Shown one piece after another: positions 1 to 50,459 of a stretch of 50,459 nt of DNA; position 1 is the first letter of the stretch, and every line of letters begins with the position of its first letter. The DNA is from Candidatus Shapirobacteria bacterium (GTDB lineage Bacteria; Patescibacteriota; Microgenomatia; PFEM01; JBDRBL01). The stretch spans positions 1 to 50,459 of the forward strand of contig JBDRBL010000021.1 of the NCBI GenBank assembly GCA_043822685.1. Direction: 5' to 3'. The translations under genes were made by a program, and so were the position numbers. The notes below the pieces were generated by a model. The model saw only the letters and a list, made by a program, of their open reading frames with translations. It had not been told where the DNA came from and did not search any database.

Positions 1-822
1 CCATTCGGAAAACGATGGATCAAGCAGTGAAAATATCGCGAGAGCAATTGCGCTAAACAGTACTATCGGGGAATAGATTTTGCCAAACTTTTCAATAAAC
101 TGCTGGGCTTTGCCTTTCTTTTCTTGGGCTTCCTCAACCAAATGCACAATTTTAGAAAGCGTATTATTGGCAAAAGTTGCCGTGGCCTGTATTTCCAGCA
201 CGCCTTCTTGATTAATGGTGGCGGCAAATACCTGCATACTCTCCTTTTTCTCCACAGGAATCGACTCTCCGGTAACCGGTGCTTCGTTAATGCTTGATTT
301 GCCTTTGATTATTATGCCGTCAGTCGCAATTGATTCTCCGGGTCGTACCAGAAATACATCACCAACTTTAAGATCGCTTGCGGGAATCATTGTCTGTTTT
401 CCATCGCGCAAAATTCTAGCTTCCTTTGGAGCAAGATCGAGAAGCTTGCGAATCGATGCTCGTGTCCTTGCATACGCATATTCCTCCAACCCTTCGGCGA
501 CACCGTAAATAAATACCAAAAATGCTGCTTCATCCCACATGCCGAGAATGGCCGAACCAATCGTTGCTCCAAGCATGAGCAGTTCTATACCGACTTCTTT
601 GCACTCGATAAGCTCTTCGATACCTTCACGCGTCCAGTGATAACCGCCGATGACAATGGCAATGATGTAAATGGCGATTTCAAATCCGGACGGAATAATA
701 CCGAGATGTCCTAAACCAAAGGCGAGTATGGTAAGACCACCCGCGATAAGGGCATTACGCATGGGGGGATGAGCATATAATTTGCCCTCAAATCCATCAC
801 GATCTTTATCTTTATGAGACAT
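1..822 (-). CDS. Heavy-metal translocating P-type (P1B) ATPase, N-terminal part; 3' end lies beyond the window start
   Basis: Absent from the ORF track because it runs off the edge. Reverse translation from the ATG at 820-822 gives MSHKDKDRDGFEGKLYAHPPMRNALIAGGLTILAFG...RPGESIATDGIIIKGKSSINEAPVTGESIPVEKK...IVHLVEEAQEKKGKAQQFIEKF. These are TM helices plus actuator-domain motifs typical of Cd/Zn/Pb-type P1B pumps. No N-terminal CxxC metal-binding domain is visible. Confidence 0.85.
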   Translation of the reverse strand, partial: MSHKDKDRDGFEGKLYAHPPMRNALIAGGLTILAFGLGHLGIIPSGFEIAIYIIAIVIGGYHWTREGIEELIECKEVGIELLMLGATIGSAILGMWDEAAFLVFIYGVAEGLEEYAYARTRASIRKLLDLAPKEARILRDGKQTMIPASDLKVGDVFLVRPGESIATDGIIIKGKSSINEAPVTGESIPVEKKESMQVFAATINQEGVLEIQATATFANNTLSKIVHLVEEAQEKKGKAQQFIEKFGKIYSPIVLFSAIALAIFSLLDPSFSEW

Positions 823-833
823 AGTTTAATATG

Positions 834-1766
834 TTAAAATATTATAAATTTATTAAGTATACTTTTGTACACTCTGTAAGGTTTAGGCCCGACAAATGCT
901 TTACCGTTAATAAATACGGTCGGCGTGCCATAAAAGTGCGTTTTTCTTAATTCACTAACCTGATTGCTAACCACTTCTTTTGTTTTTGGGTCTTCAATAC
1001 AATCATTAATTTTTTTAACATCAAAATTAAAGTTCTGCAGTATTGTTCCTATATATTCGGGTTGGTAAATTTTCACTTTATCAACCGTGAATAAATAGTC
1101 ATTGAACGCCCAAAATTTCTCGCCATATTCTTTATATACACAATAACCAACCTCTGATAAATAATTAGTATTTTCCTTGGCTGGATAGTGAGCAAAGATA
1201 TAATTAGTTTTTTTCTCTCTGATTAATTTTTGAATATCCGGATAAGCTTTTCTGGTATAATCGCATTCGTAACAGCCGATTAGCACTACTGTATCCTTTG
1301 AGCCGATATTCTTCGTTGGAAAAGATGATAAATCAACATTATCCAGTGAAACAATTTTTTCGGATTTTTCTTCTGTTCCGCACTGAGCATTTATTTCCGT
1401 AACCTTATTGTTTTCTCCTTTAGGATCAAAGGCGCAAAAACCCGATTGGTTTAAGCCATTACAACTGCCATATAAATAATAATTATATCCGCCCTTAACT
1501 ACCCAGAAAGTGCTGACAACCATCAAGACAAGAAATACCCATGAAAAAATCTCGAAGTACCGATTGAAAATACGAGCCAGAAAGACGGACCTGTTTAAAA
1601 GTTTAGCGATTATACTGCTTTTTATTTTTTCGTTAAATCCCGTGTTACACGGCCTTAGCGTTACCCTCCTGAATACGCAATCCAACGCTTCCTTAGCCAA
1701 TGCCCGATGAGTAGCGCTAAAAATACCCAGTATGGAAAACACTATCAATGCTATAATACAAATCAT
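834..1766 (-). CDS. Membrane-anchored thioredoxin-fold (DsbA-like) thiol:disulfide oxidoreductase
   Basis: 310-aa ORF with two N-terminal hydrophobic segments. It has a CYEC (CxxC) motif and a DsbA-like C-terminal signature (FYGTPTVFINGKAF). An 11-nt gap separates it from the ATPase gene. Confidence 0.7.
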   Translation of the reverse strand: MICIIALIVFSILGIFSATHRALAKEALDCVFRRVTLRPCNTGFNEKIKSSIIAKLLNRSVFLARIFNRYFEIFSWVFLVLMVVSTFWVVKGGYNYYLYGSCNGLNQSGFCAFDPKGENNKVTEINAQCGTEEKSEKIVSLDNVDLSSFPTKNIGSKDTVVLIGCYECDYTRKAYPDIQKLIREKKTNYIFAHYPAKENTNYLSEVGYCVYKEYGEKFWAFNDYLFTVDKVKIYQPEYIGTILQNFNFDVKKINDCIEDPKTKEVVSNQVSELRKTHFYGTPTVFINGKAFVGPKPYRVYKSILNKFIIF

Positions 1767-1773
1767 AATTTTA

Positions 1774-2982
1774 TTATATAATCTTCATTATTTTATTTAA
1801 ATCGCTGATAAATATTTCAGCCTCTTCCATTATATTGTAGAAATACAAGGACACTCGGGCGGAATTTTTAATTTTTTTGTCATTAAACCAAGAATGGACG
1901 CAATGCTGTCCTGACCTAATCATTACATTAGACATTTCATCAAGCATTAAGGCAATCTGATGCATATCCATGCCTTCAATGTAAAAAGAAATTATGCCCG
2001 ATCTTAATGCTGGGTCATTAGGGCCGATGATTTTAATTTTTGGTAATTTGTTTATTTCTTCCGTTATATAGCGGTTGAGTTTCAGCTCTTGCTCTTTTAT
2101 ATTTTCAAACCCTACAGCTTCGAGATATTTAACCGCCTCGCCGAGTCCGATAATGCCGGCGTAATCCTGCAATCCGGCCTCAAATTTTTCCGGAGCCTTA
2201 AGTATTTTATGGCTTTCATAAGTAGAATATTCGACTGTATCTCCGCCGACCATAAACGGTTCTAATTTTTCGAGCAAGTCATACTTAGCATAAAAAACAC
2301 CAGTTCCAGTCGGTCCAAGCATCTTATGTCCGGAGAAGGCGAGAAAATCAACATCTAAGTCTTTTACATCAATTTTTTTATGCGGAGCGCTTTGCGCCGC
2401 ATCTAAAAGTACTAATGCGCCATTATCGTGAGCGATTTTTATAATTTCCTTGGCCGGAATTGTCGTGCCGTCTAAATTTGAAGTGTGAACCATTGATACT
2501 AATTTTGCCCCTTTTACAAGCTCTTTGTATTCTTCAAGGTTGAATGTTCCGTTATCGCTTGATCTGACAATCTCATGACGAATCCCTTTCTTTTTAATCA
2601 ATATCTGCCACGGAATCAAATTGGAATTGTGTTCCTTGTCGGTAGTTAAAATCAGGTCTCCACTTTTTAGGTCTAATGAGTTTACTAATAAATTTATTCC
2701 TTCTGTGGTATTTCTGGTAAAAACAATTTCCTGTTCATCGGCATTAATAAAATTCGCCACGATTTGCCTGGCCTCTTTTATTTTTTTTGTGACCAATTCT
2801 CCTAATTTATGAGAGCTCCTGCCAGAGCAAGCCGGAAAATCAAAATAATATTCATTCATTGCTTCAACAACCTGTCTTGGCTTTAAGCTCATGCAAGCGC
2901 TGTCAAAATAAATGATAGGTTTTCCTTTCGTCTGTTTATTAAGCAATGGGAAATCATTTTTAATTTTTTCGTAATTTAACAT
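1774..2982 (-). CDS. sufS: Cysteine desulfurase (class V aminotransferase, SufS/Csd-like)
   Basis: 402-aa ORF. The PLP-lysine context FSGHKMLGPTGTGVFY and the catalytic-Cys loop RSGQHCVH are typical of SufS-type desulfurases. Confidence 0.85.
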   Translation of the reverse strand: MLNYEKIKNDFPLLNKQTKGKPIIYFDSACMSLKPRQVVEAMNEYYFDFPACSGRSSHKLGELVTKKIKEARQIVANFINADEQEIVFTRNTTEGINLLVNSLDLKSGDLILTTDKEHNSNLIPWQILIKKKGIRHEIVRSSDNGTFNLEEYKELVKGAKLVSMVHTSNLDGTTIPAKEIIKIAHDNGALVLLDAAQSAPHKKIDVKDLDVDFLAFSGHKMLGPTGTGVFYAKYDLLEKLEPFMVGGDTVEYSTYESHKILKAPEKFEAGLQDYAGIIGLGEAVKYLEAVGFENIKEQELKLNRYITEEINKLPKIKIIGPNDPALRSGIISFYIEGMDMHQIALMLDEMSNVMIRSGQHCVHSWFNDKKIKNSARVSLYFYNIMEEAEIFISDLNKIMKII

Positions 2983-2985
2983 AGT

Positions 2986-3300
2986 TTAATAGCGAGTACA
3001 TTTATAAATTTCTTTTGAATGTTTCTTTAAGATTTTCTGCGCTTGGCGGATAATGTCGGAAACCTCTTTCTCTGAAAGTTCATAAAAAACTTTACGACCA
3101 TTTTTTTCCTTGTGGACAAGTCCACAATCTAAAAGACAGGCTAAATGAGTTGAGGCATTAGGCTGGGAAAGTTTAGTGGTCTTAACAATTTCTGAAACAG
3201 TTTTTGGGCCATCCAAAATCACTTCCAAAATGGCAAGCCGGGACTGGTCGGAAAATCCCTTAAATAATTTTGCTTCCAATTGTAATTGTCTTTTAGCCAT
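2986..3300 (-). CDS. ArsR/SmtB-family metal-responsive transcriptional regulator
   Basis: 104-aa ORF with a winged-HTH signature (FSDQSRLAILEVILDGPKTVSEIVKTTKLSQPNASTHLACLLDCGLV). It is the first gene of the four-gene minus-strand operon. Confidence 0.85.
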   Translation of the reverse strand: MAKRQLQLEAKLFKGFSDQSRLAILEVILDGPKTVSEIVKTTKLSQPNASTHLACLLDCGLVHKEKNGRKVFYELSEKEVSDIIRQAQKILKKHSKEIYKCTRY

Positions 3301-3390
3301 GATAATATAAGTATATCATTATTTATTTATATAATAATCAAAATAAAATGCTCTGTCAAGAAAATTCTTTCCTTTGCAGAGAATTTGAGC

Positions 3391-3396
3391 TATAAT
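3391..3396 (+). promoter_or_regulatory. -10-like TATAAT located 7 nt upstream of the ATG at 3404 (leaderless-type geometry)
   Basis: The sequence reads gagcTATAATtaaatttATG. No Shine-Dalgarno can fit between the -10 and the start. Confidence 0.4.
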
Positions 3397-3403
3397 TAAA
3401 TTT

Positions 3404-3679
3404 ATGGACAACATATCATCTTCAATTCTTTTCGGAATTTTAGGCGGACTTGTCCGCGCCTTGGTTGGTATTGCTAAGTATTTTGAAAAAAACAAGCAGA
3501 ATCAGAAAATCCGTTTTGGGTATCTCACCTTTTCTCTTTTTGTCGCGGCAGTGGTTGGTGGTGTTTCCGGAGCATTAGCAAATGGAGATTGGCGTTTGGC
3601 AGTCATCGTTGGCTACGCCGGTACTGACTTTTTAGAAGGGTTGTATAAAATAAGGCAGAAGCAGGGATTTGAAATCTAA
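3404..3679 (+). CDS. Small hypothetical membrane protein (91 aa)
   Basis: ORF with two Gly/Ala-rich hydrophobic segments, divergent from the arsR-like gene. No recognisable family. Confidence 0.5.
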   Translation: MDNISSSILFGILGGLVRALVGIAKYFEKNKQNQKIRFGYLTFSLFVAAVVGGVSGALANGDWRLAVIVGYAGTDFLEGLYKIRQKQGFEI

Positions 3680-3726
3680 TTCCTCTTTCGGCCCCGCCGC
3701 CCGAAAAAATCGCTGGGGGTTTCCAA

Positions 3727-3994
3727 CAGGCGGACAAAAAGGAAGGGGGTTTGGGGGAAGGAATTTTTGCCCGCCTGCGTCCCGCGAAGCGGGACTGGAG
3801 CGGTCAGCGGCTCATCTTTGCGTCAGCAAAGAAGCAAAGCCCGCAAAAATTAATTCCTTTTAGAAGAATTTTTTGCGCGCGATCATTAAAAGAATTGAGA
3901 ATTTTTGCGGGCTTTGTCCGCCGTCAGGCGGCGAGCCGCTGGGCGGGATTTGTGCCCGTCAGGGCGCGAATTTCAGCTCGAAAAAAGTTCGAGC
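3727..3994. repeat. Cluster of at least seven GC-rich stem-loops (REP/BIME-like or unknown structured element)
   Basis: Hairpins read directly from the sequence. A: 3727-3740/3764-3777, 14 bp with 1 mismatch. B: 3779-3795, GTCCCGC-GAA-GCGGGAC. C: 3816-3831, CTTTGC-GTCA-GCAAAG. D: 3835-3851/3900-3916, 17-bp perfect arms. E: 3918-3931, CCGCC-GTCA-GGCGG. F: 3954-3965, GCCC-GTCA-GGGC. G: 3976-3994, GCTCGAA-AAAAG-TTCGAGC. Confidence 0.6.
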
Positions 3995-4019
3995 CTCGTT
4001 CAGCAATTGCGACCAACTC

Positions 4020-4216
4020 TTCATCCTCTTCCCAATTTTGAGAATTATCGTGGGAAACCCTGGCTTGTTTCTCTTCCTGGTGTAGGGGCGTGATTTATCA
4101 CGCCCATCTTGCGTAATTGTCCGCTGGTGTTTTCCGAACGGGCGCAATGAATTGCGCCCCTACATTCGGATAATAAAATCAGAATTCCATGAAAATGATT
4201 GGGCATAATCACAAAA
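4020..4216 (-). pseudogene. Decayed RAYT/IS200-like Y1 (HUH) transposase remnant
   Basis: The minus strand reads ..SFVIMPNHFHGILILLSE-CRGAIHCARSENTSGQLRKMGVINHAPT... In another frame it then reads ..EEKQARVSHDNSQNWEEDEE. This matches the HUH strand and the C-terminus (YIHDNPQNWEEDEE) of the intact copy at 47569-48144. The N-terminus and about 60 central codons are missing. Confidence 0.75.
4082..4163. repeat. 82-nt GTAG-hairpin doublet (REPIN-like) inside the RAYT remnant
   Basis: Outer arms GTAGGGGCG (4082-4090) and CGCCCCTAC (4155-4163) are complementary. The two local hairpins are GGGCGTGAT-TT-ATCACGCCC (4086-4105) and GGGCGCAAT-GA-ATTGCGCCC (4140-4159). Confidence 0.8.
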
Positions 4217-4630
4217 CTATCGTTTTGGTGATTGTTTGGCGCGCCTCGCCTTGCCGCCAGTGCCGGCTTTACGCCGCTCGCGTGTCCGCGGATCACGAGT
4301 TAACAGACCAGCTTTTTTAAGCAAAGTGTGAAAAGCTGGATTGCCTTTATCCAAAGCCCTCGCCAAACCATGCACTACCGCCCCCAACTGACCAACTTTT
4401 CCCGAACCAACCACTTTAATCGTGGCATAATATTTTCCCCAAGTATCGGTCAAACGAAAAGGCCGTTCATAAACCGCCTGCTCCACCAAACTGGGAAAAT
4501 ATTCCGCGATTGGCTTATCGTTGACCAAAATCGCCCCTTTGGCTAAAAATAATCTTACCCGAGCACTCGCCTCCCGGCGCCGGCCCACCGCCGCAAAATA
4601 CTTTTTGTTTTTACTTGAACTTGTCGCCAT
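4217..4630 (-). CDS. rpsI: 30S ribosomal protein S9
   Basis: Contains AAVGRRREASARVRL and ends with the S9-typical ...SPKR. The ATG at 4630 is preferred because GAGAGG lies 7 nt upstream; the ORF-track start is 4645. Confidence 0.93.
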   Translation of the reverse strand: MATSSSKNKKYFAAVGRRREASARVRLFLAKGAILVNDKPIAEYFPSLVEQAVYERPFRLTDTWGKYYATIKVVGSGKVGQLGAVVHGLARALDKGNPAFHTLLKKAGLLTRDPRTRERRKAGTGGKARRAKQSPKR

Positions 4631-5027
4631 AGGGATGCCTCTCATCTTTAAACACTTTCAATCTCGCCAGTCGTCGATCACGCAGTTTATTTTTAGGCAG
4701 CATGCCCGCGACGGCTTTTTTAATTACCAGTTCCGGCTTTTTAAGCAACTGCTCTTTTAAAGTTGTTTTTTTCAATCCTCCCGGATAACCCGAATAACGA
4801 GTATAAACCTTCTGCTCCAACTTATTTCCCGTATATTTTAAGTGCGCCGCATTGACAACGACCACATAATCGCCGCAATCGAGAGCCGGGGTGTAATAGA
4901 CTTTATTTTTCCCCTGCAGCCAACCGGCAATTCCTGCCGCCAACCGGCCAAAACTTTCACTTTTGGCGTCAACCAAATGCCACCCTCTCTTGATTTCACT
5001 TTTTTTTGGCGTCTGTGTCTTTTGCAT
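4611..5027 (-). CDS. rplM: 50S ribosomal protein L13
   Basis: 138-aa ORF with RGWHLVDAKSESFGRLAAGIA and YTRYSGYPGGLK, which are L13 signatures. Confidence 0.95.
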   Translation of the reverse strand: MQKTQTPKKSEIKRGWHLVDAKSESFGRLAAGIAGWLQGKNKVYYTPALDCGDYVVVVNAAHLKYTGNKLEQKVYTRYSGYPGGLKKTTLKEQLLKKPELVIKKAVAGMLPKNKLRDRRLARLKVFKDERHPYGDKFK

Positions 5028-5397
5028 CTTTTTCCGTCGGGGGCGGCGCGGTAAATTCTAATCTTGCCTTCATCGCATCATCTCCCCGACGCCTGCCTAA
5101 ACGAATTATCCGGGTAAAACCGCCGGCCCGACTCTTAAATAACGGCCCCCAAACCTTGACCGCCTTTTCTATCGCCAGCCTGTTTTGTAAAAAAGCCGCC
5201 ACCAATCTTTGCGAGTGCAGACTCCCCACTCTCGCTTTGGTAATCAATTTTTCCGCCAGTCGTTGAACCGCTTTCGCCCGCATTTCAGTTGTCTCAAGCC
5301 GGCCATTAATAAACAGCGAACTTATCAACCCCCGAAACAGAGCCTTCCTCTGATGTGTATTTCGATTTAATTTTTTCCCCGCCATTCGATGTCTCAT
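4996..5397 (-). CDS. rplQ: 50S ribosomal protein L17
   Basis: 133-aa ORF: MRHRMAGKKLNRNTHQRKALFRGL...GGFTRIIRLGRRRGD. Confidence 0.95.
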   Translation of the reverse strand: MRHRMAGKKLNRNTHQRKALFRGLISSLFINGRLETTEMRAKAVQRLAEKLITKARVGSLHSQRLVAAFLQNRLAIEKAVKVWGPLFKSRAGGFTRIIRLGRRRGDDAMKARLEFTAPPPTEKDAKDTDAKKK

Positions 5398-6314
5398 GCT
5401 TCCTCTTTAAAAACCAAGCCTCGCTTTTTTAACATGTCGGCAACTATCTCAAGCGATTTTTCCCCTAAATTCTTCACCTTTATCAAATCCGCTTTTGGGG
5501 CCATGACTACATCCGCTACTGTCGCAAAACCGCTTTTTCTCAAAGCGTTGGCAATTCTAATCGGCAAATCAAGTTCTTCTACGGTCAATTTAAGCGCCGG
5601 ATCGTCACTTTTTTGCCCCGTCTTTTCTTCCTCCACCACCACTTTAGGGTCAGATATCTGTTTAAAAAACTTAATCAAAACATCCGCCGCTTCTTTAACG
5701 GCTGCTTCCGGCTCGATCGTTCCATCGGTAGTTATCTCCATTATCAAACGATCAAGATCCGTTCGCCGTCCCACCCGTGTTGCTTCCACTCGATAATTTA
5801 CCCGTCGAATGGGACTAAAAACGCTATCCAGGGGAATCACTCCCACCTCATCGCTTTTTCTCTCTTCCGCCAAAGAATAACCCACTCCCGACTCCACCAC
5901 CATCTCCAACCTCAAACGCTCCTCTTTTCTCGCCAAATTAGCCAGCACCAGCTCCGGATTGATAATCGCCACTCCAGCCGCTTTTTCAATATCTTTTGCC
6001 GTTACCCTGCCCGGACCGCATTTATCCAGCACCAGTTTAACCGGCTTTTCCCCTTTATATTTAATCCGGAGCTGTTTTAAATTTAAAATCAGCTCAATGA
6101 CATCTTCCTTCATCCCGGATAGCACTGAAAACCGATGCTTAACCCCCCCGATCTTCACTTGCGTCACCGCCGCCCCTTTAATACTGGTCAGCAACACTCT
6201 CCTTAATGCATTTCCCACCGTGCAGCCAAAACCCTTCTCCAGCGGTTCAATCACAACTTCCACCTCATCACCTTTTCGTGATGTCATTTTCACCAAAAAA
6301 TTTGTTTCGATCAT
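5394..6314 (-). CDS. rpoA: DNA-directed RNA polymerase alpha subunit
   Basis: 306-aa ORF with the N-terminal dimerisation domain (GNALRRVLLTSI), a C-terminal domain (ELDLPIRIANALRKSGF), and the position after rpsD. Confidence 0.95.
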   Translation of the reverse strand: MIETNFLVKMTSRKGDEVEVVIEPLEKGFGCTVGNALRRVLLTSIKGAAVTQVKIGGVKHRFSVLSGMKEDVIELILNLKQLRIKYKGEKPVKLVLDKCGPGRVTAKDIEKAAGVAIINPELVLANLARKEERLRLEMVVESGVGYSLAEERKSDEVGVIPLDSVFSPIRRVNYRVEATRVGRRTDLDRLIMEITTDGTIEPEAAVKEAADVLIKFFKQISDPKVVVEEEKTGQKSDDPALKLTVEELDLPIRIANALRKSGFATVADVVMAPKADLIKVKNLGEKSLEIVADMLKKRGLVFKEEA

Positions 6315-6325
6315 CTGCCTCCTTG

Positions 6326-6946
6326 CTAACGAGAATAAAATTCCACAATTAAAGATTCATTGATCTCTTCGGCCACTTCTTCACGTTCCGGCAAACGGAC
6401 AACTTTGCCAACCGCGGCTTTGCGGGCCAGCCACCCGGGTATTTTCCGGTCTTTTTCTGCCAACGCTAGTTTTATCTCCTTCATCTTCAACCCTTCCATA
6501 TCCATCGTTACTAAATCTCCCCGCTTCACCTGATAAGACGGAATATTCGTTTTTTGATTATTAATCAAAATATGTTTGTGAGCAACCAACTGCCTTGCCA
6601 CGGAACGCGAGGGCGCTAGGCCCGAACGATAAACCATATTATCCAAGCGCGTTTCCAACAACCGCAACAAAGCCACCCCTGTTGCCCCTTTTTGTTTGGC
6701 TGCTTTGGCAAAATATCTTCTTAATTGTTTTTCCAACACCCCGTAAGTCCTCTTTACCTTCTGTTTTTCCCGCAGCTGCACCCCATAATCACTTCGCCGA
6801 CGCTGACCCCTTTGGCCGTGCTGACCCGGCGGCACCGCCCCTTTCCGTTCCAGCGGACACTTCGGCGTATAGCAGCGACCGGCCTTACGATAAAGCTTAG
6901 TTCCTTCCCGGCGGCACAAACGACACTTGGCTATTTCTCTTGCCAT
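6326..6946 (-). CDS. rpsD: 30S ribosomal protein S4 (Cys-rich, zinc-type N-terminus)
   Basis: 206-aa ORF. It has CRLCRREGTKLY...CYTPKCP and the S4 domain RLDNMVYRSGLAPSRSVARQLVAHKHILIN. Confidence 0.95.
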   Translation of the reverse strand: MAREIAKCRLCRREGTKLYRKAGRCYTPKCPLERKGAVPPGQHGQRGQRRRSDYGVQLREKQKVKRTYGVLEKQLRRYFAKAAKQKGATGVALLRLLETRLDNMVYRSGLAPSRSVARQLVAHKHILINNQKTNIPSYQVKRGDLVTMDMEGLKMKEIKLALAEKDRKIPGWLARKAAVGKVVRLPEREEVAEEINESLIVEFYSR

Positions 6947-7287
6947 TAAACCCTTCTCCTCTTCTTTGGCCTAGGCCCATTATGCGGCATTGGCGTCACG
7001 TCGGCAATCAAATTCATCCGCAAACCGGCCGCTCGCAGTGCCCGCAGGGCCGCATCTCTCCCTGGTCCCGGACCTTTAATATAAACCTCTACCTCTCTCA
7101 CTCCTTTAGCCAACACTTTCTTTGCCACCGATTCCACCGCCAGTGTCGCCGCGTACGGAGTTGATTTGCGCGCTCCCTTAAAACCCACTGTCCCCGTTGA
7201 GCCCCAAGCAATCACCTCACCCTTCTCGTTGGTAAAACTTACCAAAGTATTATTAAAGGTCGCGGTAATATAAACTTTTGCCTTCAT
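6946..7287 (-). CDS. rpsK: 30S ribosomal protein S11 (short N-terminus)
   Basis: 113-aa ORF: [39 protein letters not shown]. Confidence 0.95.
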
Positions 7288-7698
7288 TTATTTCTTCTTT
7301 TCCTCTTTCTTTGGCGTCATTTTTGCCGCATCTTCCTTCTTGAGAGCACCCACTGTTTTTCGCCGGCCTCTCTTTGTCCGGGCATTTGAACGCGTCCGCT
7401 GGCCTCTGGCCGGCAAACCATGAGTATGCCGCATGCCCCGATATGATCCAATCATTTTTAATCGCTTAATATCCTCCGCCACTTTCACCCGTAAACTTCC
7501 CTCAACCCGAACCGTATCAACCACTTTTTGAATTCTGTTGATCTCTATTGCCGTTAAACTTTTTACCCGCTTTTCTCCCCCTATCTTTGCCTGAAACAAG
7601 ATACTTTTAACGTTCTGCCGGCCAATCCCATAAAGCGCTGTTAAGGCAATGTCAATCCTTTTGTCGTTGTTCAAATCAATCCCGGCGATTCTCGCCAT
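7288..7698 (-). CDS. rpsM: 30S ribosomal protein S13
   Basis: 136-aa ORF: MARIAGIDLNNDKRIDIALTALYGIG...YRGMRHTHGLPARGQRTRSNART. Confidence 0.95.
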   Translation of the reverse strand: MARIAGIDLNNDKRIDIALTALYGIGRQNVKSILFQAKIGGEKRVKSLTAIEINRIQKVVDTVRVEGSLRVKVAEDIKRLKMIGSYRGMRHTHGLPARGQRTRSNARTKRGRRKTVGALKKEDAAKMTPKKEEKKK

Positions 7699-7700
7699 CT

Positions 7701-7814
7701 TTACCCCTGCCTTTGCTTGTGTTTCGGCGTTTTACAAATAACATAAACTTTCCGCCGCCGCCTCACAATTTGACACTTCTTACATCTTTTTTTGACACTG
7801 GCCTGCACTTTCAT
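7701..7814 (-). CDS. rpmJ: 50S ribosomal protein L36
   Basis: Below the ORF-track size cut-off. Hand translation gives [37 protein letters not shown] (37 aa), which has the CxxC...C..H zinc motif. It lies between infA and rpsM as expected. Confidence 0.9.
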
Positions 7815-7816
7815 TT

Positions 7817-8041
7817 CTACCTTTCTCTAAAAACTATTCTCCCTTTTGTTTCGTCATAAGTTGACATTTCCAGCTTGACCCGATCACCCGGCATCACTCT
7901 GATGTGATACATTCTCATCTTGCCGGCTAAATGAGCCAAAATCATTCGACCATCCGCAAGCCGAACTCTAAACATTGTGTTGGGCAAAGCTTCCAAAACC
8001 TCGCCCTCCGTCTCGATAACACCTGCTTCTTTGGCCATCAA
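7817..8041 (-). CDS. infA: Translation initiation factor IF-1
   Basis: 74-aa ORF with an S1-like fold signature: [44 protein letters not shown]. Confidence 0.95.
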
Positions 8042-8787
8042 CTAGCTAACGTCAAAACTAACGGACCTTTTTCCGTCACAGCAATCGTTTCCTCAAATAA
8101 TCCCGTCATTTTACCATCCTCACTGGCAATTGTCCAGCCGTCATCTTCTAAAACAACCTCTCCTTTTCCTTCGCCATAAATCACCTCAATCGCCAGCGTC
8201 ATCCCCACCGCCAACCGCGGTGACCGATCTGTTTTCCCTTTTCTTATCCAGCCCGGAATCAACGGCTCCTCGTGCAACTCCCTGCCCACTCCATGACCGG
8301 TTAAAACGCGAACCGGTTGATAACCCACTGCTTTGATCTCACTTTCAATCGCCCACGAGAGGTCACTTACTCGATTGCCCACACGACTCGCTTCAATGGC
8401 TTTTGCCAGCGCCTTCTTCCCCCCGGTCAAAAACTCCCGGTAATTCCCTCCGAAAGCCAAACTCACCGCCATGTCCGTGTTGAAGCCCCGATAAAGCAAG
8501 CCCATGTCCACGCTCACAAGATCCTTTTCTTTAATCTGATAGCCATTGGGTATTCCGTGCACCACTCCTTCATTAACATTAAGACAGGTCGCAAAACCAT
8601 AACTTTTAACCTTTTTAAAAGCTGCCTCTCCGCCGCTTTTATTAATTAAACCAACCGCAAGCTTCTCCAGTTCAATTAGCCGAATTCCAGGTTTGACCGC
8701 TTTGACCACCTCACCCATAATTCCCGCCAATTTCCTTCCCCCTTCCCGCATAATCTCAATTTCCACCGGTGTCTTAATGGGGATCAT
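8038..8787 (-). CDS. map: Type I methionine aminopeptidase
   Basis: 249-aa ORF with [20 protein letters not shown] and [12 protein letters not shown] metal-ligand motifs. Confidence 0.93.
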
Positions 8788-9365
8788 TGGACATTTTCCA
8801 GTTTTTCCACAATATCCTGATGAATCGCTTTAATCGAGCGCTCGCCGTCGATCTGGAGTAAAAGGCCTTTTTTTTGAAAATTCTGAAGAATTGGTTCAAT
8901 CGTTCGATGATATTCACGCAAGCGGGATTGGATGCTTTCTACTGTCTCATCTTTTCGTGCTTGCCCTTTAGTTTTTCGATCGCTTTCCGCACGCGATAAT
9001 AATCTTTTTGTTGACTCCTGATCAGAAACACACAATTGAATAACTCGATTAATTTTTTGATTTTTTGTCTTAAGATAATTTTCCAAAAGAGATATTTGCT
9101 CTTCTAAGCGGGGATAACCATCAAGAATAAATCCATTCGGACACTGATCAAGAACAGCGACTAAAATTTTAAAAACTAGTGCCGGCGGAGACCATTTGCC
9201 AATCCCCCAAGTTTTTTCCGCTTCGATACCATCAGGAGTTTTATCTTCATAAGCCTTTCTCAAAATTTCCCCCATCGATAAAGAGGGGATCTGAAGTTTT
9301 TTTGCCAGAAGATCTGCTTGAGTTCCTTTTCCCGATCCCGATGGTCCAATTATAATTAAATTCAT
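8784..9365 (-). CDS. adk: Adenylate kinase (short-lid form)
   Basis: 193-aa ORF with P-loop IIIGPSGSGKGTQ and FILDGYPR. It lies between secY and map. Confidence 0.9.
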   Translation of the reverse strand: MNLIIIGPSGSGKGTQADLLAKKLQIPSLSMGEILRKAYEDKTPDGIEAEKTWGIGKWSPPALVFKILVAVLDQCPNGFILDGYPRLEEQISLLENYLKTKNQKINRVIQLCVSDQESTKRLLSRAESDRKTKGQARKDETVESIQSRLREYHRTIEPILQNFQKKGLLLQIDGERSIKAIHQDIVEKLENVQ

Positions 9366-9366
9366 A

Positions 9367-10650
9367 CTATAAAAAGCCCTCGTACGACCGCATCACTAAC
9401 ATCGCCTCCAGCTGCTTCACGGTTTCCAAAACGACCGAAACCACAATCAAAATTCCGGTTCCGCCCACGCTCATGGTCGCCAAACCCGTTATGTTCTGGG
9501 CAATTGACGGTAAAATGGCAACCAAACCCAAAAACACCGCCCCGGCCAGCGTGATCCTGGTCAAAATGTAATTTAAATAATCCACTGTTGCCGCCCCGGG
9601 CCTAATCCCCGGCACAAAACCGCCATGTTTTTTAATCTCTTCGGCAATCTTTTCCGGATTAAAGACGACGGTGGTGTAAAAATAAGTAAACGCCATCACC
9701 AAGATAAAATATGTCAGATTGTAAACCCAGCCATTCGGACGAAACACCAAACTTATTTCCCTCGCCAAACCGGTCAAACCCAAGCTGGGCATCCCTTGTA
9801 AAAAATTCCCCACCATCGATGGCAACAGCACCAGCGATACCGCAAAAATGATCGGAATCACCCCGGCCTGATTAACCTTTAACGGCAGATAGGTCGTCTG
9901 GCCGCCGTAAGTTTTACTTCCGCTTAAACGCCGGGCATACTGAATCTTCACCTTGCGCGCGGCCTCGTTCACAAAAACAATCGCCCCAATCACCGCCATT
10001 GACATCACGGCAAATACCACGATATTAAAAATATTGTCCGCCGCTGCCACACTAGCGGTCCGACCCAAGCTCACCGGTAACCGGCCTACAATTCCGGCAA
10101 AAATAATCATCGAAATCCCGTTCCCAATACCATTTTCAGTTACCAGTTCTCCCAGCCAAACCAACAGCATCGTTCCCGCCGTCATCGTCGCCACTAAAGC
10201 CAGCAAGCTCAAAACCGCTACCTCTCCCGTCAAGTGTTGGCTCTTTAACAACGCGTACATCCCCATCGCCTGAAAAATCGCCAAGGGCACGGTCAATAAG
10301 CGCGTGTATTGATTAATTTTTCCCCGACCATATTCACCCTCTTTGGACAAGGCCTCCAGCGATGGCACCAGCATCGTTGCCAGTTGTAAAATAATCGAGG
10401 CGTTGATATAAGGATTCAGCCCCAAAGCCATAATAGAAAAATTGGCTAATGTCCCGCCGGAAAAAACGTCCAGCAATCCCAACAACGGACTGCTTTGAAA
10501 AATCTGCTTCAATGACACCAAGTCCACCCCGGGTACCGGAATGTGCGCCGCCAAACGAAAAACCGCCAAAATCACCGCCGTAAACACAAGTCTTTTCCGC
10601 ACCTCCGGCACACTGGTTATCCGCCGAATCACCTCGAGCAGTTTATTCAT
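9367..10650 (-). CDS. secY: Preprotein translocase subunit SecY
   Basis: 427-aa polytopic membrane ORF with a conserved C-terminal region ([10 protein letters not shown]) and the spc-operon position. Confidence 0.95.
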
Positions 10651-10882
10651 CTCTCTGTCTTCGTTTTCTAGATGCCTTCATTTTCCCTTTGCCGCGCAAC
10701 AAGGGCAGTCTCTTTACCAAGGACTTTTTATTCTTTGTTCCCATAAACAAAATTTTCGTCGCTTGGCGCGCGTTGGCCCCTTTGGCTCCCCGGCCGGTTG
10801 TGTGAAAACCCTTGCCCGATCCCGGCCCCCGTCCTCGACGCTTTTTTTTTCCGGTTACTATTTTCGGCAAATGATTTAACAT
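10643..10882 (-). CDS. rplO: 50S ribosomal protein L15, N-terminal region only (79 aa)
   Basis: Contains [24 protein letters not shown] and RLPLLRGKG, which match the L15 N-terminal extension. The ORF stops where secY begins, so there is no room for the usual C-terminal globular domain. Confidence 0.85.
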
Positions 10883-10888
10883 ATAAAA

Positions 10889-11347
10889 TTAATCCTCTCT
10901 TTTTTGTCGCTTCAATGTTTTCAGCGCCGCCATGGTCGCGTAGACGTTGCTTGCTTTGTTCCTTGTTCCCAAAATTTTGGCGACAATATCCCGCACTCCC
11001 GCCGCCTCTACTACGGCCCGCACCGGCCCACCGGCAATAATTCCCGTCCCTGCCGGCGCCGGCTTCAGTAAAATCCGTGCCGCCCCCACTTTTATCCGCA
11101 CTTCGTAAGGAATCGTTGTCCCCTTAAGAGAAATCTCCGTCATTGTCTTGCGCGCCCGATTCATTCCTTTGCGCAATGCTCCGGTCACGTCGGGTGCCTT
11201 GCCCAGACCAACCCCCACCCGACCCTTTTTGTCTCCCACTACTGTCAGCACCGAAAAACCGACCCGATTACCCCCGCTCGTTTTTTTGGATACCCGATTA
11301 ATTTGAATTATCTTCTCCTCAAAACCATCACTGCTAGGCATCATCAA
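10889..11347 (-). CDS. rpsE: 30S ribosomal protein S5
   Basis: 152-aa ORF: [36 protein letters not shown]. Confidence 0.95.
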
Positions 11348-11622
11348 AACTCCAATCCGGCGCTCCGCGCCGCTTCGGCTAACGCCCTAATTCGACCATG
11401 ATATTTTCGCCCCCGGCGATCGAAAACTACCTTTTTTACCTTCTTCGCCAAAGCTCGTTTGGCCACCAACTCACCCACCTTGACCGCTTTTTCCGTCTTA
11501 GTTCCTTTATCTTTAATGCCGATACTGCTCGCCGACGCCACTGTCTTCCTTTTGGCATCATCAATCACTTGAGCAGATGTTTGCTTGTTCGACCGAAAAA
11601 CCGCCAGTCTTAATCTTGTCAT
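11344..11622 (-). CDS. rplR: 50S ribosomal protein L18 (short)
   Basis: 92-aa ORF: [18 protein letters not shown]...[28 protein letters not shown]. Confidence 0.93.
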
Positions 11623-12185
11623 TCTGCTCCTTTCTCGCCCGCACCTCCGACCTTACCGGCTTTGCCGGCTTTTCGACGCACCTCTTCACCTTCATAACGA
11701 ATTCCCTTCCCCTTATAGGGCTCCGGCGGTCTAATAGCTCTTATTCTTGCGGCCATCTGGCCGACCAGCTCCTTATCCACTCCCGAAACCTGAATCGTCT
11801 CGTTATCCGGCGTTTCCAATTTTACTCCTACCACCGGCTTCACTTCCGCCGGATGCGAAAAACCACAAGTAATGATGAGCTTTTCTCCCTCCATTTTTGC
11901 CCGATAGCCGGTGCCGACCAACTTCAACTTGCGCCCATATCCCCGGCTTACTCCCTCCACCATATTCGCAACCAGACTTCGCCACAAACCATGCAAGCCC
12001 CTCACTCTTCGTTCGTCACTCGCCCGCGACAGCCACAACTTGTCTTCTTTCAACTCCAGCTTTATCTCTCCGGGCAATTTCCGGCTCAATTTCCCTTTCA
12101 CTCCCTCCACCTCTACAACCCCGTTCTTTACTTTAACGCTTATTCCTTCGAGCACGTCAATTGGCATTCTTCCGATTCTACTCAT
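11619..12185 (-). CDS. rplF: 50S ribosomal protein L6
   Basis: 188-aa ORF: [22 protein letters not shown]...LVGTGYRA...[14 protein letters not shown]. Confidence 0.95.
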
Positions 12186-12191
12186 CTTTTT

Positions 12192-12581
12192 TTACCAAAC
12201 TTGACCAATAACTTCGCCTCCCACTTTTTGTTCCCGCGCCTCCCGATCCGCCATAACGCCTTTTGAAGTTGACACTAACGTTACCCCTCGGCCTCTCTTC
12301 ACAAAAGGAATCTGCCCCACTTTTTTATAAACTCTCCGGCCGGGTTTGGAAATCATTACGATCCCTCTCGCCGCCGGCTGCCGCCCCAGATATTTTAAAG
12401 TTAAATTTAAATCCCGCTTCTTATTCGTCGTTTCCACCGCCGATTTGGTCAAAAAGCCATACTTCACCAAAACTTTAGCCAGCGCCTCTTTCAATCTTGA
12501 ATACGGCACCCTGACTTCCGTCAGTCCTGCTTGATAGCCGTTACGAATTCTGGTCAAAAAATCAGCCACACCATCGGTCAT
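12192..12581 (-). CDS. rpsH: 30S ribosomal protein S8
   Basis: 129-aa ORF: DGVADFLTRIRNGYQAG...GVTLVSTSKGVMADREAREQKVGGEVIGQVW. Confidence 0.95.
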   Translation of the reverse strand: MTDGVADFLTRIRNGYQAGLTEVRVPYSRLKEALAKVLVKYGFLTKSAVETTNKKRDLNLTLKYLGRQPAARGIVMISKPGRRVYKKVGQIPFVKRGRGVTLVSTSKGVMADREAREQKVGGEVIGQVW

Positions 12582-12591
12582 ATTATTTTTC

Positions 12592-12777
12592 TTACCAAGA
12601 AGCCTTAGTCACTCCCGGTAGCTCCCCTTTATTCGCTAACTCTCTAAAACAAAGCCGACAAGTTCCAAAAAGCCGCATGTACGCGCGCGCGCGCCCGCAC
12701 AACGAACAACGATGATGCTGTCTCGTCGAGTATTTTGGCCGCCGACTGTCTTTGATCATCTTTGCCAATCTAGCCAT
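12592..12777 (-). CDS. rpsN: 30S ribosomal protein S14, type Z (zinc form)
   Basis: MARLAKMIKDSRRPKYSTRQHHRCSLCGRARAYMRLFGTCRLCFRELANKGELPGVTKASW (61 aa from the ATG at 12777). It has the CxxC...CxxC motif. Confidence 0.93.
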   Translation of the reverse strand: MARLAKMIKDSRRPKYSTRQHHRCSLCGRARAYMRLFGTCRLCFRELANKGELPGVTKASW

Positions 12778-13264
12778 GTTTTTTCTCCTTCTCAAACATC
12801 GCCCCCCACTTTTCCAGCTCTGCCTTTGCTTCCTCGATCGAAGCGGCCTCGCTCACAATCGTGATCTGAAAACCGCGGATTTTGTCGACCTTCGAGGCCT
12901 CTATTTCCGGAAAAACTACCTGTTCGGCAACCCCCAAGTTATAATTTCCTGCGCGATCAAAACCCCTCATCTTTAACCCCTGAAAGTCACGGAATCGCGG
13001 CAAAACCACTTTGAAAAACCTCGTCAGGAAAGCGCTCATCCGCTTGCCTCGCAAAGTCACCATCAATCCCGACGGATCACCTTTTCTCAATCTAAATTCC
13101 GCCACCGAAAGCCTCGCCGTAGTCAACCGAGGCTTTTGGCCCGTAATCACGGCCAAATCTTCCATTGCTCGCGCCAAATAATCTTTCTCCTTCCCTGACT
13201 CACCCAAACCCATATTAATAACCACCTTAATTACTTTTGCCATTTTTAAATTAACTCCCGGCAT
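12770..13264 (-). CDS. rplE: 50S ribosomal protein L5
   Basis: Contains KVVINMGLGE, RLRKGDPSGLMVTLRG and RGFDRAGNYNLGV. The start is uncertain. The ORF-track start at 13339 is a TTG that overlaps rplX by 94 nt; ATG 13264 or ATG 13243 is more plausible. Confidence 0.88.
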   Translation of the reverse strand: MPGVNLKMAKVIKVVINMGLGESGKEKDYLARAMEDLAVITGQKPRLTTARLSVAEFRLRKGDPSGLMVTLRGKRMSAFLTRFFKVVLPRFRDFQGLKMRGFDRAGNYNLGVAEQVVFPEIEASKVDKIRGFQITIVSEAASIEEAKAELEKWGAMFEKEKKHG

Positions 13265-13548
13265 TTTTTGCAAATTCTTTTCTTCCCCTGCCCGACCAAC
13301 TGCCAACCGACCCTTGTCGCTTTGCCGCACTTCGGACAAACCAGCGCCACCTTGCTAACCAGCAGTGGTTTAACTAAATCAATAATCCCCCCCTTATGTC
13401 CTTCGCGTGCCTTAACATTTTTTTTGAACATATTTATGCCTTCAACCATAACTTTTTTACCGCCAGCCAACACCTTATCTACTTTGCCCTCCCGTCCCCG
13501 GTCTCTACCCAGCAAAACCTTCACTCGATCGTTTTTTTTAATCTTCAT
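13246..13548 (-). CDS. rplX: 50S ribosomal protein L24 with a Cys4 C-terminal segment
   Basis: 100-aa ORF with the KOW motif ([20 protein letters not shown]). The C-terminus reads [26 protein letters not shown]. Confidence 0.93.
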
Positions 13549-13913
13549 AAAACCTCCGCCGCCAGCGAGACAATCCGATTATAACCTTTGTCTTTAATTT
13601 CCCGCGCCACCGGCCCGAAAACCCGCGTTCCAATTGGCGCTCCTTCTTTATCAATGATTACTGCCGCGTTATCATCAAAACGAATATATGACCCATCCGC
13701 TCGACGAACCTCTTTACGACTCCTCACGATCACGGCTCTCACCATCTCCGAATCCTTAACCGTCCCGTTGGGATCAGCCATGTCAACAACCGCCTTCACC
13801 ACATCACCTAAACGACCATACCGCCGCCATGAACCACCATAAACATGGATCAGACGGAGCTTTTTCGCTCCCGCATTATCCGCCGGCGTCAAAATTGTTC
13901 GTAATTGCACCAT
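13545..13913 (-). CDS. rplN: 50S ribosomal protein L14
   Basis: 122-aa ORF: [17 protein letters not shown]...[11 protein letters not shown]...GPVAREI. Confidence 0.95.
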
Positions 13914-13914
13914 A

Positions 13915-14148
13915 TTAAAAAATTTTAATTATCTCGGTTATTTTCCATTTTTTCGTCTTGCTCATCGGCCTGGTTTCCGTTATTTTTACCCGCTGCCCTT
14001 TCTTCACCGGCAGATTGTAGGCCGCATGATATTTCTTGGTCCACTTCACCGATCGGCCATATAGCGGATGCCTTCTTCTCCGCTCCACCAGCACCGTCGC
14101 CGTCTTAGCCATTTTAACACTCACGACAACTCCTTCAAGCGGTTTCAT
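13915..14148 (-). CDS. rpsQ: 30S ribosomal protein S17
   Basis: 77-aa ORF: [39 protein letters not shown]. Confidence 0.93.
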
Positions 14149-14320
14149 TTTTCAACTCCTTTTTGTGTAACTCGGTGGCTATTCGGGCAATATCTTTCCG
14201 CATCTCCCGCCAACTTTTATCTCTCCTTGATCTGGTGATCTCCATCACCAACTCGGCTCTCATTTGCCGCAACTCCGCCGTCGTTTTATTTACCAACTCC
14301 TGTCTTTCTTTCTTTTTCAT
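14135..14320 (-). CDS. rpmC: 50S ribosomal protein L29
   Basis: 61-aa helical ORF ([16 protein letters not shown]) between rplP and rpsQ. Confidence 0.85.
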
Positions 14321-14322
14321 TA

Positions 14323-14727
14323 TTATTTCTCAATAAACTTGGTTTTAAACGGTAACTTATCTCCCGCTCGCGAGAATGCCTCTTCCGCCATTTCTTTACC
14401 CACACCCGCTAACTCTAAGATAATCCGGCCGGGTTTGACAACCGCGACGTAGTGGTCAATATCTCCTTTCCCACTGCCCATCCCTGACCCCAAACCTTTG
14501 CTCGTTACCGGTTTATGCGGAAAAACCCGGATCCATAACCTGCCGGCTCTTTTAGTGTAGTGACTCACGGCCACCCGCGCCGCTTCGATTTGCCTCGCCG
14601 ATAACCAAGCCCGTCCCAAACATTTCAAACCATAATCACCAAAGGCCAGCACGGCTCCTCTTTGGGAACTTCCCCGCATCTTGCCGCGAAACTCTTTTCG
14701 ATATTTTCTTCTCTTTGGTTCTAACAT
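14323..14727 (-). CDS. rplP: 50S ribosomal protein L16
   Basis: 134-aa ORF: MLEPKRRKYRKEFRGKMRG...ARQIEAARVAVSHYTKRAGRLWIRVFPHKPVTSK. Confidence 0.95.
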   Translation of the reverse strand: MLEPKRRKYRKEFRGKMRGSSQRGAVLAFGDYGLKCLGRAWLSARQIEAARVAVSHYTKRAGRLWIRVFPHKPVTSKGLGSGMGSGKGDIDHYVAVVKPGRIILELAGVGKEMAEEAFSRAGDKLPFKTKFIEK

Positions 14728-14728
14728 C

Positions 14729-15386
14729 TTAGACTTTCAAACCCTTATAAATCCAGACCTTAATGCCAATATGTCCCGATCGCGTCAGGCAAGGATAAGT
14801 CGCATAATCAATCTCCGCCCGCAAAGTCTGCACCGGAATCGTTCCCGCTTTGCCCTGATCGCCAAACTTTTCCGTCCGACTAATCTCGGCCCCATTAATT
14901 CGCCCCGCCAGCTGGATCTTTACCCCCTTCGCCCCCGACTGCATTATCCTTTCGATTGTCTTCGCAATTACCCGCCGATAGGGCATCCTTTTCTCCAGTT
15001 GCTCCGCAATCCTTACCGCCACTAAATAGGCCGACAATTCCGGACTTCTCACTTCCATTGTTTCCAGTAAAAGATTTTTCTCCGCCGAAGGCAAGCTGAT
15101 TCTGGCGGCCAGCTCTTTTTTTAATCATCTCCAATCCCGATCCTCCTCGACCAATGACCATCCCCGGCCGGCTGACAAAAATCTTGATCCGCATCTTGCC
15201 AATTGACCGTTCAATTTGAACTTGTGTCACTCCGGCCAGCCGTAATTTCACCATCAAAAACCGCCGGATACGCACATCCTCCAATAAATTTTTTCGATAT
15301 TGATTTTTGTCCGCCGCAAACCAGCGCGACACCCAATCCCGATTTAACACCAGACGAAAGCTCACCGGGTTAACTTTTTGACCCAT
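14729..15386 (-). CDS. rpsC: 30S ribosomal protein S3, interrupted by a 1-nt frameshift in a homopolymer
   Basis: Two ORFs cover the gene: 14895-15386 (MGQKVNPVSFRL...GRGGSGLEMIKK) and 14729-15094 (..PSAEKNLLLETMEVRSPELSAYLVAVRIAEQLEKRMPYRR..). They join into one normal S3 if the A7 run (T7 at 15116-15122 on the plus strand) is read as A6, giving IKKELAARISLPSAEK. Confidence 0.9.
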
Positions 15387-15720
15387 TTTCCTCTCCGCTT
15401 AAAACTAATTTAATTTGACTGGTTCTCTTTTTAATTGAGTGCGCCTGTCCCCTCGAAACCGGCCGCCAGCGCTTCATAATTACTCCTTCTCCCACTTCGA
15501 CACTCTTAACCACCAAGCTTTCTTTGGATAACTTAAAATTATGCACCGCATTGCCGATTCCCTGCTTTAAAGTCAGCCTTAATGGTTCGGCTGCGGCTTT
15601 GTTCAGGTTTTTCAACAAATCCATCGCCAGCTCGACCTTTTTCTCTTTAATTAATTCCGCCACCAAGCGCACTTTTCTCGGCGAAATTCTCACATTTTTT
15701 GATTCCGCTCTTATTTCCAT
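15370..15720 (-). CDS. rplV: 50S ribosomal protein L22
   Basis: 116-aa ORF: RISPRKVRLVAELIKEKKV...MKRWRPVSRGQAHSIKKRTSQIKL. Confidence 0.95.
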   Translation of the reverse strand: MEIRAESKNVRISPRKVRLVAELIKEKKVELAMDLLKNLNKAAAEPLRLTLKQGIGNAVHNFKLSKESLVVKSVEVGEGVIMKRWRPVSRGQAHSIKKRTSQIKLVLSGEENGSKS

Positions 15721-15721
15721 T

Positions 15722-16006
15722 TTAAGTTTTTGTTAAGACTCTCTTGGTAACTTTACCATGGCCATGAAATGTCCTCGTTGGAGCAAATTCACCCAAGCGA
15801 TAACCAACCATCGCCTCATTAATAAAAATCTCCACAAATTTCTTTCCGTTGTGCACGGCCAAAGTACACCCCACAAATTCTGGCGGGACTTGGCTGCTCC
15901 TCGCCCAAGTCTTAATCGGCTCTTTTTTCCCCAATGCCTTCTGTTCCAGTATTTTTTTTAAAAGCCGGACATCAACATATGGTCCTTTTTTGCTTGATCT
16001 CGCCAT
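15722..16006 (-). CDS. rpsS: 30S ribosomal protein S19
   Basis: 94-aa ORF: [12 protein letters not shown]...[36 protein letters not shown]. Confidence 0.95.
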
Positions 16007-16007
16007 G

Positions 16008-16781
16008 CTACTTCCTCCGTTTAATTATAAAGCGACTACTGGCCTTTTTCTTATTTCTTGTTCTTTTGCCCAAAGCCGGTTTGCCCCAAGGCGTTTTTGG
16101 TCCGGGCATGCCAATTCCTGACCTGCCCTCGCCGCCGCCATGAGGATGACTATTGGGATGTTGTGCCACTCCCCGCACCGTCGGCCTGACCCCCCGTCTC
16201 CGCTGGCGACCGGCACTGCCAATTTTTTGACTCCGCCAATCGGCATTTCCCACTTGTCCTACCGTGGCCAGACAAGCTAAGGGCAGCATTCTGATCTCTC
16301 CCGAAGGCAGTTTAACCGTGGCCACCTTTCCCTCTTTCGCTGTCAAGATTGCCGCCGTTCCCGCTCCTCTGGCTATCTGCGCCCCTTTTCCCGGCACCAT
16401 CTCCACATTATGCACCACTGTCCCCACCGGCAACTGCTCCAAGCTCATCGCACTTCCCGTTTTCACTTCGGCCCCCTCGCCGGCCGCGACCGTCTCACCT
16501 ATCTTCAAACCTACCGGCGCCAAAATATAATTTTTCCCGCCATTCTTATAATTAATCAGGGCTATCTCCGCCGTCCGGTTTGGGTCATACTCAATTGCCA
16601 CCACCTTGCCGGTCACGCCCGTCTCTGGCCGTTTGAAATCAATCTCGCGCCAAAAACGCTTGTGCCGGCCGCCCTGATGCCGTACCGTCACCTTGCCGGT
16701 CGCGTTCCGGCCCGAACGTTTCGGCAATAACTTCAACAGCGCTTTAACTCTCTTTGTTTTTTTTCTTGTGTTTTTCATCTT
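16008..16781 (-). CDS. rplB: 50S ribosomal protein L2
   Basis: Contains [33 protein letters not shown] and GKRTRNKKK. The ATG at 16781 (MKNTRKK) is preferred over the ORF-track start at 16805. Confidence 0.95.
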
Positions 16782-17070
16782 TATTCTCCACTGCAAACAA
16801 ATCAATTTTCTGGCCCGGCGCCAATTTCACTATCGCCTTTTTTCTATCCGGTTTTCGACTTGTCCCGCCCGACCGCCGGCGTTTTTCTTTCCCTTTTTGT
16901 CTCGCCGTTTTCACTTCCATCACCTTAACTTTAAATGCTTCCGCCACGACCTCCCGAATCTGGTTTTTGTTGGCTCGTAAATCAACCTCAAAAGTAAACC
17001 AGCCCGTACTGGCAAGCTTCATTGTTTTTTCCGTAATTACCGGCTTTTTGATAATCACATCTCCCCTCAT
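16744..17070 (-). CDS. rplW: 50S ribosomal protein L23
   Basis: 108-aa ORF: IIKKPVITEKTMKL...FEVDLRANKNQIREVVAEAFKVKVMEVKT. Confidence 0.93.
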   Translation of the reverse strand: MRGDVIIKKPVITEKTMKLASTGWFTFEVDLRANKNQIREVVAEAFKVKVMEVKTARQKGKEKRRRSGGTSRKPDRKKAIVKLAPGQKIDLFAVENKDEKHKKKNKES

Positions 17071-17681
17071 TTAAGTACCTCCAAACTCTCCGCCGCCAAA
17101 ACGAGTTTTCCCCCATTCAAAACCGCATAGGCGTTCAATTGTTTCACCGAAAACAAACTCATCTTCTCTATATTTCTGGCCGCTCGCACTGTTTTTTCCC
17201 ACCTCTCCGGTAAAATCAAAGACGTCTTGCCGGTTATTTTCAAAGTTTTCAACAACTTTTCTATTTCTTTAGTCTTACCCTTTGCCTTGCTCAATCCTGC
17301 CACAACCCATACCTCTTTACTCTCCAATTTGCTCGTCAAAGCCGACGGCAGTGCCGCCTTTCGCATTTTTTTACTCAATCTTAACTTATAATTCTGTTCA
17401 CCTGTCGGCCCGTGCGCCACCCCGCCGCCGACAAAAATTGGGGCTCCCTTGCTCCCGTGCCGTGCCCGACCGGTCCCCTTTTGCCGATAGATCTTTCTCG
17501 TTGACCGCGCCACCTCACCTCGTGTTTTTGATTTTGCTCCGGCCCGACGCTGATTCGCCAAAAATACCCGCACTGCCTGGGCCAGCAATTTCAAATTGAC
17601 CTTCACCCCAAAGACCTTCTTCGGCAACAGAATTTTTTTCTCCGTCTCGCCTTTCAGATTATAAAGATTAACTTTAAGCAT
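17067..17681 (-). CDS. rplD: 50S ribosomal protein L4
   Basis: Contains RQKGTGRARHGSKGAPIFVGGGVAHGP. The ATG at 17681 forms the usual ATGCTTAA overlap with the rplC stop; the ORF-track start at 17693 is a TTG. Confidence 0.93.
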   Translation of the reverse strand: MLKVNLYNLKGETEKKILLPKKVFGVKVNLKLLAQAVRVFLANQRRAGAKSKTRGEVARSTRKIYRQKGTGRARHGSKGAPIFVGGGVAHGPTGEQNYKLRLSKKMRKAALPSALTSKLESKEVWVVAGLSKAKGKTKEIEKLLKTLKITGKTSLILPERWEKTVRAARNIEKMSLFSVKQLNAYAVLNGGKLVLAAESLEVLK

Positions 17682-18282
17682 GGGTTTTCTCAAGTATTAA
17701 AAGGCCGTTTTTTGCTCCCGGCACCAAGCCTCTAACCGTTAACATCTTTTTTTCCTCATCAAAATCCATCACGGCCAAATTTTTTACCATCCGCCGTCCT
17801 CCCCCCATCCGCCCCGCCATCCGCTTGCCCTTTAAAACCCGGCCCGGAGTGGTCGTCGAACCAATCGATCCCGGTGCCCGTTCCCGATCCGATTGACCGT
17901 GAGTTCGTGGCCCGCCTTTAAAGTGCCAGCGCTTGACACCGCCGGCAAAGCCTTTGCCCTTGGTCCAGCCAGTCACGTTAATTTTGTCACCGGTCTTCAA
18001 AAACTCGCCCGCCTTAACTTCTTCTCCTGTCTTCACTCCTGCTAAAACGCCTTCTTCCACTCGGATTTCTTTCAAATGCAAAGGAGCCATCTTGGTGGCT
18101 CCTTTTTGCTTTGTTTTCTTTTGCCCGATTGCCAGCTGCAAAGCAAAATAACCGTCTTTATCGACGGTGCAAATCTTCGTAATCATACAACCGCCTACCG
18201 CAACCATGGTCAACGGCCAGCGCTGGCCCTGATCGTCAAAGGCCATTTTCATTCCCTGCTTTAAGCCCAAAATACCCTCCAT
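17674..18282 (-). CDS. rplC: 50S ribosomal protein L3
   Basis: MEGILGLKQGMKMAFDD...TKGKGFAGGVKRWHFKGGPRTHGQSDRERAPGSIG. The ORF-track start at 18312 lies inside a hairpin, so the ATG at 18282 is preferred. Confidence 0.93.
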   Translation of the reverse strand: MEGILGLKQGMKMAFDDQGQRWPLTMVAVGGCMITKICTVDKDGYFALQLAIGQKKTKQKGATKMAPLHLKEIRVEEGVLAGVKTGEEVKAGEFLKTGDKINVTGWTKGKGFAGGVKRWHFKGGPRTHGQSDRERAPGSIGSTTTPGRVLKGKRMAGRMGGGRRMVKNLAVMDFDEEKKMLTVRGLVPGAKNGLLILEKTHA

Positions 18283-18292
18283 CTTTATCACC

Positions 18293-18314
18293 AAAAAAAG
18301 TGCCCACGGCACTT
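18293..18314 (-). terminator. Terminator/attenuator-like hairpin plus U-run abutting the rplC start
   Basis: The minus strand reads AAGTGCC-GTG-GGCACTT followed by TTTTTGG, then GTGATAAAG-ATG. It lies downstream of the promoter-like element at 18363-18392. Confidence 0.4.
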
Positions 18315-18362
18315 CTTTCTCGCCTCCGTTTTTTCCAAAGCCAAGCTAATAATGTAGCCGCT

Positions 18363-18392
18363 ATTCTACCATAGCTTCCACCGCCTTGACAA
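18363..18392 (-). promoter_or_regulatory. Sigma70-like promoter in the rpsJ-rplC spacer
   Basis: The minus strand reads TTGTCA (18387-18392), an 18-nt spacer, then TGgTAGAAT (extended -10, hexamer at 18363-18368). Confidence 0.5.
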
Positions 18393-18436
18393 CCCCGAGA
18401 CCAAAACAGCTGAACCGTCTCCCTTTCTCAAAACTA

Positions 18437-18464
18437 TGTTATCATGTTTTAAAACATGATAACA
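18437..18464. promoter_or_regulatory. 28-bp perfect palindrome TGTTATCATGTTTTAAAACATGATAACA, copy 1
   Basis: Exact self-complementary 28-mer (30 bp if the flanking A/T pair is included). It lies 51 nt downstream of the rpsJ stop and 44 nt upstream of the -35-like element. Confidence 0.6.
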
Positions 18465-18514
18465 TTAAAAACGAACAGATGGAGATATTGGTCTTTTTGC
18501 AAAAACGCTGCCGA

Positions 18515-18823
18515 TTACATCTTCACTTCAATGTCCACGCCGGCGGGGAGGTCGAGATGCATGAGCGAATCAATGGTTTTGTCGGTGGGCTCTAAAATAT
18601 CAATCAGGCGTTTGTGAGTTAAAATTTGAAAATGCTCCTGCGCGTTTTTGTCCGTGTGCGGCGATTTTAAAACCGACATCAACTTTCGGGACGTCGGCAG
18701 AGGCAATGGCCCCACCACCTTCGCCCCGGTCGAAAGTGCCGTTTCCAAAATTTTATCGCAGCTCTCATCCAGAACGCGATAATCGTAAGCTTTTAAACGT
18801 ACCCGTATCCTGCCTTTTGGCAT
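18515..18823 (-). CDS. rpsJ: 30S ribosomal protein S10
   Basis: [44 protein letters not shown]...[16 protein letters not shown]. The ATG at 18823 is preferred; the longer ORF-track N-terminus would overlap tuf. Confidence 0.93.
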
Positions 18824-18842
18824 CAGCCCAAACCTTTTTATT

Positions 18843-20033
18843 TTACTTGATAATCTTCGCAATCGCGCCGGCACCGATGGTATGGCCGCCTTCACGAATG
18901 GCAAAACGCAAACCCTCTTCCATGGCAATCGGCTGTACCAGCTTCACCGTCATCTTGGCATTGTCTCCCGGCATAATCATCTCCACTCCTTGGGCCAAGA
19001 TCACTTCGCCGGTAACATCGGTCGTCCCGATGTAAAATTGAGGCCGATAACCGGAGAAAAAAGGCGTATGCCGGCCGCCCTCATCTTTGGTCAGAATATA
19101 AACTTCGGCCTCAAACTCGGTGTGCGGCGTAATTGAACCGGGCTTAGCCAGCACCTGTCCGCGCTCAATTTCTTCCTTTTCGATTCCGCGCAGCAAAATT
19201 CCCACATTGTCGCCCGCCTGGCCGGAATCAAGCATCTTCCTAAACATCTCGATCCCCGTCACCACCGACGTTTTGGTGTCGCGCAGACCAATAATCTCCA
19301 CCGTCTCGTTCATTTTCACTACCCCGCGGGTAATCCTCCCCGTCGCCACTGTTCCCCGACCCTTAATCGAGAAAACATCCTCGACCGGCATCAAAAACGG
19401 CTTATCCAGCGGCCGCTCCGGAGTAGGAATGAACTCGTCCACTGCCTTCATCAACTCCTTAATTGAATCCACGTATTTGGCATCTCCCTCTAAAGCCTTG
19501 AGGGCTGAACCGCGAATAATCGGCGTCTTGTCACCCTGAAACTTATACGTGGTCAAAAGCGCTCGAACATCATCCTCAACCAACTTCAACATCTCTTCGT
19601 CGTCCACCAAATCCACTTTGTTCAAAAACACCACCAGCGCCGGCACGTTTACCTGCCGCGCCAACAAAAGGTGCTCCCGAGTCTGGGGCATCGGGCCATC
19701 ATCCGCGGCAACCACCAAAATCGCACCATCCATCTGCGCCGCCCCGGTAATCATGTTCTTGATATAGTCTTTATGCCCCGGACAATCAATGTGCGCGTAG
19801 TGCCGCTTCTCGGTTTCGTACTCCAAGTGAGTAATATTAATCGTCACTCCCCGAGCTTTTTCTTCCGGCGCGCTGTCAATCTTGTCAAACGGCATATAAG
19901 TTGTTCCTGTTCCCGCCTCTGCCAATATTTTGGTAATCGCCGACGACAACGTCGTCTTGCCGTGATCGACATGACCAATCGTCCCAATATTCAAATGAGG
20001 TTTATTTCTTTGAAATACCGCTTTATCCGCCAT
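18843..20033 (-). CDS. tuf: Elongation factor Tu
   Basis: 396-aa ORF: [29 protein letters not shown]. Confidence 0.98.
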
Positions 20034-20100
20034 TTTTCTCCTCCAAAAATAAATTAATTAAATTCGAACTTCTTCATTGTACAAGTTTAAATTATTTTTT

Positions 20101-22227
20101 TCAAGCCCCAGTCTTACCCGTTCGCCGCGCCACAATCTTCTCGGTAATATTGCCGGGAACATCCTGATAATGCGACGGCTCCATATAAAAACTCCCCCTG
20201 CCCTGCGTCATACTCCGCAAAGTAGTTGAGTAGCCCGGCACCTCGGCTAAAGGAACCATGCCTTTAACCACGGTCAAGTGGCCCCGCGACTCCGTTCCCA
20301 AAATTTGGGCTCGACGGGACGAGAGATCGCCAATCACGTCTCCCATAAACTCTTCCGGCAGAGTTACTTCCAATTTCATAATCGGTTCCAGCAAAATCGG
20401 CTCGGCTTTTTTGACCGCTCCCTGAAAAGCCATCGAAGCGGCGATTTTAAAAGCAACTTCCGAGGAATCGACTTCATGAAAAGAGCCGTCATAGACGGCC
20501 ACTAAGATATCCGTCACTGAAAAGCCCGCCAAGACGCCCTTTTCTACTGCTTCTTTCACCCCTTTTTCTACCGCCGGAATAAATTCGGAGGGAATCACTC
20601 CACCCTTAATTTCATTTTTAAACTCAAAACCACTGCCGCGCTCCTTGGGCTCGACCCGCAGCAAACAGTGGCCATACTGCCCCCGCCCGCCGGATTGCCG
20701 AATATATTTTCCCTCATCTCGAGCGGTGCTCCGCACCGTTTCCCGATAGGCCACCTGCGGCTCACCGGTACCGGCCACGACGCCAAACTCCCGCTTCATC
20801 CGATCAACAATAATTTCCAGATGTAGCTCACCCATACCGGAGATAATCGTTTGACCGGTTTCATGATCGGAAGAAATTTTAAAAGTGGGGTCTTCTTCCG
20901 ATAGTTTTTTCAAAGCATAACCCAGTTTTTCCTGATCGGCCTTAGTTTTGGGCTCAATTGCCAAAGAAATGACCGGTTCGGGAAAAGAAATTGATTCTAA
21001 AATAATCTCTTTATCTTTTTGGCACAGAGTGTCGCCTGTAGCCGTCTCTTTTAAACCAATCGCCGCCACGATTTCACCGCAAATCGCGGAATTGATAGGC
21101 TCCCGCTGATTCGCGTGCATTAAAAGCAGACGGCCGATGCGTTCCGACTGATGCTTGCTACTGTTCCAAACTTCTTCCCCGGCCCGCAAAGTGCCCGAAT
21201 AAGCCCGCACATAAGTCAATTTCCCTACATGCGGATCAGTTTGAATCTTAAAAGCCAGAGCCGATAAAGGCGCGGCGGCTTCAACCGTGTAAGTCACAGG
21301 GGGAATGTCCAAGGGACTGGGCAAGAAATCGACGACCGCATCCAGCACCGGCTGAACTCCTTTGTTGCGAAGCGATGAGCCGCAAAAAATAGGCACTAAC
21401 TTGCCGGCAATCGTCGCTCGCCGCAAGCCCTGCTTCAACTCTACCACGCTTAAAATCTCTTCGGCCAAATATTTATCCATCACCGCCTCGTCATTTTCGG
21501 CAATTTTCTCAACCAAAATTGCCCGCGCCGAGGCGACTTTTTCCTGATATTCTTCCGGCACCGGCACAATCTGATACTTCTCCCCGGTTTCATCCTCCGG
21601 CGACCAGATCAAAGCTTTTTCTTCCAAAACCAAAACTATGCCCTTAAAGGCATCTTCGCTCCCCATCGGCACGACCATAACCGCCGCATTAGCCCCCAAG
21701 CGCTCCTTGATCATCGCCACTGTCCGCTCAAAATCAGCCCCCAGCTTATCCATTTTATTGACAAAACAAATCCGGGGAACGTGATATTTATCGGCCTGCC
21801 GCCAGACGGTTTCCGATTGCGACTGCACCCCTTCCTCGGCATCAAACACCATAATGCCGCCGTCCAAAACCCGCAGTGAGCGCTCCACTTCAGCGGTAAA
21901 ATCAACGTGACCGGGTGTATCGATAATGTTGAAACGATAAGCATCTTTGGGCACCGCTCCCTGATCCTCGTCCCAAGTGGGAGTCCAAAAGGTGGTGGTG
22001 GCCGCCGAAACAATGGTGATCCCGCGTTCGCGCTCTTGGGCCATCCAGTCCATCTGGGTCGTCCCCTCGTCAATATCGCCAATCTTGTATGAACGGCCGG
22101 TATAAAACAGCACCCGTTCGGTCGTAGTCGTTTTGCCGGCGTCGATATGAGCGATAATGCCGATGTTGCGGATCTTATCTAGAGCCACACTTCTCTTTTT
22201 GGCGGTATCTTCGTTGGTTACAGACAT
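20101..22227 (-). CDS. fusA: Elongation factor G
   Basis: 708-aa ORF: [32 protein letters not shown], plus domain IV/V motifs. Confidence 0.98.
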
Positions 22228-22232
22228 AAAAC

Positions 22233-22255
22233 AAAAAAACTGCCCTAAAGCAGTT
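22233..22255 (-). terminator. Terminator/attenuator-like hairpin plus U7 run 5 nt upstream of the fusA ATG
   Basis: The minus strand reads AACTGC-TTTAGG-GCAGTT followed by TTTTTTTGTTTT-ATG. It sits downstream of TGGTATAAT (the hexamer is the complement of 22272-22277). Confidence 0.4.
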
Positions 22256-22316
22256 GAGCTTTAACGAAGACATTATACCAAACCTCCCCCTCCTCGTCCA
22301 GAATCAAACTCTCTCG

Positions 22317-22580
22317 CTATTTCTTGGTTATAAACTCAAATCCTTCTCTGCACGTATGTTGAACAATTATTCCCATCCCTAACCCCAATAAAACAACAGT
22401 TACTATTCCTTGAGTTAAAAATCCAATGAAAAATAACAGAACTCCAAACAAACTGTGGTGAAGATGATACTCCCCCAAAAAAGGCTTTCTACCACATCTC
22501 TTTGTTATTAACACCCAAACCTCGCCAAAGACAAAACCGAACAGAACCGCCAGAAAAAATATTAAAATTTCCATACCCAA
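22317..22580 (-). CDS. Small hypothetical integral membrane protein (87 aa)
   Basis: ORF with three hydrophobic segments in AT-rich island sequence. No family recognised. Confidence 0.5.
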   Translation of the reverse strand: MGMEILIFFLAVLFGFVFGEVWVLITKRCGRKPFLGEYHLHHSLFGVLLFFIGFLTQGIVTVVLLGLGMGIIVQHTCREGFEFITKK

Positions 22581-22660
22581 AGTATATCAAATACGAAAAG
22601 TGGAGTTTATCAACGAAATTTTGGTCAAAAGTTAAGCCGGTTTTTCTTTTTACCCTCTTA

Positions 22661-22669
22661 TGTTAAAAT
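22661..22669 (+). promoter_or_regulatory. Extended -10 TGTTAAAAT, 6 nt upstream of the MNT gene ATG
   Basis: The sequence reads TGTTAAAATctaatcATG, which leaves no room for a Shine-Dalgarno. Confidence 0.4.
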
Positions 22670-22675
22670 CTAATC

Positions 22676-22969
22676 ATGACAATTCGAGATATCAGCAGTA
22701 AAGTTGTTCCCACCTTAAAGCGCCAAGGAGTAACCAAAGCGGCAATCTTTGGTTCGGTAGCACGAGGAGAGGCAAAAAAAAATAGCGATGTGGACATGTT
22801 GATCAAATTCAGCGGTAAAAAGAGCTTGCTAGATTTGGTTAGGCTTCAATATGTTTTAGAGGATAAGTTGGGGAAGAAAGTTGATCTTCTAACCTATGAT
22901 TCTATTCACCCGCGACTTAAGGACATTATTTTGAATGAACAACAGGTGATTTATGATCAAAGATCCTAA
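22676..22969 (+). CDS. Minimal nucleotidyltransferase (MNT), antitoxin-type partner of HEPN
   Basis: 97-aa ORF with the GSVARGEAKKNSDVDMLI motif (GS-x-RG...D-x-D). Confidence 0.85.
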   Translation: MTIRDISSKVVPTLKRQGVTKAAIFGSVARGEAKKNSDVDMLIKFSGKKSLLDLVRLQYVLEDKLGKKVDLLTYDSIHPRLKDIILNEQQVIYDQRS

Positions 22970-23294
22970 AATTTTTCTTGGTCACATTTTAGACAGCATC
23001 ACTGAAATTGAAAATACTCTTAAATCCGTATCAGAAAAGGATTTTTCTCAAAATGTTCAAGCTCAAGACGCTGTGATTCGAAGGATAGAAATTATTGGTG
23101 AGGCAACGAAAAATTTGCCCATCACCATTACTAAGAGATATCCCAAAATTGAATGGCGTGAAATCGCCGGTATGCGAGATAAGTTGATTCATCAATACTT
23201 TGGCGTGGACGTTAAAATCGTTTGGGAAACGGCTAAAAAGGACATCCCCAAACTAAAAAGACAAATTTCAAAAGTTTTAGAAAATGAAGGTTAG
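22953..23294 (+). CDS. HEPN/DUF86-family protein (toxin-type partner of MNT)
   Basis: 113-aa ORF that overlaps the MNT gene by 17 nt. It has an Rx4H motif in GMRDKLIHQYFGVD. Confidence 0.85.
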   Translation: MIKDPKIFLGHILDSITEIENTLKSVSEKDFSQNVQAQDAVIRRIEIIGEATKNLPITITKRYPKIEWREIAGMRDKLIHQYFGVDVKIVWETAKKDIPKLKRQISKVLENEG

Positions 23295-23574
23295 GAAACC
23301 AAACGGCCATATCAGCTCTCTTGAAATCGAACAGCTCTACGATTGGTTACTAACAAACGAGAAGGAAAGAAAGGAAGCTGTCTTTACTTGGACATCGGGC
23401 CTAGCAAGATTTATTGGCTATATTGTTGAAAGATATTACAAGCAAAAGGAAAACCCCAAAAAGTATCCCAAATACAAAAATACTTTCTGCACCAAGCCTT
23501 TTATGTGTTTAAACTGTTTCGAAAACAATAAACACGGTGTTTACAGAAAAATAGCAAAAACGACCTTAAACTGA
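23284..23574 (+). CDS. Hypothetical protein (96 aa), third gene of the MNT-HEPN unit
   Basis: ORF overlapping the HEPN stop by 11 nt. It is Lys/Tyr-rich with a C-terminal Cys cluster (FCTKPFMCLNCF). No family recognised. Confidence 0.4.
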   Translation: MKVRKPNGHISSLEIEQLYDWLLTNEKERKEAVFTWTSGLARFIGYIVERYYKQKENPKKYPKYKNTFCTKPFMCLNCFENNKHGVYRKIAKTTLN

Positions 23575-23702
23575 ATAAGTTAGAATACATTTGCGACATC
23601 AACAAGAAAATTTAACACCAACTTGGACGGTCGTTAATAAGTGTGTTAAATTTAATTGAGGAGGTTGCGCCATAATCTGCACGATTATGGCGTGATACCA
23701 GC

Positions 23703-23828
23703 TCAACCAACCCTTTCCTGCCTCACTTTTTCAAAAAGAATAATCGCCGCGGCAGCGCTGACGTTGAGAGAATCAAGACCCGGCTGCATGGGGGTGGTCT
23801 GCGTCGTCCTCACTCGTATCGTTTTCAT
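23703..23828 (-). pseudogene. Internally deleted remnant of a second TrmH/SpoU-type methyltransferase gene (41-codon mini-ORF)
   Basis: The minus strand encodes MKTIRVR-TTQTTP-MQPGLDSLNVSAAAAIILFEKVRQERVG*. The first 7 codons match the 5' end of the intact gene at 24363-25106 (KTIRVR). The last roughly 28 codons match its 3' end (MQPGLDSLNVSASAAIVLFEKVRQEK). Confidence 0.8.
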
Positions 23829-23895
23829 TCGTTGGCCCTTTTTGCCACCTTGTCACAAGGGGCATAAAAAGATACAATACCTTTGGAGGTAGAAT

Positions 23896-24114
23896 ATGCG
23901 CAAAGTCAATCTAAAAAATATTGTTTGGAAAGAGGGAAAATATTACGTTTCCCAGTGTCTTAACGTGGAAGTTTCTAGCTTTGGTAAAACAAAAAAAGAA
24001 GCTTTGGATAACTTAAATGAGGCGTTGGAATTGTATTTCGAAGAAGTAAAAATTCCTAAAATAGCCGAAATTCAACGACCCGAAGTAGTAAATTTTCCCT
24101 TGTGTTATGCCTAA
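23896..24114 (+). CDS. hicB: HicB-family antitoxin (short form)
   Basis: 72-aa ORF: WKEGKYYVSQCLNVEVSSFGKTKKEALDNLNEALELYFEE. GGAGG lies 6 nt upstream of the ATG, and the ORF overlaps hicA by 8 nt. Confidence 0.8.
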   Translation: MRKVNLKNIVWKEGKYYVSQCLNVEVSSFGKTKKEALDNLNEALELYFEEVKIPKIAEIQRPEVVNFPLCYA

Positions 24115-24316
24115 ATTATGCTCTTCGCGGCATATTATTGGTGTTCTTCAAAAAAATAACTTCTTTTTTGTCTCTCGAAAGGGTAGCCACAGCAAATACC
24201 GCAAAACTGGCAAACCAACACTGACGGTAATTGTCCCTGCGGGAAAAAAAGAAATTCCCCACGGTACTTTCAGGTCCATCTTGCGCCAGAGCAAATTAGA
24301 AGAAAAAAAATTTTAA
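24107..24316 (+). CDS. hicA: HicA-family mRNA-interferase toxin
   Basis: 69-aa ORF: IIGVLQKNNFFFVSRKGSHSKYRK...VIVPAGKKEIPHGTFRSILRQ. Confidence 0.8.
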   Translation: MPKLCSSRHIIGVLQKNNFFFVSRKGSHSKYRKTGKPTLTVIVPAGKKEIPHGTFRSILRQSKLEEKKF

Positions 24317-24362
24317 AAGTCTCGTAGCAAGCGGAACAGGTCTTGCACGATAATCTGCGCGA

Positions 24363-25106
24363 TTATGGCGTGCTTATCTTTTCCTGCCGGACCTTTTCAA
24401 AAAGCACAATTGCGGCACTAGCACTAACATTTAGAGAATCAAGACCTGGTTGCATAGGAATAGCGAGTTTTTGATCGCACCGAGTGGCAACCGTTTCGGA
24501 CAAACCTTCTCTTTCATCACCCAAGACAAAAGCCACCGGCCCGGTCAGATCGGTAGCAAAATAAGATTTACCAGCCATCTCTAAAGAAAAAGTTTTAATG
24601 CCGTTTTTTTTAAGTTCGTTTAAAGTGGTAAAAATATTTAATTTTACCCAGGGGATTCGCGCCACGGTGCCCATTGACAGATGAAAAGTTTCCTCATTGA
24701 GGAAAAACTCTTTTTCGCCCTGATAAAAAAGGCCGTTAACTCCAGCCGCAAAAGCGGTCCGCACAATCAAACCAATATTATTAGGATAAGTAACGCGATG
24801 AAGAAGGAGAAAAAACGGCGACTGTTTGTGGTTATACAAATCAGCCAAAAGCTCATCCAGAGACCAATCATCCTCAATCATTAGTCGTCCCAAAATTACT
24901 TCCCGACTGTCGCCAGCGCGACCACGTTCCATCTGGTGATAAGGAGTTCTCTCAATCGCTATTCCCTGTTTTTTGGCCACCGATAAAATCTTTTGAGTCA
25001 AAACATCTTTCTTAAGATTGTCCACCACGATAATTTTTTCAAAACTCTTGCCCGCGTTCAACAACTCCCATAAAACATTTTTATTTCTCACCCGTATCGT
25101 TTTCAA
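24363..25106 (-). CDS. TrmH/SpoU-family RNA 2'-O-methyltransferase
   Basis: SpoU motifs are present: NIGLIVRTAFAAGVNG, FVLGDEREGLS and IPMQPGLDSLNVSASAAIVLFE. The TTG at 25106 is the preferred start because it aligns with the ATG of the remnant copy and lies 8 nt after a TGTTATAAT. The ORF-track start is 25115. Confidence 0.85.
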   Translation of the reverse strand: MKTIRVRNKNVLWELLNAGKSFEKIIVVDNLKKDVLTQKILSVAKKQGIAIERTPYHQMERGRAGDSREVILGRLMIEDDWSLDELLADLYNHKQSPFFLLLHRVTYPNNIGLIVRTAFAAGVNGLFYQGEKEFFLNEETFHLSMGTVARIPWVKLNIFTTLNELKKNGIKTFSLEMAGKSYFATDLTGPVAFVLGDEREGLSETVATRCDQKLAIPMQPGLDSLNVSASAAIVLFEKVRQEKISTP

Positions 25107-25114
25107 TGGTTTCA

Positions 25115-25123
25115 ATTATAACA
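25115..25123 (-). promoter_or_regulatory. Extended -10 TGTTATAAT for the trmH-like gene
   Basis: The minus strand reads TGTTATAAT-tgaaacca-TTG, directly after the terminator-like structure at 25121-25161. Confidence 0.45.
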
Positions 25124-25161
25124 AAACAAAAACCCAGCGGGCCTTGCGGCGCAAGCTGAGG
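25121..25161 (-). terminator. Putative intrinsic terminator after the 130-aa gene
   Basis: The minus strand reads CCTCAGCTTGCGCCGCAAGGCCCGCTGGG, a GC-rich imperfect stem-loop, followed by TTTTTGTTTTG. Confidence 0.45.
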
Positions 25162-25180
25162 CGTTGATAGTGGCTCATGC

Positions 25181-25573
25181 CTACTTCACCGCCGCGGTGA
25201 GCTCGTTGAAGGTGTCGTCGGTGAGAGCACTGATGATCTGGCCATTTTCCAGAGTAACTCGCATTTGATGATTACCGCTTTCGTTTTGGAAAAAATAGAC
25301 AAATTCCCAGCAAGTATCGCATTTAAGCAAATTCAAAGACGACTCTAATTTTAACTGACTGCCGCCAGCTTGATAACTTTGAGAAGTCAAAACAAAATCC
25401 CGCGCCGCTTCTTCACTCTTGGCCTGATTCCAAATCCGATCGTTCTCTTCGGCGGCTGTCGGGGCTGAGGTAATCGTTTCTAATTGAGAGGGAAAATTTT
25501 TGCCCCGAAAAAAAACAATTCCCAAAGCTAAAAGGGCCATCACTCCCGCCAGCATTGCCAGTGTTTTTCCCAT
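25181..25573 (-). CDS. Hypothetical membrane-anchored or secreted protein (130 aa)
   Basis: ORF with an N-terminal hydrophobic helix (LAMLAGVMALLALGIVFF). It lies directly downstream of rpsG. Confidence 0.6.
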   Translation of the reverse strand: MGKTLAMLAGVMALLALGIVFFRGKNFPSQLETITSAPTAAEENDRIWNQAKSEEAARDFVLTSQSYQAGGSQLKLESSLNLLKCDTCWEFVYFFQNESGNHQMRVTLENGQIISALTDDTFNELTAAVK

Positions 25574-25591
25574 AACAGTATTATCCTTCCT

Positions 25592-26071
25592 TTACCAGCG
25601 AAAATGGGCAAAGGCACGGTTAGCCTCCGCCATGCGGTGAACATCCTCCTTTTTCTTCACCGCTCCACCTTGATTGTTCAAAGCCTCTAAAATCTCCGCC
25701 GCCAATTTTTCGGCAAAATGGTGATACTCTTTGTTTGGCCGCGCCCGCGCCGCCTCAATCAACCAGCGAATTCCCAGCGACTCCCGCCGCTCCCCCCGAA
25801 CCGGCGTCGGCACCTGATACGTCGCCCCGCCGACCCTTCTTGACCGCACCTCCACCCCGGGTTTAATACTTTCCAAAGCCTGGTCAAAAACCGCCAGCGC
25901 CTCTTTACCCGTCTTTGTTTTGATTATCTCCATCGCCTGGTAAACTTCTCTTTGAGCCGCACTCTTTTTGCCGCTTTTCATCGAGCGATTAATCAATTTG
26001 GCGACCAATCGACTCTGATAAATCAGATCCGGCTCAATCCTTCTTTTTTTTACCTTACTCACTCTTGACAC
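25592..26071 (-). CDS. rpsG: 30S ribosomal protein S7
   Basis: Contains [28 protein letters not shown] and ends [10 protein letters not shown]. The GTG at 26071 is preferred because AAGGAGG lies 5 nt upstream. The ORF track extends to 26143 inside rpsL. Confidence 0.93.
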
Positions 26072-26486
26072 TGCCCCCTCCTTCTTTGCGTGTTCCATAA
26101 ATTGACCTTGCTTTTTTCCGCCCCACCACCCCGGCGGCATCATATTTACCCCGCACGATATGATACTTTACCCCCGGTAAATCCTGCACATGTCCCCCCC
26201 TTACCAAGACAATTCCATGCTCAGCTAAATTATGACCCTCGCCTTGAATATAAGCCGTCACTTCCTGCTTATTGGACAATCTCACTCTGGCCACCTTCCG
26301 CAGCGCCGAATTAGGCTTCCTGGGCGTCATTGTTTTTACCAGCGTCACCACTCCTCTTTTTTGCGGATTAATCGTCGACACAATCCGCCGGCGCCTAGCA
26401 TTGAAACTCCTCCGCAAGGCCGCTGTTTTTACCTTCTTCTTTATTTTTTTTCGCCCCTGGCGAACCAATTGGATAATTGTTGGCAT
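26055..26486 (-). CDS. rpsL: 30S ribosomal protein S12
   Basis: 143-aa ORF: [13 protein letters not shown]...[18 protein letters not shown]...[18 protein letters not shown]. Confidence 0.97.
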
Positions 26487-26496
26487 TTTTTTAAGC

Positions 26497-29400
26497 CTAC
26501 CCTTCCGCCACCGCCTGTTCCGCTGCCACCGGAATCAATCGGCCAATGATAACATTTTCTTTCAAACCCAGTAAACCATCTTCTTTGCCTTCCAACGACG
26601 CTTCACTCAACACGTTGGTTGTTTCCTGAAAAGACGCCGCCGATAACCATGACTCGGTAAACAACGACGTTCTTGTCAGGCCTAAAATGATCACCCTGGC
26701 CGTCGCCGGCTCGCCCCCTTCTGCCAAAACCCGTCGATTTTCTTCCTCAAACCGGGTTTTACTTACTAACTCGCCCGGCAAAAAATGGGTGTCGCCTGGA
26801 CCTTCGATTCGCACCTTGTCACTCATCCGCCGCACAATCACCTCAATGTGGCGATCGTTAATCGGCACTCCCTGTGACTCATAAACCAGCTGGATCTCCT
26901 CCACAAGATACTCTTGAGCCGCTAAAAGACCACGCACCTCCAAAACCTCCCGCACGTCCAACGAGCCGCTGGCTAGTTGGGTTCCGGCATCTACCAGTTG
27001 TCCCTCTTCCACTTTCAGTTTGCTCATCGCCGGAATCACATACTCTCGCTCTTCGGCCGGTTTTATACCCACACTGACAACCCGCACCTTATAGCCGTTT
27101 TCCATCTCAACCAGGCTTACTTTACCGGCAATTTCCGCCAACGGCGACAGGTTCTTGGGAACTCGAGCTTCAAACAACTCCTCTACCCGCGGCAACCCCT
27201 GAGTCACGTCCAACCCCACAATTCCTCCTGTTTGTTTCGTCCGCAAGGTCAACTGTGTCCCCGGTTCACCGATGGATTGGGCCGCGATCACTCCCACCGG
27301 CACGCCCATCTCGACCACTCCCCGCCAAGAAAAATCCCAGCCGTAGCACTTAGCGCACAAACCGTATTTCGATTCACAGGTCAACGACGATCTCACCCAA
27401 ACTTCCCCTACCCCGGCTTCATCCAGCCTCTTCAAAACTTCTTCATCAATCACTTTATTACGCCTAAATAAAGTCTTTTTCGTCTTAGGATCGGCGACTT
27501 CCTTCGCCAAAAAACGGCCCAAAATTCGTTCCAAAAACTTTTCGCCCCGTTTATCTTCACGGCTTACCCTTATTCCCGATTTCGTTCCGCAATCCTCACT
27601 TTTGATCAATAAATCATGGGCGGCATCAACCAGCCGCCGCGTTAAGTAACCGGCATCGGACGTTTTAATCGCCGTATCCGTCAAACCCTTTCTGGCTCCC
27701 CGCGCGCTCGTCAAGTATTCAAAAATTGACAAGCCCTCTCTGAAATTAGACTTAATCGGCAACTCGACAATCTTGCCTAACGGATCCACCACCAAGCCCT
27801 GCATTGCCGAAATTTGCTTCACCCCATCTTTGGAAATCCGCCGCAAGCCCGCATCCACCATCAAATAAATACTGTTTTGCAAACTGAACTGTTCCCAGGT
27901 TTTATCCGCCAACAATTGGGTTGTCTCCATCCATAACTCCTGCACCAGCCTCTTTTGTTCCTGCCGGGTAATTAGGCCTTGCGCAAAATTCCCCTGAATC
28001 TCGACCGCCTTTTGATTCGCCTCGCTAATCACCCTGCCTTTATCCGGATAAATCTGGCAATCCCAAACTCCCACCGACAGGCCTGACAGCGTCGAACCCC
28101 AAAAACCCAGCCGCTTGAGCGAATCGATAAACTCCACCGTCTCTTCCCGCTTGCTTACCCGCATTGCCTGAGTAATCAGAGCTTTAATCATCTTTTGTTT
28201 GACACTTTCATTGACAAAAGCCATCCCCAGGGGCAGAACCTCGTTAAACAAGATCCTTCCCGCCGTCGTTTCAATAATCTTTCCTTGATGCCTGACCTTA
28301 ATCATTTGCCGCAACTCAATTTTGTGCGACTGAAAAGCAAAAACCACCTCTTCCCCGTCGGCGAAAATCGTCTTTGCCGGCGGCAATTCTTCATTTACCG
28401 AAGTCAAAAAATAGCAGCCGAGCGCCATTTCTTTGTCGGGAATATTAATCGGCTCTCCCGAGGAGGGCTTCAACAAATTATTCACCGGACTCATCAACTT
28501 CGCTGCCTCCTCTTGCGCCTTGACACTCAAGGGCACATGCACCGCCATCTGATCGCCGTCAAAATCCGCATTAAAACCAGCGCAAACACACGGATGAATC
28601 CGGATAGCATTGCCTTCAATCAAAATCGGATAAAAGGCCTGAATTCCCAGCTTATGCAACGTCGGCGCCCGATTCAACAGCACCGGATGATTCTGGGTAA
28701 TCTTTTCCAAGATATCAAAAATCTCCGGCGGCCGGTGTTCCAGAGCGTACTTGGCACTCTTCACGTTCGGGGCCATGCCATTCATGATCAATTCGTGGAG
28801 AACAAACGGCTTAAACATCTCCAGCGCCATTTCTTTCGGTAAACCGCACTGGTTCAGTTTTAGTTCCGGTCCCACGACAATCACCGAACGCCCCGAATAA
28901 TCCACTCGTTTACCCAAAAGATTCTGCCTAAATCGCCCTTGTTTGCCCCGCAACATCTCCGACAACGACCGCAATGGCCGTACTTGCCGCTTGTTCCGCT
29001 GTGTCATCCGCCGCGGGACATCGATCAAACTATCTACCGCCTCCTGCAACATGCGCTTTTCGTTGCGTAAAATAATCTCCGGCGCCCCCAAGGCCATCAG
29101 GTGTTTCAAACGATTGTTGCGATTAATTACCCGTCGATACAAATCATTCAAATCGCTGGTCGCAAACCGCCCCCCCGACAACTGCACCATTGGCCGCAAA
29201 TCCGGAGGAATCACCGGCAAGATCTGTAAAATCATCCAAGCCGGATCAATCTCCGCTTTCCGCATGCCCTCCACCAAACGCAACCGTTTTGATAATTTAA
29301 TATGTTTTGCCCCCCGACTCTCTTGAATCCCCTCCCGCAGTTCGGCGGCTAACTTTTCCAAATTGACCAATTTGACGACCTCCAGTAACACCTCCGCTCC

Positions 29401-30207
29401 CATTCCTGCTTGGAAAAAAGTGTCCACTCCATACTCTACCAATTTCAAATACTCGTCTTCACTTAAAAGCGCCCATTCCCGCAAATTCTTCACCAGCTCA
29501 ATTATCATCCGATAAATCTCCCCCGCCCGCTCCAACTCCAAAAGATTCTCATCCCTCAACGCCTGCATCCTCTGTTTGGTTTTTAATTTTATCTCCTCCG
29601 CCGCCAACACCAGCTGCTCTTTGTTATTTTTGAGCTTCTCCTTAACCATCTTTTCTTCTTCTCTTCCCCCTTCTTCTGCTTCCTTTATCCTTCCAACCAA
29701 CTCGCCTTTAAGCTCCTCCCGTTTCGCCGCCAAAGCCGCTTCCAAGCACTCAACCGCCTCTTTTTTTGCCCCCTTATCTACTACCGTCACCAGATACTGC
29801 GCAAAATAAATTATGGACTCCAAACTCTTTGGGGGAATGTTCAACAACAAAGAAATTTTCGAAGAGGCTCCCTTAAAAAACCAGATATGCGCCACCGGCG
29901 CCGCCAATTCTATATGCCCCATCCGCTCCCGACGCACTCGCGACTGCGTCACTTCCACTCCGCACTTGTCACAAATAATGCCCTTATAGCGAATCCGCTT
30001 ATATTTCCCGCAATAACACTCCCAATCTTTTGTCGGCCCAAAAATACTCTCGGAAAACAAGCCGTCTTTTTCCGCTTTTAATGTCCGGTAATTAATGGTC
30101 TCCGGTTTAGTCACTTCACCATGCGACCAGCTCTTAATTACCTCCGGTGAGGCCAGTTTTATCTTCAAGCCGGTAAAATCAACTAGCCTGTTCATCTTCT
30201 TCCTCAA
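26497..30207 (-). CDS. rpoC: DNA-directed RNA polymerase beta' subunit
   Basis: 1236-aa ORF with the zinc site [23 protein letters not shown], the catalytic NADFDGDQM, and [13 protein letters not shown]. Confidence 0.98.
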
Positions 30208-33200
30208 CTTTATTCGTAGGAATAATCTCCAACGCCAAACTATTTAACTCGCGATTTAGAACGTTGAACGACTCCGGCACCATCGCTTCCGGAATCTCGC
30301 TCCCCTTCACGATAGCTTCAAAAGTCCTCGCCCGGCCGCTGACATCGTCCGACTTAACCGTCAGCATCTCCTGCAAGGTGTAAGCCGCCCGATGCGCCTC
30401 CAGTGCCCAAACCTCCATCTCTCCCAAACGCTGACCGCCCATTTGCGCCTTGCCGCCCAGCGGTTGTTGAGTTATCAAAGAATACGGTCCAGTTGAACGG
30501 GCGTGCATTTTATCGTCCACCATATGCACCAATTTCAAAATATAAGCCACGCCCACAACACTCTCGGTCTTGTGCGGCTCTCCTGTCCGACCGTCAACTA
30601 GTTTCACCTTGCCGTTTACGGGCAAGCCCGCTCTGACCAACTCCTCGGCAATCCGTTTTTCGTCAATCCGGTCAAACACCGGCAAGGCCATTTTATAACC
30701 TAATTTTTGCGCCGCCCAACCCAAATGTGCCTCCAATAACTGACCTAAATTCATCCGCGCCAGGACTGACAACGGCGAAATGATAATGTCTATTGGCGCC
30801 CCGTCCGGCAAATAGGGCATATCTGCGGCGCTCACCACTTTGGAAATTACCCCTTTATTGCCGTGTCGCCCCGCCAATTTATCACCGACCCCAATTCTCC
30901 GCAATTGCGCCACTCGAACCAGCACTTTTTTAATTGTTCCTGCCTCCAACTCGTCACCTTTATCCCGATCCAAAATCTGTACTCCAATCACCGTTCCATG
31001 CTCACCGTGAGGCAATCTCAAGGAAGTGTCCCGCACTTCGCGCGCTTTCTCGCCAAAAATCGCCCGCAGTAATCGCTCCTCCGCGGTCAACTCGGTTTCC
31101 CCTTTAGGCGCAATTTTGCCAACCAAAATATCGTTTGGCTCCACCTCCGAGCCCACGACAACGATGCCGTCTTCTGCCAGATTCCGCAAGTCACCTTCAC
31201 CCACATTGGGAATATCCCGCGTTAACTCTTCCGGTCCTAATTTTGTCTCCACTATCGCCGCTTCATGTTCATCAATGCTAATCGACGTCAAAACATCCTC
31301 TTTAATCAGCCGGTCGGAAATCACAATCGCATCCTCATACTCCAGGCCGTCATACGAACAATAGGCGATCACTAAATTCCGTCCCAAAGCCAATTCGCCC
31401 TTGTCACAAGCCGGCCCATCAATCAACAAGTCTCCCTTTTTAACCTTATCACCCACCGTCACTACCGGTTTTTGGGAAAAACAAGTGCTATAGGGATTGG
31501 TTCTTTTAAACTTAAACAAGGGATAAGTTTTTTCCTCTCTGCCGCTTTTCACCACCACCTTAAAGCCATCAACGTAACTTACCTTTCCATCCTTGCCTGC
31601 TCTTACTACCCGCTGCATTGCTTCAGCAACCATTTTTTCCATTCCCGTCCCCACCAACGGCGCCTCCGGTTTAACCAGCGGTACCGCCTGGCACTGCATA
31701 TGTGTTCCCAACAAAGCTCTGTTCGCCATATCGTGATTCAAAAAAGGAATGAGCGACGCCGACGTCCCCACGACCTGCCACGGCACCACATCAATATACT
31801 CTACCTTTTCCGCTTTTTCTTCCAGAAACTCGCCGCCAAAACGCACCGGCACCCAATCCTCCAGCAAATTACCTTTTTCGTCTATTTTTATCCCCCGATG
31901 AGTGATATAGTGATCCTGTTCGTCATCTGCCGCCATATAAACAATCTCCTCCGTCACTCGTTTATTCATCACCCGTAAATACGGTGTTTCTAAAAACCCA
32001 TACTTATTAATTTGGGCATATAAACTCAAATACGTCACCAGACCAATATTTTGACCCTCCGGCGTTCTTATCGGACAAATTCGCCCATACTGTGAAGCGT
32101 TAATATCCCGAATTGAAAACGACGCCCGCTCCCGCGAAATTCCCCCACTACCCATAACCGAAACCCGCCGTAAATTATCAATCTCGGAAAGGGGATTGGT
32201 TTGATCCAAAATTGTCGACAACTGATTGCTTCGGAAGAATTCATTAATCGCCGCGATCATTGGCCGAGCATTGATCAATTGCCCCGGCCCCACCTTGTCC
32301 TCCGTCGAAAATAAACTCATTTTTTCTTTAACCGACCGCTCCAAACGCAATAACCCAATCCGAAAGGCATTATCCGCCACCAACTCACCCACCTGACGAA
32401 TCCGCCGGTTTGCCAAATGGTCAATATCGTCTATCCGCCCCTCAACTCCCGCCTGCAAATTAATCAGATAACGCACCGTCGCCAACACATCTTCCAATCG
32501 CAAGGTTTCCCTTTGTTCATCTGCGGGCAAGCCCAAGCGCTTGTTTACCTTGAATCTGCCCACCCACCCCAAATCGTAACGCCGCTCATCAAAAAACATA
32601 TTATGCACAAACTCGGTCGCATTTTCCAGAATTATTGGTTCACCCGGCCGCATCTTCTGGTAAATCTCAATTAACGCCTCACTACTGCTTTGGGCGGCGT
32701 CTTTCTCCAAAGTCAGCTGGATAAAACGACGGCCTTCCTCGTTTAAGCCGGCAAAACCTGCCCAGATCTCCTCATCCGTTCCTAAACCCAAAGCTCGCAA
32801 AAAAGTGGTAATAGCAAACTTGCGCCGGCGGTCAATCCGCACGCTCACGACCTCCGACCGCCCCACTTCAAACTCCAGCCATGATCCCCGCAATGGCCGC
32901 ATCTCCGCCTTATAAAGCATTCTCCCGCTCGCTCCATCCACTTCGCCGCTAAAAAAAACGCCCGGTGACCGGACGATTTGATTGACAACCGCTCTCTCGA
33001 TTCCGTTAATAATAAAAGTTCCGACCTCCGTCATTTTGGGCAGATCACCCAAAAACACCCGCTCCTTCACTTCACTTCCGCTTCGTTTGTTAACTAGGGT
33101 CATCTCCACACTCAACGGAAAATCATAGCTCAAACCTTTGTAGGCCGCCGCCGCCGGTGTTCTTGAGGGCTCCCCGAGAAGATGCCTGCCCAAGCGCAGT

Positions 33201-33379
33201 TCCCAATTTTTGCCAGTGAAATCGCTGATCGGCGTGACTCCCTCCAGCAAGCCCTTAATTCCTTCTTCCAAAAACGCCGCGTAAGAAGTCTTCTGCACCG
33301 CCAACAAATCCAACGCCGGCAATTTACGGTAGACCTTTCCCCAGTAAAGACGCTTGTTTTTGGTTTCGGTTGCGGACAT
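30179..33379 (-). CDS. rpoB: DNA-directed RNA polymerase beta subunit
   Basis: 1066-aa ORF: GRHGNKGVISKV, PFLNHDMANRALLGTHMQCQAVPL, GGQRLGEMEVWALEAH. Confidence 0.98.
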   Translation of the reverse strand: MSATETKNKRLYWGKVYRKLPALDLLAVQKTSYAAFLEEGIKGLLEGVTPISDFTGKNWELRLGRHLLGEPSRTPAAAAYKGLSYDFPLSVEMTLVNKRSGSEVKERVFLGDLPKMTEVGTFIINGIERAVVNQIVRSPGVFFSGEVDGASGRMLYKAEMRPLRGSWLEFEVGRSEVVSVRIDRRRKFAITTFLRALGLGTDEEIWAGFAGLNEEGRRFIQLTLEKDAAQSSSEALIEIYQKMRPGEPIILENATEFVHNMFFDERRYDLGWVGRFKVNKRLGLPADEQRETLRLEDVLATVRYLINLQAGVEGRIDDIDHLANRRIRQVGELVADNAFRIGLLRLERSVKEKMSLFSTEDKVGPGQLINARPMIAAINEFFRSNQLSTILDQTNPLSEIDNLRRVSVMGSGGISRERASFSIRDINASQYGRICPIRTPEGQNIGLVTYLSLYAQINKYGFLETPYLRVMNKRVTEEIVYMAADDEQDHYITHRGIKIDEKGNLLEDWVPVRFGGEFLEEKAEKVEYIDVVPWQVVGTSASLIPFLNHDMANRALLGTHMQCQAVPLVKPEAPLVGTGMEKMVAEAMQRVVRAGKDGKVSYVDGFKVVVKSGREEKTYPLFKFKRTNPYSTCFSQKPVVTVGDKVKKGDLLIDGPACDKGELALGRNLVIAYCSYDGLEYEDAIVISDRLIKEDVLTSISIDEHEAAIVETKLGPEELTRDIPNVGEGDLRNLAEDGIVVVGSEVEPNDILVGKIAPKGETELTAEERLLRAIFGEKAREVRDTSLRLPHGEHGTVIGVQILDRDKGDELEAGTIKKVLVRVAQLRRIGVGDKLAGRHGNKGVISKVVSAADMPYLPDGAPIDIIISPLSVLARMNLGQLLEAHLGWAAQKLGYKMALPVFDRIDEKRIAEELVRAGLPVNGKVKLVDGRTGEPHKTESVVGVAYILKLVHMVDDKMHARSTGPYSLITQQPLGGKAQMGGQRLGEMEVWALEAHRAAYTLQEMLTVKSDDVSGRARTFEAIVKGSEIPEAMVPESFNVLNRELNSLALEIIPTNKVEEEDEQAS

Positions 33380-33469
33380 TAAGCTCGATTATAAAAACAA
33401 AAAATTGCTGAATTCTGGCGTACAGCAACCTTCCTCGCTTCGCAAGGCATACTCTAATTAGTAACCGCT

Positions 33470-33498
33470 TTTATACCACACTCCATTTACATCGTCAA
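33470..33498 (-). promoter_or_regulatory. Sigma70-like promoter upstream of rpoB
   Basis: The minus strand reads TTGACG (33493-33498), a 17-nt spacer, then TGgTATAAA (hexamer at 33470-33475). It lies about 90 nt upstream of the rpoB ATG. Confidence 0.55.
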
Positions 33499-33509
33499 GA
33501 GGGGATTAT

Positions 33510-34448
33510 TTATAAATACTTTTGAATATTTTGCTGGTGGTCGGCAGCGGTGACGGCGTAGTGCATTAGGCCATCGGTACCGGTCAGATAATACCAATAC
33601 TCGGTTGCTTGAGAATTAACTACTGCTTTAATCGCGGCTAGGCCCGGATTGCAAATTGGCCCAAGAGGAAGGCCTTTATTAAGATAAGTGTTATAAGGTG
33701 ATTTAATTGTCTTGAGATCGCTTTTAGAAACCGTAGGCCACCAATTTTGACTATTGGCTTTAGCGTATTGAACCGTCGCATCTACTTGCAATGGCCAGCC
33801 GTTTTGCCACCGTTTCAACAGAATCCCGGCCACAATTGGCCGATCAACCTCTTTTTTCGCTTCCCGCTCGACTAATGAAGCCAAAATTAAAATTTGATCT
33901 TGATTTAGTTGGTCATTCTGGAAAGTAAATTTCTGAACAAAATTATCGGCAAAAAGCCGCAAAACCAAGTCCTCATCTGCTTCTTGCGGTACCAAGTAAG
34001 TATCAGGGAACAAATAACCTTCTTGTGCCTGCAATAAAAATAAATTTTTATCAAACCGGGGCAAATTAGCCGCCAAACGAGCAGCAACCTCCTCTTTGCG
34101 CCAGCCCTCCGGAAAAGTCAGCCAGATATCTTGGGTTCCCTGTGTCAAGGCTTGGGCAATGCTTTCCACTCGCTGATTAGTATTAAGGACAAATTTACCG
34201 GCTTGAAGCTTGTCCGCCAGCTTTTCCTGCCAGACAATCAGGCGAAAAGCCCAAGCTGAACGAATAATGCTTTGTTGCTCCAGACGTTGCGCAATTGAAG
34301 TGACCGCTTCCCCTTTTCTGACGACAAAATCGCGTGGGTTGTCACCATTTATGGGCATGACCGCCCAGCACCACCACAAAACCACCGCCAAAAGAAGCAA
34401 AACCGAAGCCAAACTCAAGACTGCAAAACGAAGCCGCAGACGCTTCAT
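33510..34448 (-). CDS. mltG: Endolytic murein transglycosylase MltG (YceG-like)
   Basis: 312-aa ORF with an N-terminal TM segment and YceG motifs (ILASLVEREA, SPYNTYLNKGLPLGPICNPG). Confidence 0.88.
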   Translation of the reverse strand: MKRLRLRFAVLSLASVLLLLAVVLWWCWAVMPINGDNPRDFVVRKGEAVTSIAQRLEQQSIIRSAWAFRLIVWQEKLADKLQAGKFVLNTNQRVESIAQALTQGTQDIWLTFPEGWRKEEVAARLAANLPRFDKNLFLLQAQEGYLFPDTYLVPQEADEDLVLRLFADNFVQKFTFQNDQLNQDQILILASLVEREAKKEVDRPIVAGILLKRWQNGWPLQVDATVQYAKANSQNWWPTVSKSDLKTIKSPYNTYLNKGLPLGPICNPGLAAIKAVVNSQATEYWYYLTGTDGLMHYAVTAADHQQNIQKYL

Positions 34449-34585
34449 TAGACCTCGGAAAAAAGCGCCCGACGATACTTGCCGTCTTCACAGATAAAAA
34501 TCCGCCCGCATTGGCAGGTGACTTTTTCCCCCTTGGACAACTTGCGTCCACAGCCAACACACTGCCCCCGGCGCAAAAGCCACAT
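34448..34585 (-). CDS. Small Cys-rich (zinc-ribbon-like) protein, 45 aa
   Basis: Below the ORF-track cut-off. Hand translation gives MWLLRRGQCVGCGRKLSKGEKVTCQCGRIFICEDGKYRRALFSEV*. Its TAA shares an A with the mltG ATG (TAATG). An alternative GTG start at 34618 overlaps the ruvX stop. Confidence 0.45.
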   Translation of the reverse strand: MWLLRRGQCVGCGRKLSKGEKVTCQCGRIFICEDGKYRRALFSEV

Positions 34586-34607
34586 CTGGATCGGCAAAAC
34601 CAGGTGC

Positions 34608-34994
34608 TTAATATTCACTCTTGTTTTTCCTTTCTAAATAACCTTCTAATATCACTGCCGCCGCAAAAGCATCCTCTACCCGCCGTTCCCGCTGTTTTTT
34701 CCCCACTTCCTTCATTCTAACAGCCGCGTCCTGACTGGTCAAGGTCTCATCCTGTAGTTCCAACGGCAAACCGATCGCTCTTTTTAACTCCTTGCCAAAG
34801 GCCTCGACGGCTTTAACTATTCGCCCTTCCGGCCGGCCCAAAATAATCTTTTCGATCTTTCTTTCTTGACAAAGCTGCGCAATTTCTGCTGACGCTTTCT
34901 GCGTCTCAATAATCCCCCATGAATCGATCCAACCATTTTCCGAAATAGCCAAACCCACTTTTTTCTCCCCCCAGTCAATCCCTAGAAGATTCAT
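34608..34994 (-). CDS. ruvX: Holliday-junction resolvase-like nuclease / pre-16S rRNA nuclease YqgF
   Basis: 128-aa ORF: LLGIDWGEKKVGLAIS...IEKIILGRPEG...DETLTSQDA. Confidence 0.85.
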   Translation of the reverse strand: MNLLGIDWGEKKVGLAISENGWIDSWGIIETQKASAEIAQLCQERKIEKIILGRPEGRIVKAVEAFGKELKRAIGLPLELQDETLTSQDAAVRMKEVGKKQRERRVEDAFAAAVILEGYLERKNKSEY

Positions 34995-35004
34995 GGTTTG
35001 ATAA

Positions 35005-35697
35005 CTAAATCCTTACTAACTCTGCCCGGACAATCAAACGGCGCAGATAAGTCCCCGGTGGCACACAAGTAACCAGCGACAAATAACTGTTGTCGTAGTG
35101 CTGCTCCAAAACCGTCACATCTTCGGGCGGCACCTCCAGCATCTGGTACACCCGATATCGATATTCAATCCCGTCAAAACTAACCCCTACCGCATCACCC
35201 TTCTTCAGTGTCGGCAGGGTCGAACAAATTGTTTTGTAATTTTGCGGGTTAAAAAACTGCGGCAACACCGAGTGGCAGAAAATCACCGCACTGCCCAACT
35301 GCCCGGGTAGCGCCGTTCCCGAATAGTGCACCATCGCCTTGCCTAAATCCTTTCCGCCGATCTCCACCGCCGCCTCTTTAATTCCCAGCTTGGGAATCGA
35401 CAGAGAATAAGTTGTAATTAAGCTTGGCCGAGGCGGCAGCACCGGTGCCTCCACAAACCAATTCGCCGGCTGTAAATACTCCTCGGTTTCCGCACTCACC
35501 GTCATCGGACTAACAATCTTCGGCGTAAAATCTCCGCTTTTAATCTGATAGGCCACGACCGGTCCAATCACGCTAATCAACAGCGCCAAACCCGCGGTCA
35601 CCAAACTCCACGGCAAAAGACGCCAGACTCGCGCGTGACGCTGGCCAAATGACGCTCTTTTGAGCTTCGGGTAAGCCTTGAGATAAAAATAGCTCAC
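35005..35697 (-). CDS. Sortase-family transpeptidase
   Basis: 230-aa ORF with an N-terminal TM anchor, a His in VIFCHSV, the catalytic-Cys motif LSLVTCVPPG, and a downstream Arg (RRLIVRAEL). Confidence 0.8.
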   Translation of the reverse strand: MSYFYLKAYPKLKRASFGQRHARVWRLLPWSLVTAGLALLISVIGPVVAYQIKSGDFTPKIVSPMTVSAETEEYLQPANWFVEAPVLPPRPSLITTYSLSIPKLGIKEAAVEIGGKDLGKAMVHYSGTALPGQLGSAVIFCHSVLPQFFNPQNYKTICSTLPTLKKGDAVGVSFDGIEYRYRVYQMLEVPPEDVTVLEQHYDNSYLSLVTCVPPGTYLRRLIVRAELVRI

Positions 35698-35698
35698 C

Positions 35699-37786
35699 TT
35701 ATTTCTCCGTCAAATGAATTTTAATCCTCTCCGGCCGAGGCGGAAAAGTGGCAATCTTTTCCGGCAGACGCGGTCTTATAGCAATCTCAACCCGGCTCAC
35801 TTCAGGTAAATTAATCAGATAGCTCCGACCTAGTTGCGGCCGCTTGCCGGCCAGATTCTGACTAATTGCGTTCAAGTCAAGTTCCGGTTGCAAACCCGCT
35901 CTCACTCTCGCGTTAAAAAGCGCCGCACCGTCTTTGGCCAAATTTTTCAAAGTGAAGGATATCTCTGCCTCCTCCGGTTGGTAGCGATAACCCGCCGGCA
36001 CCAAACGCGCCACTTCCTCGCTGATCAACTGCTTCAAATCCTCTTTCTGATAACTCAACATGCCAAACTTCACCTTTAACTTCAAATTCACCCGATCGGC
36101 TTCTTCATCCACCTCTTTGTCATACTCCTTGCTTACAACCTTCATCACCAGCGACTCTTCAACCAACTCCTGATTCGTGTCCACTTTGCTCTTCAACCCC
36201 TCTATCGCTTCCGCCTTCATCTCCTCGGTTAACTCCTTTGCCAAATCCTCTCGATCCTTGGCCGCGACCGCAGTTACCTCTTCACTGCTTCCTCCCAAAA
36301 AAGCATTTTCATTCTTAGCCGCAAAATCCAACTTGGCCAAATTCGCTACGATAAACTCCGTCCCCGCCACCAGATTATAATCGGTGCCGAATTTAACTGC
36401 GGTTACCTTAACCACCACGCTGGGAACCGTCTCTAAAGTGCTGCTGTGAGAAGCAATCACAACTCCTTCGTCCAGGCTAAACTTCAAACCGGAAGTTGTC
36501 GTAATCAGTGTCCCGGCCGCAAATTCCTTTTCCTTCGAAGTATTATTATAAACCCTTGCTTCACCTTTGGCCGCTTCACCAATGATCTTTTTACCGCTCG
36601 CTGCCTGACCTTTTTCTCTCTCCGCTTCCATCTCCACTAATCGCCCCGGCAAAGTCATCTTTTCCTTGTCGCTCTCACTCGCCCCCGGATCCAATTTTAG
36701 CGTCAACTCCTTCTCCAAAAATTTGTTTTCCACCCCCAAGGTCACCTCCGCCGACGACAGATTCCAATACAGCCAAAACAACCCTCCCAGCACCAGCACC
36801 AAAACCACAAGAAGTATCTCCAGTACCCTTAACGCTCGTCCCTGAAACCGCCAAGTCCAGTTTAACCGCGGCCGTGGCCAGCGGGGCAGCCTCCACTTTT
36901 TCTCCTTCTTCTCCGCCTTGATCACCACTTCCTCTTTATCCACTAACTCCATCATCGTCTTTACCTCGTCCACTGATTTTGCTGCCGGTTCCACCAACTG
37001 CGGCCCTTCTTCCACTACCCCAATCGCCTGCACCAACTCCTGCCCGCCCGCCAGCGCTACAGCCCGAACATCCACATCCGGCCCTAACACTTCTACTTTA
37101 GGCAAGTGCAAAAAGTTAATTCCCGCGCTTGCCCAAGAATAAGCCAGCAATTCCTGCCCCAAATCTTCTATTTTGCCTTTTCCGTCATACAAAATTATCC
37201 GCGGAGGAAAGTAACAATTCGTCCCACAGCGTGATAGTCCCTCGGCCAAATCCGCCCCAAAATTTTCGCTCCGCTCCACTTCTTCATTTGCGGTTATTCT
37301 TCCCAAATTAACCAAACTCAAAAATAGATACCGCTCGCCCACGCCCACCAAAATTGCCGTCGGCGGTACTCCTTCCGCCGTTTTAAGATAATGAACCATT
37401 GCCTCCGGCACAACAACAAAACCCGCCGGTTTCAACTCTAACTTCTGTGACAGCTCCTTCAGCTCCCCAATTCTTTCCGCCGCAATCTTTTCTCCTTCCG
37501 CCCATCCTGACGGTAAACCAAAAATTACCCGGCTCGGCTCCTCTGCCCCCGCCGGCAAATTTAAGCGGCTAACCGCCGTTGACAAGGAGGCATCCGCGGC
37601 CGCCAACAGCCCTTCTGAACCTGACCAAGCTGTCTCTTTTCCTAAAGAAATAATTTTTACTTTCTGCTCCTCCACCAACCAAACCGCACTCTTTACCACC
37701 TCCGCCGTAATTTGCAGAACGAAGAAAAACTCGGGTTTAACTTCTTCTTTCGACTTTAAATGCTCAAAAAAACTTTTTACTTCCAT
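35699..37786 (-). CDS. Hypothetical single-pass membrane protein (695 aa)
   Basis: Long ORF ending 1 nt before the sortase gene start. It has one strong hydrophobic helix around residues 327-351 (LRVLEILLVVLVLVLGGLFWLYWNL) and a Lys/Glu-rich C-terminal half. No family could be confirmed by eye. Confidence 0.75.
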   Translation of the reverse strand: MEVKSFFEHLKSKEEVKPEFFFVLQITAEVVKSAVWLVEEQKVKIISLGKETAWSGSEGLLAAADASLSTAVSRLNLPAGAEEPSRVIFGLPSGWAEGEKIAAERIGELKELSQKLELKPAGFVVVPEAMVHYLKTAEGVPPTAILVGVGERYLFLSLVNLGRITANEEVERSENFGADLAEGLSRCGTNCYFPPRIILYDGKGKIEDLGQELLAYSWASAGINFLHLPKVEVLGPDVDVRAVALAGGQELVQAIGVVEEGPQLVEPAAKSVDEVKTMMELVDKEEVVIKAEKKEKKWRLPRWPRPRLNWTWRFQGRALRVLEILLVVLVLVLGGLFWLYWNLSSAEVTLGVENKFLEKELTLKLDPGASESDKEKMTLPGRLVEMEAEREKGQAASGKKIIGEAAKGEARVYNNTSKEKEFAAGTLITTTSGLKFSLDEGVVIASHSSTLETVPSVVVKVTAVKFGTDYNLVAGTEFIVANLAKLDFAAKNENAFLGGSSEEVTAVAAKDREDLAKELTEEMKAEAIEGLKSKVDTNQELVEESLVMKVVSKEYDKEVDEEADRVNLKLKVKFGMLSYQKEDLKQLISEEVARLVPAGYRYQPEEAEISFTLKNLAKDGAALFNARVRAGLQPELDLNAISQNLAGKRPQLGRSYLINLPEVSRVEIAIRPRLPEKIATFPPRPERIKIHLTEK

Positions 37787-37799
37787 TTTGGGCAGTCAT

Positions 37800-37822
37800 C
37801 CCATCGGCGAGTCGCCGATGGG
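37800..37822. repeat. 10-bp perfect GC-rich hairpin between alaS and the 695-aa gene
   Basis: CCCATCGGCG-AGT-CGCCGATGGG. No U-run follows on either strand. Confidence 0.5.
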
Positions 37823-37829
37823 GCGGGCA

Positions 37830-39682
37830 CTAGACTATTTGTAAATAAAGACGGCGTTTCCCTGCACCGACTGCTTCCTGTTTTTTTATTTTAACCATCC
37901 CAATTTCTCCTGTAAAGGCAACGTGCGGCCCAGCGCACAACTCTGTCGAAAAACCGCCAATTTTATAAACCTTGGCCCGCTGGGGATATTTCTCCGGAAA
38001 AAAGCAGTTGCTCCCTCCTTAACCGCCTCATCTTTGTCTCTTATCTCAAAACTTACCGGCCAATTCTCCTTGATTTTTTGGTTGACCCACTTCTCTACTT
38101 GCTTAATCTCTTTTTCTTCCAGTTTTCGGGGATGACTAAAATCAAAACGCGCCCGGCTGGTCGTAATGTTGCTTCCCTCCTGCTTAATGTGTTCTCCCAA
38201 AACTGCCCGCAAAGCCGCCTGCACCAGATGGGTCGCCGTGTGGTATTTGATCGTTGTCTGGTTTTGGTCCTGCAAGCCGCCGCGAAACATGCTTATTGAA
38301 GCAGAACGGGATAATTCTTGGTGTTTTTTAAACTCTTTTTTAAATTCTTGGTGCGTAATTTTTTGACCCTTCTCTCTGGCCAACTCCGCGGTCAATTCCC
38401 AAGGAAAACCGTAACTTTGATAAAGATCAAAAGCCTTCCGCCCATTAATCGTTCCTAGTCTCTCCAGCTCCCGCAAGCCCTTCACCAATACTTTATTGAA
38501 CTTAACCGCCTCATTGCCGATTTCGCCACCAATTCTCCGGTTTTCTTTCTCTTTATCAAAATACACTCCATCATAACTCGTCAGCACTTTTGCCACAATC
38601 TTCTCTAACTCGCCCTCACCAGCATCGACTTGCAATTGGCGAATCTTCACCAATGCCCGTCGAATCAATCGCCGCAAAACATAACCCTGACCTTTATTGG
38701 CCGGAATCACGCCATTCTTTACTAAAAAACTGGCCGCAGTCACATGGTCAGCAACAATGCGCATCGGCACCCTGTTTTTCTCCTCTTGGTAACTCTTGTC
38801 GGTTATCTCTTCAATTACCTTAATTACTCCGGCATATATATCTGTTTTAAAAATATCCGGATCGTCTCTTGTCGCCGCGAGCTGGCGCACCAGACCACCG
38901 CCAAAATCAACACTCTTTTGTTTTAACTCCTTCAATGATCCGTCGGCTTGTTTTTGGTACTGCATAAAAACAGAATTGCCAATTTCCAAAAACCGGCCGC
39001 AGTCCCAATCGGGGTGACATTTTGGATCAAACTTTGGCTGGTGAGACGGACCAAAATCATAAAAAACCTCGCTGTCGGGACCACCGATTTCACCTTGGGG
39101 CATTTGATCGGGCGTGCCTAAGCGAGACCACCAGTTCTTGTCCACTCCATAAGCAAAGATCCTTTTGCCTTCTTTGGCGTTGATGCCTTTTTGAGCAAAT
39201 AATTTTTGCCAAATTAAAATACTCTCTTTATCTTTGCTTACCGTCTTGTCACCCGCAAAAACCGTCACGTAGAGCCGCCGCGGATCCAAACCTAAGCCCT
39301 CAACTGAATCAGTTAAAAAAGTAAAAAAATAGTTTAGTTGTTCTTCTTTGAAATAGCTTCCCAATGACCAATTGCCTTCCATTTCAAAAAAGGTCGTGTG
39401 CCGTGTATTACCCACTTCCAAAGTATCATCTGAAGCAATCCCCTGACCGCGGAAACATAATTGGATGTCGACCAATTTTTTCCCCAAAGGATGAGGCTCG
39501 CCCATCAAATAGGGGACGAGCGGCTGCATGCCGCTAGAAACAAACAACGTTGTGGCATCATTCTCCGGTACCAGCGGCGATGAAGGAATAATTTTGTGTC
39601 CTCTTTTAACAAAAAAATTCAGATATTTCTGTCTTAATTCTCGGGAATTCACAATTGTAATTGTACTCTTTTTCGGCTTCAA
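37830..39682 (-). CDS. alaS: Alanine--tRNA ligase (short form, no C-Ala domain), with a 1-nt frameshift near the 3' end
   Basis: N-terminal class II motifs are present: FVSSGMQPLVPY and RHTTFFEMEGNWSLGSYFK. After ..EGATAFF the ORF-track frame becomes nonsense. The frame reached by adding one nucleotide to the homopolymer at 37998-38003 reads PEKYPQRAKVYKIGGFSTELCAGPHVAFTGEIGMVKIKKQEAVGAGKRRLYLQIV*, the canonical AlaRS editing-domain end, with its stop at 37830-37832. Confidence 0.88.
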
Positions 39683-39720
39683 TCACAAGCTCTGATTCTC
39701 GCAGCACAACCAACCCCATT

Positions 39721-39748
39721 TGTTATCATGTTTTAAAACATGATAACA
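39721..39748. promoter_or_regulatory. 28-bp perfect palindrome, copy 2
   Basis: Exact TGTTATCATGTTTTAAAACATGATAACA. It lies 38 nt upstream of the alaS TTG start and 50 nt downstream of the stop of the TrpR-like gene. Confidence 0.6.
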
Positions 39749-39797
39749 TTATTTTATACACCCAAAATCAAATTAGAAAGGTTTGGCGCCATTTAGA

Positions 39798-40184
39798 TCA
39801 GTCGCGACTTTTTGGGGGAAGAACCTCGCCGATAAAATCTTCGATCTTCTGCCAAAAATCAGCCATCTTTTCACTTTTGACAATTTTATCAATCACCGGC
39901 CAGTAACCGCTTTGACTATGGCCTAAAGTCAGGCTTACCTTGCTAACCGTGGTAAGACTAACTTTTAACCAGCGGCTAATCGTTCGCTGGTCATAATTTT
40001 TAAAAAGCAGGAAAGCAATCGCCAATCTTTTGGCTAACATCACCTTTTCCGTCGGCGACAATAAAGCTCCCAGAAAATCCTCAACGCGATCTTTGGTTGT
40101 AGCGGTAGCGACTGCCTCCAAAAAAAGATCAAAAATTCTTTTCTCAATCTCCACCGCTAAAGGCCTGCGCGAAACCTGTGTCAT
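39798..40184 (-). CDS. TrpR/YerC-YecD-like helix-turn-helix DNA-binding protein
   Basis: 128-aa ORF. LLSPTEKVMLAKRLAIAFLLFKNYDQRTISRWLKVSLTTVSKVS resembles the Trp-repressor-related family architecture. Confidence 0.65.
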   Translation of the reverse strand: MTQVSRRPLAVEIEKRIFDLFLEAVATATTKDRVEDFLGALLSPTEKVMLAKRLAIAFLLFKNYDQRTISRWLKVSLTTVSKVSLTLGHSQSGYWPVIDKIVKSEKMADFWQKIEDFIGEVLPPKSRD

Positions 40185-40191
40185 ATTCTTA

Positions 40192-40219
40192 TGTTATCAT
40201 GTTTTAAAACATGATAACA
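40192..40219. promoter_or_regulatory. 28-bp perfect palindrome, copy 3
   Basis: Exact copy whose proximal edge is 7 nt upstream of the ATG of the TrpR-like gene. Its proximal half, read on the minus strand, is TGATAACAT-aagaat-ATG. Confidence 0.6.
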
Positions 40220-40346
40220 ACACTCTTGAAATCCTACTCGCTAGAAAAGACGAATTTGTTCCCTCTTGAAGTAGAAACTATTGATGGTCATCATGCTTGG
40301 TTTTTTCTTAACGAAAAACTATTAATAGAGAAAGTTTTTGATTTTT

Positions 40347-40851
40347 TTACAAAGCAAAAGCTTTAACGGCGGAGATTAAAAAGGTTTGAATTTCCTGCGG
40401 CGAATATTTTTGCGACAAAAAGTCAATTTTGAAATCTTTAAGATCAGTAAAGTAAACCAGCTGCTCCAAAAACAATCTTTCCGAAAAGGCCCCGGCGGCC
40501 AACGACATAAGCCTTATTAGTCGCCAAATCATCAAGACGAGAAAGAAAAACACCTTCTTTTCGAATGGGCCGATGCAACGGTAAAAAGGGAAAATGAACC
40601 AAGCTAATCTTTACTCGATCGGCGGTGATCAGAGAAAGTTCATCGGAAGTATTAACAATCAGTTTTATCTTTTGACCAAAAATTTTTTTGGCCTTTAAAA
40701 CCATTTTGGAAGCGATCGGATTGAGAGAAAACAAATCAAAATCATAAGAAAAACGATGTCCCAACTGCAAAGCCAGAGCGGTGCCGCCAGCCAAAACTAA
40801 ACCACCACGCTGTCTTTTCGCCAGTCGAGCTTCTCTCTTTTTCTCGACCAC
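40347..40851 (-). pseudogene. Disrupted nucleotidyltransferase (AbiEii/DUF1814-like) gene
   Basis: Two overlapping ORFs in different frames. ORF 40444-40851 carries GGTALALQLGHRFSYDFDLF. ORF 40347-40553 carries AFSERLFLEQLVYFTDLKDF. The frames switch right after GRRG, and a central segment appears to be missing. Confidence 0.45.
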
Positions 40852-40908
40852 AACAATCCCTGAAGACCCTTGGGAACAAGCCTTGTCATAATTTTATTTT
40901 ATCACAAA

Positions 40909-41271
40909 TCAGGCCAGTTTTTTGCCGCTGGAGGTGAAGAACTTGACCGCCTTGCGGCCGCGGTCACGCAAACCCTCGACTCGATCCTGCAACTCATCCA
41001 AGTGAGTCAATTCACTCCCCACCTTTCTTTTAATCTCCTCTTCTATCCTCAAGGCACTTTTTTTCAACTCGGCCCCTTTATCACCAATCTCCTCCACTGC
41101 TTCTTTTACTTCTTCCGCCAACTCTCCGCCCTTCTTCTTAATTTCCTTCTTCACCTGTCTGCCTCTCTCCGTATTATTCAAAAAATAAACCCCTCCCACA
41201 GCCGCGACAGCCCCAACCAAAATGCCCGCTAAAAACCTCCCGGCGCCTTCGCCTTTGCCATCATCGCACAT
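40909..41271 (-). CDS. YtxH-like small membrane/stress protein
   Basis: 120-aa ORF with a Gly-rich hydrophobic N-terminus (FLAGILVGAVAAVGGVYFL) followed by a Lys/Glu-rich helical region. Confidence 0.5.
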   Translation of the reverse strand: MCDDGKGEGAGRFLAGILVGAVAAVGGVYFLNNTERGRQVKKEIKKKGGELAEEVKEAVEEIGDKGAELKKSALRIEEEIKRKVGSELTHLDELQDRVEGLRDRGRKAVKFFTSSGKKLA

Positions 41272-41521
41272 TCTTTTTCCCTCCTACAAACCTGCCAATA
41301 ACCCCCATCATCGTTGCCGCTTGAGACAAGACCTCACCCATCGCCAGCACCGGCCGGGAAATCGATCTTGTCATCACCTCCGCCTCATCTAAAATCCGAT
41401 TAACCCGCCTTAACGACCAGCGCACTTCCCTTAAAATAAAAAACAATTGAACTCCAATCACGCACAGAAGCAGTGTCAAAACCACAACCACAACAATCAA
41501 AACTATCTGGGCAGTTTCCAT
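41261..41521 (-). CDS. DUF948-like small membrane protein
   Basis: 86-aa ORF with an N-terminal TM helix and then a helical region (REVRWSLRRVNRILDEAEVMTRS). Confidence 0.45.
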   Translation of the reverse strand: METAQIVLIVVVVVLTLLLCVIGVQLFFILREVRWSLRRVNRILDEAEVMTRSISRPVLAMGEVLSQAATMMGVIGRFVGGKKNVR

Positions 41522-41548
41522 ACTGAATTAATTATCAAAGCCTCCCGC

Positions 41549-42178
41549 TCATTTGTCAAGACGGAAAACTGCTTTTTGCTTCACCGACTCCTGACCGTTG
41601 CGGCCTTTGGCTCTAATCGTAATTTGATTCTCCTCGGAAAACAGATCTAAAAAATAATGAAACTCGCCTTGCTGGTTCAAGATTACCGGCTGATCGTTTA
41701 CCGTCACTAGCGCATCAACGTCCGTCCGTCCCGCCACCTCAATCCTGTCCACCAAAACCTCCTCGCCTCCCTGTGGAGACCACACCTCCAAATAAGGCCC
41801 TTTGGCCAGCAGAAAATACTGCCGCACCAAATAAAATGCCAGCCCAATTAAAATTCCCGCCACCAGCCACCGACCCCGCCAGCCTCCCCTTGACTGATCC
41901 ACTGCCTTTCGCCAGCCCACCGGCACCCCTTCTTTTTCTTCTCCTTTTTGATAGTCGCGGCGCAACAGCGCCAGCAGCGGTTCGGCAGCCAAACCCAGAT
42001 ACTCGGCGTAATTCTTCAGAAAACCCCGGGCAGATGTTGCTGAAAGTAGTTGAGAATAATCATTTTCTTCCAAGGCCTTCAAAAACTGTTCTCGAATCTT
42101 CGTTTCTCTGGCCACTTCCTGTAAATTCCAATTCTTTTCCTGACGCGCCGCCCGCAAGACTTCCCCTGCTGTCTTCAT
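41549..42178 (-). CDS. RodZ-like HTH membrane protein
   Basis: 209-aa ORF with an N-terminal HTH (LRAARQEKNWNLQEVARETKIREQFLKALEEND), ARGFLKNYAEYLGL, one TM segment and a C-terminal beta-rich domain. Confidence 0.6.
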   Translation of the reverse strand: MKTAGEVLRAARQEKNWNLQEVARETKIREQFLKALEENDYSQLLSATSARGFLKNYAEYLGLAAEPLLALLRRDYQKGEEKEGVPVGWRKAVDQSRGGWRGRWLVAGILIGLAFYLVRQYFLLAKGPYLEVWSPQGGEEVLVDRIEVAGRTDVDALVTVNDQPVILNQQGEFHYFLDLFSEENQITIRAKGRNGQESVKQKAVFRLDK

Positions 42179-44295
42179 GTGATCCGCCCCGTCAAAAATT
42201 CCTCGGCATTCTTAACCAAAACCTCCCGCGCCTTCGAACTATCCGGCGGTCCAACTACTCCCTCCACTTCCAGCTGATCAATAATCCGCGCCGCGCGCGC
42301 GTAGCCGATACTCAAGCGTCTTTGCAAGAGTGATGCCGATGCCCGCTGATAGCGGCACACCTCCTGCACCGCCTCCACAAATAAATCATCACTCTCCGCT
42401 TCGCCCGCAACAACACCACTTCCCTTCCGCCAAGCACTGCCTTCCACCGCCGCCGGCATACTTGTCACCTCCTCCGCATACGCTGGCTTGCCACTCTCCC
42501 GTAAAAATTCAATCAAGCCCTTCACTTCCGGATCTGAAATATAGGTCCCCTGAATTCGTGTCGCTTTTGCCTGATCCGGCGGCACATAGAGCATATCGCC
42601 CCTTCCCAACAGCTTTTCCGCTCCCGGTCCGTCAATAATCACCCGAGAATCAATTTGCGACGACACGTTAAAGGCGATCCGACAAGGAATATTGGCCTTA
42701 ATCAGACCGGTAATCACGTCAACCGAAGGCCTTTGTGTTGACACCACCAAATGAATCCCTGTCGCCCGCGCCATCTGGGCAATCCGGCAGATAGCGTCTT
42801 CCACCTCACCCGGGGCAAACAACATCACATCCGCCAATTCATCAATTACAATTAAAATGTAAGGCAGCGCCACAAAACCGCATGCCTCATTATAAACTTC
42901 AATATTCCTCGCCCCTCCCTCCACAAATAATTTATATCGCCGCTCCATCTCGGCAATTGCCCATTTTAACGCCGACAAGACCTTCGACGGCTCCACAATT
43001 ACCGGTGACAAAAGATGGGGGATTTCATTATATTGCGTCAACTCCACTCTTTTGGGATCAACCATTAAAAACTTAACTTCCGAGGGCGAAGCTCTAAATA
43101 AAATTGACGAAATAAAAGAATGCAGACAAACCGATTTCCCGGAGCCGGTTGAACCGGCAATCAAAATGTGCGGCATCTTCCCGATATCTCCGATTATCGG
43201 CTCGCCCGCCACGTTCAACCCCAAGGCCACTGCCAGCTTCGACTTGTGTTTCTTCATCGCGCTCGAGGTCAAAATCCGCTTCAAAGCGACAAACTCCGGT
43301 GAGCGGTTGGGAACTTCCACGCCTACCAGCGACCGTCCCGGAATTGGCGCCTCAATCCGAATCTGCCCCGTCGGCGCCGCCATCGCCAGGGCCAAATCAT
43401 TCGCTAAAGTCGTAATTTTTGATAATTTGGTCCCCAAAGCGATTTCCAAAGCGTATTGCGTTACCGCCGGCCCCGGATTAACCTCAACCACTTTAGCCGA
43501 CACCCCAAACGACTCCAATGTTTTTTCAATCTTCTCGGCATTTTCATTAATATCGCCCCGATCCGCTTTACCGGAAACCGCTTCCATCAGCAAGCTCATC
43601 GGCGGATACCGCCAAGCCTGATCACCTGCCGGGGCATTACTCACTACCGTTTCCCCCAATAAACCCACCCCCGTCACTCTTTTCATCTCTTCCTCTGACC
43701 TTTTTACTCCTCCTGCTTCACCAAGCGACGGCACATTAATCTTCAACGGCCTATTTTGAATCGCGGCAAAATCCGTCTTCAATTTTACCAACGGTTTTTT
43801 CTTCTGGCTAATCACTTTCTTTATTTTTTCAATAAAATCAACCAACTCTTCGATCGAAGTATTAAAAAACAACAATAACCCAATTGCCATCACCGCCAGC
43901 AGAACCACAACCGCTCCCGCTGGCGTTCCCGCTTCCCCCAATTTTAACCAAAGGCTTTGGCCACCCCGACCCGACCTTGTGATTACTGTCACTGAAACAG
44001 CCGTCAATAGCGTTCCCAGTAAAATATTTGGATGGGCTAGTCGCCAGCGCAATCCAGACAACATCAAAGCGCAACTCAAGAAAATAAACGGCAAAAAAAT
44101 CACTCCCCAGCCCACATACTCCCCCAACCAGCCGAACAAACGGCCCAAAACCACTCCCTGTCGGGTAAACGATAAAACGATTAAAATACTCGCCGCCAAA
44201 AACACCACCATTCCCAAACTGTTCCACGTCTGTGGTTTAATTTTCAGCTTCCATTTCCGCTGTCGATGCTGTCTTTGGTATTTCGTTCTTTTCAT
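42175..44295 (-). CDS. ftsK: DNA translocase FtsK/SpoIIIE
   Basis: N-terminal TM helices, Walker A IAGSTGSGKSV, Walker B LPYILIVIDELAD, and a C-terminal gamma-like winged helix (SASLLQRRLSIGYARAARIIDQLE). The ATG at 44295 is preferred because it follows directly after the RNase J stop. Confidence 0.92.
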   Translation of the reverse strand: MKRTKYQRQHRQRKWKLKIKPQTWNSLGMVVFLAASILIVLSFTRQGVVLGRLFGWLGEYVGWGVIFLPFIFLSCALMLSGLRWRLAHPNILLGTLLTAVSVTVITRSGRGGQSLWLKLGEAGTPAGAVVVLLAVMAIGLLLFFNTSIEELVDFIEKIKKVISQKKKPLVKLKTDFAAIQNRPLKINVPSLGEAGGVKRSEEEMKRVTGVGLLGETVVSNAPAGDQAWRYPPMSLLMEAVSGKADRGDINENAEKIEKTLESFGVSAKVVEVNPGPAVTQYALEIALGTKLSKITTLANDLALAMAAPTGQIRIEAPIPGRSLVGVEVPNRSPEFVALKRILTSSAMKKHKSKLAVALGLNVAGEPIIGDIGKMPHILIAGSTGSGKSVCLHSFISSILFRASPSEVKFLMVDPKRVELTQYNEIPHLLSPVIVEPSKVLSALKWAIAEMERRYKLFVEGGARNIEVYNEACGFVALPYILIVIDELADVMLFAPGEVEDAICRIAQMARATGIHLVVSTQRPSVDVITGLIKANIPCRIAFNVSSQIDSRVIIDGPGAEKLLGRGDMLYVPPDQAKATRIQGTYISDPEVKGLIEFLRESGKPAYAEEVTSMPAAVEGSAWRKGSGVVAGEAESDDLFVEAVQEVCRYQRASASLLQRRLSIGYARAARIIDQLEVEGVVGPPDSSKAREVLVKNAEEFLTGRIT

Positions 44296-44296
44296 T

Positions 44297-45625
44297 TTAA
44301 AACTCTCTCGCCCGACTATCAACCAAAAGCGATCTCACCGGGATCACTTCTCCCAGGCTTACTTTGTCCCGATTTATCAGCAAAGCCTGCCCGGGTTCAG
44401 GCAACAGCACACGTTCACCCATCTTCTTGGCCAAACTTTCATATTGCTTCATCTGTCGGGAACTGCCGCCAATCGGCACCACGGTTTTGGGTCTCACCAA
44501 ATTCAACATCAAAGCCAGCTCCGCCTGCGCCGCATGGCCGGAGACGTGCAAGTTATCATGAATATCGGCATAACTTACCTCTGCCCCCCGCCATGACAAA
44601 TCATCAATCATCTTGTAAATCGCCGCCTCATTTCCGGGAATATAGTCACTGGACAAAATCACCCGATCTCCCGGCTTAATCACCACTTCCCGAAATTCAC
44701 CGTGGGCAATTCTGGCCAGCGCCGAACTCGACTGCCCCTGACTGCCCGCCACCAAATAGCACAGCTCCGCCGGCGGAAAAAACCTCGCCCGATTCAACTT
44801 AACCACCATCTCGTTCGGAATTTTCAAATAACCCAATTGCCGGGCAATTTTTACGATTTTCTCGATTGATCTCCCCGTTAATACCACTCTTCGCCCTAAT
44901 CGCCTGGCCGCGTTAACCGCCTGCTGCCAGCGCGACACATTGGAAGACATCGTTGTTATCAGGATTTTTCCGGTTACATCCCGCATTTCCTGCTCCAGCA
45001 CGGCTTCAATGGCCATCTCCGAGAGGGTGTAACCCTTATTTTCGCTGCGCAAACAATCACTCAATAACAAACTCACTCCGCGGTTGCCGAACGAAGCAAT
45101 TTTACCTACCTCCGTCAACCTCTGCCCCACCGGCGTCCAATCAAATTTAAAATCACTGGCATGATAAACCAGGCCGGCCGGTGTCGTAATCGCCAGATTA
45201 AAAGTATCCGGAATCGAATGAGTGGTATGAATCAGCTCCACCGAAAACTCTCCCAGTGTCAAACGCTGATCTGAACCAACTGTTTCTACCGGCAGATGCA
45301 AATCAAAATCAGCCAGCTTCTCTTTTGCCAGCGTTGCCGTCAACTTCGCCCCAAAAATCGGAAAATTCCCCGCCCCGATTTTGGGCAAAACAAACGGCAG
45401 GGCGCCAAGATGATCTTCGTGACCATGAGTAATGACCAAACCGCGAATTTTATTCTGTCTTGTTTGCAAGTAGCTTACATCCGGCACCAGCAAATCCCCC
45501 TCTTCCGTCTCCACGCTGGGGAAACCGATGCCGCAATCCACCAACAAAATGTCTCTTTCCGTTTCGTAGACAAACATATTGGTGGTTACGTTTCCGAACC
45601 CACCCAAAGAAAATATTTTCAACAT
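44297..45625 (-). CDS. rnj: Ribonuclease J-like metallo-beta-lactamase/beta-CASP RNase (short form)
   Basis: 442-aa ORF: LLVDCGIGFP, VITHGHEDHLGALP, HVSGHAAQAEL. Confidence 0.8.
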   Translation of the reverse strand: MLKIFSLGGFGNVTTNMFVYETERDILLVDCGIGFPSVETEEGDLLVPDVSYLQTRQNKIRGLVITHGHEDHLGALPFVLPKIGAGNFPIFGAKLTATLAKEKLADFDLHLPVETVGSDQRLTLGEFSVELIHTTHSIPDTFNLAITTPAGLVYHASDFKFDWTPVGQRLTEVGKIASFGNRGVSLLLSDCLRSENKGYTLSEMAIEAVLEQEMRDVTGKILITTMSSNVSRWQQAVNAARRLGRRVVLTGRSIEKIVKIARQLGYLKIPNEMVVKLNRARFFPPAELCYLVAGSQGQSSSALARIAHGEFREVVIKPGDRVILSSDYIPGNEAAIYKMIDDLSWRGAEVSYADIHDNLHVSGHAAQAELALMLNLVRPKTVVPIGGSSRQMKQYESLAKKMGERVLLPEPGQALLINRDKVSLGEVIPVRSLLVDSRAREF

Positions 45626-45639
45626 CTTTAAAATCCTGT

Positions 45640-46287
45640 TCAGATAATTAAACTCAACTGCCGACTTACCTCTTCTTCCGCCCTGTCGCCGGTTTGATCA
45701 CCCGGATCAGCCTTTTCCCCCAGCAACGTCATTATTTTTTTAAAATCCTCCTGCAATTGTAACATCACCGCTCCATTCCTCAAGGCCGCCGCCGGATGAT
45801 ACATCGGCAGCACCACCATTTTTCTGCCTCCGAAATCCACGTACCGCGCCAAACCGTGTACCCGCGAGATATATTCACCCGGCAAAAATTTATTCATCGA
45901 AAAACGCCCCAAAGTAACAACTATCCTCGGCTCGATGATTTCAATTTGCTCGTCCAGATATCGGCCGCAAGCCTCCATTTCTATCGGCAGGGGATCACGA
46001 TTATCCGATGGCCGATGTTTAACCACATTGGTAATGAACACATCTTGTCTTCGAACACTAATTGTATCCAATAATTGATCAAGTAATTTACCCGCTTGCC
46101 CCACAAAGGGCCGTCCCAACCGATCCTCATTAAAACCCGGTCCCTCGCCAATAAACATTATTTTTGCTTCGGGATCCCCTTCTCCCGATACTCCTTGAGT
46201 CGTCCCCCGCCACAAAGAACACTTCCGGCAAACCCCTACTTTTTGGGCAATTTGGGTTAAGTGCGCCTGTTTTTCTTCTCGCGTCAT
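45640..46287 (-). CDS. Uracil-DNA glycosylase, family 4
   Basis: 215-aa ORF: CRKCSLWRGTTQGVSGEGDPEAKIMFIGEGPGFNEDRLGRPFVGQAGKLL...FITNVVKHRP...HPAAALRN. Confidence 0.85.
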   Translation of the reverse strand: MTREEKQAHLTQIAQKVGVCRKCSLWRGTTQGVSGEGDPEAKIMFIGEGPGFNEDRLGRPFVGQAGKLLDQLLDTISVRRQDVFITNVVKHRPSDNRDPLPIEMEACGRYLDEQIEIIEPRIVVTLGRFSMNKFLPGEYISRVHGLARYVDFGGRKMVVLPMYHPAAALRNGAVMLQLQEDFKKIMTLLGEKADPGDQTGDRAEEEVSRQLSLII

Positions 46288-46291
46288 GTTT

Positions 46292-47296
46292 TTACCACTG
46301 GGGCAAAAAATCTTTGATATTTTCCGTAGTTAAAATAAACTTTTTTCCCTTGCCTTCAATGATCAGGCGGGCAATTTTGCGGCAAACACCGTTGATTGTC
46401 CGTTCCAGTGTTCGAACCCCGGCGTCAAAACCCAGCGGCCGGACAATTTTGGGCCAAATCGCATCATCAATTTTGATTACCTCCTTGCTTAATCCCGACT
46501 CCGCCATTACTTGCGGCAAAACAAAATCCCGGCCAATAGTAATCTTCTCCTCGTCTGTATATGACGGCATCTGCATTGGCTCCAGGCGATCCAGCACCGC
46601 CGTAGCAATATTGGTCGAGTTATTGGCCGTCGCCACAAACAAAACCTCGGATAAATCAAGCGGATAATCAATAAAATGATCCCGAAAAGCCATATTTTGC
46701 TCCGGATCCAAAAGCTCTACCAGCACACCCATAATACTACTGCGCCCTTCCTCGGTGACCCGATCAATCTCGTCAAGTAAAATAACCGGATTTTTGGTCC
46801 CGGCTCGCCGCAAGGCCTTGACAATCAAGCCCGGCTCAGCCTCCGGCCGCTGGCGTGATTGACCCCGCAAATCCAAGGGATCACCCATCCCGCCCAAGGG
46901 TACCCGCACCAGCTTACGCCCCATCGCCTCGGCGATGGAATAAGCAATTGTCGTTTTACCTGTACCGACCAAGCCAAAAAAGGCCAAAATCGGCGCCCGG
47001 GCCATTTTGCCTCCCTGCCGCAGTTTTAAAACCGCCAAATATTCTAAAATCCGGTCTTTAATCTCCTTTAAACCATAGTGGTTTTTATCCAAAATCTTTT
47101 GCGCCTCATCCAAATCTAAATGATCCGTCGAGCGCTTATCCCAAGGCAGAGCGGTAATCCAGTCCAAATAATGATTGGTGCGTTCGTATTCGGCCGAGTA
47201 AATCTCCGATTTCTCCATCCGCTCCAGCCGCGCCAGCATCTCCCGGGCAAACTCCTTTAACTCCGGCGGCAGATTATCCAAGTCGTACTTCTTCAT
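46292..47296 (-). CDS. Lon-like AAA+ ATPase module without a protease domain
   Basis: From MKKYDL (ATG at 47296) the sequence reads YLDWITALPWDKRS, HYGLKEIKDRILEYLAV, Walker A GLVGTGKTT, Walker B VILLDEIDR, and ELLDPEQNMAFRDHFIDYPLDLSEVLFVATAN. The ORF ends where the Lon S16 protease domain would start. The ORF-track N-terminal extension (to 47419) reads through a repeat. Confidence 0.8.
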   Translation of the reverse strand: MKKYDLDNLPPELKEFAREMLARLERMEKSEIYSAEYERTNHYLDWITALPWDKRSTDHLDLDEAQKILDKNHYGLKEIKDRILEYLAVLKLRQGGKMARAPILAFFGLVGTGKTTIAYSIAEAMGRKLVRVPLGGMGDPLDLRGQSRQRPEAEPGLIVKALRRAGTKNPVILLDEIDRVTEEGRSSIMGVLVELLDPEQNMAFRDHFIDYPLDLSEVLFVATANNSTNIATAVLDRLEPMQMPSYTDEEKITIGRDFVLPQVMAESGLSKEVIKIDDAIWPKIVRPLGFDAGVRTLERTINGVCRKIARLIIEGKGKKFILTTENIKDFLPQW

Positions 47297-47303
47297 CTTT
47301 TTT

Positions 47304-47312
47304 AGTATAACA
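47304..47312 (-). promoter_or_regulatory. Extended -10 TGTTATACT, 7 nt upstream of the ATG of the Lon-like gene
   Basis: The minus strand reads TGTTATACTAAAAAAGATGAAGAA. The same 24-mer occurs at 49968-49991. Confidence 0.45.
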
Positions 47313-47330
47313 TTTTTAAACGGATGCACG

Positions 47331-47406
47331 GTAGGGGCATTGCGTGCAAAACCCGTCTGGAAATTATCTTGTTTATCATGTCGGGCATTGCACGCAATGC
47401 CCCTAC
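47331..47406. repeat. 76-nt GTAG-hairpin doublet (REPIN-like), intergenic copy R1
   Basis: GTAGGGGCATTGCGTGCAA (47331-47349) is the exact reverse complement of TTGCACGCAATGCCCCTAC (47388-47406). R1 is 70/76 identical to R2 at 47801-47876 by hand alignment. Confidence 0.85.
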
Positions 47407-47407
47407 T

Positions 47408-47416
47408 TGTTATAAT
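47408..47416 (+). promoter_or_regulatory. Extended -10 TGTTATAAT upstream of the small TM ORF
   Basis: TGTTATAAT is followed by a 24-nt leader containing AAAGGAGG, located 8 nt before the ATG at 47441. Confidence 0.45.
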
Positions 47417-47440
47417 CACATTGAAAGGAGGTTAAACGAA

Positions 47441-47572
47441 ATGTCTAACATTCCATCAGAACAAATAAAATGGTTAAAACGAGGTGTATTTTCATCAGTG
47501 ATGATAATAATTGCCACAATTTTGGTTATCTTACTCGTGTCCGTCGTAATTATTAAAATTCTGCCTCGTTAA
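47441..47572 (+). CDS. Small hydrophobic protein (43 aa)
   Basis: MSNIPSEQIKWLKRGVFSSVMIIIATILVILLVSVVIIKILPR, with a strong Shine-Dalgarno. It is convergent with the RAYT gene and overlaps it by 4 nt. Confidence 0.5.
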   Translation: MSNIPSEQIKWLKRGVFSSVMIIIATILVILLVSVVIIKILPR

Positions 47573-48144
47573 TCTCTAAACTCCTCATCCTCTTCCCAAT
47601 TCTGGGGATTATCGTGAATATATTTTTGGGTTTGTTCTAATTCTTTCTCGTTCCTGATAATGTGTTCGTAATAATTACGTTGCCAGACGGGATAATCATT
47701 TTCTGTTTGTTTCCTAATTTGTTTGGTGGATTCCGATTTAAATGAACGAATTACGCACGATAACGTCCCTGCTATCACCTGAGCAAATCTGTTTTCTCTT
47801 GTAAGGGTTTTGCGTGCAAAACCCGTCTGGATATTATTTTGTTTATCATCTCGGGCATTGCACGCAATGCCCCTACAAACGGACAAAATCAATATTCCGT
47901 GAACATGATTGGGCATGATCACAAATTGATCCAATTCCACATGATGATGTTTGGGTAATGACCACCAAATCGTTTCGATCGTTTTTCCCCAAGCATTTAA
48001 AACCATTTGGCGTTTCTGAATCTGGCCAAACAAATTATGTTTCTCATGGGTACAAATGGTGACAAAGTAATACCAAGGGGTTGAATAATCCCAAGTCTTC
48101 AAACGAATTGATCTTCGATAGGGTTTGTTATCGACAATCACCAA
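47569..48144 (-). CDS. REP-associated tyrosine transposase-like protein (RAYT; HUH/Y1, IS200-like fold)
   Basis: 191-aa ORF: YDYSTPWYYFVTICT, the HUH motif in FVIMPNHVHGILIL, the Tyr region WQRNYYEHIIRNE, and YIHDNPQNW. A 25-codon in-frame insert (CRGIACNARDDKQNNIQTGFARKTL) is encoded by repeat R2. Confidence 0.8.
   Translation of the reverse strand: MVIVDNKPYRRSIRLKTWDYSTPWYYFVTICTHEKHNLFGQIQKRQMVLNAWGKTIETIWWSLPKHHHVELDQFVIMPNHVHGILILSVCRGIACNARDDKQNNIQTGFARKTLTRENRFAQVIAGTLSCVIRSFKSESTKQIRKQTENDYPVWQRNYYEHIIRNEKELEQTQKYIHDNPQNWEEDEEFRD
47801..47876. repeat. 76-nt GTAG-hairpin doublet, copy R2, inside the RAYT coding sequence
   Basis: It contains two local hairpins, GGGTTTTGCGTGCAAAACCC (47805-47824) and GGGCATTGCACGCAATGCCC (47853-47872). 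It has the same orientation as R1 and starts exactly 470 bp from it. Confidence 0.85.
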
Positions 48145-49970
48145 CTTAATTTCCCTATTTCTTGCCAGTCAATCTCCGAAAAAGCGGTGATTTCCCGCTC
48201 GCCCACCAAATACAAATAGTCATCAAGATACAGCGCACGGCGAATACTATTGCCTTTAACCGCTTTTAACAGTTCCAGGCGATTACCTTGATAACCAAAA
48301 ACATAACCGCCAAGATTACCCGGAACAAAAAAGATTTGGTGTTTCTCATCCTGCAAAAAAGCATGATGGGTTTGCAGAATTTCAGTGTCATATTCTTGTA
48401 ATAAATACTTGTCTAACTCCAAAGGGTCGGCTGAACTACTGACGTCAAACAGAGAAACTTTAACCTCATTGCCTTCTTTGCCTATACCCAAAATTAAATT
48501 TTTTGCCAAAGGATGCAGATAACCGGAGTAGCCGGGGATTTTTAACTCGCCCTTTTTGACGGGTTTGGCCGGATCACTCAAATCCAAAACATAAAACGGA
48601 TCAGTTTGGCGAAAAGTAACTAAATAGCCTTTATCATTGATAAACCGCACTGCATAAATCCGCTCGGTCAAGCCCAAATTTACAATCTGGCCCGCAATTT
48701 TTAGCTTCTGGTCCAAAACATAGACATCATTGGCATTGTTACCCACGGTGGTCGCCACTCGCAGATAATTTTGATATTCGTCCAGGGCAAACTGATTTAG
48801 GAGTTGGCCGGGAACACTTCCTGCTGCATTTACTTGAAAACTCGTCAGAGCAATTTTGACAATGCCCGTCTTTTCCCACTCCCGCTGGTGCTCTTGGGAA
48901 TAATTCTGCATCCGGTTGTTAAAATCATTTTGCCACTTCAAATCATTTTGATAAATTCGCAGAATTTCCTGAATCTCCACTTGTTTGGCCTGATCCGATA
49001 AATCGTAATCTTGCAGTTTTTGCAATTTTGCCCAAACACCCGCCGAAATTAAACCTCGACCAGTCGTGGCAAAAAAACCCAAAGTAATTTCTGATTGACC
49101 AAGATTGCGCGGATAAGTTAAATACCAATTTTCGCCCGAAAAATAAGTTACACTGTGGCCGCTGGAACCCAAGAGCGCCAAACTTTTTTCAACTTTACCG
49201 GTCAAAGGATCAATTACCATCAAGCTGTAAACCACTTCGGCGACGGCTGGTTCCACGGGATGATAAATCTGGACGCAATCAATCACTTGGCCCTTTAACG
49301 GCTCCAATAAACAAGGATGCTCGTCGTTGATTTGATCGCGGCCGACCAGATAAATTTTATCTTGAAACAAGCGCGCCGTTATCGTTTGGTGATTTTCTTT
49401 AATTTCTAATTGCCATTTTTGTTGTGGAGACGTGGCGCCATTAACATTCCAGGCGGTAATTTTTTTCTCACCCAAAATTATCAGCGTATCTTTGGCCAGC
49501 AACAATTCGCCATTCAAGTCAATTTGGGAAAGTTGCGCCAATTTTTCCGGCGACAGAGCCTGAATAATGCGGGTTTTTGCTTCTGGCAACGGATAGGGTG
49601 GCATCATTTGAAGATAAACCCGATCACTTTGACTGGACAGATAGATGTTTTTCCCATCGGTTTTGACGATATCCGGTTCATCAATCCCCTTAACTTGCAC
49701 ATTGGTTTCTGAAACTCGCGGGGCAGAAGCAACCACGCCCTCACTGGCCATATCCAAGCGATTCATCGTTTGCCCCATTCCCAAAGCACCCGTTCCCAAT
49801 TGTCTAGCCTTGGCTAAATATTCCTGAAATTCTGCCTCACTTTGGAAACTCTTAATCTCCTCGATTGATTTTGGAACCGGAGGGGCAATAGATTTACCCA
49901 TACGTTGCCAGACCGTTAGCCCTACTGCTAGGGCCACCATCACGATCAACAACCAGTAGATTTTCTTCAT
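48138..49970 (-). CDS. Secreted beta-propeller domain protein (Beta_propel-like)
   Basis: From MKKIYWLLIVMVALAVG (ATG at 49970) there is a signal anchor. RIYAVRFINDKGYLVTFRQTDPFYVLDLSDPAKPVKKGELKIPGYSGYLHP matches the family signature as I remember it. The ORF-track N-terminal extension is antisense to the 49992 ORF. Confidence 0.75.
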   Translation of the reverse strand: MKKIYWLLIVMVALAVGLTVWQRMGKSIAPPVPKSIEEIKSFQSEAEFQEYLAKARQLGTGALGMGQTMNRLDMASEGVVASAPRVSETNVQVKGIDEPDIVKTDGKNIYLSSQSDRVYLQMMPPYPLPEAKTRIIQALSPEKLAQLSQIDLNGELLLAKDTLIILGEKKITAWNVNGATSPQQKWQLEIKENHQTITARLFQDKIYLVGRDQINDEHPCLLEPLKGQVIDCVQIYHPVEPAVAEVVYSLMVIDPLTGKVEKSLALLGSSGHSVTYFSGENWYLTYPRNLGQSEITLGFFATTGRGLISAGVWAKLQKLQDYDLSDQAKQVEIQEILRIYQNDLKWQNDFNNRMQNYSQEHQREWEKTGIVKIALTSFQVNAAGSVPGQLLNQFALDEYQNYLRVATTVGNNANDVYVLDQKLKIAGQIVNLGLTERIYAVRFINDKGYLVTFRQTDPFYVLDLSDPAKPVKKGELKIPGYSGYLHPLAKNLILGIGKEGNEVKVSLFDVSSSADPLELDKYLLQEYDTEILQTHHAFLQDEKHQIFFVPGNLGGYVFGYQGNRLELLKAVKGNSIRRALYLDDYLYLVGEREITAFSEIDWQEIGKLSW

Positions 49971-49977
49971 CTTTTTT

Positions 49978-49986
49978 AGTATAACA
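49978..49986 (-). promoter_or_regulatory. Extended -10 TGTTATACT, 7 nt upstream of the beta-propeller gene ATG; overlaps a plus-strand TATAAC 6 nt upstream of the 49992 ATG
   Basis: The two divergent start codons are only 21 nt apart: 49970 on the minus strand and 49992 on the plus strand. Confidence 0.45.
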
Positions 49987-49991
49987 CTATT

Positions 49992-50222
49992 ATGAAAAAC
50001 ATTATCCAGAAAACTAATCAAGTCATCAAAACTTTTGCAACCGTCGAGCAGCGACCTTGGGGGATCGAAGGCTGTATGATTGAATTGACTAAACAAGTTG
50101 GCGAATTGGCCAAAAGTGTCATGATGCTGGAAAATTACTACCTGGCTGCTCGCGATCAATTGGTTCAAAAAGAGAAAGATCAAAGTCGTTCAGTAATGTT
50201 ATCATGTTTTAAAACACGATAA
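49992..50222 (+). CDS. Possible MazG-like nucleotide pyrophosphohydrolase domain protein (76 aa)
   Basis: FATVEQRPWGIEGCMIELTKQVGELAKSVMMLENYY resembles the small all-alpha MazG-like fold. The last 8 codons and the stop are encoded by palindrome copy 4. Confidence 0.35.
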   Translation: MKNIIQKTNQVIKTFATVEQRPWGIEGCMIELTKQVGELAKSVMMLENYYLAARDQLVQKEKDQSRSVMLSCFKTR

Positions 50223-50224
50223 CA
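50197..50224. promoter_or_regulatory. 28-bp palindrome, copy 4 (one mismatch)
   Basis: TGTTATCATGTTTTAAAACACGATAACA, with C instead of T at 50217. Confidence 0.55.
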
Positions 50225-50373
50225 TAATCAGGGAGAAGCGCGGAAATTAAAAGAGAAAGTGTTAAAAGGTGTTAAAATGAACAAAAAGTTCGTATAATAA
50301 CGAGTTAAGTGAAATTCGAGCCCGAGCCCTTACATTACAAACGTTTATATAATTTGTTAAACTTAATAATAAT

Positions 50374-50459
50374 ATGAGTATGAAAAACTATATTTTAATT
50401 GGAATTATTGGTGTTTTAATTATCGGAGGATATCTTGTTTACCAATGGTCTTTTCGGCC
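50374..50459 (+). CDS. Partial CDS, N-terminal TM helix of an unknown protein (continues beyond the window)
   Basis: MSMKNYILIGIIGVLIIGGYLVYQWSFR... is an open frame running to the window end in very AT-rich sequence. Confidence 0.35.
   Translation, partial: MSMKNYILIGIIGVLIIGGYLVYQWSFR

Follow-up and report, generated by a model that had tools for sequence, protein, structure and literature searches.

A probable relic of a second RlmB-like methyltransferase gene beside a hicBA cassette in the rpsG–fusA interval of a Candidatus Shapirobacteria genome

Orphan gene ends beside inserted cassettes are known from the C-terminal displacement of Rhs and CdiA and from the 3′ pseudogene of icd next to prophage e14. 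At the capsule locus of Neisseria meningitidis, which lies in an island assembled by recombination, galE1 is intact and galE2 is truncated. Gene displacement in situ, in which a homologue takes over at the position of the resident gene, has reportedly been described as well, and a stage at which both copies are present is its expected intermediate. The locus that we describe here, in which an intact methyltransferase gene and a 41-codon stub of a second copy lie on either side of a hicBA cassette, is a real but ordinary recombination scar, a displaced or truncated second copy beside an imported cassette being a familiar class. It is like the Rhs/CdiA and icd–e14 cases in that a diverged partial copy of the gene lies in direct orientation just beyond the cassette, with the upstream copy functional and the old piece promoterless and decaying, and it differs from them in that the relic keeps the first 25 nt of the gene along with its 3′ end and in the absence of an integrase, a toxin-tip polymorphism or an identical core. 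Because the stub retains both ends, a whole second copy would once have been present and been gutted later. The likeness to N. meningitidis lies in an intact gene and a truncated, diverged duplicate flanking DNA imported between related lineages; here, however, the cargo is a 0.5-kb toxin-antitoxin pair, the host is an uncultured bacterium with a reduced genome, and the comparison concerns one genome.

The window, by which we mean the whole stretch of DNA that was analysed, comprises 50,459 nt of a Candidatus Shapirobacteria bacterium (GTDB lineage Bacteria; Patescibacteriota; Microgenomatia; PFEM01; JBDRBL01), namely positions 1–50,459 of the forward strand of contig JBDRBL010000021.1 in assembly GCA_043822685.1. 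The source is a metagenome-assembled genome of 557 kb in 30 contigs, from an ultra-small groundwater bacterium, with a whole-genome GC of 0.454 and a mean GC3 of 0.48 (sd 0.07). A reading of TGA as a sense codon was rejected, since the long genes, rpoC and fusA among them, have open frames under table 11. The order of the genes along the minus strand is rpoC, rpsL, rpsG, and an insert separates rpsG from fusA:

20101–22227, minus strand: fusA
22228–25591: the 3.4-kb insert separating fusA and rpsG, which holds the stub, hicBA, the intact methyltransferase gene and an MNT-HepT unit
between fusA and the MNT-HepT unit, in the minus-strand order of features: an 87-aa ORF
22676–23574, plus strand: a second toxin-antitoxin unit, MNT, HepT and a 96-aa ORF, convergent on the stub
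23703–23828, minus strand: the stub ORF of 41 codons
23834–24342, plus strand: the hicBA cassette
24343–24372, minus strand: hairpin 1, over the TAA stop of the intact gene, a degenerate copy with a 6-bp stem
24363–25106, minus strand: the intact gene for a predicted SpoU/TrmH-class, RlmB-like RNA 2′-O-methyltransferase of 247 aa, with a TGTTATAAT box 8 nt before its TTG start
between the intact gene and rpsG, in the minus-strand order of features: a 130-aa ORF after rpsG, then a terminator-like hairpin
25592–26143, minus strand: rpsG

Over about 22230–25120 the GC content is 0.34–0.46, against about 0.52 in the flanking genes. The rpsG–fusA distance is 39–250 nt in many relatives of the window's genome, and contigs of other organisms in public runs likewise join across the insert, skipping the 3.4-kb segment. 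We also observed that the spacer varies across the order: besides the many genomes with 39–250 nt, others have 500–1300 nt (loci L021–L049), and at 12 of 29 loci there is no fusA less than 1.5 kb from rpsG. The spacer looks like an insertion hot spot within the str operon. Homologues of the island genes were not found next to rpsG in relatives. No ORF for an integrase or recombinase and no tRNA gene was found in or near the insert, whose ORFs code for the HicB-like protein, HicA, MNT, HepT and small unknown proteins, and Rfam and tRNA scans of the island returned nothing relevant.

The intact gene is RlmB-like in architecture, and from its domain matches its product is a predicted RNA 2′-O-methyltransferase. 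PF00588 covers model positions 2–142 of 142 (4e-34, 118.2 bits against a cut-off of 29.7), and motifs 1–3 (N..G...R; LG.E..G; IPM...SLNVS.A) are present, together with all 40 columns that are invariant over the 30 members, 52–64% identical to the window's protein, from which we built a family profile. The protein thus resembles RlmB, the 23S rRNA Gm2251 2′-O-methyltransferase of the SpoU/TrmH SPOUT class, in PF00588, in a full-length match to TIGR00186 (positions 7–239) and in its invariant motifs. It differs from RlmB in scoring under the NCBIfam equivalog cut-offs, with 141.7 bits against 160.15 for TIGR00186 and 106.6 against 366 for NF008386. The protein-database call likewise starts at the TTG at 25106, and its N-terminus likewise reads MKTIRVR. 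Besides this locus, the genome holds no match to a SpoU-class methyltransferase, even at E ≤ 10, and the acquired RlmB-like gene is therefore its sole representative of that class. Another kind of SpoU gene, 180–190 aa long, is present in several relatives within the order and class. One 172-nt contig, assembled from a metatranscriptome library of groundwater, matches 24347–24518, the 3′ end of the intact gene, without a difference. It ends where the distal foot of hairpin 1 lies, which hints weakly at the 3′ end of a transcript, although the contig could be DNA carry-over.

On the other side of the hicBA cassette, the stub and its surroundings reproduce the two ends of this gene. A repeat finder returned three collinear direct repeats (D4, D1 and D3) that tie the minus strand at 23665–23833 to the intact gene. 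Read 5′ to 3′ on the minus strand, the parts are:

23809–23833, minus strand: 5′ homology block D4, from 5 nt upstream of the start codon to codon 7, 22/25 (88%) identical to 25087–25111
23793–23808, minus strand: a 16-nt junction over the 612-nt deletion, read as codons T-T-Q-T-T
23714–23792, minus strand: 3′ coding block D1, 79 nt, compared with 24380–24458, 78% identical in nucleotides and 24/28 in amino acids, with SPOUT motif 3 (PM..G.DSLNVS...E)
23703–23705, minus strand: a premature in-frame TGA, the stop of the stub
23685–23702, minus strand: the former gene tail past the premature TGA, with the frame kept
23665–23694, minus strand: hairpin 2, over the ancestral stop codon, with a 10–11-bp stem and no U-tract after it; its repeat with 24343–24372 (D3) is 30 nt long and 90% identical

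The five codons that follow the premature TGA in frame end in T-P-TAA, the intact gene's own ending, within the hairpin. The start-to-start spacings of the repeats are 666, 678 and 1278 nt, from which follow an exact in-frame deletion of 612 nt (204 codons) and 12 extra nucleotides in the stub between its coding part and the hairpin. Neither flank of the intact gene can be aligned with the junction, and the exact breakpoint is therefore not definable. The start codon is ATG in the stub and TTG in the intact copy. A preliminary description of this DNA had pointed to an intact mini-ORF beginning with MKTIRVR like the methyltransferase gene, to a match with that gene's 3′ end that continues into a shared hairpin past the stop, to an in-frame loss of about 200 central codons and to a hicBA cassette exactly between the copies; each of these observations holds, and the cassette fills the whole gap. 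A six-frame search of the whole 557-kb genome matched only the stub (E = 1.4e-10) and the intact gene, and neither the 5′ word nor the hairpin occurs elsewhere in the genome, even with 4–6 mismatches allowed.

With 204 codons missing, the catalytic domain is incomplete. PF00588 aligns with the stub only at model positions 121–142 of 142 (19.6 bits, below the cut-off), and the stub differs from RlmB in having motif 3 only, without the SAM-binding motifs 1 and 2. The rest of its sequence shows almost no decay: of the family-invariant residues, the 11 that fall within retained sequence are all present (R7 in D4 and ten in D1). The stub therefore combines homology to a functional gene with the disabling lesions of a pseudogene, namely the 612-nt deletion and the premature TGA. 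No -10 box was found upstream of it.

The two copies are sister sequences, yet their divergence is old and took place under purifying selection. A maximum-likelihood tree joins them as a clade (SH-aLRT 96), and 31 of the 35 retained residues of the stub are identical to the intact protein, compared with at most 26 of 35 for any of 100 other family members. In a set of 5.8 billion proteins, searched for longer proteins and for proteins of similar length, the stub returned only the neighbouring gene and itself. The stop-codon hairpin and the T-P-stop tail are absent at about 30 other family loci. The 28 aligned 3′ codons contain 20 nucleotide differences, which amount to 12 synonymous codon changes and four replacements, and over 34 codons dS is 1.67 and dN 0.075, a ratio of 0.045. 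From the high dS, the low dN/dS and the retained invariant residues it follows that the stub's ancestor was functional through nearly all of the divergence, and the disabling deletion would be recent relative to it. Extrapolation from the family gives, very roughly, 70% identity between the copies at full length, and we estimate their protein identity at about 70–80%, the synonymous sites being saturated. The preliminary description had proposed placing both copies on a tree, where a grouping as recent paralogues without a difference in composition would speak against its reading; the copies do group together but, with a dS of about 1.7, are not recent paralogues.

On this evidence, the 41-codon stub is probably the dead relic, that is, the pseudogene, of a second and once-functional copy of the RlmB-like SpoU methyltransferase gene and not a gene in its own right, and the best explanation of the locus is that two related foreign versions of the gene recombined and one of them was later gutted. 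We put the probability of relic and history taken jointly at about 0.72. In the proposed history, incoming DNA would have recombined so as to place two related versions of the gene, both foreign to the host's order and class, side by side at the variable rpsG–fusA spot, and the same event would have put hicBA exactly between them. The simplest geometry would be a single Campbell-type crossover within the gene, in which the resident homologue recombines with a small circularised fragment that bears hicBA together with the methyltransferase gene and its hairpin, the product being gene–hicBA–gene in direct orientation. After such a single crossover, homology should begin a short way before the start codon, at the point of circle closure, and end about 10 nt past the hairpin, at the site where the donor had received hicBA. 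The observed limits agree exactly, as hicBA occupies precisely the interval that separates the end of the homology on the 3′ side from its beginning on the 5′ side. As homology extends no further than 5 nt upstream from the start codon (7 counting its first base), the downstream copy would lack the TGTTATAAT -10 box, and without this box it would be redundant and silent. It would then have been disabled by one in-frame deletion of 612 nt and by the premature TGA. The in-frame outcome has a one-in-three chance and carries no weight. Three elements of this account are conclusions that we infer, namely the route of recombination, the silence of the stub and the recency of the deletion. The preliminary description had suggested looking for relatives with only one copy or with an intact tandem pair; our search found neither, and it is thus from the geometry of the locus that the route and the order of events would be read.

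That both versions are foreign is suggested by the distribution of the family. Searched with the family profile, the 22 remaining genomes of the order yielded no member, and 400 sampled genomes of the class yielded none with a comparable score; seven of the latter contain a distant RlmB type (162–178 bits against 411 for the window's gene). Since the family was not found in the rest of the order or in the sampled class, both copies look acquired, and neither looks native to the host lineage. Judged from record titles, family members occur in other ultra-small lineages (Wolfebacteria, Jorgensenbacteria, Dojkabacteria, WWE3), and the best protein matches to the intact gene are 64–65% identical. 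Synteny around the family in other genomes is partial, and the homologues of its conserved neighbours are scattered over five contigs here, so that no "empty canonical site" is definable. At about 100 family loci we found no second copy within 10 kb, no hicBA and no adjacency to rpsG or fusA. Viral contigs yielded one distant SpoU match (34% identity) and no match to the hairpin. Among species representatives, the highest best-segment identity (64%) belongs to a homologue at L132:10001–10740 (genome G041, contig C14 2508–3247). This homologue is split into two frames, residues 1–95 and 91–244, and is either a frameshifted pseudogene or the product of a sequencing error. In a WWE3 genome, the family methyltransferase gene is immediately preceded by an MNT-type nucleotidyltransferase gene (L136:9569–9838), a further case of a toxin-antitoxin component next to this family.

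The alternative that survives best, though we consider it unlikely, is an old tandem duplication within the genome, after which both paralogues were kept for long, hicBA was inserted between them and one was lost recently. The copies are indeed adjacent, in direct orientation and each other's nearest kin, and the hairpin in their 3′ flank is common to both. However, a dS of about 1.7 with a dN/dS of 0.045 would require a redundant pair to be kept for very long in a 557-kb genome, the five nearest genomes have one family copy each, and none of the roughly 100 family loci has a second copy within 10 kb. Moreover, hicBA would need to have landed exactly on the duplication joint, and copies residing in the same genome should not drift apart in base composition, as these have done: nine third positions have A/T in the intact copy and G/C in the stub, and two have the opposite, a weak bias over 28 codons (binomial p = 0.065).

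A lean of this kind, with mostly synonymous changes and G/C-ending codons in the stub, had been noted in the preliminary description and is real as far as it goes. The reading drawn from it there makes the stub a native core gene of the lineage, inherited vertically, which lost its function once hicBA had come in with a homologue that was foreign and richer in AT; it is less probable still than the duplication. In its favour are the GC3 of the stub (0.54–0.57), which is like that of rpsG and fusA (0.56–0.59), that of the intact gene (0.40), which is like that of the toxin-antitoxin genes (0.32–0.40), and the position of hicBA, which adjoins the intact copy. Set against the genome, these values lose their force: the ribosomal neighbours are at the GC-rich extreme of the genome and the stub resembles only these, and the intact gene, at the 11th percentile for GC3, has a genome-typical codon usage (58th percentile of the codon-usage score). 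Of the 14 codon pairs that differ synonymously, the one that the genome uses more often is in the stub only six times and in the intact copy eight times. Composition does not mark the intact copy as an intruder. A GC3 change-point search found no mosaic break in the intact gene (permutation p = 0.51), and a crossover within the gene is thus neither supported nor excluded by this search. The failure to find the family in the 22 other genomes of the order and the 400 sampled from the class also argues against a native gene, as does the position of the stub itself within the insert that splits rpsG from fusA. Nor do the copies look like distant xenologues. For xenologous displacement in situ the two genes should be phylogenetically distant and the site should be the gene's conserved home; here they form a clade (SH-aLRT 96) with the 31/35 against ≤ 26/35 identity given above, and none of the roughly 100 family loci lies beside rpsG or fusA.

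A weaker form, in which the stub stems from the earlier of two arrivals, may hold and is counted under the recombination of two foreign versions that we favour. Which of the two came first is a matter of near even odds. An earlier arrival of the stub would fit the G/C lean of its codons and the good state of its hairpin (z about -4, compared with -1.1 for that of the intact copy); an earlier arrival of the intact copy would fit the stub's place in AT-rich foreign DNA and the genome-typical codon usage of the intact gene.

Two further alternatives have very little in their favour. The preliminary description had also considered the two copies as direct-repeat scars, and attL/attR scars of a site-specific integration into the 3′ end of the methyltransferase gene would indeed place diverged direct copies of that end on both sides of a cassette, as at phage and island integration sites in genes. 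We regard this as most improbable: the insert and its surroundings have no integrase or recombinase ORF and no tRNA gene, the repeats are 78–90% identical and have no exact run longer than 14 nt to serve as a core, the stub includes the first 25 nt of the gene as well, which an att duplication does not produce, and the hairpin is not repeated in the genome or in the viral contigs. Equally hard to credit is a functional 41-aa micro-protein, for example a SPOUT dimer-interface fragment modulating the intact enzyme, or a kept regulatory or terminator element. Its open frame with an ATG start, the intact invariant residues of its retained parts and its strong hairpin speak for it, but no homologous small protein was found: in the set of 5.8 billion proteins, no protein of 22–72 aa or longer matches the stub better than the neighbouring gene does, which also means that the stub does not belong to any conserved small gene, the case that the preliminary description had named as contrary to its own reading. 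Moreover, the stub has no -10 box upstream, its frame has the one-in-three chance of being kept, the premature TGA removes the conserved tail, and the SAM-binding motifs 1 and 2 are absent.

Pieces of the locus are also found in DNA assembled independently. Only four public runs hold 5–7% of the sampled words, all as assembled contigs of low depth. Pieces identical to the window cover 21800–21915, 23441–23730, 24347–24518 and 25340–25604, the second being a 290-nt contig from a public groundwater run. Among these low-depth contigs, which cover the window partly, there was no structural variant and none that bridges hicB to the stub. An assembly or binning artefact joining the alleles of two strains, which a 30-contig metagenome-assembled genome might raise, is very unlikely, as a de Bruijn assembler would not be misled by exact words of 14 nt, the longest that the copies have in common, short contigs of independent origin are identical to the window over 23441–23730 and 24347–24518, and the structure is ordered and collinear, unlike a simple allele swap.

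The hairpins set some bounds to a view of the stub as a pseudogene and nothing else. We observed that the stop-codon hairpin is conserved at 27 of 30 positions between the copies, compared with about one third of synonymous sites, and that the dead copy keeps a perfect 10–11-bp stem, whereas the stem of the working gene is degraded to 6 bp. The z-scores are -3.7 and -4.0 for hairpin 2 and -1.1 for hairpin 1. Together with the little decay of the stub, the better-kept hairpin leaves room for some selection on the stretch, and its pairing suggests that hairpin 2 is still in use, perhaps as a terminator for the convergent MNT–HepT–orf96 unit. An imperfect 26-nt inverted repeat follows hairpin 2 at 23593–23668.

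The stub is best annotated simply as a pseudogene. If the recombination of two foreign versions is the right account, the locus would serve as a dated marker that even a reduced genome of 557 kb takes up DNA of related lineages and recombines it within the rpsL–rpsG–fusA operon. A gene for rRNA or tRNA modification that was not found in the rest of the order would have been acquired, probably in two versions, and toxin-antitoxin cassettes would sit exactly at the recombination joints. A more general route of gene turnover in ultra-small (CPR) bacteria is a tentative and rather doubtful extension of this account. In such a route, small toxin-antitoxin cassettes would travel with an adjacent housekeeping-type gene, or the end of one, as a handle of homology for recombination; each arrival would duplicate the resident homologue, strip its promoter and so seal its loss, and the toxin-antitoxin pair would shield the newcomer from deletion. 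Should the pattern prove recurrent, it would offer a mechanism for the spread of toxin-antitoxin systems in bacteria with few recognisable mobile elements, and for the replacement of acquired genes by one another there.

Finally, the cassette between the copies consists of the following features:

23850–23878, plus strand: a promoter-like TTGTCA-17-TACAAT ahead of hicBA
23896–24114, plus strand: a hicB-like gene with a 72-aa product, whose assignment to HicB is weak
24107–24316, plus strand: hicA (PF07927, 2.4e-14, 53.6 bits against a cut-off of 27)

The hicB-like product has sub-threshold matches only (DUF7387, 24.8 bits against 27.9; a UPF0150-like match with E = 0.085), and we infer its pairing with hicA from the 8-nt overlap of the two genes. 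A 13-nt palindrome, CCTTGTCACAAGG, at 23848–23860 on the plus strand overlaps the -35-like hexamer of the promoter-like site and is a candidate operator, though the HicB-like protein is without a recognisable DNA-binding domain. In public groundwater runs, the hicB-like gene (23894–24044) has many relatives of about 82–85% nucleotide identity, one of them on a contig of about 800x depth, and other organisms of those groundwater samples appear to carry the hicBA cassette family widely and in abundance.

What the first reader, a model, noticed from the sequence alone, without database searches (positions are those of the whole stretch)
39721..40219. A TrpR/YerC-like regulator gene is bracketed by two identical copies of a 28-bp perfect palindrome that occurs four times in the window
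Seen: TGTTATCATGTTTTAAAACATGATAACA, fully self-complementary, occurs exactly at 18437-18464, 39721-39748 and 40192-40219. A fourth copy at 50197-50224 has one mismatch. The flanks of the four copies are unrelated, so the conserved unit is the 28-mer itself and not a longer mobile element. The first three copies are intergenic; the fourth overlaps the last codons and stop of the ORF at 49992-50222. Two copies flank the 128-aa TrpR/YerC-like HTH gene. One has its edge 7 nt upstream of that gene's ATG. The other is 50 nt past its stop and 38 nt upstream of alaS. The third sits between rpsJ and rplC. Each half contains an extended -10-like TGnTAnnnT (TGTTATCAT / TGATAACAT), so face-to-face promoters are possible. 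However, exact conservation of a 28-bp dyad is more than a -10 element needs and is what a dimeric HTH operator looks like. Inference: the adjacent regulator may autoregulate and also co-regulate translation genes (alaS, the rplC operon) through this site. I do not recognise this motif as any described operator.
Basis: partly seen in the sequence, partly recalled or inferred. Interest (0 to 1): 0.7.

Follow-up and report, generated by a model that had tools for sequence, protein, structure and literature searches.

The report
Repressor gene flanked by its operators
A 28-bp perfect palindrome repeated four times here is most likely the DNA-binding site of the small TrpR-like regulator whose gene it brackets, an arrangement kept across a whole family of these regulators in uncultured groundwater (Patescibacteria/CPR) bacteria, giving a rare testable regulator-operator pair for that group.

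Summary
In detail: the 28-mer occurs at 18437, 39721 and 40192 (exact) and at 50197 (one mismatch), with none expected by chance.

The regulator (39798-40184, minus strand) has a Pfam Trp_repressor domain. It belongs to a distinct subfamily, usually 147 aa, found mostly in Gottesmanbacteria and other Patescibacteria.

In about two thirds of 79 metagenome loci, and in all 12 genome or assembly loci examined, the gene sits between two near-identical 28-bp palindromes. Neighbouring genes differ between genomes.

- **Arms track the protein:** arm sequences differ between lineages and follow the recognition helix.
- **Four half-sites:** the palindrome contains four TrpR/HisR-type half-sites 8 bp apart, which reads as two overlapping 20-bp operators.
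- **Position over the promoter:** the upstream copy ends mostly 2-10 nt before the ATG (mode 7), so it overlaps the core promoter. The mRNA is probably leaderless.

Best reading: this is an autoregulatory operator of a TrpR-family repressor. The other copies are further binding sites, some in front of genes and some inside genes.

Two points are not supported or not resolved. A conserved "translation regulon" is not supported. The role of the copy downstream of the gene is unknown. An RNA hairpin, a canonical terminator and a REP/MITE-like element each fit the data worse. No binding has been shown.

The parts
40192..40219 (.). Upstream palindrome (PAL), proposed autoregulatory operator. It ends 7 nt before the regulator's ATG.
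   Evidence: Exact 28-mer. The same position is seen in homologous loci: the gap to the ATG is mostly 2-10 nt, mode 7.
40191..40199 (-). Candidate extended -10 (TGaTAACAT). It is formed by the ATG-proximal arm plus one flanking T and would place +1 on the A of the ATG, giving a leaderless mRNA. This is an inference.
   Evidence: Sequence geometry. Homologues with short gaps lack a Shine-Dalgarno sequence, while those with gaps of 17 nt or more have a purine-rich Shine-Dalgarno-like stretch (GGAGG in several). The CACT lineage has TTGACA-17 nt-TATCAT spanning the palindrome. An alternative -10 is TGTTATCAT at 40211-40219.
39798..40184 (-). TrpR-family regulator gene, 128 aa. It is truncated relative to the 147-aa family by a TGA at the conserved Trp codon.
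   Evidence: PF01371 at 48.1 bits. Alignment with 31 homologues. The model of a full-length homologue matches 3KOR/3G1C/1TRO with target-normalised TM 0.73-0.77.
39721..39748 (.). Downstream palindrome of the regulator cassette, 38 nt before the alaS TTG. Proposed second binding site; its role is unresolved.
   Evidence: Exact 28-mer. A downstream copy 0-66 nt after the stop is present in most homologous loci, whatever gene follows.
18437..18464 (.). Solo palindrome between rpsJ and rplC. It lies 50 nt after the rpsJ stop, upstream of the rplC promoter-like element and leader.
   Evidence: A relative with 71% identical L3 has a degenerate copy (TGTTATCATGTTTCAGAACATGAGAACA) in the same rpsJ-rplC interval.
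50197..50224 (.). Solo palindrome with one mismatch. It overlaps the stop of ORF 49992-50222 (+).

Best explanation
The 28-bp palindrome is most likely the operator of the TrpR-family repressor whose gene it brackets.

**Architecture (inferred from sequence).** Each palindrome carries four half-sites of the TrpR/HisR type. They lie at positions 1-7 and 9-15, with mirror images at 14-20 and 22-28. This amounts to two overlapping 20-bp (7+6+7) operators offset by 8 bp. Two repressor dimers are therefore expected to bind side by side, as E. coli TrpR does on tandem sites.

**Autoregulation (inferred).** The copy upstream of the regulator gene covers the core promoter from about -35 to +1. The mRNA is probably leaderless or has a very short leader. 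Bound repressor would block RNA polymerase and give negative autoregulation.

**Other copies.** The second copy just after the stop codon belongs to the same cassette. It is a second binding site whose role is open: a cooperative loop, a roadblock or insulator, or the operator of whatever gene follows. Solo copies elsewhere, including the two others in this window, would be further binding sites of the same protein.

**Status.** Shown: the conserved bracket, the co-variation of arms with the recognition helix, the half-site periodicity and the position relative to the ATG. Not shown: binding, stoichiometry, the transcription start site, the direction of regulation and the effector.
For: 1. **Not chance.** The motif gave 4 matches against 0 in shuffles.
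2. **Protein family.** The gene is PF01371. The AlphaFold model of a full-length homologue (mean pLDDT 79.6) best matches TrpR-like structures 3KOR, 3FRW, 3G1C, 1TRR and 1TRO (profile search).
3. **Conserved bracket.**
   - All 8 genome loci with a homologue have two copies flanking the gene. So do L036, L039, L040 and L121.
   - Of 79 metagenome loci, 55 have a 12/14-or-better palindrome upstream and 53 downstream. Random windows of the same size reach this in under 1% of cases.
   - Flanking genes differ between genomes.
   - Only about 14 extra copies were found in 280 kb around the gene.
4. **Co-variation with the protein.** The two copies in one genome are near-identical, but arms differ between lineages (TGTTATCATG, TGTTACCATG, CACTCTAATGAT, ATATAAAATGAT, TGTATTAATG). 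They track the recognition helix: KVSL(G/T)TV, KVGLETV with a CTAG centre, RVTPSTIA, KVSLPTVSG.
5. **Half-site anatomy.**
   - Positions 1-7 recur at 9-15, with identity 0.56 at offset 8 against 0.22-0.37 at other offsets.
   - In the window, the 20-bp pattern TGTTWYN-N6-NRWAACA occurs only inside the palindromes, twice each, 8 bp apart.
   - The outer half-site CACTTTA equals the published HisR consensus cacTTTA-N6-TAAAgtg. The inner TGTACTA/TAGTACA equals the TrpR half-site (PMC9413887).
   - Tandem TrpR binding has been crystallised (1TRR; Lawson & Carey 1993, cited in PMC4506495).
6. **Promoter overlap.**
   - The gap to the ATG is mostly 2-10 nt without a Shine-Dalgarno sequence. Long-gap variants have a purine-rich Shine-Dalgarno-like stretch (GGAGG in several).
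   - The CACT lineage has TTGACA 2 nt before the palindrome, giving TTGACA-17-TATCAT.
7. **A copy inside a gene.** A copy inside an ATP-dependent DNA ligase gene is kept at the homologous position in two genomes, with different palindromic centres (TTTTAAAA and TTCTAGAA).
8. **Precedent.** About half of hisR genes are preceded by their own site.
Against: - No experimental binding, transcription start or expression data exist.
- The protein is below the NCBIfam cut-offs for both TrpR and YerC/YecD, so its specificity cannot be transferred from them.
- Individual copies change symmetrically more often than independent half-sites should: 59 mirrored co-differences against about 16 expected. For example, TTTTAAAA and TATCGATA centres occur in one genome. 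This points to base-pairing or palindrome homogenisation on top of protein recognition.
- 27 of 47 downstream copies have no co-directional gene to regulate. Some solo copies lie between convergent genes.
- The distance between the two copies shows no helical phasing.
- Target genes share no pathway.
- The window's own regulator lacks the C-terminal tail.
- Co-variation of helix and site is confounded by shared ancestry.
Confidence: 0.7

Rival explanations
1. The palindrome acts as an RNA (or single-stranded DNA) hairpin. It would be a bidirectional terminator, a stabiliser or a processing signal at gene ends, and the regulator association would be secondary.
For: - It is a perfect 12-bp stem with a 4-nt loop, -12.5 kcal/mol, z = -6.5.
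- Copies often lie 0-66 nt after a stop codon, including between convergent genes (L074, L003).
- Compensated arm changes are enriched.
- The terminator scan flags copy 39721 on the + strand.
Against: - The stem is 25% G+C, and there is no consistent U-tract on the coding strand. The + strand hit at 39721 is antisense to both neighbouring genes.
- The same genome uses a canonical GC-rich, U7 terminator in the rplC leader.
- Mismatches on the sense strand are G.T 56 against A.C 43, so there is no wobble bias.
- Sequence, not only structure, is fixed within a genome and tracks the HTH helix.
- One copy ends 7 nt before the regulator's ATG, where a terminator would silence the gene.
- There is no Rfam match.
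Confidence: 0.1
2. The palindrome-gene-palindrome unit is a REP/RAYT-like (REPtron-like) or MITE-like selfish cassette, and the solo palindromes are dispersed copies.
For: - The gene is flanked by its own palindromes.
- Palindromes are lineage-specific.
- The cassette sits in non-syntenic contexts.
- One locus has a tandem duplication with three palindromes (L113).
- Solo copies are identical and lie in short intergenic gaps.
Against: - The protein has only a Trp_repressor HTH domain, with no Y1/HUH or other catalytic domain.
- There are no target-site duplications or shared flanks.
- Copy number is low. An exact-arm scan of one representative genome for each of 185,579 species found 1-5 matches per genome. 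For one genome, adding the regulator's two near-exact flanking copies brings the count to 7.
- The window has no decayed copies.
- The spacing to the regulator's ATG is fixed.
- There is no match in 2.9 million viral contigs.
Confidence: 0.1
3. The palindrome is simply two face-to-face constitutive extended -10 promoter elements (TGTTATCAT), read only by RNA polymerase.
For: - TGTTATCAT, TGTTATAAT and TGTTATACT occur as stand-alone extended -10-like elements upstream of other genes in the window: 25115, 26546 and 49978.
- Many copies lie 7-22 nt before a start codon.
Against: - Sigma-70 specificity would not change with the lineage of a neighbouring HTH protein, yet the arms do (CACTCTAATGAT, ATATAAAATGAT and others).
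- Most contexts are co-directional or convergent genes, not divergent ones.
- Palindromy, the 8-bp half-site repeat and the intragenic copies are not needed for a promoter.
Confidence: 0.05
4. The palindrome is bound by a different protein, for example a recombinase, a partition or nucleoid protein, or a restriction-modification component. The TrpR-like gene would be only a frequent neighbour.
For: - 28-bp dyads with a TGTT...AACA outline recall parS- or dif-like sites (from memory, not tested).
- Some copies are intragenic.
- Targets are heterogeneous.
Against: - No other gene is consistently linked to the palindromes.
- Palindromes are concentrated on the TrpR-like gene: 2 per 0.5 kb against about 1 per 20 kb nearby.
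- Half-sites match those of the TrpR family.
Confidence: 0.05

Closest known systems
E. coli TrpR and its trp/aroH/trpR operators, including tandem dimer binding
   Same: - Same Pfam family (PF01371) and fold.
- Palindromic operator built from TGTA-type half-sites.
- The operator overlaps the promoter.
- trpR is autoregulated, and dimers bind in tandem with an 8-bp register (1TRR; PMC9413887).
- The Saccharibacteria-type palindrome even contains TGTACTAGTACA.
   Different: - The protein is 147 aa, with about 45 extra C-terminal residues, and scores below the TrpR equivalog cut-off (29.7 against 67.25 bits).
- The site is a fixed 28-30-bp dyad with four half-sites.
- The gene is bracketed by two sites.
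- The effector is unknown, and the targets are not tryptophan genes.
HisR (B. subtilis YerC), the TrpR-family histidine repressor of Firmicutes
   Same: - The closest solved structures are HisR-like (3G1C, 3KOR, 3FRW).
- The outer half-site of one lineage (CACTTTA ... TAAAGTG) equals the HisR consensus.
- About half of hisR genes carry their own site.
   Different: - The HisR site is 20 bp (7+6+7). Here the outer half-sites are 14 bp apart, with a second inner pair.
- The score is below the YerC/YecD cut-off (20.5-30.9 against 42.2 bits).
- No histidine genes lie next to the sites.
- A classical HisR-type gene with tandem 20-bp sites exists separately in a Patescibacteria genome (L030).
REP sequences with their RAYT transposase (REPtron)
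   Same: - A gene is flanked by the palindromes that its lineage is associated with.
- Further copies are scattered in intergenic DNA.
   Different: - There is no HUH/Y1 domain.
- Copy number is a few per genome, not tens to hundreds.
- Copies are perfect dyads at a fixed distance from the gene's ATG.
Auxiliary-operator systems with repression loops (lac O1/O2, gal OE/OI, deo)
   Same: Two identical operators lie a few hundred bp apart around or within the regulated unit (467-537 bp here).
   Different: - Here the two sites flank the repressor's own gene.
- There is no helical phasing signal.
- Oligomerisation beyond a dimer is unknown.

Membership tests
TrpR family (Pfam PF01371 / TrpR-like fold) | Trp_repressor domain above the Pfam gathering score | tested here: met
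   48.1 bits against a cut-off of 27 for the window protein. PF01371 is precomputed for all 120 listed homologues.
TrpR family (Pfam PF01371 / TrpR-like fold) | All-helical TrpR fold | tested here: met
   The AF2 model of P0007 (pLDDT about 90 over residues 11-90) matches 3KOR, 3G1C, 1TRR and 1TRO with target-normalised TM 0.73-0.77. The intertwined dimer was not modelled.
TrpR family (Pfam PF01371 / TrpR-like fold) | Sequence-specific binding to a palindromic operator | not testable with these tools
   Only inferred, from the conserved bracket, co-variation and half-site similarity.
TrpR proper (NCBIfam TIGR01321 equivalog) | Score above the equivalog cut-off; tryptophan co-repressor; trp/aro targets | tested here: not met
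   29.7 and 26.9 bits against a cut-off of 67.25. No trp or aro genes lie next to the sites examined.
YerC/YecD = HisR (NCBIfam TIGR02531) | Score above the cut-off; about 100 aa; 20-bp operator in front of his genes | tested here: not met
   20.5 and 30.9 bits against a cut-off of 42.2. Typical length is 147 aa. The site is 28 bp, and no his genes are adjacent.
Autoregulated repressor with operator over its own promoter | Cognate site overlapping the -35 to +1 region of its own gene | tested here: inconclusive
   The position fits: the gap to the ATG is mostly 2-10 nt, and one lineage has TTGACA-17-TATCAT spanning the site. No transcription start data exist.
REP/RAYT (REPtron) | Flanked gene encodes a Y1/HUH transposase; tens to hundreds of REP copies | tested here: not met
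   Only the Trp_repressor domain is present. An exact-arm scan found 1-5 matches per genome, and 7 copies in one genome when near-exact ones are included.
MITE | Terminal inverted repeats around an internal segment, target-site duplication, decayed copies | tested here: not met
   The conserved unit is the 28-30-bp dyad itself. Flanks are unrelated and lack direct repeats. There are no degenerate copies with up to 9 mismatches.
Intrinsic (Rho-independent) terminator | G+C-rich stem followed by a U-tract on the transcribed strand | tested here: not met
   The stem has 3 G-C pairs out of 12. A T-rich tail occurs only on the antisense side of copy 39721. Downstream flanks in homologues are not U-rich. 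There is no G.U bias.
Known RNA family (Rfam 15) | Match at the gathering score | tested here: not met
   No match anywhere in the window.

The most novel reading that the evidence does not exclude
The palindrome-regulator-palindrome unit may be a self-contained and possibly relocatable boundary module. The bound TrpR-like protein would make each palindrome both a gate for a leaderless promoter and a protein roadblock or insulator. The regulator gene would then be sealed off from read-through on both sides, and solo copies would partition transcription units in streamlined Patescibacteria genomes. The symmetric evolution of single copies would reflect hairpin or cruciform extrusion as part of the mechanism.
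Probability: 0.2. Interest if true: 0.75.

Novelty: new variant of a known kind. Interest (0 to 1): 0.55.

Why it matters
Almost nothing is known about transcriptional regulation in Patescibacteria (CPR), which cannot be grown alone. The case for this pair rests on three points.

- **Breadth.** The protein family has 150 clusters (at 50% identity) with E <= 1e-30. It comes with a precisely defined, co-evolving 28-bp site, so the pair can be tested directly in vitro.
- **A possible extension of TrpR tandem binding.** If the four-half-site reading is right, the TrpR tandem-binding mode is here hard-wired into a single composite operator.
- **A leaderless promoter-operator module.** The site appears to combine a leaderless promoter with its operator in these genomes.

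The invariable second site behind the gene and the symmetric drift of individual copies are not explained by textbook autoregulation, and could reveal an insulation or looping mechanism.

Practical use: the motif lets regulon members be predicted in hundreds of metagenome-assembled genomes. The searched literature contained no description of it.

Tried and rejected
- **Rfam scan of the whole window:** no hit.
- **Exact-protein look-up of the window's regulator:** not on record, so the source genome could not be scanned.
- **RNA-hairpin test:** G.T against A.C mismatches on the sense strand were 56 against 43, so there is no bias.
- **Helical phasing of the distance between the two copies:** none (Rayleigh p 0.4-0.7).
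- **Conservation of the rpsJ-rplC site in the nearest relatives (L3 64-71% identical):** the junction is rearranged there by toxin-antitoxin insertions. One degenerate copy was found in L122 and none in L123 or L124.
- **Common function among genes next to solo copies:** none found.
- **Viral contigs:** no TGTTAYCATG-N8-CATGRTAACA match.
- **Literature searches for a description of this family or motif in CPR:** nothing found.
- **LexA, parS and dif resemblances** were considered from memory. They were dropped because no such protein is linked to the sites and the half-sites match the TrpR family.
- **A few genome-scan hits in unrelated phyla** (Anaerocolumna, Saprospiraceae, Pyrinomonadaceae, Rokubacteria). 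Most have different, often non-palindromic centres, and none shows a regulator homologue in the fetched stretch. They were treated as unrelated.
Full report
**1.
- The 28-mer TGTTATCATGTTTTAAAACATGATAACA is at 18437-18464, 39721-39748 and 40192-40219 without mismatch. It is at 50197-50224 with one mismatch (T21 to C). Shuffled sequence never produced a match.
- No further copy exists in the window even when 9 mismatches are allowed.
- Nearly all genes in the window are on the minus strand.
- The ORF 39798-40184 (-) encodes a 128-aa protein with a Trp_repressor domain (48.1 bits, cut-off 27). One palindrome ends 7 nt before its ATG. The other lies 49 nt after its stop and 38 nt before the TTG start of alaS.
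- The third copy lies between rpsJ and rplC. The fourth overlaps the end of a 76-aa + strand ORF with no family match.
- The flanks share nothing and show no direct repeats.

**2. The same arrangement is found wherever the protein is found.**
- A scan of one genome for each of 185,579 species with TGTTATCAYG-N8-CRTGATAACA returned 35 stretches. Most come from Candidatus Gottesmanbacteria and other Patescibacteria assemblies.
- In all eight stretches that encode a homologue of the regulator, the gene lies between two copies, once up to 3 mismatches per copy are allowed.
- The same holds in four loci fetched through homologous proteins. One of them has different arms (TGTATTAATG...CATTAATACA).
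- Among 79 metagenome loci found through the protein, 55 have a palindrome of at least 12 of 14 pairs within 70 nt upstream of the start. 53 have one within 200 nt after the stop. Fewer than 1% of random windows of the same size reach this score.
- The neighbouring genes differ from genome to genome. Only about 14 further copies occur in 280 kb around the gene. The pair of palindromes therefore belongs to the regulator gene, not to alaS.
- Of 47 distinct downstream copies, 27 have no co-directional ORF starting within 60 nt.

**3. The protein.**
- It is a TrpR-family protein but neither TrpR nor YerC/YecD (HisR) in the strict sense. Both NCBIfam equivalog scores are below cut-off.
- Homologues are typically 147 aa, with a C-terminal extension ending in a basic tail.
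- A profile search finds 150 clusters (50% identity) at E <= 1e-30 and 1451 at E <= 1e-10.
- An AlphaFold model of a full-length member (mean pLDDT 79.6; about 90 over residues 11-90) matches the HisR-like structures 3KOR, 3FRW and 3G1C. It also matches E. coli TrpR, including the tandem-binding complex 1TRR, with target-normalised TM 0.73-0.77 (sequence profile).
- The window's copy stops at a TGA exactly where all homologues have Trp. It therefore lacks the tail. rpoB and rpoC are uninterrupted under the standard code, so TGA is a true stop here.

**4. Anatomy of the site.**
- Across 80 distinct palindromes, the half-consensus is T-R-Y-T-n-T-A-A-T-G-W-T-T-Y.
- Positions 1-7 recur at 9-15, with identity 0.56 at an offset of 8 against 0.22-0.37 at offsets 5-11.
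- With the mirror images, this gives four half-sites. Equivalently, it gives two overlapping 20-bp sites of the form 7+6+7, offset by 8 bp.
- In the window, the 20-bp pattern TGTTWYN-N6-NRWAACA occurs only inside the palindromes, twice in each.
- This is the geometry of published TrpR-family operators: HisR cacTTTA-N6-TAAAgtg, proteobacterial HisR TGTAnTA-N6-TnTTACA, and TrpR TGTAcTnGTnnACnAgTACA (PMC9413887).
- One lineage here has CACTTTA...TAAAGTG as outer half-sites. Another has TGTACTA/TAGTACA as inner ones.
- The 8-bp register is that of tandem TrpR binding (1TRR; reference in PMC4506495).
- That two dimers bind is my inference.

**5. Co-variation.**
- The two copies in one genome are near-identical, but arms differ between lineages. 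The HTH recognition helix differs with them:
  - KVSL(G/T)TV with TGTTAYCATG arms;
  - KVGLETV with the TTCTAGAA centre;
  - RVTPSTIA with CACT/TACT arms;
  - KVSLPTVSG with ATATAAAATGAT.
- The window protein (KVSLTTV) matches its class.
- Shared ancestry contributes to this pattern, so it is supporting evidence, not proof.

**6. Relation to the promoter.**
- The upstream copy ends mostly 2-10 nt (mode 7) before the ATG, with no Shine-Dalgarno sequence. In the variants with gaps of 17-29 nt, a purine-rich Shine-Dalgarno-like stretch (GGAGG in several) appears.
- In the CACT lineage, a consensus TTGACA lies 2 nt before the palindrome. This gives TTGACA-17 nt-TATCAT, with the start predicted at the palindrome's edge.
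- In the window, the ATG-proximal arm plus one T reads TGaTAACAT. This would put +1 on the A of the ATG.
- The beta-propeller gene in the same window has TGTTATACT 7 nt before its likely ATG (49970), so this geometry is used elsewhere in the genome.
- The operator thus spans roughly -35 to +1, the classical position of a repressor. The transcription start itself is not known.

**7. What does not fit a simple operator.**
- When the two copies of one genome differ, mirrored positions differ together more often than expected: 59 against about 16, with 0 of 5000 permutations reaching the observed value. 39 of these differences keep both copies perfectly paired. Examples are TGC...GCA, TGG...CCA, and centres TTTTAAAA against TATCGATA in one genome.
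- Mismatched pairs on the sense strand are G.T 56 against A.C 43. An RNA hairpin on the mRNA is therefore not indicated.
- A DNA-level cause is more likely. Candidates are palindrome homogenisation by template switching, or a need for cruciform or hairpin extrusion. This is not resolved.
- The function of the downstream copy is also open. No helical phasing of the 467-537-bp spacing was found.

**8. Other copies and the supposed regulon.**
- Solo copies in other genomes lie mostly in short intergenic gaps, often 7-22 nt before a start codon.
- The genes after them include pheS and gltX (and alaS in this window). They also include alpha/beta hydrolases, methyltransferases, a deoxynucleoside kinase, a DUF1246/DUF1297 ATP-grasp protein, a cupredoxin-like protein and a transporter.
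- Two genomes keep a copy inside the ATP-dependent DNA ligase gene, at the same variable loop. It codes for CYHVL(K/E)HDN, and the two genomes have different palindromic centres.
- In the window, the rpsJ-rplC copy lies upstream of a separate promoter-like element and a conserved leader with a canonical terminator hairpin. A relative has a degenerate copy in the same interval.
- There is therefore no evidence for a conserved translation regulon.

**9. Rivals.**
- **Canonical terminator or RNA element:** unlikely. The stem is AT-rich, there is no U-tract on the coding strand, there is no wobble bias, there is no Rfam hit, and one copy ends 7 nt before an ATG.
- **REP/RAYT- or MITE-like element:** this would explain the bracket and the changing context. 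However, the protein has no catalytic domain, copy number is low, there are no target duplications or decayed copies, and nothing is found in viral contigs.
- **Pure promoter:** this would not co-vary with an HTH helix.

**10. Verdict.**
The translation-regulon idea is not.
- This is a new variant of a known kind: a TrpR-family repressor with a composite 28-bp operator and a conserved two-operator bracket. It is widespread in Patescibacteria and was not described in the literature searched.
- All mechanistic steps beyond sequence patterns remain to be tested.

Noticed in passing
window 39768-39800 (-): The regulator ends at a TGA exactly at the Trp codon conserved in all 147-aa homologues (PPKxRD|W...). 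The sequence after it has lost similarity to the family's basic C-terminal tail. The window's protein is therefore a C-terminally truncated variant.
   Followed up: partly
window 18283-18392 (-); also L122 9875-10003, L123 520-660, L124 1935-2065: rplC has its own promoter-like element (TTGTCA-18 nt-TGgTAGAAT) and a leader. The leader ends in an invariant hairpin, GUGCC-nnn-GGCAC, followed by U7, directly before the ATG. It is conserved in three relatives and has no Rfam match, which suggests a ribosomal-protein attenuator. In the three relatives examined rplC is not directly preceded by rpsJ: in L122 a MazE/PIN pair lies between them, and L124 has the same pair upstream of rplC.
   Followed up: partly
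window 22600-24320 (+): A low-GC (0.40) island lies on the opposite strand between fusA and a SpoU-type methylase gene. It carries a nucleotidyltransferase/HepT pair and a HicA toxin.
   Followed up: partly
window 40444-40851 (-): This ORF matches only the first ~40 positions of the 238-position AbiEii toxin profile. It is probably a gene fragment just upstream of the regulator cassette.
   Followed up: no
window 49968-49986 (-): The beta-propeller gene probably starts at ATG 49970 (signal-peptide-like MKKIYWLL...), not at TTG 50183. TGTTATACT lies 7 nt upstream. This is the same leaderless geometry as proposed for the regulator.
   Followed up: no
L014 5506-5533 and L017 3284-3311: A palindrome of this family lies in frame inside the ATP-dependent DNA ligase gene, in a variable loop of the N-terminal domain. 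It is at the homologous position in two genomes, with different centres (TTTTAAAA, TTCTAGAA).
   Followed up: partly
L113 1141-2094: Two tandem paralogues of the regulator are separated and flanked by three palindromes. This is consistent with duplication by recombination between the palindromes.
   Followed up: no
L030 ~480-540: A different, shorter YerC/HisR-like gene in a Patescibacteria assembly is preceded by two adjacent classical 20-bp sites (TACTTTA-N6-TAAAGTA). The canonical 20-bp operator type therefore coexists with the 28-bp type in this group.
   Followed up: no
L003, L004, L013, L014, L017, L025, L027: Contigs labelled 'uncultured Gammaproteobacteria' carry this Patescibacteria-type palindrome, four of them (L004, L013, L025, L027) with the regulator. 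One (CAYIBX010000009.1, 39809 bp) has the same length as a Hainich groundwater metagenome contig (L055). The taxonomic labels look doubtful.
   Followed up: no
window 12678-12701 and 42284-42309: Two short alternating (CG)n-rich near-palindromes lie inside coding regions.
   Followed up: no
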